Source of the DNA: Candidatus Shapirobacteria bacterium
GTDB taxonomy: Bacteria; Patescibacteriota; Microgenomatia; UBA12405
Direction: 5' to 3'
DNA length: 64,000 bases
Assembly (NCBI GenBank): GCA_018062705.1
Contig: JAGORQ010000002.1
Coordinates: forward strand, 7,450-71,449
Position numbers and translations under genes: made by a program
Part shown: in pieces, positions 1 to 64,000 of the stretch
Position numbering within the stretch: position 1 is the first letter of the stretch
Layout: the number at the start of each line of letters is the position of its first letter
The notes under the pieces: generated by a model
Seen by the model: the letters and a program-made list of their open reading frames with translations, nothing else
Databases searched by the model: none
What the model was told of the DNA's origin: nothing

Positions 1-519
1 ATTCTTGCCACCTCAGCTCTCCAAATTGGTGATATCGTCGTCTCCGGAGCCGATGCCCCCATCAAGGATGGTAACCGTCTTCCTCTCAAAAATATTCCCG
101 TCGGTATCCCAGTTCACGGTCTTGAATTTCAAGTTGGCAAAGGTGCTCAACTAGTCAAGTCTGCCGGTTCCGCCGCCTACATTCAATCAATTGATGGCTC
201 CAAAGCCATTATCAAACTTCCTTCAGGTGAACTCCGAATTTTTAATTCAGAATCAAGCGCCACAGTCGGTCAGGTCAGCAATGCCGATCATAGCAATATC
301 AAGTTAACCAAAGCCGGTGACTCTCGTCATCGGGGTATTCGTCCCACCGTTCGCGGTGTGGCTCAAAATCCTCACTCCCATCCACACGGAGGTGGTGAAG
401 GTCGCTCCAGCATCGGTATGAATCCCAAGACTCCCTGGGGTAAGCCAGCCATGGGCAAGCGGACTCGTTCTCGCAAAAATAAATCTAACAAGTTAATCGT
501 TCAACGGAGAAAGAAGTAA
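1..519 (+). CDS. rplB: 50S ribosomal protein L2, C-terminal part (5' end outside window)
   Basis: Frame 1 is open from position 1; translation ...HRGIRPTVRGVAQNPHSHPHGGGEGRSSIGMNPKTPWGKPAMGKRTRSRK... matches the L2 C-terminus; TAA at 517-519. Confidence 0.9.
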   Translation: MLATSALQIGDIVVSGADAPIKDGNRLPLKNIPVGIPVHGLEFQVGKGAQLVKSAGSAAYIQSIDGSKAIIKLPSGELRIFNSESSATVGQVSNADHSNIKLTKAGDSRHRGIRPTVRGVAQNPHSHPHGGGEGRSSIGMNPKTPWGKPAMGKRTRSRKNKSNKLIVQRRKK

Positions 520-580
520 AATTTAAACATTAAACCATTGATTAAATGGTTTAATGATAAATGATAAATTCTTAATAAAA
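520..580. repeat. R1 ribosomal-operon intergenic element, copy 1 (short)
   Basis: aaacattaaaccattg...attaaatggtttaatgataaatgataaatt between rplB and rpsS. Confidence 0.7.
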
Positions 581-853
581 ATGTCCCGCTCATCCAAAAA
601 AGGTCCTTATCTCGATGCCAACATTTTAGATAAATTAAAAAAAGGTGTCACTGGTCCTATCAAAACCTGGGCTCGTAAAAGCCAAATTGCTCCTGAATAT
701 GTAGGCAAAACTTTTGCAGTTCACAACGGCAAAAAATTCATTGACGTCTATGTCACAGAAGATATGGTTGGTCATTACCTCGGCGAATTTTCCTCAACTC
801 GCACCTTCAAAGGTCATGGTCGTATCGTTAAAAGAGTTATTGAAAAAACTTAA
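581..853 (+). CDS. rpsS: 30S ribosomal protein S19
   Basis: [10 protein letters not shown]...[34 protein letters not shown]; the track ORF starts at 554 inside the repeat, and the ATG at 581 gives the canonical N-terminus. Confidence 0.9.
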
Positions 854-856
854 TCT

Positions 857-1297
857 ATGGCTACTACTATTAAAAAAACTACGGTTACTAAAAAATCTTC
901 TGCTTCCAAAGTAGGGGCTTCGCTGGCCGAAGCCCGTCCAGCCCAAACCACCAAGTCAATCAAATACTCCCATTCTAATTTGAAGGTCTCGCCCCGCAAA
1001 CTTCGTGTGTTAACTTCTGATATTAAAAAAATGGCTCCAGCACCAGCTCTTGCTCGGCTTCAGTTTACCAATACCAATGCCGGTCGTTTACTTCATGCCT
1101 GTCTCAAAACCGCTATCGCCAACGCCAAGAGTCAAAACATTCTCCCCGACACACTCAAATTTACTGAGGTTAGAGTCGACGAAGGTCAAAAGATTAAACG
1201 TATGGACAAATCTCATGGTTCTCGTTTTGCCCGCGGTATCATCATCAAACGTCACTCTCGCCTAAATATAATTTTATCTGGTACAATACAAAGTTAA
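857..1297 (+). CDS. rplV: 50S ribosomal protein L22 with N-terminal extension containing an in-frame R2 hairpin repeat
   Basis: SPRKLRVLTSDIKKMAPAPALARLQFTN...ANAKSQN L22 core; the N-terminal 40 aa include SKVGASLAEA encoded by repeat 908-935. Confidence 0.85.
   Translation: MATTIKKTTVTKKSSASKVGASLAEARPAQTTKSIKYSHSNLKVSPRKLRVLTSDIKKMAPAPALARLQFTNTNAGRLLHACLKTAIANAKSQNILPDTLKFTEVRVDEGQKIKRMDKSHGSRFARGIIIKRHSRLNIILSGTIQS
908..935. repeat. R2 palindromic hairpin, coding subtype, in frame in rplV
   Basis: aaagtaggggcttcgctggccgaagccc. Confidence 0.8.
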
Positions 1298-1409
1298 AAA
1301 AATTTAACCATTAAACCATTTATCATTTTTCATTGAAAATAAAAGAATAAAATATAATTGAATCAATGGTTAAATGGTTCAATGATAAATGAAAAATTCT
1401 TCATAAAGT
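1298..1409. repeat. R1 element, copy 2 (full)
   Basis: aatttaaccattaaaccatttatcatttttcattgaaaa...caatggttaaatggttcaatgataaatgaaaaatt. Confidence 0.85.
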
Positions 1410-2051
1410 ATGGGCAACAAAGTTAATCCAATCGGTTTCAGACTCGAAACAGTCAAAAATAGTCCAGAATGGCAATCTTCTTGGTATGCCAATTCCAAAA
1501 AATACTCCGTCTATCTCGGCGAGGACAAAAAGATCAGAGATTTTATCCAAAAGAAATTAGCTTCTGCTGGTATCGTTTCTACTCGAATTGAGCGTTCTAC
1601 CAAAAAAATGAAAATAATTTTAGTCGTATCCCGACCCGGTTTGGTCATTGGACGTGGTGGAAAAGAATTGGAAATTCTCAAAAAAGAATTGCTCAAATTC
1701 CTGACTCCAGTCTCTGGTAAACAATCACTTGATATCCAAGTTGAAGAATTCAAATATGCCGATCTCTCAGCCAAACTAATTGCCGAAAAAATAGCTTTCC
1801 AACTAGTCAAACGCATGCCCTATCGTCGAGTTGTCCTTTCCACCATGGAAAAAACCATGAGTAGTGGAGCCAAGGGTATCAAAATCCAATTAGGTGGACG
1901 TATCAATGGTGCCGAAATTAGTCGTCGCGAAAAGTTTTCCCAAGGTAAAGTTCCTCTCTCAACTATCAGATCAAAAATTGATTATGCTGAATGTCCTGCG
2001 CTCACTCGCTCAGGTTATATCGGTGTTAAAGTTTACCTATGCTTAGCATAA
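1410..2051 (+). CDS. rpsC: 30S ribosomal protein S3
   Basis: MGNKVNPIGFRL hallmark, KH domain; position after L22. Confidence 0.92.
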   Translation: MGNKVNPIGFRLETVKNSPEWQSSWYANSKKYSVYLGEDKKIRDFIQKKLASAGIVSTRIERSTKKMKIILVVSRPGLVIGRGGKELEILKKELLKFLTPVSGKQSLDIQVEEFKYADLSAKLIAEKIAFQLVKRMPYRRVVLSTMEKTMSSGAKGIKIQLGGRINGAEISRREKFSQGKVPLSTIRSKIDYAECPALTRSGYIGVKVYLCLA

Positions 2052-2162
2052 ATTTAACCATTAAACCATTTATCATTTTTCATTGAAAACAAAAGAATAA
2101 GTAAATAATTGAATCAATGGTTAAATGGTTCAATGTTACAATGATAAATTTTTCAAATAATT
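2052..2162. repeat. R1 element, copy 3 (full)
   Basis: Near-identical to copy 2. Confidence 0.85.
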
Positions 2163-2567
2163 ATGCTACAACCTTCAAGAACAAAATATCGTAAACAATT
2201 CCGTGGCCGGATGCGCGGTCTTTCTCAAGGTCATTCAGTTGAGTTTGGTGAATATGGTCTCAAATCAACCGAATGTGGCTGGTTAACTGCCAATCAAATT
2301 GAAGCCGCTCGTCGCGCTATTGCTCATGCCACCAAAAGAAATGGTCGTATGTGGTGCCGAGTATTTCCTGACAAACCATTTACCGAAAAAGGCGCTGGCG
2401 CTCCATTAGGTGCTGGCAAGGGTGATGTCAAAGGTTATGTTTGTGTCGTCAAGCCAGGCCGGGTAATGTTTGAGATTAGTGGTGTGACTGCCGACGAAGC
2501 CAAAATCGCGATGCGTTTGGCTGCCGCTAAATTACCAGTTGTTTCCAAATTTGTTACTCGTATTTAA
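2163..2567 (+). CDS. rplP: 50S ribosomal protein L16
   Basis: MLQPSRTKYRKQFRGRMRG...; operon order. Confidence 0.92.
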   Translation: MLQPSRTKYRKQFRGRMRGLSQGHSVEFGEYGLKSTECGWLTANQIEAARRAIAHATKRNGRMWCRVFPDKPFTEKGAGAPLGAGKGDVKGYVCVVKPGRVMFEISGVTADEAKIAMRLAAAKLPVVSKFVTRI

Positions 2568-2578
2568 TCCTAGATTTT

Positions 2579-2776
2579 ATGAAAAAAACTGATAAAATTT
2601 CCTACAGACAAAAGGCTCCTGCAGAATTGACCAAATTATTGGCCGATTCAAAAAAGCGTTTGGTCGAAACTCGTGCCAAACAATCAACTGGCAACCTCAA
2701 AGACACCTCCGTCTTCAAAAAAATAAAATACGAGATAAATTATATCTTGACCCTTCTTACTCAAAATGGAAAATAA
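2579..2776 (+). CDS. rpmC: 50S ribosomal protein L29
   Basis: 65 aa, L29-like helical protein between L16 and S17. Confidence 0.8.
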   Translation: MKKTDKISYRQKAPAELTKLLADSKKRLVETRAKQSTGNLKDTSVFKKIKYEINYILTLLTQNGK

Positions 2777-3032
2777 TACAGGCAAAACATTCACCGGTAT
2801 AGTCACTTCAGACAAAATGAACAACACCATTGTTGTTACCTTAAGCTACACCTTCCGCCATCCTAAATACAAAAAAATCGTTAAGAAGAATAAAAAAATC
2901 TATTCTGAAAATAATTTATCCGCCAAAACTGGTGACACTGTTACCGTTCGGGAAACTCGTCCTTTATCCAAACTCAAAAGATTTACCACCGTTACTATCG
3001 TTAAGAAAGGAGTTGAAGTCGATCAGATATAA
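2766..3032 (+). CDS. rpsQ: 30S ribosomal protein S17
   Basis: GIVTSDKMNNTIVVTL...TGDTVTVRETRPLSKLKRF; 11-nt overlap with rpmC. Confidence 0.9.
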   Translation: MENNTGKTFTGIVTSDKMNNTIVVTLSYTFRHPKYKKIVKKNKKIYSENNLSAKTGDTVTVRETRPLSKLKRFTTVTIVKKGVEVDQI

Positions 3033-3095
3033 TATATCTTCAACCATTCCAATGGTTAAATGATAAATGATAAATGATAAATTTTTCAAATAATT
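3033..3095. repeat. R1 element, copy 4 (right-half only)
   Basis: ccaatggttaaatgataaatgataaatgataaatttttcaaataatt. Confidence 0.6.
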
Positions 3096-3464
3096 ATGTT
3101 ACAACTTCGCTCATTCATCAAACCTGCCGACAACTGCGGTGCCAAGTCACTCCAGATTATGCATGTCTACAAAGGTAGTTTTCACAAAAAAGGTACCATT
3201 GGTGATATTGTCCTAGCTATTGTCAAAGAGGCTATTCCGACTGGATTAGTCAAGAAAAAAGAAAAAGTCAAAGTTGTTATTGTCCGCACCAAAAAAGAAG
3301 TTCGTCGTGCCGATGGTAGTTATATCCGTTTTTCGGATAATGCCGGTGTGGTTATCGACAATCAAAACAATCCTCGTGGCACTCGTATTTTTGGGCCAAT
3401 CGCTCGTGAAATCAAAGATTTAGGTTTTAATAAAATTGCCTCGATGGCCAAGGAGGTCTACTAA
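3096..3464 (+). CDS. rplN: 50S ribosomal protein L14
   Basis: MLQLRSFIKPADNCGAKSLQI...; L14 signature. Confidence 0.92.
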   Translation: MLQLRSFIKPADNCGAKSLQIMHVYKGSFHKKGTIGDIVLAIVKEAIPTGLVKKKEKVKVVIVRTKKEVRRADGSYIRFSDNAGVVIDNQNNPRGTRIFGPIAREIKDLGFNKIASMAKEVY

Positions 3465-3466
3465 CT

Positions 3467-3787
3467 ATGAAATTACACAAAGGTGATATCGTCAAAGTTC
3501 TCATCGGCAAAGACAAAGGCCGCGAAGGTGAAATCCTCCAAGCTTTTCCCAAAAAAGGTCAAGTTTTAGTCAAGGGTCTCAATATTTTCAAAAAACATCT
3601 CAAAGCTACCCAAAACCAAGCTGGTAGCATTATCCAAAAAGAACGTCCTTTTGTCACTTCCAAAGTCGCTCTAGTCTGTCCTCAATGCAAAAAAACTACT
3701 CGTGTTGGTTACCAAATCGACAAAGAAGGCAACAAATATCGTGTTTGCAAAAAATGTCATCAACTCATTAATACTAAAACCAAATAA
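3467..3787 (+). CDS. rplX: 50S ribosomal protein L24 with C-terminal Cys4 zinc-ribbon extension
   Basis: KGDIVKVLIGKDKGREGEI KOW motif; C-terminus has CPQC...CKKC. Confidence 0.88.
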   Translation: MKLHKGDIVKVLIGKDKGREGEILQAFPKKGQVLVKGLNIFKKHLKATQNQAGSIIQKERPFVTSKVALVCPQCKKTTRVGYQIDKEGNKYRVCKKCHQLINTKTK

Positions 3788-3789
3788 TT

Positions 3790-4326
3790 ATGGCCATTAC
3801 CAAAGTCCAACAATCAGTCACCGAGAATCTCAAAAAGTTGTTGCCCAAACACAACCTCAATGCCTTGCCCAAACTAACCAAGGTAGTTCTCAATTATCGA
3901 ATTTCCGAAGGTCGCGATAGTCAAGAAAATCTCAATAATGCACTCGCCGAAATTACTGCCATCGCCGGTCAAGTTCCCAAATTATGTAAATCAAAAACTT
4001 CTATCGCCAACTTCAAACTTCGTGAAGGCGAACCTTTGGCCTACAAGGTCACTCTTCGCGACAAAAGAATGTACGATTTTGTTGAAAAACTTTTCAATTT
4101 AGTTTTACCTCGTCTTCGCGACTTCAAAGGCATGCCTCTAAGTTCATTTGATAATGAAGGCAATTACAACCTAGTGATTCGTGATCAGACCTATTTTCCC
4201 GAGATTAATTTAGACAAGGTCACCAAAATTCGTTCAGTCCAAGTCACACTTTGTATTTCTTCCTCTTCAAAAGACGAATCAAAAATGTTATTATCCACCC
4301 TAGGTTTTCCGTTTGAGAAAATCTAA
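3790..4326 (+). CDS. rplE: 50S ribosomal protein L5
   Basis: L5 signature ...[30 protein letters not shown]... Confidence 0.92.
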
Positions 4327-4343
4327 TTTTTAAATTTAATTTA

Positions 4344-4529
4344 ATGGCCAATTTAGCAAAAAAAATCCGCGAAACCAAAAAACTCAACTATTCAGTTAGA
4401 CATCACAACCGTTGTCAACTCTGTGGTCGACCTCGTGGTTTTATTCGTTTATTTGGACTTTGCCGACTTTGTTTTCGCAAATTGGCTCACACTGGAGTTT
4501 TACCAGGTGTCAAAAAATCCAGTTGGTAA
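4344..4529 (+). CDS. rpsZ: 30S ribosomal protein S14 type Z (zinc-binding)
   Basis: 61 aa, CQLCGR...CRLC zinc-ribbon form of S14. Confidence 0.9.
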
Positions 4530-4535
4530 ATTATT

Positions 4536-4922
4536 ATGATTACTTCACTCACCACCGATTTTATTATCAGAATCAAAAATAGCGCTCTCGCTGGACGGAA
4601 GAGTTTTAAGGCTCCTTCATCCAAGTTCAATCGAAGCCTAGCCGAAACCCTCAAACGTAATGGTTTTGTCTCAGCCTATGCTGTGTCCGAAGATTCTCGA
4701 ACTATGACGGTTGATTTTGCCCTAAACAACGATGAACCAAAAGTTTCCGGAGTCAAGTTATTTTCCAAACCTGGTCGTCGCTGGTACGAAACAGCCCTTT
4801 CCCTCCCTTGGGGTCAATCAAAAGAATCCTTAATTATAGTTTCAACTAGTAGCGGTGTTATGTCCCAACGTGAAGCCAAAAAACTTGGCATCGGTGGCGA
4901 AATTATCGCTGAGATTTATTAA
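4536..4922 (+). CDS. rpsH: 30S ribosomal protein S8
   Basis: TDFIIRIKNSALAGRKSF...; operon order. Confidence 0.9.
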   Translation: MITSLTTDFIIRIKNSALAGRKSFKAPSSKFNRSLAETLKRNGFVSAYAVSEDSRTMTVDFALNNDEPKVSGVKLFSKPGRRWYETALSLPWGQSKESLIIVSTSSGVMSQREAKKLGIGGEIIAEIY

Positions 4923-5037
4923 AAGAATTTAACCATTAAACCATTTATCATTTTTCATTGAAAATATAAAAATAAAACAAAAACTTGAATCAATTGCTAA
5001 ATGGTTCAATGTTACAATGATAAATTTTTTTTAAATT
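4923..5037. repeat. R1 element, copy 5 (full)
   Basis: aatttaaccattaaaccatttatcatttttcattgaaaat...gctaaatggttcaatgttacaatgataaatt. Confidence 0.85.
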
Positions 5038-5577
5038 ATGTCTAGAATCGGTCGAAATCCTATCACTATCCCCGCCAACGTCACTGTTACCGTCACTGGT
5101 CGCACAGTCACCGTTGTTGGACCACTTGGTACTCTCAACTTGGCCTTACCTCTCAAAATTAATGTCGAGGTCCGCGACGGTATTGTTTATGTTACTCGCG
5201 TCTCTGAAGATAAAAAAGTCAAAGCATGTCACGGATCAACTCGAGCTCATATCCAAAACATGGTCACTGGTGTCGTCACTCCCTGGAAAAAAGAAATGGA
5301 AATCAGAGGCACTGGTTACAAGTTCACCCTTCAAGGCAACAAATTAGTTGTCAATGCTGGCTACATCCATACAGTTGATGTCGTCGCCCCCACCGGTATA
5401 ACTTTTACTGTCCCAGATGACTCCAAACTAACCATTACTGGTACCGACAAAACAGTTGTTGGTCAAGTCGGTAGCAATATTCGTAAAATCCGCAAACCTG
5501 AACCTTACAAAGGCAAAGGTATCCGTTATCTCAATGAATTTATCAAATTAAAAGCCGGTAAAACCGCCAAAGCCTAA
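5038..5577 (+). CDS. rplF: 50S ribosomal protein L6
   Basis: MSRIGRNPITIP...; two L6 repeats. Confidence 0.92.
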   Translation: MSRIGRNPITIPANVTVTVTGRTVTVVGPLGTLNLALPLKINVEVRDGIVYVTRVSEDKKVKACHGSTRAHIQNMVTGVVTPWKKEMEIRGTGYKFTLQGNKLVVNAGYIHTVDVVAPTGITFTVPDDSKLTITGTDKTVVGQVGSNIRKIRKPEPYKGKGIRYLNEFIKLKAGKTAKA

Positions 5578-5692
5578 GGCACAATTTAACCATTAAACCA
5601 TTTATCATTTTTCATTGAAAACAAAAGAATAAAATATAATTGAATCAATGGTTAAATGGTTCAATGATAAATGAAAAATTTTTTATAAAATT
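5578..5692. repeat. R1 element, copy 6 (full)
   Basis: Near-identical to copy 2. Confidence 0.85.
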
Positions 5693-6034
5693 ATGATCCA
5701 CGATCGAACCCTCAAACGACAAAAAAGAGTCCGCGCCAAAATCTCCGGAAATCTCGGTATTCCTCGCCTTAGTGTTTTCCGTAGCAACACTCATTTATGG
5801 GCCCAAGTTATCGACGATAAACACGGCAAAACTCTTGCCTCGGCTACTACCAAAAACCTCAAAGACATCAAAGGCACCAAAACTGAAAAAGCCATTGCTT
5901 TAGGTGAAGTTATTGCCAAATCTGCTCTCAAAGCCAACGTTATCAAAGTTCGTTTCGACAGAGGGTCCTACAAGTATCATGGACGCGTCAAGGCCTTAGC
6001 CGACTCTGCCCGCGAACATGGCCTTAAATTTTAA
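5693..6034 (+). CDS. rplR: 50S ribosomal protein L18
   Basis: [18 protein letters not shown]...[17 protein letters not shown]. Confidence 0.92.
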
Positions 6035-6130
6035 TATATTTAACCATTTAACCATTTATCATTTAACCAATAATTAAAAACATTTAATCAATAATTAAAT
6101 GGTTCAATGTTACAATGGTTCAATAATTTT
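6035..6130. repeat. R1 element, copy 7 (divergent)
   Basis: tttaaccatttaaccatttatcatttaacc...attaaatggttcaatgttacaatggttcaataatttt. Confidence 0.7.
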
Positions 6131-6607
6131 ATGTCCGATTTTGAAAATAAACAAATTAGAAAAATGGATCGTCCTGAGTCCGAATTTACCGACAAAGTCG
6201 TCGAAATCAAACGTGTTTCCAAAAAAACCAAAGGTGGAAATCAAATCGGTTTTACTGCCTTAGTCGTCACCGGTGATAAAAAATCCCGTGTCGGTGTCGG
6301 TCATGCCAAGGCCAAAAGTGTGGCCGATGCCATTCAAAAAGCCATACGCCGTGGTCGTCGCGATATGCTGACTGTCAAAACCAACAATGGCACAATTATT
6401 GGCGAAATCAAATTCAAATTCAAAGGTTCGATTGTTCTACTTCGTCCTGGTAAACCAGGTTCTGGTCTAATTGCTGGCGGTCCTGTCCGTTCTGTAGTTG
6501 AGTTGGCTGGAATCAAAGACATTGCCTCCAAAATCATCGGTTCCAAAACCAAATCAATTAACGTTTGGGCAACCCTAAAAGCCCTCACCCTTTTACAAAA
6601 AAATTAA
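6131..6607 (+). CDS. rpsE: 30S ribosomal protein S5
   Basis: VVEIKRVSKKTKGGNQIGFTALVVTGD...; the track ORF starts at 6107 inside repeat, so ATG 6131 is preferred; L30 does not follow. Confidence 0.88.
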   Translation: MSDFENKQIRKMDRPESEFTDKVVEIKRVSKKTKGGNQIGFTALVVTGDKKSRVGVGHAKAKSVADAIQKAIRRGRRDMLTVKTNNGTIIGEIKFKFKGSIVLLRPGKPGSGLIAGGPVRSVVELAGIKDIASKIIGSKTKSINVWATLKALTLLQKN

Positions 6608-6704
6608 CCATTTATCATTTTTCATTTATCAAAAAATAAAAAAAATAACCAATCATCAAATCAATGAAAAATGGTTAAATGATAAATGATAAATTCTTTC
6701 TAAT
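6608..6704. repeat. R1 element, copy 8 (divergent)
   Basis: aaccatttatcatttttcatttatc...caatgaaaaatggttaaatgataaatgataaatt. Confidence 0.7.
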
Positions 6705-7124
6705 ATGGATATTCTAAACAATCTAACTCAAACAGTTGATAAACCCGCTCGTCGTCTCGGTCGGGGATATGGCTCCAAAAAAGGTGGTCACACTTCATCT
6801 CGTGGCTCCAAGGGAGACAAGGTCAGAGGCAAAACCAAAATCACTTTCGATGGTACCAAAATCAAAAAAGGCTGGATTAAGCGCACCCCCTTCCTTCGAG
6901 GCAAACACCGAACTCTCAAAATGAGTATCAATGCAATTTTTCAACTCGAACAAATCGACAAAATGTTCAAATCAGGTGACACCGTAGATGCCAAAACCCT
7001 CAATTGTGCCACTGCCAAAATTTTGTCAAAAGGTGATATTACCAAAGCTCTCAACTTCCGTGGAGTCAAAATGTCTGAATCAGCCAAGGCCAAAATTATC
7101 GCAGCAGGTGGTAAGATAGACTAA
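6705..7124 (+). CDS. rplO: 50S ribosomal protein L15
   Basis: [23 protein letters not shown]...; directly follows S5. Confidence 0.9.
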
Positions 7125-8404
7125 TGAATCAGTTCATCAAGTCGCTCTCAATTTATTTTGAAGGCTTCAAAACACCGCTACTTCGTCATAAACTTTTATT
7201 CACTTTAGGAATTCTTATCGCCTTCCGTTTCTTGGCCCACGTTCCCGTGCCCGGCGTCAACCTAGACTTGCTTCGCAGTTTTTTTGCCCAAAATCAGGTA
7301 CTCTCTTTACTCAACATTTTCTCTGGCGGTACTTTAGCCAACTTTTCCATAGTTGCTTTGGGTCTAAACCCTTATATCAATGCTTCGGTCATGTTGCAAT
7401 TGCTCACCCTAGTCTCTCCCAAGTTAGAAGAATTAAGTAAAGAAGGTGAGTATGGTCGTGCCAAAATAAACCAATATACTCGAATCATCACCATCCCTCT
7501 GGCAATTGTTCAGTCTTTGGGTATGTATGGCATTCTCAAATCACAAAACATTATTGGTGGCCTTAGTCCATTGTTATTAGTCGCCTTGGTTAGCACCATG
7601 GTTGCCGGCACCATGATTATGATTTTCTTAGGCGAACTTATCAACCAATATGGAATTGGTAACGGTATTTCTGTTATCATCTTCGCCGGTATCATTGCTC
7701 AACTGCCGGTTAGTTTTGTTCAAACTCTCAGTGTCACCGACTTTAGTAACCCCCAAAACACAATTAATTTAATAATTTTTGCCGCTGTAGCCATCGCCCT
7801 TGTTTTTGGAATAGTTATGGTTGAGGAAGCAGTTCTTCGCATTCCGGTTCATTACGCCAAGCGCGGTCAGGTTACCTATCTTCCCATCAAAGTCGATACG
7901 GCTGGTGTCATGCCAATAATTTTTGCAGTCTCTCTGGCTACCGCCCCCTCGTTAATTGGTCAGTTCCTGTCCAAGCTTTCTAATCCAGCTATTGCCCAAG
8001 CCGGCCTTACTCTATCCCGTTTTTTCCGAACCGATAGTGCCCTATATATACTATTTTATTTCCTGCTCGTTATCGGTTTTACTTATGTTTACACTTCGGT
8101 AGTTTTCAAACCCAAAGACATTGCCGACGAACTCCGCAAATCTGGTGGCTTTATCCCCGGTATCCGCCCTGGTCAGTCCACCGAAAAACGCTTGGAATAT
8201 TTAATTAACCGGGTCATTGCTATCGGTGCCTTGTTTCTCGGTGTCATTGCCGTCTTCCCCTCAATTATCCAAAGTATGACCGGCATCACCACTCTCACCA
8301 TCGGCGGTACTTCGGTCCTGATTGCTGTCTCTGTCGTCATCGAGCTCACTCGCAAAATCGAAAACGTCGTCCAAACATATAACTACGACAAACTAACTTA
8401 TTAA
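7124..8404 (+). CDS. secY: preprotein translocase subunit SecY
   Basis: 426 aa, 10 TM, SecY motifs, follows L15. Confidence 0.93.
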
Positions 8405-8419
8405 CACTTTTGTATCATT

Positions 8420-8755
8420 TTGAAAAAAATATTTTTTTCAATCTTAATAATAGTCTCACTTTTTGTTGTTTCATTAGCTTATACATTCGGCTATTCGTTA
8501 AAACAAAATAATCCCAATCCAGACAAAGGTTGTTTTGTAGGAGGCTGTAATGGTGGCGATATTTGTAGCAATACCAAGGATATTTGGGGCAACTGTGTTA
8601 GTCGAAATGATTTTTGTTACAAAGTTGATAAGTGCGCCATGGTTTCCCAAAATAATTGTCAATTTCGACCAACTTTCAACTCATCAATTTGTTGGGTTGC
8701 CCAAGCACCAGTATTATTAGTCCAAAAAGTTATTGAGTTTATAAACAATATCTAA
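8420..8755 (+). CDS. small Cys-rich secreted protein (10 Cys), hypothetical; TTG start
   Basis: Signal peptide MKKIFFSILIIVSLFVVSLA then CFVGGCNGGDIC...; sits between secY and adk, which is an unusual place. Confidence 0.5.
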   Translation: MKKIFFSILIIVSLFVVSLAYTFGYSLKQNNPNPDKGCFVGGCNGGDICSNTKDIWGNCVSRNDFCYKVDKCAMVSQNNCQFRPTFNSSICWVAQAPVLLVQKVIEFINNI

Positions 8756-8758
8756 AAT

Positions 8759-9343
8759 ATGCCGTTAAACCTTTTTATCATTGGACCGTCCGGCTGTGGT
8801 AAAACTACCCAGGCCAAGCTGATTGCTGAAAAATACAAAATTGATCACTTGTCCATGGGTCAGCTTCTCCGCGATGAAATCACCAAAGGTAGTGGTTTTG
8901 GAATTGAAGCCAAAAAATATATCGACGATGGCAAGCTCGTCCCCGATGATTTAGTCTTTGATGTTCTGATTACCAAGCTCAAGGCTCTCAATTTCGATAA
9001 TTTTATAATTGACGGTTTTCCCCGGGTCTTAAACCAAGGTCGGATTATTGAATATTATCTTCGCAAAAATAACATGCCGATTACTGCCCTAATTCACTTA
9101 AGTGTCACCTTTGCTGAAATTTCTGCCCGAAGGGCTAAAATGGGGGATTCATTTCAAGATAAAACCCGCACCGACAATTCCCCCGAAGATATTGCTAGTC
9201 GTCAAAAATTCTATGATGACAATATCGAAGGTATCCGCGACTATTTCACCCGCAAAAGCGAATTTATCGATATCGACGGCAACCGCCCCATCGAGCCCAT
9301 ATTTGCCGATGTTATTAAGGCAATAGATAAATTAAGAAAGTAA
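8759..9343 (+). CDS. adk: adenylate kinase
   Basis: IIGPSGCGKTTQAKLIAEKY P-loop; LID/NMP regions. Confidence 0.9.
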   Translation: MPLNLFIIGPSGCGKTTQAKLIAEKYKIDHLSMGQLLRDEITKGSGFGIEAKKYIDDGKLVPDDLVFDVLITKLKALNFDNFIIDGFPRVLNQGRIIEYYLRKNNMPITALIHLSVTFAEISARRAKMGDSFQDKTRTDNSPEDIASRQKFYDDNIEGIRDYFTRKSEFIDIDGNRPIEPIFADVIKAIDKLRK

Positions 9344-9369
9344 AGTAGGGGCTCGACTTGCTCGAGCCC
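9341..9369. repeat. R2 hairpin, intergenic subtype, after adk stop
   Basis: taaagtaggggctcgacttgctcgagccc. Confidence 0.8.
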
Positions 9370-9378
9370 AAAAATCAA

Positions 9379-9780
9379 ATGCTCGAAATTCCTGAAGAAA
9401 TTAAAAAACTCTGCGAAAAGTCCATTATCGCTTTTTCGACTTGCTCACCAACCGGACAACCAAACACTGTGGCTGTAGCTTGTGCTGTTGCCATTTCTCC
9501 AAATCAAGTTTTAGTCACCGATAATTTTTTCAATAAAACCAGACAAAATCTAATAAACAATCAACAGGTTTCACTAACATTCTGGAATTTAGAACAAAGT
9601 TTAGACGGTGCCGGTTACCAATTTAAAGGTACGGCTCAAGTAATTACGACCGGAGAGTTAAAAGAAAAAGTTGATCAAATGGAATGTAATCAAGGTTTAG
9701 CTCACAAAGCGGCTATACTTGTAACCATCACAGAAATCTGGGATTTAGCCAATCCGCATTTAATTTGTCAAGAAACTTAA
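9379..9780 (+). CDS. pyridoxamine 5'-phosphate oxidase-like FMN-binding split-barrel protein (putative)
   Basis: AFSTCSPTGQPNTVAVACAVAISPNQVLVTDNFFNKTRQNL; the track start 9358 lies inside the R2 repeat, so ATG 9379 is preferred. Confidence 0.5.
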   Translation: MLEIPEEIKKLCEKSIIAFSTCSPTGQPNTVAVACAVAISPNQVLVTDNFFNKTRQNLINNQQVSLTFWNLEQSLDGAGYQFKGTAQVITTGELKEKVDQMECNQGLAHKAAILVTITEIWDLANPHLICQET

Positions 9781-9849
9781 GTCACTTAAGTAACCCAAGC
9801 AACTTACGACTTTATCCCGTATAATAAACCGAATTACAAATTTCAATTT

Positions 9850-10053
9850 ATGAAAGAACCAACCGTCAAAGCTACTGTTACAGAAGTCCTCCCCAACCAA
9901 CTTTTTCGGGTGGAACTCGAAGACAAAAGATTAATTGTTGCCTACCTTGCAGGCAAACTCAAGATGAATCACATTCGTTGCCTCGCTGGCGACAAAGTTA
10001 GTGTCGTTTTGTCTCCCACCGAAGACAAAGCCCGCATTGTTTATCGGGGATAA
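9850..10053 (+). CDS. infA: translation initiation factor IF-1
   Basis: 67 aa S1-like OB fold, ...IRCLAGDKVSVVLSPTEDKARIVYRG. Confidence 0.9.
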   Translation: MKEPTVKATVTEVLPNQLFRVELEDKRLIVAYLAGKLKMNHIRCLAGDKVSVVLSPTEDKARIVYRG

Positions 10054-10072
10054 TTTACCCCAAATTTACTCT

Positions 10073-10101
10073 TTGATATTAACTAGCATTTAGGTTACAA
10101 T
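10073..10101 (+). promoter_or_regulatory. sigma70-like promoter TTGATA-17-TACAAT upstream of rpmJ-rpsM-rpsK-rpsD-rpoA-rplQ
   Basis: ttgata (10073-10078), 17-nt spacer, tacaat (10096-10101). Confidence 0.45.
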
Positions 10102-10174
10102 ATCCAAGTCTTTATCGCTTATCTAAAAAATGCCATCATTTAAATTAATAATTGCTTCTAATTCGGCACTGCCG

Positions 10175-10217
10175 TCCCCTTGCCCTGTCAAGGGAAAGGG
10201 CTAGGGTTAGGGTTTTA
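10175..10217. repeat. R3 hairpin family (degenerate copy) in 5' UTR of the rpmJ operon
   Basis: tccccttgccctgtcaagggaaagggctagggttagggtttta. Confidence 0.6.
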
Positions 10218-10219
10218 AT

Positions 10220-10333
10220 ATGAAGGTCAAATCAAGCATCAAACGTCGCTGCAAAAACTGTCAAGTCGTTATTCGTAACGGAGTTAGACGGATTATTTGT
10301 TCCACCAAAAAACATACCCAAAAACAGGGTTAA
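10220..10333 (+). CDS. rpmJ: 50S ribosomal protein L36
   Basis: MKVKSSIKRRCKNCQVVIRNGVRRIICSTKKHTQKQG, 37 aa; below the track's 60-aa cutoff, found by hand. Confidence 0.9.
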   Translation: MKVKSSIKRRCKNCQVVIRNGVRRIICSTKKHTQKQG

Positions 10334-10339
10334 TTTTCC

Positions 10340-10756
10340 ATGAGAATCTCAGGTGTCGAAATCCCCGATAATGAAAGAGCCGAAGTCAGTTTGACTCGCT
10401 TTTATGGTATCGGTCCCAAAAACGTTATTGCCTTAGCCAAGGCCGCCAAAATCGACCTCAACACTCGTACCAAGGATTTTTCCCGCGACGATATTGGTAA
10501 TTTAATGAAAGCTATCGAAGAATTCAAAGTTGAAGGCGATCTGAAGAAAGAAGTCCGCGAAAATATTGATCGTCTCAAGGCTATTAAATGTTATCGTGGT
10601 ATCCGCCACATTGTTTCCCTTCCAGCTCGTGGTCAACGCACCAAAAGTAATGCTCGTACTCGCAAGGGTAAGAAGAAAACTGTCGGTTCATTAACCAAAG
10701 AAGCCTGGGCAAAAATCGAAGCTCAACAAAAAGCAGCTACTATTGCCAAAAAATAA
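10340..10756 (+). CDS. rpsM: 30S ribosomal protein S13
   Basis: MRISGVEIPDNERAEVSLTRFYGIGPKN... Confidence 0.92.
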   Translation: MRISGVEIPDNERAEVSLTRFYGIGPKNVIALAKAAKIDLNTRTKDFSRDDIGNLMKAIEEFKVEGDLKKEVRENIDRLKAIKCYRGIRHIVSLPARGQRTKSNARTRKGKKKTVGSLTKEAWAKIEAQQKAATIAKK

Positions 10757-10762
10757 AATCAC

Positions 10763-11176
10763 ATGACAGAAGAAATCAAAAAAACCACCAAATCAAAAGT
10801 TCCTTCAAAGAAGAAGGTAGTTAAGAGCATTGCCGAGGCCACTCTTACCGTCAAATCTAGTTTCAACAATACCATTGTTACTGTTTCCGACATGAAAGGA
10901 AACACTCTCACTTGGTCTTCAGCTGGTCATGCTGGATTCAAGGGTGCCCGCAAGTCCACCCCGTATGCCGCTACCACCGCCATCGAGAAAGCACTCGAGG
11001 CTGCTAGACCCTATGGAATCAAAAAATTGGCTGTATATCTCAAAGGACCCGGTGTTGGTCGCGATGCCGCGCTTCGCTTCCTCCGTGCCAAAAGAGAATA
11101 CGATGTTGACATTATTGCTGATGTCACTCCAATTCCCCACAACGGTCCTCGTCCTTCAAAGGCCCGTAGAGTTTAA
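10763..11176 (+). CDS. rpsK: 30S ribosomal protein S11
   Basis: ...AGHAGFKGARKSTPYAATTAIEKALEAARPYGIK... Confidence 0.92.
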   Translation: MTEEIKKTTKSKVPSKKKVVKSIAEATLTVKSSFNNTIVTVSDMKGNTLTWSSAGHAGFKGARKSTPYAATTAIEKALEAARPYGIKKLAVYLKGPGVGRDAALRFLRAKREYDVDIIADVTPIPHNGPRPSKARRV

Positions 11177-11284
11177 AAATTAAACCATTTAACCATTTTT
11201 CATTTATCATTCAATAAATATTCAAATAACTAAAACCCCCAATGGTTCAATGGTTAAATGAAAAATGATAAATTTTTCTAATTT
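11177..11284. repeat. R1 element, copy 9
   Basis: aaaccatttaaccatttttcatttatcatt...caatggttcaatggttaaatgaaaaatgataaattttt between rpsK and rpsD. Confidence 0.75.
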
Positions 11285-11917
11285 ATGTCAAGAATCACAT
11301 TAGATAGTAAATGCCGACTCTGTCGCGCCGAGGGTTGCAAACTCTATCTCAAAGGTGCTCGCTGTTTGTCAGCCAAGTGTCCAATTGAGAAAAAAGGTGC
11401 AGTTCTCCCCGGTATGCATGGTGCCAAGCGTGTCAAAAAGCCAACCGATTACGGTATTCAGCTTCGTGCCAAGCAAAAAGCCAAACGTATTTACGGCGTC
11501 CAAGAAACTCAGTTCCGCAATTACTTCCTCAAAGCCAAGGCTCTCAAGGGTCTTTTGAGCGACAACTTTTTAGTTCTCCTCGAGCGACGCTTAGACAATG
11601 TGGTTTATCTTGCCGGTTTGGCCGAGTCCCGTTCCCAATCCAAACAACTCATTTCCCATGGTCATGTTTTGGTCAATGGTAAGCGCCTATCAATCGCCTC
11701 ACATTCTCTCAAAGTTAATGATGTCGTCACTTTAGACAAAAAAACCATTGCTCGCACTGCCGATTCAATGAAATTGGTCGAAAAAGACTTCAAAGTCAGC
11801 AGCTGGCTTGAACTAGATAAATCAAAATATACTGTTTCGGTCAAGTCACTGCCTTCAACAGACGACTTCAACCGCAACATTGATATCAATTTAATCATTG
11901 AATATTATTCCCGATAA
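11285..11917 (+). CDS. rpsD: 30S ribosomal protein S4 (zinc-ribbon N-terminus)
   Basis: CRLCRAEGCKLYLKGARCLSAKCP...; S4 domain. Confidence 0.9.
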   Translation: MSRITLDSKCRLCRAEGCKLYLKGARCLSAKCPIEKKGAVLPGMHGAKRVKKPTDYGIQLRAKQKAKRIYGVQETQFRNYFLKAKALKGLLSDNFLVLLERRLDNVVYLAGLAESRSQSKQLISHGHVLVNGKRLSIASHSLKVNDVVTLDKKTIARTADSMKLVEKDFKVSSWLELDKSKYTVSVKSLPSTDDFNRNIDINLIIEYYSR

Positions 11918-11931
11918 TAAGGAAACAAAAT

Positions 11932-12849
11932 ATGGTAGATACTAGCAAATTTCATATCAACACTCTCAAAACCAGCGCCACTCATGGTCGGTTCGAGTTG
12001 ACCCCGTTAATTGGTGGTTTCGGTCACACCTTGGGCAACAGTTTGCGTCGCATACTTTTAATAACTATTCCCGGTTCAGCCATCACTAGCATCAAAATAA
12101 CTGGTGCTAACCATCTTTTTACTACCCTACCCGGTGTCAAAGAAGATTTAGTCGATATTTCCCTCAACCTCAAAAAGGTCAAGTTTACCTACAATCAGGA
12201 TGAACCCATGGTTCTCCATCTTCACAAAAAAGGTGCTGGTGTCGTCACTGCCGCCGACATTGAAGATAGTGCTATCTGTAAAGTTGCCAATCCTGATCAA
12301 TTTATTGCCACCTTGGCTGATTCCAAATCCGTTCTCGATATTGAACTCAAAATCGAAAGGGGAGTCGGTTACACTCTCGCCAAAGAACAAAAAACTGATG
12401 TTGTTGGCGAAATCATTCTCGATGCCACCTTCACTCCCGTTGTCAAAGCCAATTACGAAGTTATACCTACCCGTCTGGGCAAAAAAAGTGATTTTGACAA
12501 GTTAATTATGGAAATCTGGACCGATGGTTCAGTTGAGCCATTAACCGCCCTCAAAATTGCCGCCAAAGACATGATCAAATCTCTTAGTCAAATCGTTGAT
12601 CCCAAGGATTTTGATGATGAAGTGGTGACCATTGATAGTAATCCTGTCTCTTCTGGTTCCGACATTTCTATTGAAGAAATTGAACTACCTCTCCGAGTTA
12701 CCAATGCTCTCAAAAAAGCTGGTTACATTACCATTGACAACCTAGTCAAGGGTGGTCGGGCCGATGTCAGCAAATCCAAAAACGTTGGTGAAAAATCACT
12801 CAAAATTATTGATTCATGGTTGAAGGAAAAAGGGTTTAGCTGGAAATAA
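11932..12849 (+). CDS. rpoA: DNA-directed RNA polymerase subunit alpha
   Basis: 305 aa; N-terminal domain plus C-terminal alpha-CTD; after rpsD. Confidence 0.9.
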   Translation: MVDTSKFHINTLKTSATHGRFELTPLIGGFGHTLGNSLRRILLITIPGSAITSIKITGANHLFTTLPGVKEDLVDISLNLKKVKFTYNQDEPMVLHLHKKGAGVVTAADIEDSAICKVANPDQFIATLADSKSVLDIELKIERGVGYTLAKEQKTDVVGEIILDATFTPVVKANYEVIPTRLGKKSDFDKLIMEIWTDGSVEPLTALKIAAKDMIKSLSQIVDPKDFDDEVVTIDSNPVSSGSDISIEEIELPLRVTNALKKAGYITIDNLVKGGRADVSKSKNVGEKSLKIIDSWLKEKGFSWK

Positions 12850-12901
12850 AGTCATCTAACTTGATGAACTTTACAAACTTGATAAACTTTACAAACTTTT
12901 T

Positions 12902-13354
12902 ATGAAACATCGAATTTCCGGCAAGCAACTTGGCCGCAACCATCATGAGCGTCAAGCTCTACTAAAATCTCAAACTCGTTCCATGTTTATTCATGGAGCT
13001 ATCGAGACTACCAATGCTCGTGTCAAGGCCGTCATTTCCAAGGTCGAGCGTTTGGCCAATCATATCATTACCAAACCGGAAATTTTAGTAAAACGTGAGC
13101 TTCAGTCCCTTTTCCAAGATAGAAATATCGCTTCTCAAATCTACTCCACTTTTCGGGGTGTATTTGGTGACCAAACTTTCAACTTTACCAAGGTTCACAA
13201 AGTTAAATTCCGTCAAGGCGATGATGCTTTAATCGTCAAATTTGCCTTTGTTAAGCCCTATTCTCTCAAGATGGCCGAACCTGTCAAAACTGAGGTCGTC
13301 ACCGAAGCACCAAAAAAAGTTACTAAGAAAGCCCCTGCCAAAAAGGCTAAATAA
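12902..13354 (+). CDS. rplQ: 50S ribosomal protein L17 with Lys-rich C-terminal tail
   Basis: MKHRISGKQLGRNHHERQALLKSQ... Confidence 0.9.
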   Translation: MKHRISGKQLGRNHHERQALLKSQTRSMFIHGAIETTNARVKAVISKVERLANHIITKPEILVKRELQSLFQDRNIASQIYSTFRGVFGDQTFNFTKVHKVKFRQGDDALIVKFAFVKPYSLKMAEPVKTEVVTEAPKKVTKKAPAKKAK

Positions 13355-13356
13355 TT

Positions 13357-13779
13357 ATGAATACTAAAACAACCGTAACCAAAGGTAATCACTTCGACCG
13401 CAAATGGCATTTAGTTGACCTTGAGGGTCAAACTCTTGGCCGTGTTTGCGTCAAGATTGCTAATCTTCTTATGGGCAAAAACAAAATTGATTTTTCACCA
13501 AATCGCGATGCTGGTGATTATGTTGTCTGTATCAATGCTGACAAGGTTCAAGTCACTGGTCGCAAAATGACCCAAAAAATCTATTACCACTACACTGGTT
13601 ATGCTGGTAACATGAAAGAATTCACTTTCAAAGCCATGATGGCTCGGAACCCCGCCGAAGTTATTTCTCGCGGAGTCGCTGGCATGATTCCCAAAAATAA
13701 ACTTCGTGCTCCTCGACTCACTCGTTTAAAAGTTTCCTCTGGTGCCACCCACCCCTACAATGACAAATTCACCAACTAA
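13357..13779 (+). CDS. rplM: 50S ribosomal protein L13
   Basis: ...RKWHLVDLEGQTLGRVCVKIANLLMGKNK... Confidence 0.92.
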   Translation: MNTKTTVTKGNHFDRKWHLVDLEGQTLGRVCVKIANLLMGKNKIDFSPNRDAGDYVVCINADKVQVTGRKMTQKIYYHYTGYAGNMKEFTFKAMMARNPAEVISRGVAGMIPKNKLRAPRLTRLKVSSGATHPYNDKFTN

Positions 13780-14182
13780 ATCAACCAAAAAAAATACTTA
13801 CACTTCGGCCGTTGGTCGTCGCAAGTCGGCCATTGCCAACGTCAAGTTATTTAATGGCAAGGGTGAATCCTTGGTCAACAAGCTAGCTTTAGACAAATAT
13901 TTTCCCGGTACTAGCTTCGCTATCCGCTACCGCAAACCATTTGTAATTACCGAAACACTCGACAAATTCTATTACCAAGTCAAAATCGTTGGTGGTGGTA
14001 AATCCGGCCAGCTCGATGCCTTGGTTCTAGCTATTTCTCGTGCTCTCAAAAAATTAAATGCCGATTTTGGTCCCACTCTCCGCAATGCTGGACTCTTAAC
14101 CGTCGACTCTCGTGTTCGTGAACGTCGTATGGTTGGTACTGGTGGCAAGGCGAGACGTCAGAAACAAAGTCCAAAACGTTAA
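13760..14182 (+). CDS. rpsI: 30S ribosomal protein S9
   Basis: ...YTSAVGRRKSAIANVKL...GGKARRQKQSPKR; ATG 13760 is preferred over the track start 13742 (20-nt overlap with rplM). Confidence 0.88.
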   Translation: MTNSPTKSTKKNTYTSAVGRRKSAIANVKLFNGKGESLVNKLALDKYFPGTSFAIRYRKPFVITETLDKFYYQVKIVGGGKSGQLDALVLAISRALKKLNADFGPTLRNAGLLTVDSRVRERRMVGTGGKARRQKQSPKR

Positions 14183-14202
14183 ATCTTCCCTTCAAACTTT
14201 TA

Positions 14203-14230
14203 AAGCCCGCTTTTGCGGGCTTTTATTTGA
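14203..14230 (+). terminator. Rho-independent terminator after rpsI
   Basis: aaagcccgc tttt gcgggc followed by ttttattt. Confidence 0.75.
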
Positions 14231-14269
14231 CCTATATGTCCTATTTGTCCTAGGCTTTATACTAATCCT

Positions 14270-14998
14270 ATGTCCATTCTCCATGCCATCATTCTCTCTC
14301 TTATCCAGGGTATCTCCGAATTCCTCCCTATTTCCTCCACCGGCCATCTGCATTTATTCCAGTATTTTCTAGGCATCACCCCCTCCCTAACTTTCGACAT
14401 TTTTCTCAACACCGCCTCTTTGCTTTCAGTTTTGTTTTTCTTTCGCAACCAAACCAAATACTTCTTCAATAATCTTCTATATATAATCGTTGGCACCATT
14501 CCGGCAGTTTTGGTCGGTTTACTCTTCAAAAGTCAGCTCGAAACCATTTTTGCCAACAATTCGCTTCTTTGGTCCCAGTTCCTATTTTCTGGGATCGCCT
14601 TATTTCTCACTCGCTATATCAAGCCCAAGGATGAAAAAATGACCTTCGGTAAGGCACTAATTATTGGTATCTTCCAGGCCCTGGCCATCATTCCCGCCAT
14701 TTCCCGTTCCGGTTCAACCATCTTTGCTGGACTGCTTCTAGGTCTCAGCCCGCTTGCCGCCTTCAACTTTTCCTTTAGCTTGTTTATTCCTGCTTCCATC
14801 GGTGCACTAGTTCTCGATATCAAAGATTTGGTCAACATGGGTGCCCTTACCCCAGTATTTATCTTTTCCTTCATCCTTACCTTCTTGGTCGGTGTAGTTG
14901 CCCTCTCCTATCTCAAAAAAGTCCTCCTCGGTCGCCATTTCTGGCTATTTGGTATCTACATGCTCCTCCTCTCCCTCTTCTGCTATATAGTCCTATAA
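14270..14998 (+). CDS. uppP: undecaprenyl-diphosphatase
   Basis: GISEFLPISSTGHL hallmark, 8 TM. Confidence 0.9.
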   Translation: MSILHAIILSLIQGISEFLPISSTGHLHLFQYFLGITPSLTFDIFLNTASLLSVLFFFRNQTKYFFNNLLYIIVGTIPAVLVGLLFKSQLETIFANNSLLWSQFLFSGIALFLTRYIKPKDEKMTFGKALIIGIFQALAIIPAISRSGSTIFAGLLLGLSPLAAFNFSFSLFIPASIGALVLDIKDLVNMGALTPVFIFSFILTFLVGVVALSYLKKVLLGRHFWLFGIYMLLLSLFCYIVL

Positions 14999-15000
14999 CA

Positions 15001-15029
15001 TTGACAAAGTGACCATATTTTGCTAGAAT
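15001..15029 (+). promoter_or_regulatory. sigma70-like promoter TTGACA-17-TAGAAT
   Basis: ttgaca 15001-15006, 17-nt spacer, tagaat 15024-15029. Confidence 0.6.
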
Positions 15030-15034
15030 TGTTA

Positions 15035-15180
15035 CGAATAACCAAATCACACAATAGCTGTGTAATCACGGTTATTCATGTTCTTCTGATATTCTTCCGA
15101 CTTAGTCGGAATAAATCAGAAATGCGAATCTGGCTTCGCCAGGTTGCACTTTAAAAAATCGCGGATAGGATCTTCCTTTG
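15035..15180 (+). ncRNA. conserved structured 5' leader, copy A (unclassified candidate cis-regulatory RNA)
   Basis: Hairpins gaataacc...ggttattc, acaca-atagc-tgtgt, ccgac-ttag-tcgg, ctgg-cttcg-ccag, then aaaaaatcgcggatagg; paralogous to 16230-16345 with compensatory stem changes. Confidence 0.5.
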
Positions 15181-15286
15181 AAACTTTGGGCTTACGAATC
15201 TGAAATCGGAGTAATCCAATCAGAACTTCAACCGTTAGGTTGATTTCAGTCAGTAAGTCCAAAATATATTTCAAGAGGAGTTAGAC

Positions 15287-16054
15287 ATGTTAAACAAAGT
15301 GCTCGGCAAGATCGAACGTGGTTATGCCAAGTTTGTGGCGTGGATGATGGTTCTACTCGGAATTCTGGTTCAGTTCCAGCAATTAAATGCGTTAGGTCTG
15401 TTCAAGATTGCCGACTGGTTCGAAAGTGGAATCATCTCGCAAAGTTGGGGAGTTGCCATTGCCAATAAGCTTTACATTCTCGAACAGTTGTTATACCAAC
15501 TGCAAGGGATGATCTCAAGCTTGATGGCTATTTTCGGCTGGTACTCCGCCCGCAGTTTCGCTGGTTGGTTCCTGGTTATCACTGGGTCCGTTCTGCTTAT
15601 CAGCAAAATGAAGGCGACGGACGAAAGTCCCAAACAGGTAAATTACATCTTGGTGACACTCAAGTTTTTCAACTTGTTTGTAGCAGGCGTGCTCGTATTT
15701 GTCTGTTACTTCACTGTCACCATGTTGTATTTTCCTGATTTGGCGTTCTCGGTAGAGAGTATGTGGAACAGTTGGTTCGGAATATTCAACACTCTAGACG
15801 CCATGGTGATCTACTGCCTGGTTGCTCTCGGCTCCGCGAACCTCCTGATTATTGGAGAGTTCTATAAGCAACCAAAAGCCGGTTGGGTAATTTGGTGTTG
15901 CAATATTTTGATGGGCATAATCTGGATTGTTATGGAGACGCCATCGAATGCTGTTTCACTCGACTCTGCCATGATCTTGCTTGTCTTTACCACCGCCTTC
16001 CACACAATTTCTTCACTGACCATCATGTTCACGGGAGCACCGGAAACCAAATAA
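15287..16054 (+). CDS. hypothetical polytopic membrane protein (about 6-7 TM)
   Basis: 255 aa, hydrophobic; SD agaggag 8 nt upstream; preceded by structured leader A. Confidence 0.6.
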   Translation: MLNKVLGKIERGYAKFVAWMMVLLGILVQFQQLNALGLFKIADWFESGIISQSWGVAIANKLYILEQLLYQLQGMISSLMAIFGWYSARSFAGWFLVITGSVLLISKMKATDESPKQVNYILVTLKFFNLFVAGVLVFVCYFTVTMLYFPDLAFSVESMWNSWFGIFNTLDAMVIYCLVALGSANLLIIGEFYKQPKAGWVIWCCNILMGIIWIVMETPSNAVSLDSAMILLVFTTAFHTISSLTIMFTGAPETK

Positions 16055-16066
16055 ATCTATCCGCGC

Positions 16067-16135
16067 CCTCGGCACAAACTGACCTTGGTCTCCCTTCGGG
16101 GAGACCAGCGTTGGTTGTGCTGAGGAAATTTTTAT
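16067..16135 (+). terminator. long imperfect palindrome plus T-run (terminator), paralogous to 17169-17240
   Basis: cctcggcacaa...ggtctcc cttcg gggagacc...ttgtgctgagg aaatttttata. Confidence 0.6.
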
Positions 16136-16197
16136 ACAATTCACACTTATTTATTTGACATTTTTAATCTAGATTTTTGACATTTAGTCTCATAATA

Positions 16198-16226
16198 TTG
16201 AAATATTAGCAATTTATTGCTAAAAT
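16198..16226 (+). promoter_or_regulatory. sigma70-like promoter TTGAAA-17-TAAAAT
   Basis: ttgaaa 16198-16203, 17-nt spacer, taaaat 16221-16226; aligns with promoter A relative to the leader. Confidence 0.45.
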
Positions 16227-16229
16227 AGC

Positions 16230-16345
16230 CGAAATAATCAAACCATACAAACGCTGTATGATGTTGGTTATTTAAGCACTTCCCGATGCTCACTTCGTTC
16301 GTTCGGGATGGTTATCCAGCTTCGCTGGGTAGCACATTAAAAAAT
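16230..16345 (+). ncRNA. conserved structured 5' leader, copy B
   Basis: cataca-aacgc-tgtatg, cccga...tcggg, ccag-cttcg-ctgg, cacattaaaaaatcgcggataggg. Confidence 0.5.
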
Positions 16346-16440
16346 CGCGGATAGGGATTATTTTTGGACTGAAGAATTAGTTTAAACAACAACAATGTTG
16401 TTAACTATCATTCGGTCCAAAAAAGGAGAATTGTAAGAAA

Positions 16441-17160
16441 ATGAATAAGAAATTGTTTTGCGTTTTGATGGCAGGGATCTTATTCCTTGCTGCTTGTGGC
16501 ACACCTGCTACAAGTATCACCCCGACTGTTGCACCAGTTGTGGCAACAGAAACCCCCACCTCAGCCCCAACCCCTACTTTGGAGCCCACCAATACTCCCA
16601 CCCCGGAGCCCCTTTACTTCGAAATGGATCTATATCTAGCTCAAAAGCAGGACAATCAGTGGGGGATTGGTCACACAACAGAAGAGAGGTGTAAAATTAC
16701 ATTGGATGAGGATGGCAGTAATAGTGCTATCAGGAAATTTCTACTGAACTGTCAATATGATACGGAAAATTCTATTAAGTTTCCGTTTTTGGTCCAGGTA
16801 GTTCATAACGCACAGCAATCCATCGAAACAGTCATGGAAACTAGGGTGGAGCAAATAAGTGTGGTCGCCTACGACTGCACCACACTGAGAGACGGTGGGT
16901 TTCAGTCGATTTCGACTCACTTCAACGGCGCCACAACTATTGGCTTCAGTTTGATCGAAGGAAGGGGTGTATTGCATTACGACGATGCGGGCAATTCGGA
17001 GGCGAGTGAAATGGTGAACGCGACAGTTCCGTCTCTTGGTAACAATCAAGCGTATCTGTTCATCTCCTCTGATGCAAGTAACGTGTTTATCCAAATTTGG
17101 GACATCATGTGTAACGAGCAGTTGTTCCAAAAGGAGACAGTCATTATCTCCTATCCCTAG
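16441..17160 (+). CDS. lipoprotein with PT-rich linker, hypothetical
   Basis: MNKKLFCVLMAGILFLAACG lipobox; TPTPEP linker; SD aaaggag. Confidence 0.65.
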   Translation: MNKKLFCVLMAGILFLAACGTPATSITPTVAPVVATETPTSAPTPTLEPTNTPTPEPLYFEMDLYLAQKQDNQWGIGHTTEERCKITLDEDGSNSAIRKFLLNCQYDTENSIKFPFLVQVVHNAQQSIETVMETRVEQISVVAYDCTTLRDGGFQSISTHFNGATTIGFSLIEGRGVLHYDDAGNSEASEMVNATVPSLGNNQAYLFISSDASNVFIQIWDIMCNEQLFQKETVIISYP

Positions 17161-17168
17161 TCCGCACG

Positions 17169-17240
17169 CCTCGGCACAACCCAAAAATTGGGTCTCTCGA
17201 AAGAGAGACCCGATCAATGGATGTGCTGAGGAAATTTTTA
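17169..17240 (+). terminator. long imperfect palindrome plus T-run (terminator), paralog of 16067-16135
   Basis: cctcggcacaac...gggtctctc gaaa gagagaccc...atgtgctgagg aaatttttata. Confidence 0.6.
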
Positions 17241-17293
17241 TAACAACTTACATTATTTTAGAATTTAGGTTTTAGAGTTTAGAGTTTTTTGCC

Positions 17294-17452
17294 TCAAGCC
17301 TCTCCCAGTCTCTTGTTCAACTTATCCCACACAATATCCGTCAGATTATCCAGCGCGCTAATTATCACTTTTCGCTGATGTTTCGGTTTTTTCTTCTCCG
17401 CTTCTTCCAAATCAACTTTCCAGATTACTTCAATTGGTTCCTGAATTTGCAT
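17294..17452 (-). CDS. small hypothetical protein (52 aa), possible operon partner of 17470..18510
   Basis: MQIQEPIEVIWKVDLEEAEKKKPKHQRKVIISALDNLTDIVWDKLNKRLGEA; found by hand, below the track cutoff. Confidence 0.25.
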   Translation of the reverse strand: MQIQEPIEVIWKVDLEEAEKKKPKHQRKVIISALDNLTDIVWDKLNKRLGEA

Positions 17453-17469
17453 TCAATCATTATACCATC

Positions 17470-18510
17470 TCATTTCACATACTTGTCAGTCACCGCCGAC
17501 ACGTAGGCCACGAAATTATTATCCCCCTCAAATACAAACACTGGTTGCATGTAATTGGTCAAGTTCATCGGTTCAAAAAACGCCAAATAAATTTTTCTAA
17601 TGGTGGCACTATTGCCCACCGAATCATACGCTGGCCAGTAATTTCCTATTTTAAGGTCATTTACTGCCTGATCAACCGTTTTTATCGGGTAAGTTCCAAA
17701 CGACTCTCGATCAATTGGTGAATAACGGTAATTTACTTCAATTGCTTTTCGGTTTTGAATTGATGAACCTGTCAGCACCACCGACACCGTCGCCGAGTTA
17801 ACATCAGCGGTTACGATTTTATATTTACTCTCCAAGTCTTGTCGGAAAAAATCCACTCTCGTAACATTAGCTTCTGATTGCGACGACACTGCCTTCAATC
17901 CACTATATTCAATTTTCCAAAACGACACTTTTTGCAACCCGCCCACCAGATCGGTTGGCAGTTTGTCCGCTTGGCCCAAATACGACTTTGCTTCCAGTAG
18001 CGCTTCATCTTTACTCAGCACTTTTTCTGGGTTAAGCAGCATTTGATCAGTTTCGTAGGGGTATTTCAAATGAAAACTCCCATCCAACACATTCATGGTT
18101 AGTTTCAGACTCGAAGTACTATTAGTAAATTCATAAATACCGTAGCCAACTTCTTTGGGCTCATCTTTAAAGCCCAAATCAGCCGCCGTCTTTTTGTCTT
18201 GCTCCAAGGCCAAAAATGCTGTATCCGGTCTAGCCACAAAATAGACTCTAAATTTGTCATCTACTGTGGGGAACTTATCATTGGGCATTTCAAAGGTGAA
18301 ATTCTTTTTATCAAATTTTTTTGCTGGGAACTGAATCTTGGGCAACACTCCATATCGGGTATCGGGCGGAACGTATGGTGGATGGGCTGCAATCCAGGCA
18401 TTTATCCCCCAGGTAATTACTGTATATAGCACAAAAAAGCTTCCAAAAATAACTCCACTGTACTTCACCAATCTCCGGGTGACATAGGCGGTATAAGTTA
18501 ACGACGACAT
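17470..18510 (-). CDS. hypothetical membrane-anchored protein (N-terminal TM)
   Basis: 346 aa ORF, one N-terminal TM, no recognisable motifs. Confidence 0.6.
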   Translation of the reverse strand: MSSLTYTAYVTRRLVKYSGVIFGSFFVLYTVITWGINAWIAAHPPYVPPDTRYGVLPKIQFPAKKFDKKNFTFEMPNDKFPTVDDKFRVYFVARPDTAFLALEQDKKTAADLGFKDEPKEVGYGIYEFTNSTSSLKLTMNVLDGSFHLKYPYETDQMLLNPEKVLSKDEALLEAKSYLGQADKLPTDLVGGLQKVSFWKIEYSGLKAVSSQSEANVTRVDFFRQDLESKYKIVTADVNSATVSVVLTGSSIQNRKAIEVNYRYSPIDRESFGTYPIKTVDQAVNDLKIGNYWPAYDSVGNSATIRKIYLAFFEPMNLTNYMQPVFVFEGDNNFVAYVSAVTDKYVK

Positions 18511-18600
18511 ACAATAATCTTACACTATAAATTACTAAATCTTAACGTGCATTTGGTTGCTTCGATTCGCTTGATTTCAACCTGTCAATGGCATTTCCAT

Positions 18601-18629
18601 GTAGAGACGCCCCGCGGGGCGTCTCTTTT
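18601..18629. repeat. R4 hairpin gtagagacg CCCCGCGGGG cgtctct
   Basis: Perfect palindrome in the divergent intergenic region; relatives at 37591 and 58895. Confidence 0.7.
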
Positions 18630-18654
18630 GCGATTGAAAATGTTAAACTACACC

Positions 18655-20088
18655 ATGTCTTCACCTGCATCTATTCGCACTCGCATGGCCCCGTCACCTA
18701 CCGGCGAATACCACATTGGCCATATCCGCACACTTCTCTACAATTTTGCCTTAGCCCATCAATCCGCCGGCCAATTTATAATTCGGATAGAGGACACCGA
18801 CCAGAAAAGATTTGTTATCGGTGCCCAAGACAGGATTCTTCAAGTAATCAAAGACTATGGATTAAGTTGGGATGAAGGTCCCGACATTGGCGGACCTTAC
18901 TCTCCCTATGTCCAATCAGAACGCCTCAATATTTATCAAAAATATTTAAAGCAGTTGCTCGACTCAGGTCAGGCTTATTATTGCTTTTGCACCGAAGATC
19001 GACTTACTGAAATGCGCGATTTGCAAAAAGCCAGCGGAAAACTTCCCAAGTATGATCGTCACTGCCTATCACTCTCTCCGGCGGAAGTTCAAAAAAATCT
19101 TGAAGCCGGCCTACCTTATGTTGTCCGTCTGCGGATTCCCGATCGGGAAACTATCGTTATTGAAGATCTCGTTCGAGGCAAAATTAAATTCAATACCAAC
19201 GATGTTGACGATCAGGTACTAGTCAAAAGCAATGGTATTCCCACCTATCATTTTGCCGCCGCTGTCGACGACCATCTGATGAACATCACCCATATACTTC
19301 GCGGTGACGAATGGATTTCTTCTGTACCCAAACTCTATACCATTTATAAATATCTTGATTGGGAACTGCCAAAACTGGCCCATCTTCCAGTATTTTTAGA
19401 CCCAAGTGGTCAGGGGAAAATGAGCAAACGTAAAGGTACAGTCTCCGCCCGAAGCTTTTTAGATGATGGTTATTTGCCTGAGGCTTTACTAAATTTTTTG
19501 ATGTTGCTCGGCTGGAATCCTGGCACAGAGCAGGAATTGTTTAGTCTCGACGAATTCGTCAAAGAATTTAAAATTGAAAAGCTTCATGTCAAACAGCCAA
19601 TTTTTGATCGCAAAAAACTTGATTACTTCAATGGTCTTTACATCCGCGAAAAAATCACTGAGGCCAAATATTTGGAATATTTCAAAAAATTTCTCCCCGA
19701 GGCTTCAGACGAACAGGTCAAAATTCTCGCTCCAATTCTTCGCAGTCGACTAGTTAAATTTAGCGACTTAAAAACTTCTCTAGCGTTTATTTTTGATGAT
19801 ATTAAATACGACAAAGAACTATTGCTCAAAAAGGGGACCTCGCCGGAATTAGCCAAAGAAATGCTAACTAAATCAATAAATTTGTTATCTACAGATTTTT
19901 CTGATCTAGTTTCTCGAATCCAGAATCTAGTTTCTGAAAATTCCTGGAATGTCGGTGAATTCTTTATGGTCTTCCGGGTAGCTATCTGTGGTGTGGCCTT
20001 CACCCCACCTGTGGTTGACTGCTTGCCGGCTCTCGGTCAAGAATCAACCTTACGTAAACTTAATCTTGCACTGAAAAATTTAATATAA
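18655..20088 (+). CDS. gltX: glutamate--tRNA ligase
   Basis: MAPSPTGEYHIGH (HIGH motif), KMSKR as KMSKRKG; the track start 18547 would add 36 aa across the R4 hairpin, so ATG 18655 is preferred. Confidence 0.9.
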   Translation: MSSPASIRTRMAPSPTGEYHIGHIRTLLYNFALAHQSAGQFIIRIEDTDQKRFVIGAQDRILQVIKDYGLSWDEGPDIGGPYSPYVQSERLNIYQKYLKQLLDSGQAYYCFCTEDRLTEMRDLQKASGKLPKYDRHCLSLSPAEVQKNLEAGLPYVVRLRIPDRETIVIEDLVRGKIKFNTNDVDDQVLVKSNGIPTYHFAAAVDDHLMNITHILRGDEWISSVPKLYTIYKYLDWELPKLAHLPVFLDPSGQGKMSKRKGTVSARSFLDDGYLPEALLNFLMLLGWNPGTEQELFSLDEFVKEFKIEKLHVKQPIFDRKKLDYFNGLYIREKITEAKYLEYFKKFLPEASDEQVKILAPILRSRLVKFSDLKTSLAFIFDDIKYDKELLLKKGTSPELAKEMLTKSINLLSTDFSDLVSRIQNLVSENSWNVGEFFMVFRVAICGVAFTPPVVDCLPALGQESTLRKLNLALKNLI

Positions 20089-20096
20089 AAATATTT

Positions 20097-20156
20097 CCCC
20101 CTCTTTCGTCAAAGTCGAAGATATCGCTTCAGCGATGAGGGGGTAGGGGGAGATTT
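20097..20156. repeat. R3 hairpin (long variant with inner hairpin) after gltX
   Basis: ccccctctttcgtcaaagtcgaagatatcgcttcagcgatgagggggtagggggagattta. Confidence 0.7.
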
Positions 20157-20162
20157 AATTTT

Positions 20163-20918
20163 TTGCTACACTATTTTGTGCTTTTAATTTTATTTTTACT
20201 CTCACTCTTTTCTCGCCCAGTCTTTGCCCTCGACCCGATTGCCAAAATCACCAACTTTTCTTCCGACACCTCACCTGAATGGGTCGAGATTACCAATCTT
20301 TCCAGTCAAACAATTGATTTATCCAATTGGAAAATCCGCGACAGTAATAATCAAACAGGCGACGATATCATTATCACCGGTTGTTTGTCGCCAAGTAACA
20401 CTCAAGTTTTTTCCAAAAATTCCAGCTGGCTAAACAATACTGGCGACACCATCTCTCTTTACAACTCCACCGACACTCTAGTTGACCAACTAACTTATTC
20501 TGTTGGTAAAACTGGCGATGCACCAGCATCAACCAATACTTGTGTTCCCACCTCAACTCCAACTCTCACTCCATCTCCAGTTCCCGCCACCAACACACCT
20601 CATCCCACCTCTACTCCTACCGCTACTCCCACCAATACCCCAGTCCCAACCTCCACGCCAACTCGCACGCCGACACCGACTCAAACACCTACTCCCACTC
20701 CCACCAGTGAACCCACACCCATCGACTCGCCAATGCCAACGGCGACGGCGGTCACCGATTTGCCAATTGATATTTCCGGCCCAATCGATTCGGCAACTCC
20801 GACCAAAGCACCAGCCAAATCTTCAAAATTCAACTCCCAAATTCTTCCAACTATTTTTATTATCATTGGCGGTTTGCTTCTAGTTGTCCCTCTAATCATT
20901 TCCAAAATCAAAAAGTGA
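20163..20918 (+). CDS. secreted lamin-tail-domain (LTD) protein with PT linker and C-terminal TM anchor
   Basis: EWVEITNLSSQTIDLSNWKIRD...ISLYN LTD pattern; TPTPTQTPTPTPT linker; TTG start at 20163, or GTG at 20178. Confidence 0.65.
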   Translation: MLHYFVLLILFLLSLFSRPVFALDPIAKITNFSSDTSPEWVEITNLSSQTIDLSNWKIRDSNNQTGDDIIITGCLSPSNTQVFSKNSSWLNNTGDTISLYNSTDTLVDQLTYSVGKTGDAPASTNTCVPTSTPTLTPSPVPATNTPHPTSTPTATPTNTPVPTSTPTRTPTPTQTPTPTPTSEPTPIDSPMPTATAVTDLPIDISGPIDSATPTKAPAKSSKFNSQILPTIFIIIGGLLLVVPLIISKIKK

Positions 20919-21277
20919 CCAAAATTTACCGCTATATTCCAGCTTTTCTTTGGATGTGCTTTATTTTTTACCTGTCTTCCCGCCAAACTACTGGCATTCA
21001 CAGTGTTGTCGTCAATCGGTTTTATATTCTCAAAACTTTTCACCTTGTCGAGTATGCTATTTTAGCTATATTGTTGTTTTACGCCACCCTGTCACATTTT
21101 TCTACCATCCTAATTGCCTACCTCTTCTCCATCACTGATGAGTATCATCAGCTCTTTACTTCCGGCCGTTCCGGACGGCTCTACGATACCCTATATGATT
21201 TAATCGGAGTAGCTATTGGATTAATAATAATTTTAACAATAAAATCAATTTTTAGCTTGAAAAATACTCAAAAGTAA
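20915..21277 (+). CDS. VanZ-like family membrane protein
   Basis: DEYHQLFTSGRSGRLYDTLYDLIGVAIG; GTG start overlapping the upstream stop. Confidence 0.65.
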   Translation: MTKIYRYIPAFLWMCFIFYLSSRQTTGIHSVVVNRFYILKTFHLVEYAILAILLFYATLSHFSTILIAYLFSITDEYHQLFTSGRSGRLYDTLYDLIGVAIGLIIILTIKSIFSLKNTQK

Positions 21278-21347
21278 CTACACATCTATCTAGTAGCAGT
21301 TTGAATTATCTTACTGTAAAATACGTCCATATAACTTTTTTCAATAG

Positions 21348-22382
21348 ATGTCTTCACAGAAGCTTAAAATTTCTATTCTCATACCTTGCTACAACGAGGA
21401 AAAATCCATCCGGTCTTCAATCAATGCTTGCTTAGCTCAAACCCGTCCCTTTGATCAAATTTTAGTTGTCAATGATTGTTCCACCGACAACACCCTAAAA
21501 ATACTAAAAACATTTGGCAAAAAAATTCAAGTTATTGATCTCAAAGTACACGCTGGCAACAAAAGTTACGCCCAAGAACAAGGTTTGCCCTATATTACGG
21601 GTGATATTTTTGTCGCCACTGATGGCGATACCCTTCTCGACCCCAAGTTTAATGAAATTATCGAGTCAGACTTCAAGGACAAAAAAGTTGCGGCAGTCGC
21701 CGGATATGTCCGCAGCCTCAAATACAACTGGTTGACCATGTGCCGGGCTTTTGATTACGTTATTGGTCAAAATATTCACAAGTTAGCCCAAAAATACCTT
21801 GGTTATATTTTTGTTATTCCCGGTGCCGCCAGCGCTTTTCGCACCAATGTTTTCAAAAAGTATATTGGTTTTGATCACGACACTATCACCGAAGATCTGG
21901 ATTTTACCTACAAACTCCACAAAAACAATCTTTATATTCATTACAACAATAAAGCTATTGTCTACACCCAAGACCCCGATACTCTTCGTTCATATATAGG
22001 ACAAATGCGACGCTGGTATGGTGGCGGTTGGCAAAATCTGGTAAAACACATCAATAATGATTTAGTTGAGGATCCTCGTCGGGTACTTGAGTTGTCACTA
22101 ATTTATGTTGAAGGTGTAGTTTTTTCATTTTTAATTTTTCTTGTCCCACTTCTCAATATTCTTTGGGCCGTCAAATTCTTTCTACTCTTGACTATTATAG
22201 TAGCCATAGAAGCCATTCTAGCTTCAATTATTGAAAAAAGACTCGATTTCTTACTTATACCTTTTATCTATCCTTTTATGATGTACGTTAATAGTTATGT
22301 CTCTTTAGAGCAGTTTATCAAGGAGGGGATTTTAAAATCTAAAAACCTTGTTTGGTATCACCCAGCTCGCCGTGAAATATGA
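21348..22382 (+). CDS. family 2 glycosyltransferase, processive-synthase type (QxxRW), with C-terminal TM
   Basis: ILIPCYNEE, DCSTDNT, ATDGDT, QMRRWYGG (QxxRW). Confidence 0.8.
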   Translation: MSSQKLKISILIPCYNEEKSIRSSINACLAQTRPFDQILVVNDCSTDNTLKILKTFGKKIQVIDLKVHAGNKSYAQEQGLPYITGDIFVATDGDTLLDPKFNEIIESDFKDKKVAAVAGYVRSLKYNWLTMCRAFDYVIGQNIHKLAQKYLGYIFVIPGAASAFRTNVFKKYIGFDHDTITEDLDFTYKLHKNNLYIHYNNKAIVYTQDPDTLRSYIGQMRRWYGGGWQNLVKHINNDLVEDPRRVLELSLIYVEGVVFSFLIFLVPLLNILWAVKFFLLLTIIVAIEAILASIIEKRLDFLLIPFIYPFMMYVNSYVSLEQFIKEGILKSKNLVWYHPARREI

Positions 22383-22485
22383 TGTTTGTACCCGGTTTAT
22401 CACTCTTGGTACATTTGTTAATAATTTTTGTTGGTTTTGTCGGCACCACAATCAAAAATATTTGGCAAAAAATAAATTAATCTAT

Positions 22486-22929
22486 ATGAAAAAAATACTT
22501 TCACTCACTGTTTTTATTGCCATTTTCTCACTGGTATCTTATACCGCTGGTTTCACTCTGGACAAATGTCTCACCGAACGCTCAAATATAACACTCGTGG
22601 CCGAAGCACTTAAATTAGGTACCGTGCCAGTTATTGCCCAGTTACCCTCAGACTCATCAGTCTTAGGGGAATCAATTGTGGCACCATCGCCCACACCAGA
22701 CCCTGTCAAGATTTCTCAAATACTACTCTCTTGTCAACCAAAAATTTACTCCGGATATTCGGTTGTTAACTATTATTTAGACAACAAATTAGACTATTCG
22801 TTTGATTCTCGTACCCAAGACGCTTTAACTTATGGTATAAAAAACTATACAGGTACCGCTGATCAGAATTCAAAATTATTGCAGTATTTAACCCAAAAAC
22901 AGGTCAAAATATGTCTCGATTCAAATTAA
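22486..22929 (+). CDS. secreted hypothetical protein
   Basis: Signal peptide [21 protein letters not shown]; the track ORF starts at 22348, overlapping the previous gene. Confidence 0.55.
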
Positions 22930-25900
22930 ACTTAATTCGATCTTTACTTTTCCTTTTTGTTTTTGTAGGTTTTCGCCTGGCTTTCCCCGACTTTTCTAGT
23001 ACCCAAACAGACAATTTAATCAGTAACTCATCAGTTGAAACACCCTCAGTTGGTACCACCCTCCCTCTCGACTGGTATGTAGACAATTGGGGTACCAACA
23101 AAGCAGTTTTTACCTATCCTGTGGCCGGTTATGTTGGTAGTGGCGTCAAGGTTCAGCTTACCTCCCGAACCAGCGGCGATGCCAAATGGTATTTCAAAGA
23201 AATACCAGTAACCGCCTCAAAAACTTACACCTTCACTGATTATTATCAATCAAATGTCGTCAGCTCAGTTGTCGTTGCCACTGTCACCACTACCGGTTCC
23301 TATGTCTACACCACACTGGCAAATCCAGCAATCGCTGCCAATTGGACTAAATTTACCGTCAACTTTACTACACCTGCCAATGCCTCAAAGGTTACTGTTT
23401 ACCACCTCATCAACAAAGTTGGTTGGTTATCTACCGATGAATTTTCTTTAGTCCCGCTGGTCACCCAGACTCCTACTCCCACTTTGACACCCACCATTAC
23501 TCCAACCCACCCACCAACCCCCACTCCTAGCCTCGTTCCCACAGCAACCATCACTCAAATCCCGACTCCGACACCTACAGTAACTGTTGGCAATGTCGTT
23601 CCCAACCCCGGTTTTGAAACCGTTTCTGGCTCCTTGCCAGCCAGTTGGTCGAAGCTAAAATGGGGCACCAACACTACCACTTTTTCCTACCTAACTACCG
23701 GTCACACCGGCTCCCGTTCTGCCAAGGTTCAAACCACCAAATACACCAATGGTGATGCCAAATGGCAATTTACCTCTGTCCCAGTGACTCCTGGTGATTC
23801 TTACCAATTTTCTGACTGGTACAAATCAAACATTGTCACCCATATGGTCGTTAAATTTGTCTTAAACGACAATACTGAGTTTTACCTCGGACTCCACGAT
23901 GCACCAGCATCAACAAACTGGACTCAATACTCTGATAGTTTTGAAGTACCTGCCAACGCCAAAAATATGACTGTATTGCATTTAATTTCCGCGGTGGGCA
24001 CATTAACTATCGACGATTTTTCCTTAGTCAAATACACTCCTACTCCTCTAAATCGCACCTTAGTTACCCTAACTTTTGACGACGGCTGGGAAGACAATGT
24101 CACTACTGTTTTACCCATTTTAAAGTCCAACAATATCCCAGTTACTTACTATTTTGCCACCACTTTTTTATCCAATTCACCTCATACTGGAGCTATCAAT
24201 GTCTCCGGTGATCAGGCAGTTTTATCTGTGTTTAACAATGGTAACGAAATTGGTTCTCATTCAGTCACACACCCTGATTTAACAACTTTGAATGCTACCC
24301 AATTAAATTCCGAGATTACTGATTCCAAAAATTATCTCGAGAACCTCATTGGTACCGGCAGGGTTACCAGCTTTGCCACTCCATACGGTGCCTACAACAC
24401 TACTTCGCTTAATGCCCTCAAAACTCTCTACCGCAGTCATCGTCCCACCGATGAAGGTTTCAATACTGGTGATAGTTTGGATCCTTATCGCCTCAAAGTC
24501 CAAAATATGCTCTCTGATACCACCTTAAGCGAATTCCAGAGTTGGGTTGATCAAGCCATCAAAGACAAGTCTTGGTTGGTACTTGTTTACCACCGTGTTG
24601 CCACCACCAATCTTGATGCTTATGACACTAATCTAGTCGATTTTCAAAATCAACTAAATTATCTTTTATCCAAGAATGTCACTTTCAAAACCGTCAGTGG
24701 TGCTTTGGATGAAATTGCTGGAATTCTTCCAACCTCTACTCCCACCAACACTCCCACCAATACACCCACTAATATTCCTACCAACACCCCAACACTAATT
24801 CCCACAAATACGCCTACATCGACACCCACCAATACTCCAACTTTAATTCCAACTAACACTCCAACAGTAATCCCTACAAATACTCCAACAATGACACCAA
24901 CCAACACTCCCACCAATACCCCAACAATCACCTTAACTCCGACAGTCACTCTTGCTCCCACCATCACTCCCACCGTTGGTCCTACTACCATTCCTATCTA
25001 TCCCACCCCCACATATTTTCCTGCTCCAACTCCCGGTCCAAATTTAGTCCCCAATAACTCACTCGAAACCGCCAACTCTGCCAATGCAAATTTACCAGAT
25101 TCTTGGAATACAGGTAATTGGGGCACAAACACTCCAGTCTTTACCTATCCCGTCCCTGGTGTTGATGGAGCTTCCGCTACCAAAGTCGAACTAACTTCAT
25201 TTACTGATGGTGACGCTAAATGGTATTTTAATGACGTTTCTGTTAATCCTGGTACAATCTACAATTTTTCCAATCAATATCAGTCAAATGTGGCTACTCG
25301 AGTAGTTGTCCGTTTCCATCATGATGCCGGCAACGATAATTATCAGGATATCGCTACCCCACCCTCTTCTGCTAGTTGGACTAGTACTTCCGCCAATATC
25401 ACCATTCCTGCTGATGTCCACACAATTACAATCTTTCACCTCATCGAACAGGTTGGTTATTTAGTTGTCGATAATTACTCACTTCGTGCATCAGCGACAG
25501 CTAATACTCCCTTTTCCCAAGGTATGGTTACCTTATCTTTCGATGATGGTTGGAACTCGGTCTTTCAAAACGCCATTCCCATACTCAATTCCAAAAATTT
25601 CAAAAGTACCCAATTTTTAACCACCACCTTTTTAGATAATTTGGCTGATGGTTACATGTCACTCACCAACGCTCTTACCATGCAGTCCCAGGGACATGAA
25701 ATCGGTGCCCATACCAAAACACACCCAGATCTCAACACGCTCACCGAGTCACAAATTATCAATGAAGTTACCGGCTCTCGCCAAGACCTTTTGTCACTTG
25801 GTTTCAATCCAGTCAAGTCGATTGCGCCTCCTTTTGGTAATGCCAACAGTACTGTCATGCAAATTATCAAGCAATCAGGCTTTACCACATCTAGGACTGC

Positions 25901-26180
25901 TAATCCCGAGGATGCTGGCTATAATTACAAAAACACCGACCCCTTTCAACTAAAAAATCAATCAATGGAAATATCCACCACACTTGATCAAGCTAAATCG
26001 ATGATCGACTCCGCTCGAAGCAATAACAGTTGGCTAATCATGGTATTCCATCAAGTTGACACTAGTGGTGGACAATATTCAGTTTCACCCGCTTTACTCC
26101 AAGGTATCGCCGATTATCTCCAGTCTACCTCTACCACTGTGGTCACTCTCTCTCAAGGTCTCAATGCCATGTTGAATTAA
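22911..26180 (+). CDS. secreted 1089-aa protein with three CBM-like beta-sandwich modules, two polysaccharide deacetylase (NodB/CE4) domains and PT linkers
   Basis: TFDDGWEDN...[10 protein letters not shown] and SFDDGWNSV...[10 protein letters not shown] NodB motifs; three repeats of ...GDAKW(Y/Q)F... Confidence 0.75.
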
Positions 26181-26189
26181 CTCACTCTC

Positions 26190-27158
26190 ATGACCCGAGG
26201 TATAAATACTTTAAAAACTTTTCTTGCGCTATCAATAATAATGACAGTAGCTGGCTGTAACACAACTCCTGTCCCAGTAATTGCTGAAACCGCCACTCCT
26301 GTCAGTTCCCCACCCGACACCCCAACACCTCGACCAACATCAACGCTACTGCCCACAGAAACAGCTTTTCCTTCGCAGGTTCCTGAAGCTACAAACAGTA
26401 ATAATAAGTTAAATATTGGACTATTTGCCGGAGACGCCGCTGAAACCAAAAAATTAATTGACGAAATTGGGGTTGCACCAGATATGTTAGCTACCTTTAT
26501 AGGTCTAGATGGAAGTGGTGACATTCATCAGGAAATGGTTGACCTCGCCAAGAAAAATAAAACTGGCCTAGTAATATATCTAGAGACAAATGAGACCAAT
26601 TCTCAAATGCTTGATACCGAAACCAATGAGTGGTTAACAAAAATTGCCGAAAAATTAGAAGAATCAGAAGTGCCTACAATTGTCGTCTTTTTACCTGAGC
26701 CAAATTTGAGAGGTGAAGACATTCCTTGGGCAGACGGTACGGCTGATAATAGTCCGGAAAAATTTAAAAAAGTCTGGGCTATGGCGCATGAAATTTTCAA
26801 AGACAAAAAAAATATTAAATTAGCTCTTGCCTTAAACGAAATCCAGTCAGGTGACAACTCTACTGCCTATATCCCGCCGGCAGACCAAGTAGATATCTAT
26901 GGTGTCGACGCTTTTCGTTGGCCGGACGATCCTCGAACTACTGAAGACATGTTTACCTCAACTTTAGATTTGTTTGCCAAGACCGGCAAACCAATGTGCG
27001 TATTTTCTACTGCAACCAGCACCGACAAAGCCAAGTGGTACCAGGAAGCCCTCGATTATGCTAAAAAACAAAAATTACACTGTGTTATGTTTTTTAATGT
27101 TAAGAAAGAAAACGATTGGACTGCTCCAAAAGAAATACTTAGAGATGCTCTTAACTAG
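26190..27158 (+). CDS. lipoprotein, GH26-like glycoside hydrolase (putative)
   Basis: Lipobox TVAGCN; VVFLPEPN...W and QVDIYGVDAF align with motifs of the two neighbouring GH26-like proteins. Confidence 0.45.
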   Translation: MTRGINTLKTFLALSIIMTVAGCNTTPVPVIAETATPVSSPPDTPTPRPTSTLLPTETAFPSQVPEATNSNNKLNIGLFAGDAAETKKLIDEIGVAPDMLATFIGLDGSGDIHQEMVDLAKKNKTGLVIYLETNETNSQMLDTETNEWLTKIAEKLEESEVPTIVVFLPEPNLRGEDIPWADGTADNSPEKFKKVWAMAHEIFKDKKNIKLALALNEIQSGDNSTAYIPPADQVDIYGVDAFRWPDDPRTTEDMFTSTLDLFAKTGKPMCVFSTATSTDKAKWYQEALDYAKKQKLHCVMFFNVKKENDWTAPKEILRDALN

Positions 27159-27192
27159 ATAGCATATCCTCTGGCAACTAAATCATGTTGAA

Positions 27193-28152
27193 TTAATTTT
27201 CTTCTCTTCCAGTCAGTATTTTCAGAGTTGACTCAGAGATTTGCCAATCGGGTGTTGGTAAGTCACCCCAAACACCAGGGTGATCAGTTGAGTTAAAATA
27301 AACCAGTCCATCTAGAAGCGGAAACCTGTTAAAACTTTTTGTTGCACCTTCTAACCATTTTTTTTGCATTTCTTCTGATCCGTAAACCCCTAATTCTGCA
27401 ATAATTATCTTCTTTTTGTAATTTTTTACCAATTCATACTTACTAGAAAGTAAGTCAAAAAATGTCGAGCCGTAGTCTTTCTGCCAGTCGGGATAGTAAT
27501 AAATAGACAGTCCAACATAATCCACATAGCTTTCACCTGGATAATATTCTTTTAAATTTTTGTTGCCTGCAGGTGACCACATATATTTAACCTGCTCTGC
27601 CCGCTTTCTACAAGTATCGACAAAATGCTTGTAGGATTCAATGTATTTTTGCGGATTTCCCCCAGACCAAGTGTATCTTCCGGACGGCATATCCATTTCG
27701 TGCCCCCATCGAATAATAACATCTGGATATTTAGCCAAATTGTCACACATTAGATTAACTTTTTCATCATATCTCCCTGCCCGAATGTCATCGAACAACT
27801 GGCTGGAATCACTGTTGCTAGAAAAAATTGGCCATGGCTCAAGCGTTATCAAAATATTCTTTCCAGAGTCGCGTATTTTGTCTAACTGCTCTGAAGTATA
27901 TTTTGTGTCGTAGTTATTCCAACCGACAAACACATGTTGAATCTCAATTCCTTCTAATGCCGACAGTCGTGAATTGTAGTCATATAGTCCAATTATCACT
28001 TTTTGAGGTGCGAAAAGACTGCAGGCAGAAAGTAAAATAGTCAAAAATTCAATCCCAATTAGCTTGGTTAACTGTAGTAAGTTGCTCACAACTGCAATTA
28101 TCTCAAAATTCAAAGAAATATTATTTTTTACATTGTCGGTGATATAATACAC
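27193..28152 (-). CDS. glycoside hydrolase family 26-like protein
   Basis: IRWGHEMDM (GH26 R-x-G-H-E-x-N region), YVDYVGLSIY, IIIAELG. Confidence 0.6.
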   Translation of the reverse strand: MYYITDNVKNNISLNFEIIAVVSNLLQLTKLIGIEFLTILLSACSLFAPQKVIIGLYDYNSRLSALEGIEIQHVFVGWNNYDTKYTSEQLDKIRDSGKNILITLEPWPIFSSNSDSSQLFDDIRAGRYDEKVNLMCDNLAKYPDVIIRWGHEMDMPSGRYTWSGGNPQKYIESYKHFVDTCRKRAEQVKYMWSPAGNKNLKEYYPGESYVDYVGLSIYYYPDWQKDYGSTFFDLLSSKYELVKNYKKKIIIAELGVYGSEEMQKKWLEGATKSFNRFPLLDGLVYFNSTDHPGVWGDLPTPDWQISESTLKILTGREEN

Positions 28153-28159
28153 CCATAAT

Positions 28160-30109
28160 ATGAATTATAAGACAGTAAAACCAGTCATGACAAGGCGTGA
28201 AGGCTGGTTTTATACCTTCTTGGTTGTATCCTGGTTGATATCCGTATTATATTTTTGGATCTGGTGGCTCAATCCGTCTAATATAATTTCCTCTTATGGG
28301 CTGATAGTTAACAGCTTGCTTGTTTCTTGGACAATGCTTATGCCGGGGTACTATTTTTACTTTGTTTCAAAGATGAAAGAACCAACTTTTCCAAAAACTC
28401 TACCAAAAAAATGGCGAGTAGCCATGATTGTTACTAAGGCGCCAGCTGAGCCGTTGTCGATGGTAAAGAAGACACTTCTAGCAATGATAAGTCAAAAATA
28501 TCCACACGATACCTGGGTAGCCGACGAGGATCCGACAATAGAGGCTATTGCCTGGTACGAAAAACATAACGTAAAACTTTCTACCAGAAAAGGGGTACCT
28601 GATTATCACCAGAACAGTTGGCCAAGAAGAACCAAATGTAAAGAGGGGAATTTGGCGTATTTTTATGACAAGTTCGGCTATAGCCAATACGATATAGTTT
28701 GCCAACTAGACGCAGACCATGTGCCCCAAAAAGACTATTTAGAGCATATGATAAGTCCGTTTGTTGAAGAGGATGTGGGTTATGTTGCCGGACCAAGTAT
28801 TTGTGATGCAAATATAGATGTTAGTTGGGTTGTTCGGGCGAGAATGTATGCTGAGGCAACGATGCACGGGAGTCTACAGGCAGGCTACAATAGTGAGGGT
28901 TGGGCACCACTCTGCATTGGTTCACATTATGCAGTTAGAACTGTTGCCTTAAGGCAAATAGGTGGAATCGGACCAGAATTAGCTGAAGATCACACTACTA
29001 CCCTAATGATGAATTCAAATGGCTGGAGGGGTGTTTTTGCATTTAATGCAATTGCTCGAGGTGATGGAGCCACCAATTTTAGTGACAGTATGTTGCAGGA
29101 GTTTCAGTGGTCAAAAAGCCTAGTTATAGTCCTCTTGTCAATTACAAAAAAGTACTGGAATGGATTAACCCCAAAACTAAAATTTCAATTTGCTTTTTCA
29201 CAGTTGTGGTACCCACTCTTTGCGTTTTGTATGCTGACATCCTACCTTCTTCCTCTAATTGCAATTATTCGTGGTCAACCTTGGGTCAATGTAAATTATC
29301 TAGAATTTGTCCTTCACAATTTTTTGTCCAGCTCAATTTGCATTCTAATTGTTTGGTGGATTTCGTCAAAAGGCTGGCTCCGTCCCAAATATGCCAAATT
29401 TATCTCTTGGGAGACAATATTATTTCAACTTGCACGCTGGCCATGGGTTTTAATTGCCTGTATTAGTGCAATAATCTGTGTAGTTTTCAAAAGAGAGTTC
29501 AAAATCAAGGTAACACCCAAGTCATCGACAGTTACAACTTTACCGATAAAAATAACAACTCCTTACTTCATACTAACTGCTTTACCCATTATAGTTATTT
29601 GCTTAAGCAAAGATACACCCTCAAACAGAGGCTATTTCTATCTAGCGCTCACAAGTGCTTTTTCTTACGGGCTTCTTTTAATAAACATCAATTGGTTGCA
29701 CATCAAAAATATATTAAGGGATGGCGAAAAAATAAGAATTATCGATTGGTGGCCTCAATTTTATCTAGGTAGTTTTGCCGCGTTTTTGCTATTTTTTGGT
29801 GCTTATCAACGTGGACAAACAGCGATTTTGGCTACTTTCTTTAGCGCTTCACCCGATTATTATTTAGCTTCTAGTTATAGTGCAAACCTTACAAAACAGC
29901 CAAAAAATAGCCAAAAATTAAAAATCTATACAATAAAAAGTGGCGACAATCTTTGGAATTTGTCAGTTAAAGAGTATCAAAATGGTAGTTGTTGGAAGGA
30001 AGTTCACAAGGTTAATCAAGACAAGATAAAATCTACTTCAAGCATCAAAATCGGCACTAAAATACTTCTTCCAAACATAAATGGGAATATCAGTGCTTTT
30101 TGTAAGTAG
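28160..30109 (+). CDS. cellulose-synthase-like processive GT2 with C-terminal LysM domain
   Basis: QLDADH, AEDHTTT, QEFQWSKS (QxxRW variant); multiple TM; LysM: YTIKSGDNLWNLS...IKIGTKILLP. Confidence 0.75.
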   Translation: MNYKTVKPVMTRREGWFYTFLVVSWLISVLYFWIWWLNPSNIISSYGLIVNSLLVSWTMLMPGYYFYFVSKMKEPTFPKTLPKKWRVAMIVTKAPAEPLSMVKKTLLAMISQKYPHDTWVADEDPTIEAIAWYEKHNVKLSTRKGVPDYHQNSWPRRTKCKEGNLAYFYDKFGYSQYDIVCQLDADHVPQKDYLEHMISPFVEEDVGYVAGPSICDANIDVSWVVRARMYAEATMHGSLQAGYNSEGWAPLCIGSHYAVRTVALRQIGGIGPELAEDHTTTLMMNSNGWRGVFAFNAIARGDGATNFSDSMLQEFQWSKSLVIVLLSITKKYWNGLTPKLKFQFAFSQLWYPLFAFCMLTSYLLPLIAIIRGQPWVNVNYLEFVLHNFLSSSICILIVWWISSKGWLRPKYAKFISWETILFQLARWPWVLIACISAIICVVFKREFKIKVTPKSSTVTTLPIKITTPYFILTALPIIVICLSKDTPSNRGYFYLALTSAFSYGLLLININWLHIKNILRDGEKIRIIDWWPQFYLGSFAAFLLFFGAYQRGQTAILATFFSASPDYYLASSYSANLTKQPKNSQKLKIYTIKSGDNLWNLSVKEYQNGSCWKEVHKVNQDKIKSTSSIKIGTKILLPNINGNISAFCK

Positions 30110-30112
30110 TAT

Positions 30113-31279
30113 TTACTGCACCACGCTCTTGAAGGCATCGAGTGAATCAGTCGAAGACCAAATTAGCCAGTTCTTTTCTTTGTTTTCATTAAACCAAATC
30201 CAACCTTGAACTTTTGGATGTTTGTAGACCTCTTGCCCTAGTCCGGTTCTAATCCAATTACCTTTTTCTGAACCTTCTGCACTTGCAGTTGAAAAAATCA
30301 TAATTGGCTTGTTCATTGTTTCTAGTTTTGATAACCCCGAGGCAAACACTTGAGCAAAACTCATCCAGGGTGAACCAAAATTGAATCCATTAGTTCCTAC
30401 TATGTCAACATAAGCATCTCCGGGGTAATAGTCTGTGAATTGGTTCCCTGGCACATTTGGGTCTGAGTCACTGTTAATTGTCCAGGCAAACTTTACATTG
30501 GCAACATCATTAAAATACCCTCGTACATATCTATAAGCCGCAATATGTTTGGCGGGTGTATTACCATTAACTGTTCCTCCCCATGGGTACCAGTTGCCGT
30601 TCATTTCTTCAAACGGAATCAAAATCACTTGCCCTCCAAAGTTTCTGGCTTGATTGGCAAAACTTGTCAAATATGCGTTCCAATCACCCCGCAAAATCGC
30701 ATCATAATTAAACCTAGTATCGTTTACCCCATTAAAGTTGTAGTCCATCGCCTCCCAAAAAATCACCAAGGTTTGACCTCGAGATTTAGCCAAGTTACCC
30801 AAATCCAAAGGTAGTGCATTTTCGTTGCCCCAGTGGACAAAAGTTGCCAAATAATTCCCCACCTTGCCTACTCGAGCCTCCAAGTCTTTCACTTGGGTTG
30901 TAGTCCAGCCAGTGTAGTAACCCCATTTCATCCCAGCGCTAGTTCCACCACCGGTTGGTACCAGAGTCGGCGTGTTTGAAGGCTTAATCGTTGGTGTGGC
31001 GGTTGGTCTTGGAGTAGCTGTACTGGTTGGTCGAATTGTGACTGTTGGCTTAACCGTTGGTGAGGCGGTTATCTTAGCTGTTACAGTTGCTGTGATTGAT
31101 GCAATCACAGTGGGAATAGTTGTCAGTCTCGGTGTCATAGTCGGTGTCCATTTACGTTTGTTCCAGTTTCTCGCCCCCAAAACATTAGTGGTTGGGTTGT
31201 AAATTATTTTCAAAGTTGTCAATAATCCAACTAAAAACAACGCCGAAACAATGGCAATAAATACATGCTTTTTCTCCAT
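30113..31279 (-). CDS. membrane-anchored GH26-like glycoside hydrolase with T/P-rich linker
   Basis: VILIPFEEMNGNWYPW, YVDIVGTNGF; N-terminal TM. Confidence 0.55.
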   Translation of the reverse strand: MEKKHVFIAIVSALFLVGLLTTLKIIYNPTTNVLGARNWNKRKWTPTMTPRLTTIPTVIASITATVTAKITASPTVKPTVTIRPTSTATPRPTATPTIKPSNTPTLVPTGGGTSAGMKWGYYTGWTTTQVKDLEARVGKVGNYLATFVHWGNENALPLDLGNLAKSRGQTLVIFWEAMDYNFNGVNDTRFNYDAILRGDWNAYLTSFANQARNFGGQVILIPFEEMNGNWYPWGGTVNGNTPAKHIAAYRYVRGYFNDVANVKFAWTINSDSDPNVPGNQFTDYYPGDAYVDIVGTNGFNFGSPWMSFAQVFASGLSKLETMNKPIMIFSTASAEGSEKGNWIRTGLGQEVYKHPKVQGWIWFNENKEKNWLIWSSTDSLDAFKSVVQ

Positions 31280-31370
31280 TGATCTATTATATCAGACCTT
31301 CCACTTGACAACTACATCTGTAGTAAAGTTAACATACACCTAGCCCCCACTTTATATTTTCGCGTCAACT

Positions 31371-32705
31371 ATGCGGTCAAAAAATCTTTCCGTACTGTCT
31401 TTTGCCCTAGTAGCTGCCGGTGCGATGTTTACCCCCGCTCCCGCCCAAGCCTTCGACTTTGGCCAGTTTGTCGGGTCTTTTTGGAATCATTCCATCAATC
31501 CACCAGCCGTTACTCTGTGTATTAAAAATTCTGGTGCAGTGTATGTAGTTGGGGAGGGCTTTAGAAAAGCCGATTGTAAAAAAAATGATCAGTTAATTAG
31601 CTTAAATCTCAAAGGCGCCACTGGCGACAAAGGTCCCACAGGCAATCCGGGGCCTGCCGGTCCCCAGGGTCCAGCCGGTGTTCCAGGTATTGCCGGTCCC
31701 CAGGGCGACAAGGGTGCCACTGGCGATCAGGGAAGTGCTGGTCCCGCTGGTCCTCAGGGTTTAGTTGGTGATCAGGGGCCTTTAGGTCTAAAAGGTGCTA
31801 CCGGTAATCAGGGACCCCAGGGCGACAAAGGTCCTGTCGGCGACCAAGGTCCTGCTGGCCCGGCTGGTCCTCAGGGTGCAGAAGGACCACAGGGTGCTGT
31901 TGGTCCCCAGGGTCCAGCTGGCCCTGGCGGTATTGATGGAAATATAGGACCTATTGGTCCTGTTGGTCCTGCTGGCCCCCAAGGACCTATCGGTCCCCAA
32001 GGTGATGTTGGCCCTATGGGCGCCACCGGCCCCCAGGGTCCCCAGGGTGACACTGGTGCCAAGGGAGAAGTGGGCGACAAAGGTGATACCGGAGCTGTTG
32101 GTGAACAGGGCGCCACCGGTCCCCAAGGACCCGAGGGCAAGCAAGGCCCCCAGGGTTCAAAAGGTGATCAAGGCGATCAAGGTCCCCAGGGACTAACAGG
32201 CAATAATGGTCAAAACGGCCAAGATGGCAAATCAGCCTATGATCTGGCCAAAGAAAATGGATATACCGAAGATATTACTGAATGGCTCCTCAGTTTCAAG
32301 GGTGAAAAGGGCAAAGACGGCACAAACGGTCAGGATGGCGCTCAGGGTATTGAAGGACCACGCGGTCTTCCTGGAGTCGCCGGTCTTCAAGGTGATATCG
32401 GACCTATTGGTCCTGCTGGTGCCAACGGTACCAATGGTGTTAGTGGTTGGGAAATCAAATTTAGTACTGTTTCCAGTGATGATGAATTGCTAAAAACAAA
32501 AGTAGCAGATTGCACTGCTGGCAAAAAAGTGATCGGTGGCGGATTCAAAACCATTGATGCAAGCGACTCAAGCGAAATCGTCGTCACCAATAACTATCCT
32601 CTCGATGGCGATTCTTGGACTGCTACTGCTGGCATCGATAGTAGCTCAGGTGGTGATCAGAGTTTTGCTTTACAAACATATGCCATCTGCATCTCCGCTC
32701 TGTAA
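31371..32705 (+). CDS. collagen-like (G-X-Y repeat) secreted protein with C-terminal globular domain
   Basis: About 230 aa of uninterrupted GXY triplets (GPQGPAGVPGIAGPQGDKG...); signal peptide; 110-aa non-collagen C-terminus. Confidence 0.8.
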   Translation: MRSKNLSVLSFALVAAGAMFTPAPAQAFDFGQFVGSFWNHSINPPAVTLCIKNSGAVYVVGEGFRKADCKKNDQLISLNLKGATGDKGPTGNPGPAGPQGPAGVPGIAGPQGDKGATGDQGSAGPAGPQGLVGDQGPLGLKGATGNQGPQGDKGPVGDQGPAGPAGPQGAEGPQGAVGPQGPAGPGGIDGNIGPIGPVGPAGPQGPIGPQGDVGPMGATGPQGPQGDTGAKGEVGDKGDTGAVGEQGATGPQGPEGKQGPQGSKGDQGDQGPQGLTGNNGQNGQDGKSAYDLAKENGYTEDITEWLLSFKGEKGKDGTNGQDGAQGIEGPRGLPGVAGLQGDIGPIGPAGANGTNGVSGWEIKFSTVSSDDELLKTKVADCTAGKKVIGGGFKTIDASDSSEIVVTNNYPLDGDSWTATAGIDSSSGGDQSFALQTYAICISAL

Positions 32706-32736
32706 AAATAAAGAAAAATTTTTATAAAAATAATAT

Positions 32737-32777
32737 TCCCCCTCCCAAATCTGGGAGGGGCAGAGGTGGGTGATTTT
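32737..32777. repeat. R3-like hairpin after the collagen-like gene
   Basis: tccccctcccaaatctgggaggggcagaggtgggtgatttt. Confidence 0.6.
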
Positions 32778-32840
32778 GTCTTATTCCTAAATCATAAATC
32801 TTATTTCTTAAATCTTTGTCTAAATTTTGTTATTCTTAAT
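32778..32840. repeat. R5 TCTTAAATCT-type repeat (extended copy) upstream of the CAP gene
   Basis: gtcttattcctaaatcataaatcttatttcttaaatctttgtc... Confidence 0.65.
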
Positions 32841-32842
32841 AT

Positions 32843-33700
32843 GTGAAATTCCACTGGCATCATTTATTTGTCCCTCACGAACACAACAACCACCGCGCTT
32901 GGCTACTCCAACCCTACGCTATCGGTTTGTTTATCGCCGTCTATTTACTCAACCAATCCTTTATTAAATCACTGACCATCATTCGTCCGGGAGTTCTCGG
33001 CTATTCCTCTGAAATTACCCCTCAAAAAGTTTTTGATGACACCAATATTGAACGAGAGAAGCAGGGTTTGCCAGCTCTTAAATACAACCCCGCCCTGTCC
33101 GTTTCCGCCACCAAAAAAGCCCAAGACATGTTTCGTAATAATTATTGGGCTCACACCTCTCCTACCGGCACCACTCCTTGGGACTTTTTCAAAGCCGAAA
33201 ATTACCAATATTCAGTTGCTGGTGAAAACCTCGCCAAAGATTTTTACGACACTGATGGAATGATGAAAGCGTGGATGAATTCACCGACTCATCGGGCAAA
33301 TATAGTTTCTGGCAAATATCTAGAAATTGGCATTGGTGTGGTCAACGGTATCCTCAACGGCGTTCAAACCACCCTGGTGGTTCAACATTTCGCCACTCCT
33401 CTGGCCATAATAGGCAACGAACCTGCCCCCACCGATTATCAACGCGCTTCGCAATTTTTAGCCAATCAAAAAGTTTTGGCCGACACCAGTGTTGGTCGGC
33501 CCATTATCAGTCCTCTCAAAATTAGCCAAATAATCGGCGTAATTATGTTTGTAATAATTATTGGCACCTTAATTGTTGATGCCTATGTTAGCCTCACTCG
33601 CCAAACTCCTCGGCTTACCGGCTCGTCCTACGGTCACGTCGGCTATCTTTTTATAATACTTATCTTATTAATTGCCTCTCGACAGGGAATAATTTTTTAA
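32843..33700 (+). CDS. CAP/SCP (YkwD-like) domain protein with TM anchors
   Basis: YWAHTSPTG...VAGENLA...WMNSPTHRANIVSGKYLEIGIGV; GTG start. Confidence 0.7.
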   Translation: MKFHWHHLFVPHEHNNHRAWLLQPYAIGLFIAVYLLNQSFIKSLTIIRPGVLGYSSEITPQKVFDDTNIEREKQGLPALKYNPALSVSATKKAQDMFRNNYWAHTSPTGTTPWDFFKAENYQYSVAGENLAKDFYDTDGMMKAWMNSPTHRANIVSGKYLEIGIGVVNGILNGVQTTLVVQHFATPLAIIGNEPAPTDYQRASQFLANQKVLADTSVGRPIISPLKISQIIGVIMFVIIIGTLIVDAYVSLTRQTPRLTGSSYGHVGYLFIILILLIASRQGIIF

Positions 33701-33701
33701 C

Positions 33702-33965
33702 ATGACTATTTTTCAGGAAATCAAATCAAAACCAACGGTCTACATCACTATATCGCTAATATTTATTACTGGGGCAATAACTTTTTTACTCTTCGCCCAC
33801 AATCCTCATGCCCAGCGCAACATTGTGTATGCCACCGGTGGCTCATATTTTCTCTGGAGTTTACTTCACCATTATCATCGTGGCGACCTGGCCCTCTCCA
33901 TCATCATCGAATATCTTCTCTTCATCCTCTTCGGCATTCTTGTTCTATCTTCCACCTTGATCTAA
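33702..33965 (+). CDS. small membrane protein, hypothetical
   Basis: 87 aa, 2-3 TM. Confidence 0.5.
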   Translation: MTIFQEIKSKPTVYITISLIFITGAITFLLFAHNPHAQRNIVYATGGSYFLWSLLHHYHRGDLALSIIIEYLLFILFGILVLSSTLI

Positions 33966-33969
33966 TTTT

Positions 33970-34006
33970 GCCTTATTCTTACATCTTAAATCTTACTTCT
34001 TAGGTC
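33970..34006. repeat. R5 repeat
   Basis: ccttattcttacatcttaaatcttacttcttaggtct. Confidence 0.65.
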
Positions 34007-34712
34007 TAGTTTGTTCCCCTTGCCACTCTTCTATCTTCTTCGGATCCCCACTAAGCAGTACCTCGGGCACTTTTTTTCCATTAAACTCCGCCGGTCGAGT
34101 ATATTGAGCATATTCAATATAGCCTTCCTTACTGTGGCTTTCATCCTCACTGGACACATCTTTTCCCAACACTCCGGCTTGGAGTCGGGTCACACTATCG
34201 ATAATTACCATTGCTGGAATTTCTCCGCCGGTCAGTACATAGTCACCTATCGATATTTCCTCATCTACCAATGAACTTACTCGCTCGTCAAACCCTTCAT
34301 AATGACCACAAATAATGATCAAATTGTCATATTTTGCCAGTCTCTTGGCATCTTCTTGGGTATATCTTTTCCCCCTAGCACTCGTTAGTATAATTCTCCG
34401 TGTAGGGGGTTTTGACTGAATGTCATTCCCGCGTAGGCGGGAATCTATATTATTATTTTTTTCATTAGTAATTAGTAATTGGTCATTAGTAATTGATGTA
34501 ATTGCTTTTGCAATTACATCAACCCGTATCAGCATTCCCACCCCACCCCCATACGGTTTATCATCCACCGCTCCATAGCTATTCCACGCCCACTGACGCA
34601 TATCATGAGTCTTAAGTTCCAAAATAATTTTATCCACCGCCCGCTTCATCATGCTCTCAGCCATAGGGGATTCAAACATTTTGGGGAACAATGTCACCAC
34701 ATCAATTTTCAT
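33993..34712 (-). CDS. trmD: tRNA (guanine37-N1)-methyltransferase TrmD with in-frame insertion of about 25 aa encoded by a hairpin repeat
   Basis: MKIDVVTLFPKMFE...YGGGVGML...IICGHYEGFDERV...GDYVLTGGE; the insert ITNDQLLITNEKNNNIDSRLRGNDIQSKPP spans about 34405-34497. Confidence 0.85.
   Translation of the reverse strand: MKIDVVTLFPKMFESPMAESMMKRAVDKIILELKTHDMRQWAWNSYGAVDDKPYGGGVGMLIRVDVIAKAITSITNDQLLITNEKNNNIDSRLRGNDIQSKPPTRRIILTSARGKRYTQEDAKRLAKYDNLIIICGHYEGFDERVSSLVDEEISIGDYVLTGGEIPAMVIIDSVTRLQAGVLGKDVSSEDESHSKEGYIEYAQYTRPAEFNGKKVPEVLLSGDPKKIEEWQGEQTRPKK
34425..34444. repeat. R6 hairpin inside trmD coding sequence
   Basis: attcccgcgtaggcgggaat, within the insertion-bearing segment. Confidence 0.55.
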
Positions 34713-34718
34713 AACTTA

Positions 34719-35663
34719 TTATCTCACTTGTGGCAATGCTGGTGTAATTTCAAGAGTGGCCTCACTGGATCTTGGTTTTAACTTCAAAAATACATTTCCA
34801 GAAACTATTTCATTTGAATATTGTAGTTTTGTACCAGTCAATCCTTCACCCAATCTAAAAGGAACCGTATATGTTGTTTCCAAATTAAGTCGGCCATAAT
34901 TAAGTACTGCTAGAGTAGTCGCCGCCGTACAACCAACAGGCTCACTCACATCGTTTCCTTGACCTGTAGGATCGTTAACTACCCAAATCATATTGTTTGC
35001 GTCCTCTCGACTAAATCCACCCCCTCTTATCTCTTCTGCATACAAAGATATCTCGGCAAACCTTCCTTCAAATACATCATCTGTGGAAGTGGAACTACGA
35101 ATACTAGTCGGTTGAATAAAAGTAACCAAGTCATATTTTTTCAAATAAGCTGTTTTATAAGCACGACTTATTAACTCTCTGTTAAATTTAGCTAATTTAG
35201 GATTGTTCTGTTCTTGCGACCTAACTTGGTAGACCTTTGATGACGGGACACCACGGTCAGACATCACAACTATTCGAGTAGACACAGTTGATCTAAATAT
35301 ATTTTCCGCAACATCTGAGCCAAACATGTCCCCTTCAAATATTAATTCTTGAAGTTTTCTCCTGGCCATCATAAAAACCGCCAACTGTTCTCGGGTATCA
35401 TCCCCAGCAAACCCTCCCTTTAAAAAATGTCTTGCGTCTAGATCACCCGGCACGCAATCAAGTCTTAATCGGGGAGGTTCCGCAGTAGTATATAAGTCAG
35501 CCATCTTATAAAAATTAAGTGCAGATAGTTCTGCAGCTTTTTGGGAAATAAATGTTTTACCGCCACCATTAGGTCCTTCATTGACAGTGTACAAAATTTT
35601 TTTATTACCATTCAATCTTGGCTTTTCTATAAGTTCTTTTTCAAAAAACTCCAAAAATGTCAT
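34719..35663 (-). CDS. P-loop kinase, thymidylate-kinase-like N-terminal domain plus unknown C-terminal domain (putative)
   Basis: NEGPNGGGKT Walker A; TTAEPP and DARHF resemble dTMP kinase motifs. Confidence 0.35.
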   Translation of the reverse strand: MTFLEFFEKELIEKPRLNGNKKILYTVNEGPNGGGKTFISQKAAELSALNFYKMADLYTTAEPPRLRLDCVPGDLDARHFLKGGFAGDDTREQLAVFMMARRKLQELIFEGDMFGSDVAENIFRSTVSTRIVVMSDRGVPSSKVYQVRSQEQNNPKLAKFNRELISRAYKTAYLKKYDLVTFIQPTSIRSSTSTDDVFEGRFAEISLYAEEIRGGGFSREDANNMIWVVNDPTGQGNDVSEPVGCTAATTLAVLNYGRLNLETTYTVPFRLGEGLTGTKLQYSNEIVSGNVFLKLKPRSSEATLEITPALPQVR

Positions 35664-35707
35664 CCACAGGATTATACAAAATCATTTACCGATGTATACT
35701 AATTAAT

Positions 35708-36913
35708 ATGAAAACCCACCAAACTGCCGTCATCGTCATCCCCACCTACAACGAAGCTGGGAGCATTGGTGAAATGATTGACTATCTCTGCACCAAAACT
35801 ATTCCCGAAATTGAGGCCAAAAAGCACGGTCTCACTGCCGACTGGCGTATAAAAATATTGGTCGTCGACGGTAACTCACCCGATGGTACTGGCAAAATTG
35901 TCGAATCCAAGGCCAAAAAATATTCCGAAGTCCATCTGTTTACTGAGACATCCAAAGACGGTATCGGTGCCGCCTATCTCAAAGGTTTCAAGTATGCCAT
36001 GGAGAAGCTCGGTGCCGATTTTCTTTTCGAGTTTGATGGTGATTTTCAACACCCTCCCGAAACTATTCCACCAATGCTTCTGGCTATGGAACAGGGGTAC
36101 GACTATGTCATCGGTTCCCGCAAAATTGAGGGTGGTAGCAACCCCAAGGGTTGGGGATTCAAACGAGTTTTCTTTTCCGAGGTAGGTGGTTTTACTGCTC
36201 GAGTTATTCTTTTCTTCCCTTTCAAAAACTTTTTCAAAGTCACCGATCCTACTACTGGTCTCAAGGTGACCCGTGTCAAAGGTTTTGCCGACCATCTCAA
36301 CCTCAGTTTTTCTCATCTCTACACCAAAAGTTTTGGTTACAAACTTCAGTTGTTGTTTGAGACATTGGCCCTCGGCGCCAAATTCAAAGAAGTTCCTCTC
36401 GAATTTCATGTCCGCAATGCTGATGAATCCAAAATCGAACCTCAAACCGCCAAAGACATTTTTCGAGTGGCTATAATCACTCGTTGGCATGATGAATTTA
36501 TTCAAAAATTCCTCAAATTCGGTATCGTCGGTGGTGCTGGTTTTGTGGTCAACGTTGTCGGTGCCAAGATTTTTAAATCACTCATGCTTACCCCCACTTC
36601 AAATCTCAGTTATCTAAATGGCATTAGTAACGCTATGGCGTCAGAGCTCGCCATCATCTCCAATTTTATTTTCAACAATCTTTGGACTTTTGCTAAGGAC
36701 AAAATTACCTCCAAATCAGTTTTATTTTCCAAATTTCTCACTTTCAATTTTTCTTCGATAATCACTGGCATACTAATTCCATCGGTCGTTATCGGCATTC
36801 TCACCAGTCTCTTTGGCGACCGCTTATTTTTATATCAAATCATCGCCATCTTCGGACTGACTATTCCACTCAACTGGTTTGTCTACAATAAATTTATTTG
36901 GAAAAAAAAGTAA
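35708..36913 (+). CDS. polyprenol-phosphate glycosyltransferase (GT2, DPM1/GtrB-like) fused to GtrA-like membrane domain
   Basis: VIVIPTYNEAGSIGEMI...VVDGNSPDGT...FDGDFQHPPE; C-terminus FGIVGGAGFVVNV is GtrA-like; ATG 35708 preferred over the track 35657. Confidence 0.75.
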   Translation: MKTHQTAVIVIPTYNEAGSIGEMIDYLCTKTIPEIEAKKHGLTADWRIKILVVDGNSPDGTGKIVESKAKKYSEVHLFTETSKDGIGAAYLKGFKYAMEKLGADFLFEFDGDFQHPPETIPPMLLAMEQGYDYVIGSRKIEGGSNPKGWGFKRVFFSEVGGFTARVILFFPFKNFFKVTDPTTGLKVTRVKGFADHLNLSFSHLYTKSFGYKLQLLFETLALGAKFKEVPLEFHVRNADESKIEPQTAKDIFRVAIITRWHDEFIQKFLKFGIVGGAGFVVNVVGAKIFKSLMLTPTSNLSYLNGISNAMASELAIISNFIFNNLWTFAKDKITSKSVLFSKFLTFNFSSIITGILIPSVVIGILTSLFGDRLFLYQIIAIFGLTIPLNWFVYNKFIWKKK

Positions 36914-36946
36914 ATTATTATTTTTTTTAGTTATTTCTCCCTTTTT

Positions 36947-36989
36947 CAAGGGGAGATGTCCCGAAAGCTTTCGGGACAGAGGGGTTTTA
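36947..36989. repeat. R3-like double hairpin
   Basis: ctccctttttcaaggggagatgtcccgaaagctttcgggacagaggggtttta. Confidence 0.55.
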
Positions 36990-36990
36990 A

Positions 36991-37473
36991 ATGACAATTA
37001 CTCATCATCAAGTCAATCAGCCAGGTCCTACCGACAAAATATATTTCTATCCCAAAGAGTATTATGTTTTCGACAATTTCTCTTCATTCCAAGTGGAATG
37101 GCAAGGAGTTCTTTGGCCCACCTCCGAACATGCTTTTCAAGCGGTTGGCTTTTTTGACACCGCACCAGATGTTTACGAAAAAATAAAATTAACTCGATCA
37201 GCCCACGATGCTCAAAAAATTGCTCATGAAAATAAAGATAAGTTGCCTGCAGAATGGGATAAAATTAATGTCGGCATTATGATGGATATTTTGCGTCACA
37301 AAATTGACCAACATCCTTACGTTCTCAAAAAACTTCTTCAATCAGGCGATAGAGAAATCATCGAAGACTCCTGGCGCGATCCTGTTTGGGGTTGGGGTGA
37401 ACATCAAGATGGTCAAAATCTGCTTGGCAAAATCTGGATGGAATTGCGAAAGGAATATCAATCCAAAAAATAA
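36991..37473 (+). CDS. NADAR (YbiA-like, DUF1768) domain protein
   Basis: FYPKEYYVFDNFSSFQVEW...WPTSEHAFQA...WGWGEHQDGQNLLGKIWMELR. Confidence 0.8.
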   Translation: MTITHHQVNQPGPTDKIYFYPKEYYVFDNFSSFQVEWQGVLWPTSEHAFQAVGFFDTAPDVYEKIKLTRSAHDAQKIAHENKDKLPAEWDKINVGIMMDILRHKIDQHPYVLKKLLQSGDREIIEDSWRDPVWGWGEHQDGQNLLGKIWMELRKEYQSKK

Positions 37474-37474
37474 T

Positions 37475-37504
37475 CCACCGTAGGGGCTCAACTTGCTTGA
37501 GCCC
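37475..37504. repeat. R2 hairpin (variant)
   Basis: ccaccgtaggggctcaacttgcttgagccc + ttttt. Confidence 0.8.
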
Positions 37505-37515
37505 TTTTTATATGG

Positions 37516-37535
37516 ATTCCCGCCTTCGCGGGTAT
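37516..37535. repeat. R6 hairpin attcccgc cttc gcgggtat (relative of the trmD insert hairpin)
   Basis: Compare 34425-34444 attcccgc gtag gcgggaat. Confidence 0.5.
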
Positions 37536-37590
37536 GACCGTTTTTCTGTCAATCAAACTTTGATTATTCCCAAACCTATCCCGTATTTTC

Positions 37591-37615
37591 GTAGAGACGG
37601 CATATATGCCGTCTC
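37591..37615. repeat. R4 hairpin gtagagacgg catatatg ccgtctc
   Basis: Same arms as 18601 and 58895. Confidence 0.7.
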
Positions 37616-37633
37616 AAAATAATAAAAATTAGT

Positions 37634-37663
37634 CCACCGTAGGGGCTCGACTTGCTCGAGCCC
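37634..37663. repeat. R2 hairpin
   Basis: ccaccgtaggggctcgacttgctcgagccc. Confidence 0.8.
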
Positions 37664-37668
37664 GTAAG

Positions 37669-38076
37669 TTAATTTATCTTTCTCACCTCACCCTCTGTCA
37701 TTTGTATTAGTTCATCCATACTCGTCTCAAACACCGCATTGTTTTTCCCCGAGCTTGCCCAAATTTTGTCATATTTGCCCAGATCAATATCAATATAAGT
37801 TTTAAACTTCTCCTTGTGTCCCCACGGTGCCACTCCACCAATCACCATCCAGGTTTTTTCTTTGACAAAATCAGCATCGGCTTTTTGTAAACCCAACTTC
37901 TTCTCGTCCACCCGATTAACTCCCGAGGCGATCACCAATACAGGTTGGCCAGTTTCGTCTTTAAAAATGAGTGATTTGGCAATTTGCGCCACCTTACAAC
38001 CAATTTGTGTCGCCGCCTCTTGTGCCGTCCTCGTCAACTCTTTAAAAACTATCTCATTAGGAAAAATACTTTTCAT
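37669..38076 (-). CDS. YbaK/ProX-like aminoacyl-tRNA deacylase
   Basis: LIFKDETGQPVLVIASGVNRVDEKKL... Confidence 0.65.
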   Translation of the reverse strand: MKSIFPNEIVFKELTRTAQEAATQIGCKVAQIAKSLIFKDETGQPVLVIASGVNRVDEKKLGLQKADADFVKEKTWMVIGGVAPWGHKEKFKTYIDIDLGKYDKIWASSGKNNAVFETSMDELIQMTEGEVRKIN

Positions 38077-38088
38077 AAAAAATATTAT

Positions 38089-38125
38089 CCCCCTCTTATC
38101 AAAGAGGGGGTAGGGGGAGATTTAA
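38089..38125. repeat. R3 hairpin (canonical)
   Basis: tccccctcttatcaaagagggggtagggggagattta. Confidence 0.75.
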
Positions 38126-38182
38126 ATTGAAAATTAAAAATTATTCGCGATAGAATAAACTAACTATTAATTTAAGCAAACA

Positions 38183-38650
38183 ATGAACAAAGAAACAAAA
38201 AACGACTTCAATTCCATAATGTCCCAACTCGACACATTTTTCGACACTTATCTTGTCAAAAAAGCCCCAACCTTGCCCGATAATATCAAGGAAGTTATCG
38301 TCAAATATTATCCCTATGTTATTATAATTTCTCTTATCTTCACTCTTCCCTTAATTCTCGGCCTACTTGGTTTGTCGGCTCTAGTGGCACCTTTTGCTTT
38401 TTTGGGTGGCATGCGCAACGGCGTTACTTTTTCTCTGGCCAATATTTCAATTCTTGTCACCACTGTGCTCAATACCCTGGCCATATCCGGTTTACTCAAA
38501 CGTCAATTCGCCGGCTGGCAATATCTGTATTACAGCGCCCTAGTTTCCGCCACTTTTTCCCTGTTGATGTTCAATCTCGGTAGTTTCGTCATTGGCATGG
38601 CTATCTCCATGTACTTTCTCTATCAAATAAAATCGTATTATAAAAAGTAA
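38183..38650 (+). CDS. hypothetical membrane protein
   Basis: 155 aa, 4 TM. Confidence 0.55.
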   Translation: MNKETKNDFNSIMSQLDTFFDTYLVKKAPTLPDNIKEVIVKYYPYVIIISLIFTLPLILGLLGLSALVAPFAFLGGMRNGVTFSLANISILVTTVLNTLAISGLLKRQFAGWQYLYYSALVSATFSLLMFNLGSFVIGMAISMYFLYQIKSYYKK

Positions 38651-38656
38651 TCAATT

Positions 38657-39892
38657 ATGAAGAGTGTTGTTACCCCCTCCCTGTCAAGGGAGGGGGATAG
38701 GGGGAGGATTGAAGATGTTAAGGAGGGGACCGAGGGGTGGATTAGTAAATCAAAAAAAATTACTCCGTACCTGATAGTTGTTGTATTAGCCATTGCTCTA
38801 GCCTATTTTTTAGTAAGTTTTTTTCAATTAAAACAAGTTTTCGTCACCGCCACCAAACCCAAAAATCCTACCCCTACCTCAGTTCAACCAACTCCAACAC
38901 TGGATCCCGACCGACCAGTATCTATTTTGTTGCTCGGTTATGGCGGAGGCACCCATGATGGAGGCAGTCTCACTGATTCAATTATGTTGGCTGAAGTTCG
39001 CCCTCACGATCAACAAGTCGACCTAATTTCCATCCCTCGCGATTTATGGGTCGAGCTCCCTGTGGGCAACACCACACCATTTTTTTCCAAAATAAATGCC
39101 GCCTATGTAATTGGCAGTGACGATCGACGTTATCCCCACAAATCGGCCGAATTTACTGGACCAGCCGGTGGTGGTGAAATGGCCAAAACAGTTGTTTCCC
39201 AAATTACCGGCAAAAAAATTGACTATTTTCTAGCCATCGATTTCCAAGGTTTTGTCAAAGTTATTGATCAGCTTGGTGGTATTGATCTCAAGGTCACCCG
39301 TCCACTTGATGACCCTTTTTACCCAATTGATGTCGGCACTACTGATATTTGTGGCAAGTCAGCCGAAGAAATAACCGCTATTACTGCCACTATGTCTGGT
39401 GAAAAACTCGAGCATGCCTTTACCTGTCGATACGAAAATCTCCATTTTGGTGTCGGCACCACTCATGTTGATGGTGCGACTGCTCTCAAGTTTGCCCGTT
39501 CCCGCCACGCTCCCAACGATGGTGGTGATTTTAATCGAGCCACTCGCCAGCGCCAAGTCATTATGGCAGTCAAAACCAAAGCCTTGACTCTCAATTCTTT
39601 TAGCAAAATCTTCTCGATTATTAAAACCCTTTCTTATCATGTTCGCACTGATCTAACACCTCTGGTCATCGAAAGTTATCTGCCTCGAGCCGTCGAATTT
39701 TCCAATTACAAAATAAACTCTCTACCACTAACCGACAAAACAGTTTTAAAAATTGATGTTAGTGTCGACCGTCAATCAATTTTGGTCCCCACTGGCGGTA
39801 TTGGTCAATACGATTATATTCATCAATATCTCCAAAATCCTTCAATTCTGACTCCAACAATAACCCCAACCCCTTCTCCAATTATTAATTAG
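38657..39892 (+). CDS. LytR-CpsA-Psr (LCP) family protein with in-frame R3 hairpin repeat near N-terminus
   Basis: ILLLGYGGGTHDGGSLTDSIMLAEV...LISIPRDLWVELP...KINAAY; repeat 38673-38710 encodes VTPSLSREGDRGRIE. Confidence 0.75.
   Translation: MKSVVTPSLSREGDRGRIEDVKEGTEGWISKSKKITPYLIVVVLAIALAYFLVSFFQLKQVFVTATKPKNPTPTSVQPTPTLDPDRPVSILLLGYGGGTHDGGSLTDSIMLAEVRPHDQQVDLISIPRDLWVELPVGNTTPFFSKINAAYVIGSDDRRYPHKSAEFTGPAGGGEMAKTVVSQITGKKIDYFLAIDFQGFVKVIDQLGGIDLKVTRPLDDPFYPIDVGTTDICGKSAEEITAITATMSGEKLEHAFTCRYENLHFGVGTTHVDGATALKFARSRHAPNDGGDFNRATRQRQVIMAVKTKALTLNSFSKIFSIIKTLSYHVRTDLTPLVIESYLPRAVEFSNYKINSLPLTDKTVLKIDVSVDRQSILVPTGGIGQYDYIHQYLQNPSILTPTITPTPSPIIN
38673..38710. repeat. R3 hairpin in frame in the LCP gene
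   Basis: ccccctccctgtcaagggagggggatagggggaggatt. Confidence 0.75.
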
Positions 39893-39993
39893 TAATTTGA
39901 AATTGATTAAAAATTTTAAATTTTAAATTAAAAATTTAGCAATTTTTCATTTGTCCATTGAAAAATTGATAGTATTGGCTTACCTTTATATAG

Positions 39994-41463
39994 GTGTTCA
40001 AACACATTACAAAATTCGCTGTTGCTTTATCATTAATCCTAATTTTAGGAGTTTTTTTATATCCTAGCTCTCTAAAATCTAGCCCTCCCACCCAAGTCAA
40101 AGATACTCTAAGTAATTCCCAGCTTTCATTTTTTGGTCGATTAGCACCAGGCGCCAATACCGGCGACTCTACCATTAGAATCAGTCTTACTTCAGGTACC
40201 GCGCCCTCAATTACCACCAACAATTTATTTGTCGGCGACACTATCGCCATTGGCACCACTGGTAGTAGTAGTGGTCCGGTCACACTTTTTACTATCAAAG
40301 ATATTGGCTCCACTGCCGATATTCAACTCAATACTGGTATTGGTCAAAGCAATGCCTTTACTGGCGCCGCCGTTATCGCGACACGATCGGCTATTCATAC
40401 AATTTCACTCACTCCTCAATCAAACTCCACCGGTGGTTTTTGGCAATTTTTAATCAAAGCCTCTACTGGCGCTGGCGAAACTTACAATGACGGTATTCCT
40501 GATCAGCAAGGTTTTGATCTGGGTCAAGATGTTGGCGCCACTACTACCGGTTCAGGCACTCGCCTCAAAGTTTCCGATATTACTTGTCCCAACTGGGGCA
40601 TTGGCACCACCACCGCTTACTCCATTGGTACTACCGTTGTTGGTAGCAATACTTATCACCTAATTACTTGCGCTCTAGGGGTCGGTGGCACCAATCAAAT
40701 TGGTGTAGGTTACTCTGCCACTATCGGTCGCAACCTAGCTTCAGGTAGTCAATTAATCAATCCAGCACCATCCACTGGGCACACCGAAGGCAGTGCTGAT
40801 GTTTACACTTTTTACGTTCGCCACCTAGACAATACCAGCACCCTAATTTCTGCCGACTCACTCCAAGGTAAAATTGCCGTTATTGAAGCTGTCCGAGTGA
40901 CGGCCGATATTGATCCTACTTTAACTTTTACTATTTCCAATAGTAATGTTGGTGTCGGTGGTACACCTTGTGGCTTGGCGGGTTTTGGTGCCAACGCCGC
41001 CAATACTACCGCTGATTCACTGGCCTATGGCTCCATTCCTCTAGGTGTACCTAACGACTTAGCCCAACAGCTCACCTGTGTTACCAATGCCACTAGTGGA
41101 TATGTAGTAACTGTTTATGAAGATGGTCCAATGCACAATATTGGTAATGGCACTACGCTTCGTGACACCGACTGCAACGGTATTGGTTGTACCCCGTCAT
41201 CAGCTACTGCCTGGTCTTCATATTCAACATCCGGCTTTGGTTATACTCTCCAAAATGTTAATGTTGGTCAAACTGCCACTACCTACCCTCTCTACCGACC
41301 TTTTGGCAACGGGCGCCTGAATGCTCAAACCATTATGCAAAATTCGTCCACCCCTACCGCCAACGAACAAGCTTATATTTGCTATCGATTAGTTGCCTCC
41401 ACCACCCAAGAAGCTGGTAGTTACGAAAGTAAGCTAGTCTACACCGCCACCGCCTCATTCTAG
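39994..41463 (+). CDS. secreted Thr/Gly/Ser-rich hypothetical protein
   Basis: Signal peptide; 489 aa; GTG start. Confidence 0.55.
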   Translation: MFKHITKFAVALSLILILGVFLYPSSLKSSPPTQVKDTLSNSQLSFFGRLAPGANTGDSTIRISLTSGTAPSITTNNLFVGDTIAIGTTGSSSGPVTLFTIKDIGSTADIQLNTGIGQSNAFTGAAVIATRSAIHTISLTPQSNSTGGFWQFLIKASTGAGETYNDGIPDQQGFDLGQDVGATTTGSGTRLKVSDITCPNWGIGTTTAYSIGTTVVGSNTYHLITCALGVGGTNQIGVGYSATIGRNLASGSQLINPAPSTGHTEGSADVYTFYVRHLDNTSTLISADSLQGKIAVIEAVRVTADIDPTLTFTISNSNVGVGGTPCGLAGFGANAANTTADSLAYGSIPLGVPNDLAQQLTCVTNATSGYVVTVYEDGPMHNIGNGTTLRDTDCNGIGCTPSSATAWSSYSTSGFGYTLQNVNVGQTATTYPLYRPFGNGRLNAQTIMQNSSTPTANEQAYICYRLVASTTQEAGSYESKLVYTATASF

Positions 41464-41480
41464 CCTGCTATACTTAATAT

Positions 41481-42140
41481 GTGAAAATTAACAAATTAGC
41501 ACTCGCCACGCTAATTCTTTTAGTTCCTTCGCTTACTGCCAATATCAAATATTCTCTTAACCCCCAAGTGGGCGACAAGGTAATAAAAATAATTGATGGC
41601 GACACTTTCAAATTAGAAAATAACCAAACCATCCGTCTCGCCAGTATTGATGCCCCAGAAGTTGGTTTTTGCTACAGCTCTGAGGCCACCATGGCGCTAT
41701 CGGATTTAATTTTAAATAAACGGGTAACCCTGCTTGAACCTTATGCATCTGTCGATGGTCGAATAATTGCACTGGTAATTAGTAATGGACAAATAATTAA
41801 TGAAGTCATGGTTCGCAATGGATATGCTACCGACACCTACGACAACTTTTCTGCCAAAAAAGCTCTCCAGTCAGCCAACGACTACGCTCGTCAAAAAAGT
41901 CTCGGAATTTATAGCGAACAATGTTCTCAGGTAGTTCCTTCAGATCTCGGTTGTGTTATCAAAGGCAATCATCATCAAGCGGACAATTCAAAAATATATT
42001 CCTATCCCGGTTGCACCAACTACAACCGCACCATTGTCGGACTGTTCGAGGGTGACCAGTGGTTTTGTTCCGAGTCAGAAGCCAAAAAAGCCGGTTACGT
42101 CAGGTCAGGTGATTGTCAATCCGACTTTGGTAAATTTTAA
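41481..42140 (+). CDS. secreted thermonuclease (SNase-like) with Cys-containing C-terminal extension
   Basis: IDGDTFKL...IRLASIDAPE...GRIIALV...NEVMVRNGYA; GTG start. Confidence 0.75.
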   Translation: MKINKLALATLILLVPSLTANIKYSLNPQVGDKVIKIIDGDTFKLENNQTIRLASIDAPEVGFCYSSEATMALSDLILNKRVTLLEPYASVDGRIIALVISNGQIINEVMVRNGYATDTYDNFSAKKALQSANDYARQKSLGIYSEQCSQVVPSDLGCVIKGNHHQADNSKIYSYPGCTNYNRTIVGLFEGDQWFCSESEAKKAGYVRSGDCQSDFGKF

Positions 42141-42167
42141 CCATAAATTGCTATAATATCCCTGCGA

Positions 42168-42238
42168 TACCCCGTCGGCTAATGGTAGGCCATTACGCTC
42201 TGAACGTAAGAATTGTGGTTCGAATCCATGCGGGGTAA
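42168..42238 (+). tRNA. tRNA-Gln (anticodon CTG), no encoded CCA
   Basis: Manual fold: acceptor taccccg/cggggta, D arm ggct-aatggta-ggcc, anticodon arm ttacg-CT[CTG]AA-cgtaa, T arm tgtgg-ttcgaat-ccatg, discriminator A. Confidence 0.8.
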
Positions 42239-43672
42239 CCCTAGTGTATGATCGTTATATTTTGCGATTAGATTAAACGGTTTTACCCAATCGCTTACGA
42301 GTAATTTGTTCTCGATACGTAAGTTCGAAAGTGTCATGCCTATTAGTTGTCGTTTTTGCTCAGCATTCGAACTTTCAAATATCTGACTAGCTCGTGATGT
42401 CAGCTTTATCACCTGTTCTATGGTGGAATAATAGTTATTCTCTGCTTCACCGAGGTTGCTGATTTGAACATTGAAGTCAGCGATTTTGTTATCAATCTCA
42501 ACCTTGAGTTTGTCGTATTCATTGCCAGTAATACGCTGATCGAGTAATGTTGTCAGTAAGGTCTCTTTTCTTTTTGTATACATCTCAAGATCACGATTGA
42601 GTTTTCGGCTCATTTCTTCTCTAAATTCCTTTTTGCCTTCGTTTACTGATTTGAGAGTTGTTAGGACGTCGCTAATTACCTGCTCTGGCAATATCAATTT
42701 CTCAAACAATTTACTGACTTGGTTATTTATCAAATGTTCTGCCATCATGACGGCATTGTGTTTGCCCTTAGATTCACTGCATTGATAATAAAACTCGCCT
42801 TTGTGAAGCTCAGGTGAAGCTGAACAGCCACAAACAGCACAGGTTAACTTACCTCGATAGACTGCTGGCTTGGCATGTATTTTTCTACGCTTCTTATTAA
42901 ATCCATTTCTAATTTCTTGGACTTTGTCGAACAACTGTCTATCAATGATAGTTTCGTAGATATGGGAGAACAGTTGGCCTTTGTGAAACATCAAGCCGTA
43001 GTAAAATGTGTTAGTTAAAATTTTGGAAATGTTGCCGTTAGACATTTTAACCTTGTAGTCGTCCAATACCTTTTTTCGGACTGTTTGGAACGAGTGGTTG
43101 CCTGAAGCATAAAGTGAATAGATTTCTTTGACAACTTTTGAATTAAATGGGTGAGGCTTGATATTCTTTTTGCCTTCTTCGTCAAGGTAATTTATATATC
43201 CGTATGGTGGCTTGCCTGGCAACTTACCTTCAATTACCATCTGCTCGATTTTTCTTTTGACATTGTCACTTAACTGTAAAACGTAACTTCTGGCAAACAT
43301 CACGGCCATATCCCAGCGAAGCAAATCAGCACTGTTTGATGTTTGGCTGATAACTAAGTTTTCTCGATAAAAATGAATTTCAATTTTACCCTTTTTTCGT
43401 AATTCATCTAGTTGAACTGACTCTTTGAAGCTTCGTTGTAGTCGGTCAACAGTGTCAACAACTAATGCAATTGGCTCCTTTATATGTTCAATTTCTTTGA
43501 TGACTTCTTGAAATTTCTTACGATCATTTTTGGTGGACGACTCTTCAATCTCGACAGTCTTCCAAACATTTAGACTTTTGTGTCTGACATATTCAGCAAT
43601 ACGGACTAGCTGAGCTTCATTGGAATCCTGCTTTTTGTCCGAAACTCTGGCTAATACGATGGCTTTCATCAT
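42179..43672 (-). CDS. large serine recombinase (integrase)
   Basis: AIVLARVSDKKQ catalytic Ser region, recombinase domain, CAVCGC...C zinc ribbon; C-terminal 19 codons overlap the tRNA-Gln 3' part. Confidence 0.8.
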   Translation of the reverse strand: MMKAIVLARVSDKKQDSNEAQLVRIAEYVRHKSLNVWKTVEIEESSTKNDRKKFQEVIKEIEHIKEPIALVVDTVDRLQRSFKESVQLDELRKKGKIEIHFYRENLVISQTSNSADLLRWDMAVMFARSYVLQLSDNVKRKIEQMVIEGKLPGKPPYGYINYLDEEGKKNIKPHPFNSKVVKEIYSLYASGNHSFQTVRKKVLDDYKVKMSNGNISKILTNTFYYGLMFHKGQLFSHIYETIIDRQLFDKVQEIRNGFNKKRRKIHAKPAVYRGKLTCAVCGCSASPELHKGEFYYQCSESKGKHNAVMMAEHLINNQVSKLFEKLILPEQVISDVLTTLKSVNEGKKEFREEMSRKLNRDLEMYTKRKETLLTTLLDQRITGNEYDKLKVEIDNKIADFNVQISNLGEAENNYYSTIEQVIKLTSRASQIFESSNAEQKRQLIGMTLSNLRIENKLLVSDWVKPFNLIAKYNDHTLGLPRMDSNHNSYVQSVMAYH

Positions 43673-44415
43673 TAGATATCAAATTTATTAAAGCCTTCAT
43701 ACTTACTAAACGATAGTAAATAAATACTTTTAAGTAGATTTGGTGATATAGCTTTAAGTTCACTAAATACCGTGTTGGTTTTATTTCTGTCTTTCATTGA
43801 ATGAATAACATCATCAAGGATTATTGGTAGTTTTTCACATAAGTTTTTAAATGAGTCTTTTTGGCTTGTAACGATTTCGTAAAACTTATCGATTGAAATT
43901 TTTCTGATTCTCTCGTCTGATACAGTTTCACTGTCGAGTGATACTTTCCATATTTCATTTTGACTCTTTTTTGCAATAACTTCTACGAGAGCACAAGTGG
44001 CTTGTTTATCTTTGGCAACTTTACTCATCATTCTCATATATGTTTTTTGAGAAGATGAAGAGTTCATTGTGTTGTGCTTATTTTTCATTTCAACATAGAA
44101 ATGTAATTTTTCATTTACGACATCATAGCCGTGTGTCGGAACAGTCCAAGCTGAATCAATATACTTGAATAGGTTTTGATGAAAATATCCAATTTCGTTT
44201 GTGTTTGTTTTGTCTATTTGTCTGATAATTTCACTTTCAATTGTGTCTTCAATACTTTTACTGTAAATTTTTGAATCAAATGTCATTTTAATGGGATCAA
44301 TTAAGTTCTTGTTAAATGTTGACAGTGATATATCAAAACGATATTTTTCAACAGTATTCTTTACATGGTTGTAAATATCTTTGTCAGCAATAAAACCAAG
44401 ATTATATGTGTTCAT
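43672..44415 (-). CDS. hypothetical protein, candidate type II restriction endonuclease
   Basis: Immediately downstream of, and co-oriented with, the C5-MTase; no recognisable motifs. Confidence 0.35.
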   Translation of the reverse strand: MNTYNLGFIADKDIYNHVKNTVEKYRFDISLSTFNKNLIDPIKMTFDSKIYSKSIEDTIESEIIRQIDKTNTNEIGYFHQNLFKYIDSAWTVPTHGYDVVNEKLHFYVEMKNKHNTMNSSSSQKTYMRMMSKVAKDKQATCALVEVIAKKSQNEIWKVSLDSETVSDERIRKISIDKFYEIVTSQKDSFKNLCEKLPIILDDVIHSMKDRNKTNTVFSELKAISPNLLKSIYLLSFSKYEGFNKFDI

Positions 44416-44419
44416 ATTG

Positions 44420-45679
44420 TTATTTAATAACTTTTAATAAATTTATGGCTACTTCTCTGACAATATTTACTCCAAGTGCATTACCGAGTAAACCAAGGCT
44501 TTTTCCATAACTTTCAGGAAATTTATATGAGTCTGGAAAACCTTGAACCCTTGCCGCTTCTCGGACTGAAAGTTGTCTATATAACTTTTTTCTGTAAATA
44601 TTTTCAACAAAATACTCTTTTTTGTCTTTAGTGTTTATTGGAATATCTATTGTGCTCACAAAATCTCTTACACCAGTTTTAGTTAAAGTTGAAAATACAT
44701 GTGAGCTTGGAGTAAATATTCGATAAATGCCGAATACACCTGACGAATTTTTTGAATTTACAAAGTCATATTTCCCATCTCGGTATAATAATATTTTTTT
44801 CTCTATGAGACTTGATAAATCATTAGTTTTTAAATTAGGAATTATTTTTTGGATGTCTGTAAAGCTTAGCGGATTACCATCTTTTGTTCCATATTTCTTT
44901 TTTCTGCGATTTTTCAATATTGCAAAACAGATATTCTTTTCATTATCATTTGTGTCTATAATGTCCCACGAATGGATTGTATGATCTCCGTTTCTAGTAT
45001 CACAAAAAGTAAAGTAATTATCTTTGTTGATTGTATATGACATCCCGAATGAATTTTTTATATTTGTGTCATTTTTTACTGATTTGTGTAAATGTGTTTT
45101 GTAATCTTCAAGTATTTCTGACATGTTTGGTAATATCTTGTATGTATCGGGAAAAACAAACTCAAGAATATTGTCTTTTTTAATTCCAACGATAAATACT
45201 CTTTCTCTGTTTTGCGGTAATCCATAATCAAAAGCATTTAACACTTTGTAGTTGACCTTGTAGCCAACTTGTTCAAATGACTCAATAATTAGTGACAAAT
45301 TTTCATGATTTCTTGGATCAGCTAAACCTTTGACATTTTCAAATATAAAAGCCTTTGGCTTAACATTTTCTACAAATTTGATTGTGTCAAACCATAAAGC
45401 TCCTCGTGGATCTTCAAAACCGTGTTTTTTTCCTGCAACTGACCACGATTGACAAGGGACACCACCAGTTATTAAATCAGCATATGGATATTTTTTGATT
45501 TTCGTAATGTCTCCTAGATTTTCTTCTTCTGATGAGTCAAAGTTAGCTGTGTATACCTGAATAGCTGTTTTATCTATTTCGGAATAGCCAACACATTTAC
45601 CGCCCTGTTCTTCCAACGCTATCCTAAAGCCACCAATACCTGCAAATAGGTCAATAAAAGTAAAATTATTTTTTGTCAT
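44420..45679 (-). CDS. DNA (cytosine-5)-methyltransferase
   Basis: FAGIGG (motif I), GGVPCQSWS (motif IV), ENV (motif VI). Confidence 0.9.
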   Translation of the reverse strand: MTKNNFTFIDLFAGIGGFRIALEEQGGKCVGYSEIDKTAIQVYTANFDSSEEENLGDITKIKKYPYADLITGGVPCQSWSVAGKKHGFEDPRGALWFDTIKFVENVKPKAFIFENVKGLADPRNHENLSLIIESFEQVGYKVNYKVLNAFDYGLPQNRERVFIVGIKKDNILEFVFPDTYKILPNMSEILEDYKTHLHKSVKNDTNIKNSFGMSYTINKDNYFTFCDTRNGDHTIHSWDIIDTNDNEKNICFAILKNRRKKKYGTKDGNPLSFTDIQKIIPNLKTNDLSSLIEKKILLYRDGKYDFVNSKNSSGVFGIYRIFTPSSHVFSTLTKTGVRDFVSTIDIPINTKDKKEYFVENIYRKKLYRQLSVREAARVQGFPDSYKFPESYGKSLGLLGNALGVNIVREVAINLLKVIK

Positions 45680-45836
45680 TATATTTAATAAATCTATCTA
45701 ATTCAATTTTATTTATTCTATATTGTCGGCCTGCTTTGACTGATTCAAGCCTTCCAGAGCGGATCCATCGGTAAACAGTGAGGTATGCAACTTTGAGCAT
45801 TTTGGAGACTTCTTCGATTGAGTAATACTTGTCCAT
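45666..45836 (-). CDS. small HTH protein (excisionase/AlpA-like or controller), 56 aa
   Basis: MDKYYSIEEVSKMLKVAYLTVYRWIRSGRLESVKAGRQYRINKIELDRFIKYNDKK; found by hand; 14-nt overlap with the MTase start. Confidence 0.6.
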   Translation of the reverse strand: MDKYYSIEEVSKMLKVAYLTVYRWIRSGRLESVKAGRQYRINKIELDRFIKYNDKK

Positions 45837-45841
45837 ATTGG

Positions 45842-47008
45842 TTATTCTAATTTAACATCATTTAACATTAAAGTGGGATAGTCAGTAAGATGAAGTGGAC
45901 GATAATCTATCAACATCTGCCTGATTGTAGGAAATAATTGAGGTAGGCGTTGATTTGTCGACCACATTTTTACTTTACTTTTATATCGATACCATTGGTC
46001 GTCGCTTTTAGTTCGAATCATTGATCTAATTTCCCTCATACTGTGGGTTTTTAATAGCTCATTGGTGGCATACATTGCCAAAATATCGATTATTGAGGCT
46101 TGCGGATTTGATACCTGTAGCTGCAACAACACTTCTTCTTTTGACTTGAATTTGGTATCGACGACTTGAGGATAGTTAGCAATTATTATGTCAAATTGAT
46201 TCAACACCACGGCCTGCGATAACTCACTTTTGAAAAGTGCTCCAAATTCTAGTGATTTGATTTCCTTACCAGCCTCGGCAATTTTCTTTTTGATCACCTC
46301 ACGTCGATTTAGTCTGACTTCAAGCCGTAGCACTTCGAATGTCGATTCCTTGTTCTTTTTAATAAGGTTATCGAGCAAATTCAATTGAACTACTGCTTCA
46401 TGTTTTTCTTCCGATTTCTTAGGACTGACTCTGGCCTGCTCAAGGTCTTTTACCTTGTCATACATAGCAAACTCAAAACTATTGGTCCGATATTTTAGAC
46501 ATATGCCTTCATTTTGATAATCGCATTTATTGAAGCCAAGTCTTTGAGTAATGTCAGCTTTTGATATTTGCTGAAGAATATATTGGCAACGATAACTATT
46601 TTCAAACACTAAGTTCTTCGAGTAGTGAATACCCGAGACTTCGGCTTGGTGTATGAAATGTGGCATGAGGAATATACCAGCCCAATCGTGGAGCCTGTCA
46701 TGAAGCCAAGGGACCAGTCTATCAATATCGGCGTCAATTACTTCATCAAAATTATTTCCATAAAGTGCCTTTGGAACTGAAAATTGAATCCTTAGACCTA
46801 GTTGTGACTTTCCAAAAACCATTCGTCGCTGAAGTGTTAAACAAGGCAAATACCCAAATAATTTGTATTCAGCAATAGTCGGATTTTTGACGATCCTGTC
46901 GTGGCCTGCTTTTTGAAATAGATCTGAAGTGGATCTAAATCCAAATTTGTTTGAGTCGGTAATGGCAAACATATTTTGCTCAATAACCAATATCACCGTG
47001 TCGATCAT
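45842..47008 (-). CDS. hypothetical, possible Rep_trans-type rolling-circle replication initiator
   Basis: FAMYDKVKD (Y-D-K) and RLEVRL (RxExR) resemble Rep_trans motifs. Confidence 0.35.
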   Translation of the reverse strand: MIDTVILVIEQNMFAITDSNKFGFRSTSDLFQKAGHDRIVKNPTIAEYKLFGYLPCLTLQRRMVFGKSQLGLRIQFSVPKALYGNNFDEVIDADIDRLVPWLHDRLHDWAGIFLMPHFIHQAEVSGIHYSKNLVFENSYRCQYILQQISKADITQRLGFNKCDYQNEGICLKYRTNSFEFAMYDKVKDLEQARVSPKKSEEKHEAVVQLNLLDNLIKKNKESTFEVLRLEVRLNRREVIKKKIAEAGKEIKSLEFGALFKSELSQAVVLNQFDIIIANYPQVVDTKFKSKEEVLLQLQVSNPQASIIDILAMYATNELLKTHSMREIRSMIRTKSDDQWYRYKSKVKMWSTNQRLPQLFPTIRQMLIDYRPLHLTDYPTLMLNDVKLE

Positions 47009-47270
47009 AATTCATTACTTCTTCAAATTTTTTTATAATTACTTCTTCAATTTCACGACCAATTTGACTGCTAATAGGGTAAATAAATGGAATGTTTTTG
47101 TCACCTATTTTTTTGTTTGGATATATCAATCTATACCCGCCTAGTGGACGGGTATGTATAGCAACTGAGCCAACATAAATAGAGTTATCAAAAACGAAGC
47201 TAGCAAAGCCAACCAAACCATTGATTGGACGAATAGGTGTGATAGATATTTCATTTATTTTTTGATTCAT
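46980..47270 (-). CDS. SpoVG-like protein
   Basis: ISITPIRPINGLVGFASFVFDNSIYVGSVAIHTRPLGGYRLIYP...PISSQIGREIEEVIIKKFEE aligns with SpoVG. Confidence 0.6.
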   Translation of the reverse strand: MNQKINEISITPIRPINGLVGFASFVFDNSIYVGSVAIHTRPLGGYRLIYPNKKIGDKNIPFIYPISSQIGREIEEVIIKKFEEVMNYDRHGDIGY

Positions 47271-47472
47271 TTTGCTTTTTTAATTTGGCAAGTTGTATGC
47301 CTTTTTTAATACTATCGATTTGAGCCTGTTTGTAGGCTGTTTCAAATGCTAGCCATAGCATTTCCTCAAATTGTGAGTTCTGATTTTGTTTCATACTTTT
47401 TCTCCTTGGCCATATTGGCCTGATCAATTTCAAATAATAATTGAACATATTCGGCAAGTTTTGATAAGTCAT
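47251..47472 (-). CDS. small hypothetical protein (start uncertain, overlaps alternative ORF 47366..47554)
   Basis: ORF track only. Confidence 0.25.
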   Translation of the reverse strand: MTYQNLPNMFNYYLKLIRPIWPRRKSMKQNQNSQFEEMLWLAFETAYKQAQIDSIKKGIQLAKLKKQNESKNK

Positions 47473-47627
47473 CAGCAGATAGGTTAAGACCCTCTGGTGT
47501 ATTGATAATTTTTGGCGTTACCTCAGTAACTCCTTGGTGGCTCCTCTCTTGCACAAATGTAGATTACAGTTGATTGATTGTGCCGTCGATTACATTGGAA
47601 AAGGTGACACTGTCACTTTCTTACATG

Positions 47628-48353
47628 TCACGATTTCGTATAGCGGTTATAAAGTTTTTTTACACTTGTGCCATTTACCTTCCCGTCTTTTACATCTTGA
47701 TCGTCAGGGTTTTCTTCACAAAGAATGTCAGCGATTTTGTCGAAAGTATTTTTCTTTGATTCATTTCTTAGCTCCACAATTCGTTTTAGTCGTTCTGCCT
47801 TATCTAATTTGGCAATGGCTGGTATTATACCCTTGTAGTGATCAAACACTTGACCAACTATTTCACCTCCCTTTTCGTCAACCCAATCTTTTAATCCAGA
47901 AATAGTAATCGGTCCATGAATTTTAATTTTTAGCCAAAGTGAGTGGTCGGCAAAGTTATGGTCGGTCTGATATTTATATGATGATGAAATTCGATAGGAC
48001 CCAATCTCTCTTCGTTTACTTGCCTTTTTTAATTGTTCGTCAGCATATGGGGCAATGCCTGATTCTATGATCATCTCTAAGTCTGATTCACTTCCATCCA
48101 GTCCATATTCTTTTGCCATGTCGTAAATCAGCTTGGTATATTCCTTAAATAATTTGTCGCATTGGAACATCCTTTGATCAAACTTAAAAGTATTTCTCCA
48201 ATTTACCGTATCTTCCTCAAATCCTTCCATGCCATATTTATTTCTAATCTCATCAACTTTTGCCTTAAAATCCTTATTACATAAATACAGTAATTCAACT
48301 TTTGGTGATAGTTTATCATTAGCCATTTCTTTACATCTTGAATTATCAAACAC
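47628..48353 (-). CDS. hypothetical protein (island cargo)
   Basis: 241 aa, no recognisable motifs. Confidence 0.5.
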   Translation of the reverse strand: MFDNSRCKEMANDKLSPKVELLYLCNKDFKAKVDEIRNKYGMEGFEEDTVNWRNTFKFDQRMFQCDKLFKEYTKLIYDMAKEYGLDGSESDLEMIIESGIAPYADEQLKKASKRREIGSYRISSSYKYQTDHNFADHSLWLKIKIHGPITISGLKDWVDEKGGEIVGQVFDHYKGIIPAIAKLDKAERLKRIVELRNESKKNTFDKIADILCEENPDDQDVKDGKVNGTSVKKLYNRYTKS

Positions 48354-48465
48354 CCTATTCTATCAGTCCAAAATAACTAAATCTAAAGGAATTATAGGAA
48401 ATATAAACCATATGATTTACATTTACGACTTGGGTTGATGAGTAGTTGTTTGGTAGAATCAGGCT

Positions 48466-49452
48466 ATGAAGATGCAATTAAACGAAGCAACTGATTTGTC
48501 TGTTAGATTTCTTCAAAGGCTAGAATTGTCCGAGGTTGAGTCAAAATATATTACTGAAAACCTGGTCGAAGCCGAATTAGCTGGTCGTAAAACTCATGGA
48601 TTTATTCGTCTACTCTCATTTAAGAAAACATTCGATAGTCAAAAGCTAATTACAGGTGAATTGCCTCTAAAAGTTATTAGTGAGACATCAAACTCTATTC
48701 ATATTGATGGCCAATTCAAGCTTGGGTATGGTCCGATATACCAGTCACTGGAAATGGCAATTCCAAAAGCCAAACAATCAAAATTGTTTAGCGTGGGCAT
48801 TAAAGACTTGGGTGTAACTGGTTACATTGGTGCATATGCCAAAAAAGCCACTGAGCAAGATTTAATCTTTATCGGTTTTAATAATTCTGCTGGTGGATTA
48901 GTGCCTTATGGCTCGATAAGTGCGATGTGGGGCACAAACCCAATTACTGTTGGTATTCCTACTAATAACTATCCAGTAATTTTGGATATGGCTTCAAGCC
49001 AAATTACTTGGGGTGATTTATTAGTGGCTAAAAATTCAGGTAAAGAAATTAAAAGTGGAACTGCTATCGATGGCGAAGGAAGGATAACAACTGATCCATC
49101 AAAAGCAATGGAAGGTGGACTGCTACCCTTCTTCGGTCACAAAGGGTCAGGACTAGCGTTTATTGTTGAGTTGCTAGGTGGAGCTTTGACAGGATCAAGA
49201 GTAGGTAATAATGTTGCTGGCGGTTGGGGATCATTTTATATCTTGATTGACCCGACATTATTTAGACCTATACAAGATTTTAAGGATAATATCCAAACTG
49301 CAATTGACGAGTTAAAAAATTCACCCAAAATGGCAGGATTTGATGAAATATATTTTCCTGGTGAACAGTCGGCAAAGTTAAGTGAAGAGCAAAGGAAATC
49401 AAACACAGTTGAAATTGATGATGGGTTATTAGAAAAGATAAAAAATATATAA
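48466..49452 (+). CDS. Ldh_2 family (malate/L-lactate/sulfolactate dehydrogenase-like) oxidoreductase
   Basis: GRKTHGFIRL, FFGHKGSGLAFIVELLGG. Confidence 0.7.
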   Translation: MKMQLNEATDLSVRFLQRLELSEVESKYITENLVEAELAGRKTHGFIRLLSFKKTFDSQKLITGELPLKVISETSNSIHIDGQFKLGYGPIYQSLEMAIPKAKQSKLFSVGIKDLGVTGYIGAYAKKATEQDLIFIGFNNSAGGLVPYGSISAMWGTNPITVGIPTNNYPVILDMASSQITWGDLLVAKNSGKEIKSGTAIDGEGRITTDPSKAMEGGLLPFFGHKGSGLAFIVELLGGALTGSRVGNNVAGGWGSFYILIDPTLFRPIQDFKDNIQTAIDELKNSPKMAGFDEIYFPGEQSAKLSEEQRKSNTVEIDDGLLEKIKNI

Positions 49453-49454
49453 TT

Positions 49455-49868
49455 ATGATTAAACTATCCAAAGCAACTGATAAAGAAAATCTAGGTAAAG
49501 AATGGCAAAGTTTCACTGTTGAAAAGTATGGTAAGGGTGCAAAATGGATAGAAAAAAATTATAGATTCAAAGCAGTTGATAATGGAAAAATACTAGGAAC
49601 TATTGAAGGAAAATATGAGCCAGGAGTTATTTATATTGCCGCCTTAATGGTAACTGATGAGGCTAGAGGTAAAGGAGTTGGAACATTGCTAATAGATAAG
49701 GTTGAAGAATATGGTAAAAAACTAGGTGCTCACAGAACATGGCTTAGCACTGGTAAAGATTGGTCAAATCGGTCTTTTTACGAAAAACTAGGATTCAAAG
49801 AAATGGCAAAATTATCTGATTTTTATTTTCATCAAGATTTTGTTGTTTACACCAGATTAATAAAATAG
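49455..49868 (+). CDS. GNAT family N-acetyltransferase
   Basis: ARGKGVGTLLIDKVEEYGKKLG motif A. Confidence 0.7.
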   Translation: MIKLSKATDKENLGKEWQSFTVEKYGKGAKWIEKNYRFKAVDNGKILGTIEGKYEPGVIYIAALMVTDEARGKGVGTLLIDKVEEYGKKLGAHRTWLSTGKDWSNRSFYEKLGFKEMAKLSDFYFHQDFVVYTRLIK

Positions 49869-49878
49869 TCATACCCAT

Positions 49879-50895
49879 ATGAAAATCCAAGCACTAGCAG
49901 TCTTAAAATCAGGTGAGTCATTGTCCACTTTTGAATATGAGGCAATAATTGGACCAAATGATGTATTGATTGATTTGAAGTATTGTTCAATGACCAAAGG
50001 CGATATTCGTTTTATGTCCAACTTTTGGAATGACACTAAATTTCCACTGGTTCCAAGTTCCGAAGCGTTTGGAGTTATTAGCCAAATCGGAACCGAGGTA
50101 AAAGACCTTGTGGTTGGTGATTACGTCGGTCTTGGTTATCAAATGAGCTCTTGTCACCGATGTGAGTATTGTTTGTCAGGTAAAGAGCAGTTTTGCCTTG
50201 ATCAAAAGGTTGTATGTGTCGGAGGGTTTGGTGGATTAGCTAAACAAATTGTTTTTGATAGTCGATTTGTTTTTAAGATTCCAAGTAACCTTCAGGATCC
50301 GAAGTATGTGCCATTGATGTGCTCTGGCTTGACTGTTTTTTCAGCAATTAATAGAGGTGGACCAAAATCAGGAATGAAAGTTGGGGTTGTAGGGATTGGC
50401 AATCTTGGACACCTAGCTGTGCAAATACTAGCCAAAATGGGCTGTGAAGTGTCGGTTTTTACTCATCGACCTGAAAAGAAAGCTGAACTTTTAGCTCTTG
50501 GAGCAACTGAAGTTATTGACAGCACATCAGTTGATGAGTTGAAGAATCAATCGAAAAAGTTTGACTTGATATTATCAACATCTTCAAAGTCACTTGATTG
50601 GCCATTATACATTTCTGCCCTCAAACCACTTGGCAATTTAATGTTTGTAGGTCTGCCTGAAAAAGAAATAACATTCCCGATTGAAATGATGGCTGACTAC
50701 GCCCAGCGTGGAGTTTTGGGAAGTTATATTGGCAGTCCATCAGAAATGAAAGAGTTGCTCGAATTTTCTAGTAACTATAATTTATCAGCCAATGTCAAGG
50801 TAGTTCCTGTTGCTCAAGTTGCTCAGGCGGTAGCTGATATTGTCGAAGACAAATCAAACTTTAGCACTGTAATTGACTTGACCGATTGGAAATAG
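49879..50895 (+). CDS. zinc-dependent alcohol dehydrogenase (MDR, cinnamyl-ADH-like)
   Basis: CHRCEYCLSGKEQFC structural zinc site; VVGIGNLGH Rossmann. Confidence 0.8.
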   Translation: MKIQALAVLKSGESLSTFEYEAIIGPNDVLIDLKYCSMTKGDIRFMSNFWNDTKFPLVPSSEAFGVISQIGTEVKDLVVGDYVGLGYQMSSCHRCEYCLSGKEQFCLDQKVVCVGGFGGLAKQIVFDSRFVFKIPSNLQDPKYVPLMCSGLTVFSAINRGGPKSGMKVGVVGIGNLGHLAVQILAKMGCEVSVFTHRPEKKAELLALGATEVIDSTSVDELKNQSKKFDLILSTSSKSLDWPLYISALKPLGNLMFVGLPEKEITFPIEMMADYAQRGVLGSYIGSPSEMKELLEFSSNYNLSANVKVVPVAQVAQAVADIVEDKSNFSTVIDLTDWK

Positions 50896-51008
50896 TCCAT
50901 TTGGTAAGTTAATCCAAAAGGAGTTTAACTGGTCCAAACGGATGAAATCAGTGTTATTCTGTTCACATTGAAAGTTTAATAACGCATCTACTAGGGGTAA
51001 CTAAAACT

Positions 51009-51305
51009 ATGAAAAAACTCTTCACTTACGATCGTTACCCACAGGGTCGGCCAACCTCCAAAAAAGTTGAAATCAAATGTATTAATTGCGCCACCACCCA
51101 GTTTATCTATCAAAAAGATGGTAGTGGTACTCTTGAAAAACTATTTCTCGACCTAATTCTCGACAATCCCCAAGTCAAAAACAATCAAAAGTTAATTTGT
51201 CCCAGTTGCGAAAAAGTCTTAGGCACAAAGTTTAGTCACGGTTCAGTCAATCGCCTAGCCTTCAAGCTATATCCCGGGTCTATTTACTATAAAGTGGTAA
51301 AATAA
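51009..51305 (+). CDS. small zinc-ribbon protein (CxxC...CxxC), hypothetical
   Basis: CINC...CPSC. Confidence 0.5.
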   Translation: MKKLFTYDRYPQGRPTSKKVEIKCINCATTQFIYQKDGSGTLEKLFLDLILDNPQVKNNQKLICPSCEKVLGTKFSHGSVNRLAFKLYPGSIYYKVVK

Positions 51306-51416
51306 TAACCATGCAAACTATCGACGAGCTCGCCACCGAACTAAAGCTAAACCCAGAACAGGTTGAAAAAATTCAACACTATATCAACAAACTAGTTGTT
51401 GAACTGCTTGAAAGTA

Positions 51417-52103
51417 TCAAGGAAGATAATGATCGTAACTTTGATGAGACAATCGCCAATCTCCAATAGCCATCTCTTCGCCGTGACCGGGTAACACCCT
51501 AACTCTATTTGGAAGTTCCAGTATGCTTTGTAAGCTGGCATCCATCTGCTTTTTTGATGAATATTCGTGAGTTGTCTCACCCACTGTCCCGTCGGCAAAC
51601 ATCATGTCACCAGTAATAATAAATTCCGCCTCGGGGCTATAAAAACACAGCCCGCCAGGTGTATGTCCCGGAGTTTTCATCACTTTTAGTCTAAATTCAC
51701 CCAATCTAATTGCCCTGGCCCGGGTCATATCGATATCTATCCTTTTAATATTCGGTACTTTTATTTTCCGTTTCAAAAAATGCTCAGCTGTTTCTCCCAA
51801 TCGTTGCACCAAAAACAAATCGGCTCCATGTACCGCCAGTGGAATATTGAGCATCAATTTTATATCCAAAGCTCCGAGCATATGATCAAAATGTCCATGG
51901 GTGGCAATAATTGACAAAACTTTTATCCCCAGTCTTTGAATTTCGTCCACAATTTCCACTCCGGCATCTGCCGGGTCAATCACCACCCCTTCCTTTGTTT
52001 CTTCATCCCACACCAAGTAGCAGTTGGTATTCATATCACCCAGCACTAATTTTTCATACTTCAGCATTTTTCTATTATATTCAATTTTTCCAACATTATC
52101 CAC
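51417..52103 (-). CDS. MBL-fold metallo-hydrolase (glyoxalase II-like)
   Basis: IIATHGHFDHMLG, GHTPGG. Confidence 0.85.
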   Translation of the reverse strand: MDNVGKIEYNRKMLKYEKLVLGDMNTNCYLVWDEETKEGVVIDPADAGVEIVDEIQRLGIKVLSIIATHGHFDHMLGALDIKLMLNIPLAVHGADLFLVQRLGETAEHFLKRKIKVPNIKRIDIDMTRARAIRLGEFRLKVMKTPGHTPGGLCFYSPEAEFIITGDMMFADGTVGETTHEYSSKKQMDASLQSILELPNRVRVLPGHGEEMAIGDWRLSHQSYDHYLP

Positions 52104-52150
52104 CTCTTTTTAAATTTTAAATTCTAAATTTTAAAATTAAACTGGTATAA

Positions 52151-52810
52151 TTGAGTATGCCTCTATCCAACACTCCTGCCAAGCGTTTATTTGTCGGTGG
52201 TTTGCCCTTCAAATATACCGAAGGTCAGCTACTAACCCTGTTCGCACCATTTGGTCGGATAATTTCTCTCCAAATTGCCCACAATCAGTGGGGCAAAAGC
52301 CGAGGACTAGGTTTTGTTGAATTTGATTTACTCGAATCAGCCGTTGCCGCCCAAAAAGAACTCCACAATCACCGGGTTGATGTCGACCGCACCATAATTG
52401 TCGATTTTGCCAAACCGGATCCACTAACCACACCCGAGGGTATTGCTAATCGCGAAGAGGCACTCCGCCGTCGACCAGTTCGTCGTCAGGCCGAATTTGT
52501 CCCTACCGGCCGACCTTTTGATCGTGGTAGCAAGTTTACTGCTTCCCGCCCAGCCCACAATACCGACCGTGATACTTATGGTAAAGATGGCTATTTTTCG
52601 GATAGGGCCAGTAAACCAGGTCTTAAAAAGTTTGGCACCAAAAGTTTTGGTCCCAAAAGTGCCCGCAAACCTGGTGCTCAAAATAGTTTTGGTGTTTTTG
52701 GCAAGGCGCCAAAGTTTGGTTCTCCCGATCGTCAATCAGTCTACGATTCTCGTGCTCATCATTCCCGCGTCGGTGCCAAGTTTGCCTCCAAAAATAGAAA
52801 ACAGAAATAG
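52151..52810 (+). CDS. RRM-domain RNA-binding protein with Arg/Lys/Gly-rich tail
   Basis: LFVGGL (RNP-2), RGLGFVEF (RNP-1). Confidence 0.8.
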   Translation: MSMPLSNTPAKRLFVGGLPFKYTEGQLLTLFAPFGRIISLQIAHNQWGKSRGLGFVEFDLLESAVAAQKELHNHRVDVDRTIIVDFAKPDPLTTPEGIANREEALRRRPVRRQAEFVPTGRPFDRGSKFTASRPAHNTDRDTYGKDGYFSDRASKPGLKKFGTKSFGPKSARKPGAQNSFGVFGKAPKFGSPDRQSVYDSRAHHSRVGAKFASKNRKQK

Positions 52811-52818
52811 ACTTTTAT

Positions 52819-53886
52819 ATGGATTTACGACAGTTAATCAATTCCAAATTTGTCATTGGCTTAGCGCCAATGGATGGTGTAACTGACGAAGCTTATCGTC
52901 AAACTCAGTGTCACATCTACAAACCCGACGTAATTTTCACCGAATTCACCAGTGCCGAGGGCATTTCTCGTGGTGGCGTCAAGCTCTATGACGAATTGTT
53001 ATATTCTGCCAACGAACGCCCAATTATCGGCCAAATCTTTGGCAAAGATCCAGAAAGTTTTTATAAATCTGCCATTATTTTAACCCATCTTGGTTTTGAT
53101 GGCATTGACATCAATATGGGCTGCCCCGCCAAAAATGTCACCCAGCATGGATCTGGCGCCGCCTTAATTGGCAAACCTGAGCTTGCCTCCGAACTAATCG
53201 AATCAGTCCGGCAGGGGATTAATGACTATTGTGAGGGCAAGGTCGGCATCAATGACATTGGCCTCAAAAAATCCACCCTCGACGTTATCGATCGCAATTT
53301 AAAATACTCCGGTCTTACCCCCTCGTTATCAAAGAGGGGGCAGGGGGAGATTTTGATCCCAACTTTGTCTCTCAAAACCCGCCTCGGCATCGACTCCGAC
53401 GTTTCCGACACCTGGATTCCCCACGTCCTCAAACACAAATTGGATTTTATGACCCTTCATGGTCGAACTCTCCGCCAAGGTTATTCAGGTCTGTCCAATT
53501 GGGAGAGTATTTCTCGCGCCGCCATGATCGCCAAAGAATTACACACCCCTTTTTGGGGCAACGGTGATGTTACCAATATTTCCCAAGCCCAAGACTACGG
53601 CACAAAATACGGAGTTACTGGAATATTAATAGGTCGCTCAAGTATGGGTAATCCCTGGATTTTCACCGACCACCTCCCCACATGGACCGAAAAATTTGCT
53701 GTCATGAAGTATCACACCCAAAAATTTATCGAGGTTTACCCCGAGCGTCGGCTAGATCCATTACGTCATCACTTCATTCTTTTTGTTTCCGGTCATCCTC
53801 GCGCCGCCGAACTTCGCCAAAAAGTCATCCGAATTGAATCATTTGAGCAACTTTGTGCCCTTGAACCCGACTTCATCAACTGCTAA
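52819..53886 (+). CDS. dus: tRNA-dihydrouridine synthase with in-frame R3 hairpin repeat
   Basis: LAPMDGVTDEAYR, GIDINMGCPAKNV; repeat 53317-53353 encodes LTPSLSKRGQGEILIP. Confidence 0.85.
   Translation: MDLRQLINSKFVIGLAPMDGVTDEAYRQTQCHIYKPDVIFTEFTSAEGISRGGVKLYDELLYSANERPIIGQIFGKDPESFYKSAIILTHLGFDGIDINMGCPAKNVTQHGSGAALIGKPELASELIESVRQGINDYCEGKVGINDIGLKKSTLDVIDRNLKYSGLTPSLSKRGQGEILIPTLSLKTRLGIDSDVSDTWIPHVLKHKLDFMTLHGRTLRQGYSGLSNWESISRAAMIAKELHTPFWGNGDVTNISQAQDYGTKYGVTGILIGRSSMGNPWIFTDHLPTWTEKFAVMKYHTQKFIEVYPERRLDPLRHHFILFVSGHPRAAELRQKVIRIESFEQLCALEPDFINC
53317..53353. repeat. R3 hairpin in frame in dus
   Basis: ccccctcgttatcaaagagggggcagggggagatttt. Confidence 0.75.
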
Positions 53887-53896
53887 AGTTATCCGT

Positions 53897-54301
53897 ATGT
53901 CCGATACCAATCAAAACGCTATAACCCTAGTTAATGTCGAAAGTCTCATCAATAGTCATGACTCTCGCCTCAAAACCCTCACCGACGAAATGCGCACCCA
54001 AAAGCAAATGCTCAACGATTTGCTCGAAAACGACAATGAATATGTCGATGCCGCCAAAGAAGCTGCCAAGTTTGCCAAGATGAAAACACTCTCCAAGAAA
54101 AAAGTTATGGCCAAGCCCGAAGCCAAAATGGTCGTCGAAAAACTCACTGATCTTCAATCCCAGCTCAAAGAGCTTAGAGTCGCTCTTTCCGACTATTTAT
54201 CCCAATATGTCACCCTGGCTGGCACCAATCAAATCGAATTAACCGACGGTATTCTCCGCCAAATCATCTACACCGCCAAGCTCGTCAAAAAAGGTGATTA
54301 A
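53897..54301 (+). CDS. coiled-coil hypothetical protein
   Basis: 134 aa; the track start 53783 overlaps dus, so ATG 53897 is preferred. Confidence 0.5.
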   Translation: MSDTNQNAITLVNVESLINSHDSRLKTLTDEMRTQKQMLNDLLENDNEYVDAAKEAAKFAKMKTLSKKKVMAKPEAKMVVEKLTDLQSQLKELRVALSDYLSQYVTLAGTNQIELTDGILRQIIYTAKLVKKGD

Positions 54302-54383
54302 TTATTTTTTAAAAAACTTTTGTAACTTGTTTTTTGGAACTTGTTTGGAAATTGTAGATTTGTAATTTGTAGATTTAATAAAA

Positions 54384-54692
54384 ATGTCACACATAATTGG
54401 CACCAAACAAAACTTCAAACCAGAGGTGTCTGAATATAAAGGTATGGTTTTAGTTGATTTTTGGGCTGAATGGTGCGGTCCATGTAAAATGCTTTCACCA
54501 TTACTCGATGAAATTAGCACCGAAAATCCTGACTTAAAAGTCGTTAAAGTTGATGCTGACACCGAAATTGATTTGGCCAATAACTACAATATCAACAGTT
54601 TGCCCACCGTTTTAGTTTTTGATAATGGCAAATTGATTAAAACCATCGTCGGCTTCCGCCAAAAATCCGAGTACCTCAACGCTTTAAAATAA
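54384..54692 (+). CDS. trxA: thioredoxin
   Basis: WAEWCGPCKM. Confidence 0.92.
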   Translation: MSHIIGTKQNFKPEVSEYKGMVLVDFWAEWCGPCKMLSPLLDEISTENPDLKVVKVDADTEIDLANNYNINSLPTVLVFDNGKLIKTIVGFRQKSEYLNALK

Positions 54693-54757
54693 ACTTTTTT
54701 CGTAAAGTAGGGGTTTGCCTGCCTGCCGACAGGTAGGATTAAATGATATAATTCCTC

Positions 54758-55789
54758 ATGAATCTCCCCCAAGTACAGGCTTTTTTAAAAGAGTCTGGTC
54801 AACCAGATTACCGTTTTCGCCAAATTTCCAAAAACTATTTTTCTGGTCGCTATCAAAGCTTTTTGGAGATGACTGATCTGCCTTTGAATTTGCGTGAATC
54901 ACTCAACACCAATTCACCATTACTTTCTGTCACTCTCGACAAAATAATTGATAGTCCCAACACTCACAAAGCCCGCCTTACCCTTTCTGATGGCAAACAA
55001 ATTGAAACTGTCCTAATGGACTACGGTAGCTGGTCGACTGTCTGTGTCAGCTCCCAGGTTGGTTGTGCTCTAGGTTGTACTTTTTGCGCTACCGGCAAAA
55101 TGGGCTTTACCCGAAATTTAACTCCCGAAGAAATTGTTGACCAAATAATTTTTTGGAAATATTATTTACATAAAAGTAAAGTAGGGGCTTCGCTGGCCGA
55201 AGCCCACGAGGGGGGTTTAAGAATTGTTTTCATGGGCATGGGTGAACCCTTTCTCAATTTTGACAACTTCGTCTCCGCCACCACAATCATCAATAGTCCC
55301 GAGGGCTTAAATATTGGTCAACGCAAAATGAGTGTCTCTACTGCTGGTGTCGTTCCTGGCATCAAAAAATTTATGGAGCTGGACACCCAAATTAATTTGG
55401 CCATTTCCCTCCATTCAGCTGACCAAGCCACCCGCGCCCAAATGATGCCTATCGCTCGTCAATATACTCTGGACGAATTAATTCCTGCTATCAAAGATTA
55501 TGCCGACAAAACTAATCGTCAGGTGTTTTTTGAATATCTTTTGGCCAAAAACATCAACGATACACCGTTTCACCTAGATCTGCTCATCGACCTAATGTCT
55601 CAACACAAACTTTTTTACCTCAATCTCATCCCCCTCAATCCTATCAAGGGTGGGCTCACCCCCAGCGCCCAGTCTACTTTAAATAACTTTGAAACTGAAT
55701 TAACCCGTCACCACATCAACTATTCCATCCGCCAATCCTTGGGACAATCAGCCGCCTCCGCCTGTGGCCAACTTATAGTCGAAAAATAG
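54758..55789 (+). CDS. rlmN: 23S rRNA/tRNA adenine-C2 methyltransferase RlmN (radical SAM) with in-frame R2 hairpin repeat
   Basis: CVSSQVGCALGCTFCATG; repeat 55175-55206 encodes HKSKVGASLAEAHE. Confidence 0.85.
   Translation: MNLPQVQAFLKESGQPDYRFRQISKNYFSGRYQSFLEMTDLPLNLRESLNTNSPLLSVTLDKIIDSPNTHKARLTLSDGKQIETVLMDYGSWSTVCVSSQVGCALGCTFCATGKMGFTRNLTPEEIVDQIIFWKYYLHKSKVGASLAEAHEGGLRIVFMGMGEPFLNFDNFVSATTIINSPEGLNIGQRKMSVSTAGVVPGIKKFMELDTQINLAISLHSADQATRAQMMPIARQYTLDELIPAIKDYADKTNRQVFFEYLLAKNINDTPFHLDLLIDLMSQHKLFYLNLIPLNPIKGGLTPSAQSTLNNFETELTRHHINYSIRQSLGQSAASACGQLIVEK
55175..55206. repeat. R2 hairpin, coding subtype, in frame in rlmN
   Basis: aagtaaagtaggggcttcgctggccgaagccc. Confidence 0.8.
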
Positions 55790-55804
55790 GTTATAATAGT
55801 ATTG

Positions 55805-55841
55805 CCCTATTCTTAAATCTTAAATCCTACTTCTTAAATCT
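55805..55841. repeat. R5 repeat between rlmN and obg
   Basis: ccctattcttaaatcttaaatcctacttcttaaatct. Confidence 0.7.
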
Positions 55842-55847
55842 TTTTGT

Positions 55848-56807
55848 ATGCTCATCGACGAAGCCAAAATTAATGTCAAAGCTGGTGATGGTGGCGACGG
55901 TATCGTCCACTTCTACCGCGACCGCTGGCGACCCAAGGGTGGCCCCGACGGTGGTGACGGTGGCAAGGGTGGCGATGTGTATTTTCAGGCCGTCTCCGAT
56001 ATCAGTAAACTTCATCAATTTCGTCACGCCCACAAATTTCAAGCCGAACGTGGCGTCAACGGCGGTGGCAATCAATGTTCAGGTAAAAACGGCGTTGACT
56101 TAATCCTTGAAGTTCCAGTTGGCACTATAGTCGAATACGATAATGGTACTAGCCTTGAATTTACTACTGTTGGCCAGACAGAGATGATCGCTCGGGGTGG
56201 CAAAGGTGGCGTGGGTAATTATCGTTTTCGTTCGGCCACCAATCAAACTCCTGAAGAGAAAACCATGGGCTACAAGACCGTCTGGCGGGCGCTTCATTTA
56301 AAGCTAAAACTAATTGCCGATATTGGTTTAATTGGCTTGCCGAATGCCGGCAAAACCTCTCTTCTCAACGAGATCACCGCCGCTCATGCACCAGTAGCCA
56401 ATTACGCCTTTACCACCCTTGAGCCAAATTTGGGTGTTACCTTGGGCAACTTAATTTTAGCCGATGTCCCCGGATTAATTGAAGGTGCATCCGAGGGCAA
56501 AGGTCTGGGCACACGCTTTTTACGCCATATCGAGCGTACCCGGCTATTAGTTCATTGTATTTCCGCCGAGTCTACCGATCCCAAAAAAGATTATCAAACC
56601 ATTCGGACCGAGCTCACCAATTACAGCACTAAATTAGCCACCAAACCAGAAATAGTAATTGTCACCAAATCTGATTTAATCGAGCCAAAAGCACTGGTAA
56701 AATTTATCAAATCAGTCAAAGCCTCTCTCGCTGTTTCTATTATCGACGACAAATCCCTCAAAGACTTCAACGACCTTTTATCAAAAAGTCTTATTCTTAA
56801 ATCTTAA
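55848..56807 (+). CDS. obg: GTPase Obg; C-terminus and stop supplied by an R5 repeat
   Basis: MLIDEAKINVKAGDGGDGIVHFYRDRWRPKGGPDGGDGGKGGDVYF; G1-G4 motifs. Confidence 0.9.
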   Translation: MLIDEAKINVKAGDGGDGIVHFYRDRWRPKGGPDGGDGGKGGDVYFQAVSDISKLHQFRHAHKFQAERGVNGGGNQCSGKNGVDLILEVPVGTIVEYDNGTSLEFTTVGQTEMIARGGKGGVGNYRFRSATNQTPEEKTMGYKTVWRALHLKLKLIADIGLIGLPNAGKTSLLNEITAAHAPVANYAFTTLEPNLGVTLGNLILADVPGLIEGASEGKGLGTRFLRHIERTRLLVHCISAESTDPKKDYQTIRTELTNYSTKLATKPEIVIVTKSDLIEPKALVKFIKSVKASLAVSIIDDKSLKDFNDLLSKSLILKS

Positions 56808-56825
56808 ATCTTATTTCTTAAATCT
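56788..56825. repeat. R5 repeat forming the last codons and stop of obg
   Basis: gtcttattcttaaatcttaaatcttatttcttaaatct. Confidence 0.7.
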
Positions 56826-56830
56826 GGTTT

Positions 56831-57259
56831 TTATGCCAGTGCCTTTTTCACTTTCTCCCAATCTTTCTTCAAGTACATAGCAATTTTGCTAACACTACCC
56901 TTGGCACTATCAAGTTCTGATTTGAACTCCGACACTACCTCATCGACCACTTTTCCGTATTTGTCTTTATCAATTTTTTCACCCGCAGTTTTAACTTGGG
57001 CCACTTTGCCAACTACCGAATTTTTAACCTCATTGTACTTTTGAGTTGCCTCGTCAGTCGCTTTACCAAACACATCCAATACTCTTTCCTTAGTTTCTTT
57101 AGTTTCAGTTTTAATTTTTTTACTCAACTCTTTAGCTAACATGGAAATTGCCTCACGTGTACTTTTACCCGATTGTGGCGCCAATAGTAATCCACCCAGT
57201 GCTCCCACCACTGCACCCAATAATCCAGCTACAAACATACTTCCTTTAGATTTTGACAT
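56831..57259 (-). CDS. YtxH-like (DUF948) membrane-anchored protein
   Basis: VAGLLGAVVGALGGLLLAPQSGKSTRE. Confidence 0.55.
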   Translation of the reverse strand: MSKSKGSMFVAGLLGAVVGALGGLLLAPQSGKSTREAISMLAKELSKKIKTETKETKERVLDVFGKATDEATQKYNEVKNSVVGKVAQVKTAGEKIDKDKYGKVVDEVVSEFKSELDSAKGSVSKIAMYLKKDWEKVKKALA

Positions 57260-57325
57260 TATATATATAAAAATTAACTACTCCAGTCTAATTGATTCCT
57301 CCGATACTGTCAATTCAAACAGAAT

Positions 57326-57377
57326 CCCTCTTTCTTCAAAGAGGGAAACTCCGACGCTAGTCGGAGAGGGAGATTTA
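57326..57377. repeat. R3-like double hairpin
   Basis: ccctctttcttcaaagagggaaactccgacgctagtcggagagggagattta. Confidence 0.6.
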
Positions 57378-57381
57378 GTCC

Positions 57382-58299
57382 TTATTTTTCTATATCTCTC
57401 TCCATCCAGTGAGCATCGGTCTTCACCGTCATTTCCAAAAACACTTTTCGAGAAGACATTAGCTCAAGTTCTTTTCGTGCATTAAAACCGATATCCCGAA
57501 TTTTTCGACCATCTTTACCGATAATCATTTTCTTGTAACGGTCAGCGGTAGTATAAATTGATGCCTTAATTACAATTATTTTTTTCTTGTCCTGAATTGC
57601 ATCCACCACCACGTTGACTGAGTAGGGGACTTCCCGGCGTAAATAGAGATAGGCTTTTTCTCGAATAATTTCAGCAATAAAGTCTTTTGAATCCATCCCC
57701 ATTTTTGGTTTATCCTTGTTTGTCATTATCTCGGCGTCATTTTCAATTTCTTCCTGTTTGGAATCGGGAAGCATTTCAAAAATCATTTTGATTAATCCTT
57801 TGACAAATTTCTCTTTCAGCGCACTAATCTCAATATAGCCATTAAATTCGTCTTCCAAATAGTTATAATCGGCACGGTGATTAGCTGGTCCTTCGGCTTG
57901 ATCAATTTTGTTGTACACCAGAATCTTTTTGGCGTTACTTTTGCGAATAATTCCCAATACTTTATTTTCCTCATCACTTTTTTCCCGAGACACATCCACC
58001 AGGCAAACTATAATATCCGCTCGGCTGGTTTCCTTTGGTGCTTCGGTGTTTACCCGCTTGCCAATCAAGTCAACCACTTTTCCGAGTACTCCGGGAGTGT
58101 CGGAGAAAATAATTGTTCCTCGCTCATCTTCAAACACCACCCGCTGATTTTTGCGGGTTGTTTGGGGTAGTGGTGAGGTTATCGCCACCTTTTGTTGCAT
58201 AATCGCGTTAAGCAAAGTTGATTTGCCGGTGTTGGGTCTACCCAAAATCACCACCCGTCCAAATTTTCGTATACTATCTGTAGTTGTATTTTTATCCAT
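57382..58299 (-). CDS. era: GTPase Era
   Basis: VVILGRPNTGKSTLLNAI, DTPG, NKID; C-terminal KH domain. Confidence 0.9.
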   Translation of the reverse strand: MDKNTTTDSIRKFGRVVILGRPNTGKSTLLNAIMQQKVAITSPLPQTTRKNQRVVFEDERGTIIFSDTPGVLGKVVDLIGKRVNTEAPKETSRADIIVCLVDVSREKSDEENKVLGIIRKSNAKKILVYNKIDQAEGPANHRADYNYLEDEFNGYIEISALKEKFVKGLIKMIFEMLPDSKQEEIENDAEIMTNKDKPKMGMDSKDFIAEIIREKAYLYLRREVPYSVNVVVDAIQDKKKIIVIKASIYTTADRYKKMIIGKDGRKIRDIGFNARKELELMSSRKVFLEMTVKTDAHWMERDIEK

Positions 58300-58321
58300 T
58301 AGTCATATTTTACCCTAAAAC

Positions 58322-58822
58322 ATGATTAAAAACATAATTAACCCAAATTCAGGTATATATCTAAATTATGATTATCTAATGCTCCCGGTCAGTCTAAATA
58401 TAATTTCAAAAATAAAAATCAGCAATCAGATGTTTTACTCAAAAAATGGTTATCACGTCAGCCTACTTTGTCTTGAAAAATATTCTAAATCAGACCAACA
58501 AAAAATACTTAATATAGCCAATAAATATCCAATAAAAATTAACAAAATATTAAAAATCTACCGCTTAGCCCAACTTGACAACCAAAAATCAATAATTGTT
58601 CGTGTCAAAGTTACTGGGTTGAAGAAATTATTATCTGAACTCAACACTCAATATAGTTATCATTTTTTATATCCACCAACACACACCACTTTGTTTACCC
58701 TAAGAAACCAAACTGGAATTGCAATTAATTCAAAACAAGAATTCCTTAATCTTACGTATTCAATTAATCAGACAGACTCACAAAAATTGGCAAAATCATT
58801 CAAAAATATTTTACATCTATAA
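58322..58822 (+). CDS. 2H phosphoesterase superfamily protein (LigT-like), putative
   Basis: Two H-x-[ST]-x motifs: YHVSLLC and THTTLFT. Confidence 0.45.
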   Translation: MIKNIINPNSGIYLNYDYLMLPVSLNIISKIKISNQMFYSKNGYHVSLLCLEKYSKSDQQKILNIANKYPIKINKILKIYRLAQLDNQKSIIVRVKVTGLKKLLSELNTQYSYHFLYPPTHTTLFTLRNQTGIAINSKQEFLNLTYSINQTDSQKLAKSFKNILHL

Positions 58823-58894
58823 ATTCTACTTGTTGTCACAAGTATCTGGTTGGCCCATCTGGCTTTGTACCTGGTGTAATGTCTGAGATTCCCC

Positions 58895-58922
58895 TGTAGA
58901 GACGGGGCACGCCCCGTCTCTT
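58895..58922. repeat. R4 hairpin ctgtagagacggggcacgccccgtctctt upstream of lon
   Basis: Same arms as 18601. Confidence 0.7.
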
Positions 58923-58979
58923 AAGTTGTTGTTAATTTAGTTCTTGCCACCTAGCAAACCACATGTTAGACTGCTAAAT

Positions 58980-61361
58980 ATGACTGAAAACCAACCACTC
59001 ATCGAGTCTCAAAACAATGAAGTTGCCTTGCAACCTGTCAAGAAAGTTTTACCATTAATTCCTCTCCGCAACCTGATCCTCTTCCCTTCAGTCGAGACCT
59101 CTCTTTTCTTTGGTCGCAAAGAATCGATGAATGCCCTGCTTCATGCCTACGACAACACCAATAAGTTAGTCATTATCACCACCCAAAAGAATTCCAAAAC
59201 CGAAAAGCCCGAGCTTTCCGATCTTTACACTGTCGGTGTCCTCGCCAAAATCGAACATATTCTTCATACCGATGGTTCACTTCACGCCATTGTTCGTGGT
59301 GTCTCTCGAGTCAATATCGTTAATTTAAATCAGACCGATCCTTTTTATACAGTCGAATTTGTTGATTTACCTATCATCCCCGAGTCAGTCACCGACATTC
59401 AACAAACCGCCCAGGCTCTCATGGATCAGCTCAAAAAAGCTTTTGCCATGGGTCGTCAATTCGATCTACCAGCCATGATGCAGTTATCTACTGGTGTTAG
59501 TAGTAGCGACCTAGCCGACCAAGTCTCTTTTTCGGTTGAAGCTAAATTAACCGAAAAACAGGCGATGTTGGAAATGCTTCTGGTCAGTCAGCGAATTAGA
59601 AGTTGTACCGAATTTTTGGTTCGGGAGATGAAAGTGGCCGAGCTCGAGCGCCAAATTGAAGACAAAACCCAAGAAAAATTCAATGTCAACATGAAGCGCA
59701 ATGTTTTAGAAGAGCGCAAACATCAAATCGAAAAAGAACTCAAAAAATTAGGTAATAGTGGTGGCAGTGATACCAACGATTTGGAGCGCAAAATCCGCAA
59801 ATCCAAGATGCCCAAAAGCATCAAGAAAAAAGTCTTAAAAGAGTTTCATCGGCTCGAAGAAATGGGCTCAATGTCCCCCGAATCTAGCTATATTCGCACT
59901 TATTTAGAAACGGTCTTAGAAATGCCCTGGGGCAAATATTCTCAATCAAAACTCAGTCTCAAACAAGCTGAAAAAGTCCTTGAAGACGAACATTACGGCC
60001 TCAAAGATGTCAAAGACAGAATTCTCGAATACCTTTCTGTTATCAAACTCAAAGAAAAAAACAAATCATCTGACACCGGCGCCACTGCCAACATTCTTTG
60101 TTTTATTGGTCCTCCGGGGGTTGGTAAAACCTCACTAGGTAAATCCATAGCCAGGTCTTTGGGTCGCGAATTTGTTCGTGCCTCTCTTGGTGGTATTCGG
60201 GATGAAGCCGAAATCCGCGGTCACCGTCGCACCTACGTCGGTGCCATGCCTGGTCGAATCGTCAAAGGTCTCAAAGACGCCAAATCGATGAATCCAGTGT
60301 TTATGCTAGATGAAGTCGACAAAATTGGCGCCGATTATCGGGGTGACCCGTCCGCCGCCCTGTTGGAAACGCTCGATCCCGAGCAAAACCGCGAATTTGC
60401 CGATCATTACCTTGATTTTCCCCTAGATTTATCCAAAGTCTTTTTTATTCTCACTGGCAACGAAGTTAGCACAATTCCCTATGCACTCCGCGACCGGCTA
60501 GAAATTATCAACTTTAGCGGTTACACCCAAGAAGAAAAATTCCACATCGCCAAAAAATATTTGGTCGGCAAAGAATTGGTCGCCAACGGTCTCAGCCCCA
60601 AGCATATCAAAGAAATCAAAGACGACACACTTCGCTTTATCATCGACAAATACACCCGTGAAGCTGGTGTCCGTACTCTCGATCGCACTATTGCCACCTT
60701 GTTTCGCAAGGTAGCCAAACAAATAGTTGCTGGTAAATCAAAAGTAGTTGATTTAAACGATATTAAAATAATCAAAAAATTCCTCGGACCCGAAAAATTT
60801 TCTTCCCAACTTAAGGGTAAAAAAGATGAAGTCGGTGTTAGTACTGGCCTAGCTTGGACTAGTGTTGGTGGTGATATTTTATTTATCGAAGTCAACATTA
60901 TGCCTGGAAAAGGTTCTCTCATACTCACCGGAAAACTCGGTTCGGTAATGAAGGAATCCTGTCAAGCTGCGGTGTCTTTTGTTAGATCTCAGGCAAAAGA
61001 ATGGGGGATTAAACAAGATTTTCACAAAATTGATATTCATATTCATGTTCCCGAGGGTGCTACCCCCAAGGATGGTCCCAGCGCCGGCGGTGCTATCACC
61101 ACAGCGCTAGTTTCTGCGCTCAAGGAGGTGCCGATGCCTCGTGATATTGGTATGACTGGTGAAATTACTCTTCGGGGAAATATCTTAGAAATTGGCGGGC
61201 TCAAAGAAAAATCAATTGCCGCTCATCGGGCTGGTCTTCGGACAGTTTTTATCCCCAAGGATAATCAAAAATCTTTAGTTGATGTCCCCTCCGAAGTCAA
61301 AAAAGCCATCAAATTCATCCCCGTCGAACACTACAGCGAAATTTACAAAAAGATTTTTTAA
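58980..61361 (+). CDS. lon: ATP-dependent protease Lon
   Basis: GPPGVGKTSLGKSIA, catalytic PKDGPSAG; ATG 58980 (MTENQ) is preferred over the track 58944. Confidence 0.9.
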   Translation: MTENQPLIESQNNEVALQPVKKVLPLIPLRNLILFPSVETSLFFGRKESMNALLHAYDNTNKLVIITTQKNSKTEKPELSDLYTVGVLAKIEHILHTDGSLHAIVRGVSRVNIVNLNQTDPFYTVEFVDLPIIPESVTDIQQTAQALMDQLKKAFAMGRQFDLPAMMQLSTGVSSSDLADQVSFSVEAKLTEKQAMLEMLLVSQRIRSCTEFLVREMKVAELERQIEDKTQEKFNVNMKRNVLEERKHQIEKELKKLGNSGGSDTNDLERKIRKSKMPKSIKKKVLKEFHRLEEMGSMSPESSYIRTYLETVLEMPWGKYSQSKLSLKQAEKVLEDEHYGLKDVKDRILEYLSVIKLKEKNKSSDTGATANILCFIGPPGVGKTSLGKSIARSLGREFVRASLGGIRDEAEIRGHRRTYVGAMPGRIVKGLKDAKSMNPVFMLDEVDKIGADYRGDPSAALLETLDPEQNREFADHYLDFPLDLSKVFFILTGNEVSTIPYALRDRLEIINFSGYTQEEKFHIAKKYLVGKELVANGLSPKHIKEIKDDTLRFIIDKYTREAGVRTLDRTIATLFRKVAKQIVAGKSKVVDLNDIKIIKKFLGPEKFSSQLKGKKDEVGVSTGLAWTSVGGDILFIEVNIMPGKGSLILTGKLGSVMKESCQAAVSFVRSQAKEWGIKQDFHKIDIHIHVPEGATPKDGPSAGGAITTALVSALKEVPMPRDIGMTGEITLRGNILEIGGLKEKSIAAHRAGLRTVFIPKDNQKSLVDVPSEVKKAIKFIPVEHYSEIYKKIF

Positions 61362-62458
61362 CGTAAAGTAGGGGCTCGACTAGCTCGAGCCCGACCAGTG
61401 GTGTCTCTTTGAGTTGATAAAGAAGATATCCCCACCGCCAAATAAAAAAACAAATACTCGTTAATATTCACCACATTTACTGCCGAAATAAACAAGAAAC
61501 CAACTAAACAAAGCAGGGCATTTACCTGTCTTGCCCTATACAATCTCAAAAGCGCTTCAGCACACAACCAGGCATAAATAACCATTGCCGGCACTCCGCC
61601 AGCCACACCCATTTCCAGCCATTCGTTATGAGCCTTGTCCACTCGAATATTTTTCAAGTCAAAGTCATTTTGTTTCAAAGTTGAACCAAATGCTACCTCA
61701 AAATTTTCTACTCCCCAGCCAAAAACTGGCTTTTTGGCTATAGCCTCGATGCCCCTTTGCCAAATTACACCTCTTTGGTCAAAGCTGGAAACTTCTCTTT
61801 TAGGGTAAATCAAAATTCCGGAAATCAAACAGAATACTCCAGCCAACACCAGCAATCTTCTATTCAATACTCTTTGCCATAGCTTTACAGCAATTATCAT
61901 CCCAAATGCGATTAAAGCTGATCGTGAGCCGGTCAGCCAAATTCCACCACCAATTATCCCCAACAGCCACCAATTATTAATAAAAGGCGATGTTAAGGCC
62001 AAATAGCCTCCTGCAAAATTAGGATTACCCAAAAAACCAGCTACCCGGCCATCAGCACCAGCGAATTTCTGGAAAAATATCAACAAGGTCACCAAGCTAG
62101 CCCCCACTGTCATAATTGTACCTAGTTTTTCCAAAATTTTATTCCTATTTAGCTTTGCTACCAACCAGTACCAACCCAAATAACCTACCATAGTAATTAA
62201 ACCTTGATACCTGTAATATTGCCCAAAAAAACTGTTTGGATTTCCATTAACCAATGAGCAGATAAGTAACCAGCCTAACATTATCAAGATTAACTTATCT
62301 AGTTTAGTAAAACTCTTGACAGACCTATAATAATATGGTATAACTAACCCAATTACAAACAAAAACAACAGAATTTTTGGCAGTTCAAATTTATCATAAA
62401 ATCCGCTCCAAAATACCTGTGGCAAAATTATGAACAAAAAAGTTGTTAGCCAAACCAT
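61358..62458 (-). CDS. O-antigen ligase (Wzy_C)-like polytopic membrane protein
   Basis: ...WLTGSRSALIAFGMIIAV...; the track ORF extends to 62794, but its N-terminal 112 aa (VGV repeats) are the shadow of the opposite PT-linker gene, so the start at 62458 is inferred. Confidence 0.55.
   Translation of the reverse strand: MVWLTTFLFIILPQVFWSGFYDKFELPKILLFLFVIGLVIPYYYRSVKSFTKLDKLILIMLGWLLICSLVNGNPNSFFGQYYRYQGLITMVGYLGWYWLVAKLNRNKILEKLGTIMTVGASLVTLLIFFQKFAGADGRVAGFLGNPNFAGGYLALTSPFINNWWLLGIIGGGIWLTGSRSALIAFGMIIAVKLWQRVLNRRLLVLAGVFCLISGILIYPKREVSSFDQRGVIWQRGIEAIAKKPVFGWGVENFEVAFGSTLKQNDFDLKNIRVDKAHNEWLEMGVAGGVPAMVIYAWLCAEALLRLYRARQVNALLCLVGFLFISAVNVVNINEYLFFYLAVGISSLSTQRDTTGRARASRAPTLR
61363..61392. 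repeat. R2 hairpin after lon stop
   Basis: gtaaagtaggggctcgactagctcgagccc. Confidence 0.8.
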
Positions 62459-62906
62459 CTTCTTTTTATTATTCTCTTTTATTGCTCCACTATCAATCAT
62501 TAGCCACACTTGGAATGTAAATGCTGTTAGTCCATTAACCTCACCAATTACCCCACCCACTACACCTTTTCCCACACTACCTTTAACTCCTCCATTAACT
62601 TCGCCAGTTACGCCTACTATTATCCCGACGATTATCCCAACCACCACACCTACACTTATACCCACCAATACTCCAACAAATAGACCTACAAATACCCCAA
62701 CCGTTACTCCAACAAATAAGCCAATCTGCAAGACCGGCGTCAATAGTTTTGCCGTCTCTGGGTATTGCAAAAAGGGATTGGCTAGCTCAGTCAAATTTAC
62801 CTGCTACGATGGCTATACTAAATCTGTCAAAGGTGTTTGCGCTCCAGTTTCCAGTTGGAAAATGCTCGTCACTCTAACTTGCATGAATCACAAAGTCTGT
62901 CGCTAA
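62430..62906 (+). CDS. secreted PT-linker protein with C-terminal Cys-rich domain
   Basis: Signal peptide, [23 protein letters not shown], then CKTG...C...C...C. Confidence 0.55.
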   Translation: MNKKVVSQTIFFLLFSFIAPLSIISHTWNVNAVSPLTSPITPPTTPFPTLPLTPPLTSPVTPTIIPTIIPTTTPTLIPTNTPTNRPTNTPTVTPTNKPICKTGVNSFAVSGYCKKGLASSVKFTCYDGYTKSVKGVCAPVSSWKMLVTLTCMNHKVCR

Positions 62907-62920
62907 AAAACTGTAGTGAA

Positions 62921-62950
62921 GTAAAGTAGGGGCTCGACTTGCTCGAGCCC
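62921..62950. repeat. R2 hairpin between convergent genes
   Basis: gtaaagtaggggctcgacttgctcgagccc. Confidence 0.8.
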
Positions 62951-62954
62951 GCTA

Positions 62955-64000
62955 TTACATTCGTTCGAGTGTTTTTATTCCTAGTAGTTCCAATCCCACT
63001 TTAATGGTACTGGCAGTAGTTTTAGTCAAAAATATTCGCCAGGTTTCTTCTTTTTCATCAATTATTCGATGTTTGGCGTAAAATTCGTTGTATTTCCTAC
63101 TAAGTGTTAACAAATACTCAGCAATTACCGCTGGATTAAATCTCTCTGATGCTTCAACAATCTTTTCTTCAAATTTATAAAACTCTCGTAGTAGTGCCAT
63201 TTCCTCATCATTAACTACCGATGGTGCTTCTTCGATGTTTTTTTGCTCCTGAATTTTAGTTTTACCAAGGACACTTTGGCATCGAGCATAGGTGTACTGC
63301 AAATAAGGTCCACTGTTACCCTCCATACTCATCACTTTGTCCCAGTCAAAAATAATATCCTTAGTCGGATCCTGGGCTAAATCATTAAATTTAATCGCTC
63401 CAATTGCCACTGTTTCAACTTCATCATGACTATTTTCTGGTGCCATTTTCTTGGCCTGTTCCATGGCTGTTTCAATTACGTCAGCCAAATGAATGGTGTC
63501 ACCTTTTCGGGTTGAAAATTTCCCCTCTTTCCACCTAATTAATCCGTGGCCAATATGTTTGTAGCCATCTTTAGGTTCCCAGCCAACCAGTTTTGCCGAC
63601 TCAAAAAGTTGTTGAAAATACAGCTTTTGTTCCGAGCCAACTTCATAAATTATCAAATCCGGATTCCAGGTCTCCATCCGGTATTTAATTGTCGCCAAAT
63701 CTCGAGTCAAATAGTTGGTGGCACCATCAGACTTCAACAAAATTGCTGGTGGAAGTTTGTCAAACTCAACTAACCACGTGCCTTCGCTTTCTTTTACCAA
63801 CTTTTTGTTTTTAAATAACTCCACAATTCCCGGTAGCATTTTTTCATAAAACGACTCTCCCAAAGCATTATCAATTTTTACATCCAACAGTTCATACACA
63901 CGGTTAAACTCTTTTAGAGAAATATCCACACATTTTTGCCAAATCTCCCGCGCCTCAGGATCACCTTTTTCTAGTTTAGCAAACCACTCTCTGGCCTCAT
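62955..64000 (-). CDS. argS: arginine--tRNA ligase, C-terminal part (5' end outside window)
   Basis: LKSDGATNYLTRDLATIKYR; the frame stays open to position 64000. Confidence 0.85.
   Translation of the reverse strand, partial: EAREWFAKLEKGDPEAREIWQKCVDISLKEFNRVYELLDVKIDNALGESFYEKMLPGIVELFKNKKLVKESEGTWLVEFDKLPPAILLKSDGATNYLTRDLATIKYRMETWNPDLIIYEVGSEQKLYFQQLFESAKLVGWEPKDGYKHIGHGLIRWKEGKFSTRKGDTIHLADVIETAMEQAKKMAPENSHDEVETVAIGAIKFNDLAQDPTKDIIFDWDKVMSMEGNSGPYLQYTYARCQSVLGKTKIQEQKNIEEAPSVVNDEEMALLREFYKFEEKIVEASERFNPAVIAEYLLTLSRKYNEFYAKHRIIDEKEETWRIFLTKTTASTIKVGLELLGIKTLERM

What the first reader, a model, noticed from the sequence alone, without database searches (positions are those of the whole stretch)
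42168..48440. AT-rich integrated mobile element inserted at tRNA-Gln(CTG): serine recombinase, R-M module, Xis-like HTH, Rep_trans-like and SpoVG-like genes
- A well-formed 71-nt tRNA-Gln (CTG anticodon, U1-A72, no encoded CCA) sits at 42168-42238.
- A 497-aa large serine recombinase is encoded on the opposite strand with its last 19 codons overlapping the tRNA.
- Six to eight minus-strand genes follow in clearly more AT-rich DNA: a candidate restriction endonuclease, a C5 cytosine methyltransferase with motifs I, IV and VI, a 56-aa excisionase/AlpA-like HTH, a 388-aa protein with YDK and RxExR motifs reminiscent of Rep_trans rolling-circle initiators, a SpoVG homolog, small ORFs and a 241-aa unknown.
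- The composition shift, strand uniformity and tRNA target together indicate an integrated element.
- The right border near 48440 is a guess. LSR att sites are short and I see no direct repeat of the tRNA 3' end.
- Mobile elements are thought to be rare in reduced CPR-like genomes, so this one and its cargo (R-M system, two unknowns) merit attention.
Basis: partly seen in the sequence, partly recalled or inferred. Interest (0 to 1): 0.7.

Follow-up and report, generated by a model that had tools for sequence, protein, structure and literature searches.

The report
tRNA-integrating restriction-modification plasmid of Patescibacteria
An 8.8-kb mobile DNA element sits at the end of a tRNA-Gln gene in a tiny-genome (CPR) bacterium; it belongs to a large, apparently undescribed family that can exist as a circle, carries restriction-modification genes between cells' genomes, and whose integrase gene is cut in two by its own integration.

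The parts
42168..42238 (+). Host tRNA-Gln(CTG), the integration target. The mature sequence is unchanged by integration, and no CCA is encoded.
   Evidence: ARAGORN; Rfam; same tRNA at the syntenic place in relatives without the element
42232..42239 (+). attL core GGGGTAAC: last 7 nt of the tRNA (acceptor 3' strand plus discriminator) plus 1 nt. The crossover lies within it.
   Evidence: Three-way alignment of window attL, window attR and L005 attP; L006 breakpoint at the same core
42179..43672 (-). Large serine recombinase, integrated form (497 aa). Residues 1 to about 480 are element-encoded. Residues 481-497 and the stop are read from the antisense strand of the host tRNA.
   Evidence: Pfam; alignment with homologues (invariant R9, S11; conserved sequence ends at xLP 478-480); 96% DNA identity to L005 down to 42232
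43672..44415 (-). Eco47II-family type II restriction endonuclease (cargo slot A)
   Evidence: PF09553 E 1.7e-83, profile 1-201/202
44420..45679 (-). C5 cytosine DNA methyltransferase, partner of the REase (cargo slot A)
   Evidence: PF00145 E 2.5e-87; TIGR00675 dcm 281.6 bits
45666..45836 (-). HTH_17 (excisionase/MerR-like) DNA-binding protein. Backbone gene, candidate recombination directionality factor or regulator.
   Evidence: PF12728 E 2.6e-15; PHROG excisionase families; directly downstream of Rep in 50 of 70 related loci by tblastn
45842..47008 (-). Rep_trans-fold rolling-circle initiator (or relaxase-like) protein, the hallmark of the family
46980..47270 (-). SpoVG-like nucleic-acid-binding protein, backbone gene
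   Evidence: PF04026 25.2 bits (cut-off 29.6) over the whole profile; orthologues 30.5-34.9 bits; upstream of Rep in 69 of 72 loci
47251..47554 (-). Two small overlapping ORFs (73/47 aa and 62 aa), conserved in L005/L006, function unknown
   Evidence: tblastn 75% and 52% identity to L005/L006; no Pfam or PHROG hit
47628..48353 (-). 241-aa unknown protein, first backbone-strand gene. One of two unrelated families found at this position.
   Evidence: Only relative is the 233-aa protein of L008 element 3 (30%, 1e-28); no Pfam, NCBIfam or PHROG hit; no word-based homologues
48466..49452 (+). Ldh_2-family (malate/L-lactate/sulfolactate-type) dehydrogenase, cargo slot B
   Evidence: PF02615 E 2.9e-84; below every NCBIfam equivalog cut-off; inside attL-attR; absent from relatives' loci
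49455..49868 (+). GNAT acetyltransferase, cargo slot B
   Evidence: PF00583 E 1.9e-16
49879..50895 (+). Zn-dependent alcohol dehydrogenase / Ahr-like aldehyde reductase, cargo slot B
   Evidence: Precomputed PF08240 and PF00107; NF047908 273 bits, below the 470 cut-off
50854..51000 (-). Detached in-frame C-terminal 'tail exon' of the LSR (48 codons, LPLVDALLNFQCEQNNTDFIRLDQLNSFW...). It would be rejoined to the LSR on excision to give about 526 aa. The last 14 codons overlap the ADH 3' end.
   Evidence: Translation and comparison with the L005 529-aa LSR; the same arrangement in L004, L048, L092, L100, L115, L131
50994..51001 (+). attR core GGGGTAAC. Host DNA (the 98-aa ORF at 51009) resumes immediately after it.
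   Evidence: an orf98 homologue follows the tRNA on the same strand in L043

Best explanation
This is an 8,762-bp integrative, plasmid-like mobile element of a Microgenomates (Shapirobacteria-like) CPR bacterium. Its large serine recombinase recombines an element site (attP, dyad ACTAGGG-GTAA-CCCTAGT) with the last 8 bp of the tRNA-Gln gene region. This inserts the element without altering the mature tRNA. attP lies inside the recombinase reading frame. Integration therefore separates a conserved tail of about 35-50 aa, which is parked in frame at the far end, from the catalytic body. The body then terminates inside the antisense tRNA. Excision restores the full-length gene and a circle. The circle is inferred to replicate by a rolling-circle mechanism started by the Rep_trans-fold protein, with the SpoVG-like and HTH_17 proteins as accessory or regulatory factors. 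HTH_17 is the most likely directionality factor. There are two cargo slots. One holds a restriction-modification system, here Eco47II-type REase plus C5-MTase, which probably both defends the host and stabilises the element. The other, here, holds three oxidoreductase/acetyltransferase genes. What is shown: the borders, the empty sites in relatives, the circular and integrated states of a near-identical element, the fold of Rep, and the family-wide architecture. What is inferred: rolling-circle replication, the role of HTH_17, R-M addiction, and the route of cell-to-cell transfer.
Against: No circular or empty-site sequence of this exact element or host was found; the degenerate att pattern gave 0 hits in JGI metagenomes and IMG/VR. 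Excision here is therefore inferred from a relative with 96% LSR DNA identity. Circular assemblies cannot be told apart from collapsed tandem repeats, and tandem arrays do exist (L008, L049). The Rep similarity is distant: Foldseek against PDB found nothing, and the window protein itself has no Pfam hit. No origin or nick site was identified. No transfer machinery is encoded. Whether the tail matters for LSR function is unknown: window vs L005 tails differ by 9 non-synonymous and 4 synonymous changes.
Confidence: 0.85

Rival explanations
1. The element is an integrative mobilizable element (IME). The Rep_trans-fold protein would act mainly as a MobT-like relaxase. It would nick an oriT and hand the DNA to the chromosomal MPF-FATA-type type IV secretion system that most Patescibacteria encode, so the element would spread by conjugation. 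This is compatible with the best explanation for integration and excision. It differs on what Rep is for and how the element moves.
For: MobT relaxases of Tn916/ICEBs1/ICESt3-type elements are Rep_trans-family proteins and serve in both transfer and replication (PMC5704250). [quoted passage not shown] This Rep family is large and invisible to Pfam. The elements encode no transfer apparatus of their own.
Against: No T4SS, coupling protein or oriT was found in the element or among the large ORFs of the window. No co-occurrence analysis was possible. The top structural matches are plasmid replication initiators, not a relaxase. CPR bacteria could equally take up such DNA by transformation.
Confidence: 0.2
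2. The element is a prophage, for example an inovirus-like or other ssDNA phage, since its replication protein resembles filamentous-phage G2P.
For: 10 of 89 family members hit PF05144, the G2P N-terminal domain. The size of 7-11 kb is in the inovirus range. There are small ORFs of unknown function, some with hydrophobic stretches (L005 p74). Two relatives are in IMG/VR.
Against: No capsid, coat, Zot-like morphogenesis ATPase, terminase or lysis gene appears in Pfam or PHROGs for any backbone protein. There is no tblastn hit in 50,697 phage genomes. Only 2 IMG/VR loci were found, against at least 444 in metagenomes. Most of the coding capacity is R-M or defence cargo.
Confidence: 0.05
3. The region is a fixed, no-longer-mobile genomic island: a decayed remnant inherited vertically.
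For: No attB or attP junction for this exact element was recovered. In the integrated state the LSR lacks its native tail.
Against: All backbone genes are full length with family-invariant residues. The att arms are identical over about 30 nt to the attP of a relative seen in both circular and integrated states. The tail exon is still an open, in-frame 48-codon ORF. The element is absent from all related species examined.
Confidence: 0.07

Closest known systems
Integrative and mobilizable elements (IMEs) of Firmicutes with serine integrases and rolling-circle-initiator-like proteins (Rep_trans/MobT, PHA00330) - PMC5704250
   Same: Small size. A site-specific recombinase at one end with very short direct repeats. 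A Rep_trans-superfamily protein as the only DNA-processing enzyme. No own transfer apparatus. Cargo that can include R-M systems.
   Different: Serine-recombinase IMEs described there integrate inside dispensable protein genes and disrupt them; this family targets the extreme 3' end of tRNA genes and preserves them. The Rep here is too divergent for Pfam. The host is CPR. attP lies inside the recombinase ORF. A relaxase role is unproven.
Tycheposons of Prochlorococcus (bioRxiv 10.1101/2020.12.28.424599)
   Same: Cargo-shuttling elements in a streamlined genome. They integrate at tRNA genes, form tandem arrays, and combine an integrase at one end with a small replication module and variable cargo. 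Circular and tandem junctions have been detected.
   Different: Tycheposons use a lineage-specific tyrosine recombinase (910 of 937; few LSRs) and primase/helicase/polymerase replication modules. Here the integrase is an LSR and the replication protein is a Rep_trans-fold initiator. The cargo here is mostly R-M.
pT181 / pSTK1-type rolling-circle plasmids (RepD/RepDE 4CWC, RepSTK1 4CIJ) and filamentous-phage G2P (PF05144)
   Different: Sequence identity is 7-9%. There is an extra C-terminal helical domain of about 150 aa. The element integrates through an LSR. No origin has been identified.
SSV-type 'suicidal' integrases of archaeal viruses and plasmids (PMC7253208)
   Same: attP lies within the integrase ORF. 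Integration into a tRNA gene splits the integrase gene and leaves the two parts at opposite ends of the integrated element. In tandem or mixed arrays, hybrid genes form.
   Different: Those are tyrosine recombinases of Archaea, split into two inactive pseudogenes. Here a bacterial serine recombinase loses only a C-terminal tail of about 35-50 aa and keeps all recognised domains.
LSR elements with Xis-type directionality factors or 3'-end targets: mycobacterial phiRv1 (LSR plus HTH Xis) and staphylococcal SCC (Ccr recombinases, 3' end of rlmH, tandem arrays) - from general knowledge; weak NCBIfam hits to XisF and CcrA
   Same: A large serine recombinase with short att sites. Integration at the 3' end of a conserved gene without inactivating it. 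A small HTH protein as a possible RDF. Tandem accretion.
   Different: Unrelated cargo and hosts. No Rep_trans replication module. Their att sites are not inside the recombinase ORF.

Membership tests
Large serine recombinase (serine integrase) | N-terminal resolvase catalytic domain with the nucleophilic serine | tested here: met
   PF00239 58.2 bits (cut-off 23.3); R9 and S11 invariant in 14 homologues
Large serine recombinase (serine integrase) | Recombinase domain plus zinc-ribbon domain C-terminal to the catalytic domain | tested here: met
   PF07508 40.5 bits (cut-off 21.1). PF13408 is only 18.5 bits in the window protein (cut-off 25.3) but is precomputed for nearly all homologues.
Large serine recombinase (serine integrase) | Short att sites, attP with imperfect dyad symmetry, only a few bp of identity between attP and attB | tested here: met
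   8-bp shared core; attP dyad ACTAGGG-GTAA-CCCTAGT; B and P arms only loosely similar
Large serine recombinase (serine integrase) | Catalysis of attP x attB recombination with a 2-bp staggered cut | not testable with these tools
   Needs in vitro or in vivo recombination assays
Rep_trans rolling-circle initiators (PF02486; RepD/RepC/RepSTK1) | Rep_trans fold | tested here: met
Rep_trans rolling-circle initiators (PF02486; RepD/RepC/RepSTK1) | Match to the Pfam family model above its threshold | tested here: not met
   The window protein has no Pfam hit even at E <= 1. Only 2 of 89 relatives reach E 0.0076 for PF02486, and 10 of 89 hit the related PF05144. It is therefore filed as a distant relative with the same fold, not as a member of PF02486.
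Rep_trans rolling-circle initiators (PF02486; RepD/RepC/RepSTK1) | Catalytic tyrosine and metal-binding residues at the active site; site-specific nicking of a double-strand origin | tested here: inconclusive
   Y183-D-K185 and R228-x-E230-x-R232 are invariant in 89 sequences. Their structural equivalence to the RepD active site was not checked, and no origin was found.
Type II restriction-modification system (Eco47II type) | Eco47II-family endonuclease adjacent to a cytosine-5 methyltransferase | tested here: met
   PF09553 279.6 bits and PF00145 293.8 bits; adjacent genes on the same strand, 4 nt apart
Type II restriction-modification system (Eco47II type) | Recognition sequence and activity | not testable with these tools
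   Needs a REBASE comparison or methylome data. GGNCC counts are ambiguous: host 94 observed vs 98 to 147 expected.
Integrative and mobilizable element (IME) | Own integration/excision module, no own mating-pore genes | tested here: met
   LSR plus mapped att sites. No T4SS-like domains in any element protein.
Integrative and mobilizable element (IME) | oriT and relaxase used by a helper conjugation system | not testable with these tools
   The Rep_trans-fold protein is a candidate (MobT precedent). No oriT or helper could be examined.
Tycheposon | Lineage-specific tyrosine recombinase and primase/helicase-type replication module | tested here: not met
   The integrase is a serine recombinase and the replication protein has a Rep_trans fold. 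Resemblance is in lifestyle only.
SSV-type suicidal integrase | attP inside the integrase ORF, so the gene is split on integration into a tRNA gene | tested here: met
   Core within codons 478-481. A detached in-frame tail at the far end in the window and in 6 other integrated elements; attached in circular and tandem contexts.
SSV-type suicidal integrase | Tyrosine recombinase of the SSV family | tested here: not met
   Serine recombinase domains only. This is an analogy, not membership.
Inovirus-like prophage | Morphogenesis ATPase (Zot/pI) and coat proteins | tested here: not met
   No such domains in Pfam or PHROGs. No similarity to 50,697 phage genomes for Rep.
SpoVG family (PF04026) | Match to the family model | tested here: inconclusive
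   Window protein 25.2 bits vs cut-off 29.6, but aligned over the whole profile (2-82 of 82). Orthologues in L004, L048 and L086 score 30.5-34.9.
HTH_17 excisionase-type DNA-binding proteins | HTH_17 domain | tested here: met
   PF12728 56.9 bits (cut-off 27). Function as the LSR's directionality factor is not testable here.

The most novel reading that the evidence does not exclude
The Rep_trans-fold protein family that defines these elements is the 'missing' relaxase of Patescibacteria. If so, the 7-11 kb elements are mobilizable elements moved by the ubiquitous chromosomal MPF-FATA type IV secretion system. CPR bacteria would then exchange DNA, chiefly restriction-modification systems, by conjugation. 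A second, independent novel possibility is that the integration-dependent swap of the recombinase's C-terminal tail acts as a built-in switch of recombinase activity or directionality.
Probability: 0.2. Interest if true: 0.85.

Novelty: new variant of a known kind. Interest (0 to 1): 0.72.

Why it matters
CPR/Patescibacteria are a large fraction of bacterial diversity. They have tiny genomes and are usually described as poor in mobile elements and in CRISPR defence. This finding gives exact borders, attachment sites and a gene-by-gene backbone for a very large family: at least 1,541 Rep clusters at 50% identity and at least 444 loci in JGI metagenomes. The family appears specialised in moving restriction-modification systems between CPR genomes, and standard annotation misses it; the Rep has no Pfam, PHROG, plasmid or phage hit. 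It bears on three questions. First, how these bacteria acquire and exchange defence genes and, as here, redox-metabolism genes. Second, whether their enigmatic type IV secretion system has DNA substrates after all. Third, how serine integrases can target tRNA 3' ends with 8-10 bp cores while carrying attP inside their own gene. That arrangement was previously described for archaeal tyrosine integrases. It yields two natural forms of the enzyme, which could inform control of serine-integrase directionality. The mapped attP/attB pairs could also become genetic tools for organisms that currently have almost none.

Tried and rejected
**Searches that gave nothing**
- Repeat search for a copy of the tRNA within 41.5-52.5 kb at 12 nt or more found nothing useful. 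The true repeat is 8 bp and only comparison revealed it.
- Exact-protein look-ups of the flanking genes returned only the source organism's own contig.
- A degenerate 34-nt pattern matching attB, attP, attL and attR of this element gave 0 hits in JGI metagenomes and IMG/VR.
- The 241-aa protein has no homologues by word-indexed search and no Pfam, NCBIfam or PHROG hit, even for positional counterparts. It stays unknown.
- The promoter/terminator scan showed no excess over shuffles.
- GGNCC avoidance as a sign of R-M activity was ambiguous.
- The literature search found no description of this family, but the held library is incomplete.

**An error I corrected**
- In one search my RRM and Dus query coordinates were 92 nt off. 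I repeated the check correctly, and the synteny conclusion is unchanged.

**Hypotheses rejected**
- Right border at 48,440: rejected.
- tRNA carried by the element: rejected, because the tRNA sits at the syntenic site in relatives without the element.
- Inovirus prophage: rejected, because there are no morphogenesis genes.
- Decayed island: rejected, because all parts are intact.
Full report
**1. Checking the observation**

ARAGORN and Rfam both place tRNA-Gln(CTG) at 42168-42238. The minus-strand ORF 42179-43672 encodes a 497-aa large serine recombinase (LSR) with resolvase, recombinase and weak zinc-ribbon domains. Its stop codon and last 19 codons lie inside the tRNA.

Upstream on the same strand are:
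- an Eco47II-family endonuclease (E 1.7e-83);
- a C5 cytosine methyltransferase (E 2.5e-87);
- a 56-aa HTH_17 protein;
- a 388-aa protein with no family hit;
- a SpoVG-like 96-aa protein (25.2 bits, just under Pfam's 29.6 cut-off);
- two small ORFs;
- a 241-aa unknown.

GC falls from about 0.42 to 0.29-0.38.

**2. The true borders**

Repeat searching did not reveal the ends, and exact look-ups of the flanking proteins found only the source contig. The breakthrough came from relatives of the 388-aa protein and the LSR.

- **L005.** This contig (Logan SRR8925769) carries an LSR whose DNA is 96% identical to window 43669-42232. It then continues without a break into sequence 92% identical to window 51001-50869.
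- **The shared core.** Base by base, window attL, window attR and the L005 junction share the 8-bp core GGGGTAAC. The flanking arms are identical for about 30 nt on the element side.
  - attL: ..GGTTCGAATCCATGC[GGGGTAAC]CCTAGTGTATGATCG..
  - attR: ..AACGCATCTACTA[GGGGTAAC]TAAAACTATGAAAAAAC..
  - attP (L005): ..AACGCATCTACTA[GGGGTAAC]CCTAGTGTATGATCG..
  - attP has the dyad ACTAGGG-GTAA-CCCTAGT expected of a serine-integrase site.
- **Extent.** The cores lie at 42232-42239 and 50994-51001, so the element is 8,762 bp rather than the 6.3 kb guessed. It includes the plus-strand Ldh_2-family dehydrogenase, GNAT and Zn-ADH genes. Element GC is 0.351 against 0.416 for the host, and no host window of the same size falls below 0.392.
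- **Effect on the tRNA.** The core is the last 7 nt of the tRNA plus one base, so the mature tRNA is identical before and after integration.

**3. Evidence that it moves**

- L005's two ends overlap by 19 nt. Joining them reconstitutes an 825-aa ResIII-type ORF that ends exactly where the 5' partial ORF ends. L005 is therefore a 9,141-bp circle or a collapsed tandem repeat.
- L006, from a different sample, is 99.97% identical to L005 from the core onward but carries unrelated sequence immediately before the core. The same element is thus seen in an attP state and in an integrated state, and the breakpoint is exactly at the core.
- Two more family members (L086, L089) have 123- and 127-nt terminal overlaps. 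The L086 circle (7,575 bp) carries the full backbone.
- A scan of one genome per species for the tRNA's 3' end found the same tRNA in Shapirobacteria and other Microgenomates MAGs. In at least 10 of these loci it lies next to homologues of the window's orf52, Lactamase_B, RRM and Dus genes. No element gene and no Ldh_2, GNAT or ADH lies between them (one search corrects a coordinate slip).
- In L043 an orf98 homologue follows the tRNA on the same strand, as in the deduced attB.

**4. The 388-aa protein**

- Its family alignment (89 sequences) has invariant Y183-(D)-K185 and R228-x-E230-x-R232.
- 10 of 89 members hit PF05144 (the filamentous-phage G2P N-terminal domain, best E 1.2e-7), and 2 hit Rep_trans weakly.
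- An AlphaFold model built from the alignment is confident (pLDDT 87, pTM 0.88).
- Foldseek, the PDB sequence profile, PHROGs, PLSDB and INPHARED all give nothing.

It is therefore a very divergent protein with the Rep_trans fold, not a member of the Pfam family. A full HMM search finds 1,541 clusters at 50% identity (724 at E <= 1e-30). Every source name attached to a member is Patescibacteria or unclassified 'bacterium'.

**5. The family architecture**

I fetched 82 further loci and surveyed them.

- The SpoVG-like gene sits just upstream of Rep in 69 of 72 loci.
- HTH_17 sits just downstream in 50 of 70 (tblastn with a 56-aa query, so this is a lower bound).
- An LSR follows on the same strand in 20 of 20 loci that have more than 6 kb of room.
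- The Rep-to-LSR gap ranges from 5 nt to 5 kb.
- An opposite-strand tRNA overlaps the LSR 3' end in most: Asn in at least 18, Gln 2, Glu 1, His 1. The overlap was confirmed in L048, L049 and L050.
- For four tRNA-Asn elements, both ends were mapped to 8-10-bp cores (TGGCTCCC(C)(C), the tRNA 3' end including CCA), giving element sizes of 6.8-7.9 kb.
- The Rep-to-LSR slot is filled almost exclusively by restriction-modification genes. These include N6_N4 and N6 methylases, ResIII, Eco57I, MmeI, EcoRI methylase, type I S and R, GmrSD/HNH, Tsp45I, EcoRII, type ISP and C5 methylases.
- A second slot at the far end holds one to three genes on the opposite strand. In other elements these are toxin-antitoxin or defence-like genes: SocA/Panacea, Hypoth_Ymh, Schlafen-AlbA_2, DUF3800 and an SDH protease. 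The window's three metabolic genes are atypical for that slot (0 of 25 others).
- All six SpoVG-like orthologues tested match the whole PF04026 profile, and three exceed the cut-off.

**6. The recombinase gene is split by integration**

- LSR homologues share sequence up to a conserved x-L-P motif (residues 478-480 here), which is the antisense reading of the tRNA acceptor end.
- After that motif, the 120 listed homologues fall into groups. 47 continue with the '..DSN..' signature of an antisense T-arm. 43 stop at once. A minority continue with a conserved peptide, LPL(V/I)(D/N)x(F/L).
- That peptide is encoded at the far end of the elements. In the window an intact, in-frame 48-codon ORF runs from 51000 down to 50854 (LPLVDALLNFQCEQNNTDFIRLDQLNSFW...). 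It matches the tail fused to the 529-aa LSR of the L005 circle.
- Detached tails sit at the far ends of integrated elements L004, L048, L092, L100, L115 and L131.
- Attached tails occur in circles and in tandem arrays (L008 twice, L049, L106, L120). In the arrays, an upstream LSR reads into the next element's tail.
- Differences among tails in different elements are often synonymous or conservative. For example, AAC AGA GAA ATT GAG TTT GGG compares with AAC CGA GAA ATA GAG TTT GGA, and both read NREIEFG. This suggests selection on the protein.
- Between the window and L005, however, the tails differ by 9 non-synonymous and 4 synonymous changes, mostly where the window tail overlaps the ADH gene.

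So attP lies inside the LSR ORF. The integrated enzyme (497 aa) keeps all recognised domains but carries 17 residues encoded by the host tRNA. The excised enzyme (about 526 aa) carries its native tail.

**7. How it most likely works**

*Shown:*
- site-specific integration at the 3' end of a tRNA gene by a serine recombinase with an 8-bp core;
- preservation of the tRNA;
- the existence of circular (or tandem) and integrated states;
- a Rep_trans-fold protein as the conserved hallmark;
- R-M cargo.

*Inferred:*
- after excision the circle replicates by rolling circle from an unidentified origin;
- HTH_17 acts as directionality factor or regulator (there is precedent in HTH Xis-type factors of some serine integrases; this is from general knowledge);
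- the SpoVG-like protein binds nucleic acid during replication or regulation;
- the R-M system protects the host and penalises loss of the element.

*Unknown:* how the DNA reaches new cells. The options are mobilisation, transformation or vesicles. The window has no T4SS genes among its large ORFs.

**8. Comparison with what is known**

- *Firmicutes IMEs.* The closest functional analogues are IMEs that pair a serine or tyrosine integrase with a rolling-circle-initiator-like protein. There, serine-integrase IMEs usually disrupt protein genes (PMC5704250).
- *Tycheposons.* Lifestyle parallels come from Prochlorococcus tycheposons (tRNA targets, tandem arrays, cargo in a streamlined genome). They use tyrosine recombinases and different replicases.
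- *SSV-type integrases.* The split-gene arrangement parallels archaeal SSV-type 'suicidal' tyrosine integrases (PMC7253208).
- *The Patescibacteria T4SS.* A recent survey found an MPF-FATA-type T4SS throughout Patescibacteria but almost no relaxases. It left open that very different relaxases remain to be found (PMC12102498). MobT relaxases of MPF-FATA elements belong to the Rep_trans family, so this Rep family is an obvious candidate. I give that reading about 0.2.
- *phiC31 integrase.* Its extreme C-terminus contributes to the interface with the directionality factor (bioRxiv 10.1101/2025.05.02.651858). This gives a plausible but untested reason why swapping the tail could matter.

I found no paper describing this family. 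The library is incomplete, so the novelty claim is provisional.

**9. Verdict**

The extent was underestimated and the context is much richer. This is one well-preserved member of a large, CPR-wide family of tRNA-integrating, Rep_trans/LSR elements that shuttle restriction-modification systems. The recombinase gene spans its own attachment site. I rate it a new variant of a known kind (integrative plasmid-like / mobilizable element), interest 0.72.

Noticed in passing
window 42168-51305 vs L043, L014, L033: Relative to related MAGs, the tRNA-Gln..orf98 segment is inverted in the window. Relatives have orf98(-) tRNA(-) next to orf52(+) LactB(-) RRM(+) Dus(+). The window has SNase(+) tRNA(+) [element] orf98(+) orf52(+). 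The att cores are in direct orientation, so this is a separate rearrangement.
   Followed up: partly
window 51311-51469 (+): A 52-aa ORF is conserved at 48-64% identity next to the tRNA in at least 15 related MAG loci and overlaps the 3' end of the Lactamase_B gene. Its only family hit is a weak one to Sigma70_r1_1 (E 0.0024). It is probably a real small protein of unknown function.
   Followed up: partly
L008 1-21566; L049 2490-11503; L106, L120: Tandem arrays of two or three family elements with LSRs of different clades (25-66% identity). Each upstream LSR reads into the tail exon of the next element, creating hybrid recombinase genes. How one element comes to integrate next to another is not explained.
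   Followed up: partly
L009, L019, L020, L022, L026, L027: Six MAG contigs labelled 'uncultured Gammaproteobacteria' carry the Microgenomates-type tRNA-Gln / orf52 / Lactamase_B / RRM / Dus synteny at 42-63% protein identity. The taxonomic labels of these bins look wrong.
   Followed up: no
L032 (about 50 nt downstream of the tRNA) and L039 880-1022: A second copy of GCGGGGTAAC lies shortly after the tRNA in L032. In L039, two copies of the 23-nt tRNA 3' end lie 120 nt apart. These could be scars of past integration and excision or tandem tRNA genes.
   Followed up: no
window 48466-50895: The far-end cargo slot here holds three metabolic genes (Ldh_2-family dehydrogenase, GNAT, Ahr-like Zn-ADH). 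None of them reaches an NCBIfam equivalog cut-off. In 25 far-end genes from 13 other elements the slot holds toxin-antitoxin or defence-like genes instead. Their origin and substrate are unknown.
   Followed up: partly
window 31371-32705 (+): A 444-aa protein with five stretches matching the collagen triple-helix repeat (PF01391, E 2.7e-40) accounts for the local GC rise to 0.50.
   Followed up: no
window, whole (host part): GGNCC, which I recall as the Eco47II recognition sequence, occurs 94 times in host DNA. A Markov model expects 147, but base composition alone expects 98. The signal of avoidance is ambiguous.
   Followed up: partly
window 47628-48353 vs L005 4178-5221, L048 5148-5810, L086 3781-4851: The gene position just upstream of the small ORFs and SpoVG is occupied by two unrelated protein families. 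The window's 241-aa type also occurs in L008 element 3. The other is a 213-356-aa type. Neither has any known domain.
   Followed up: partly
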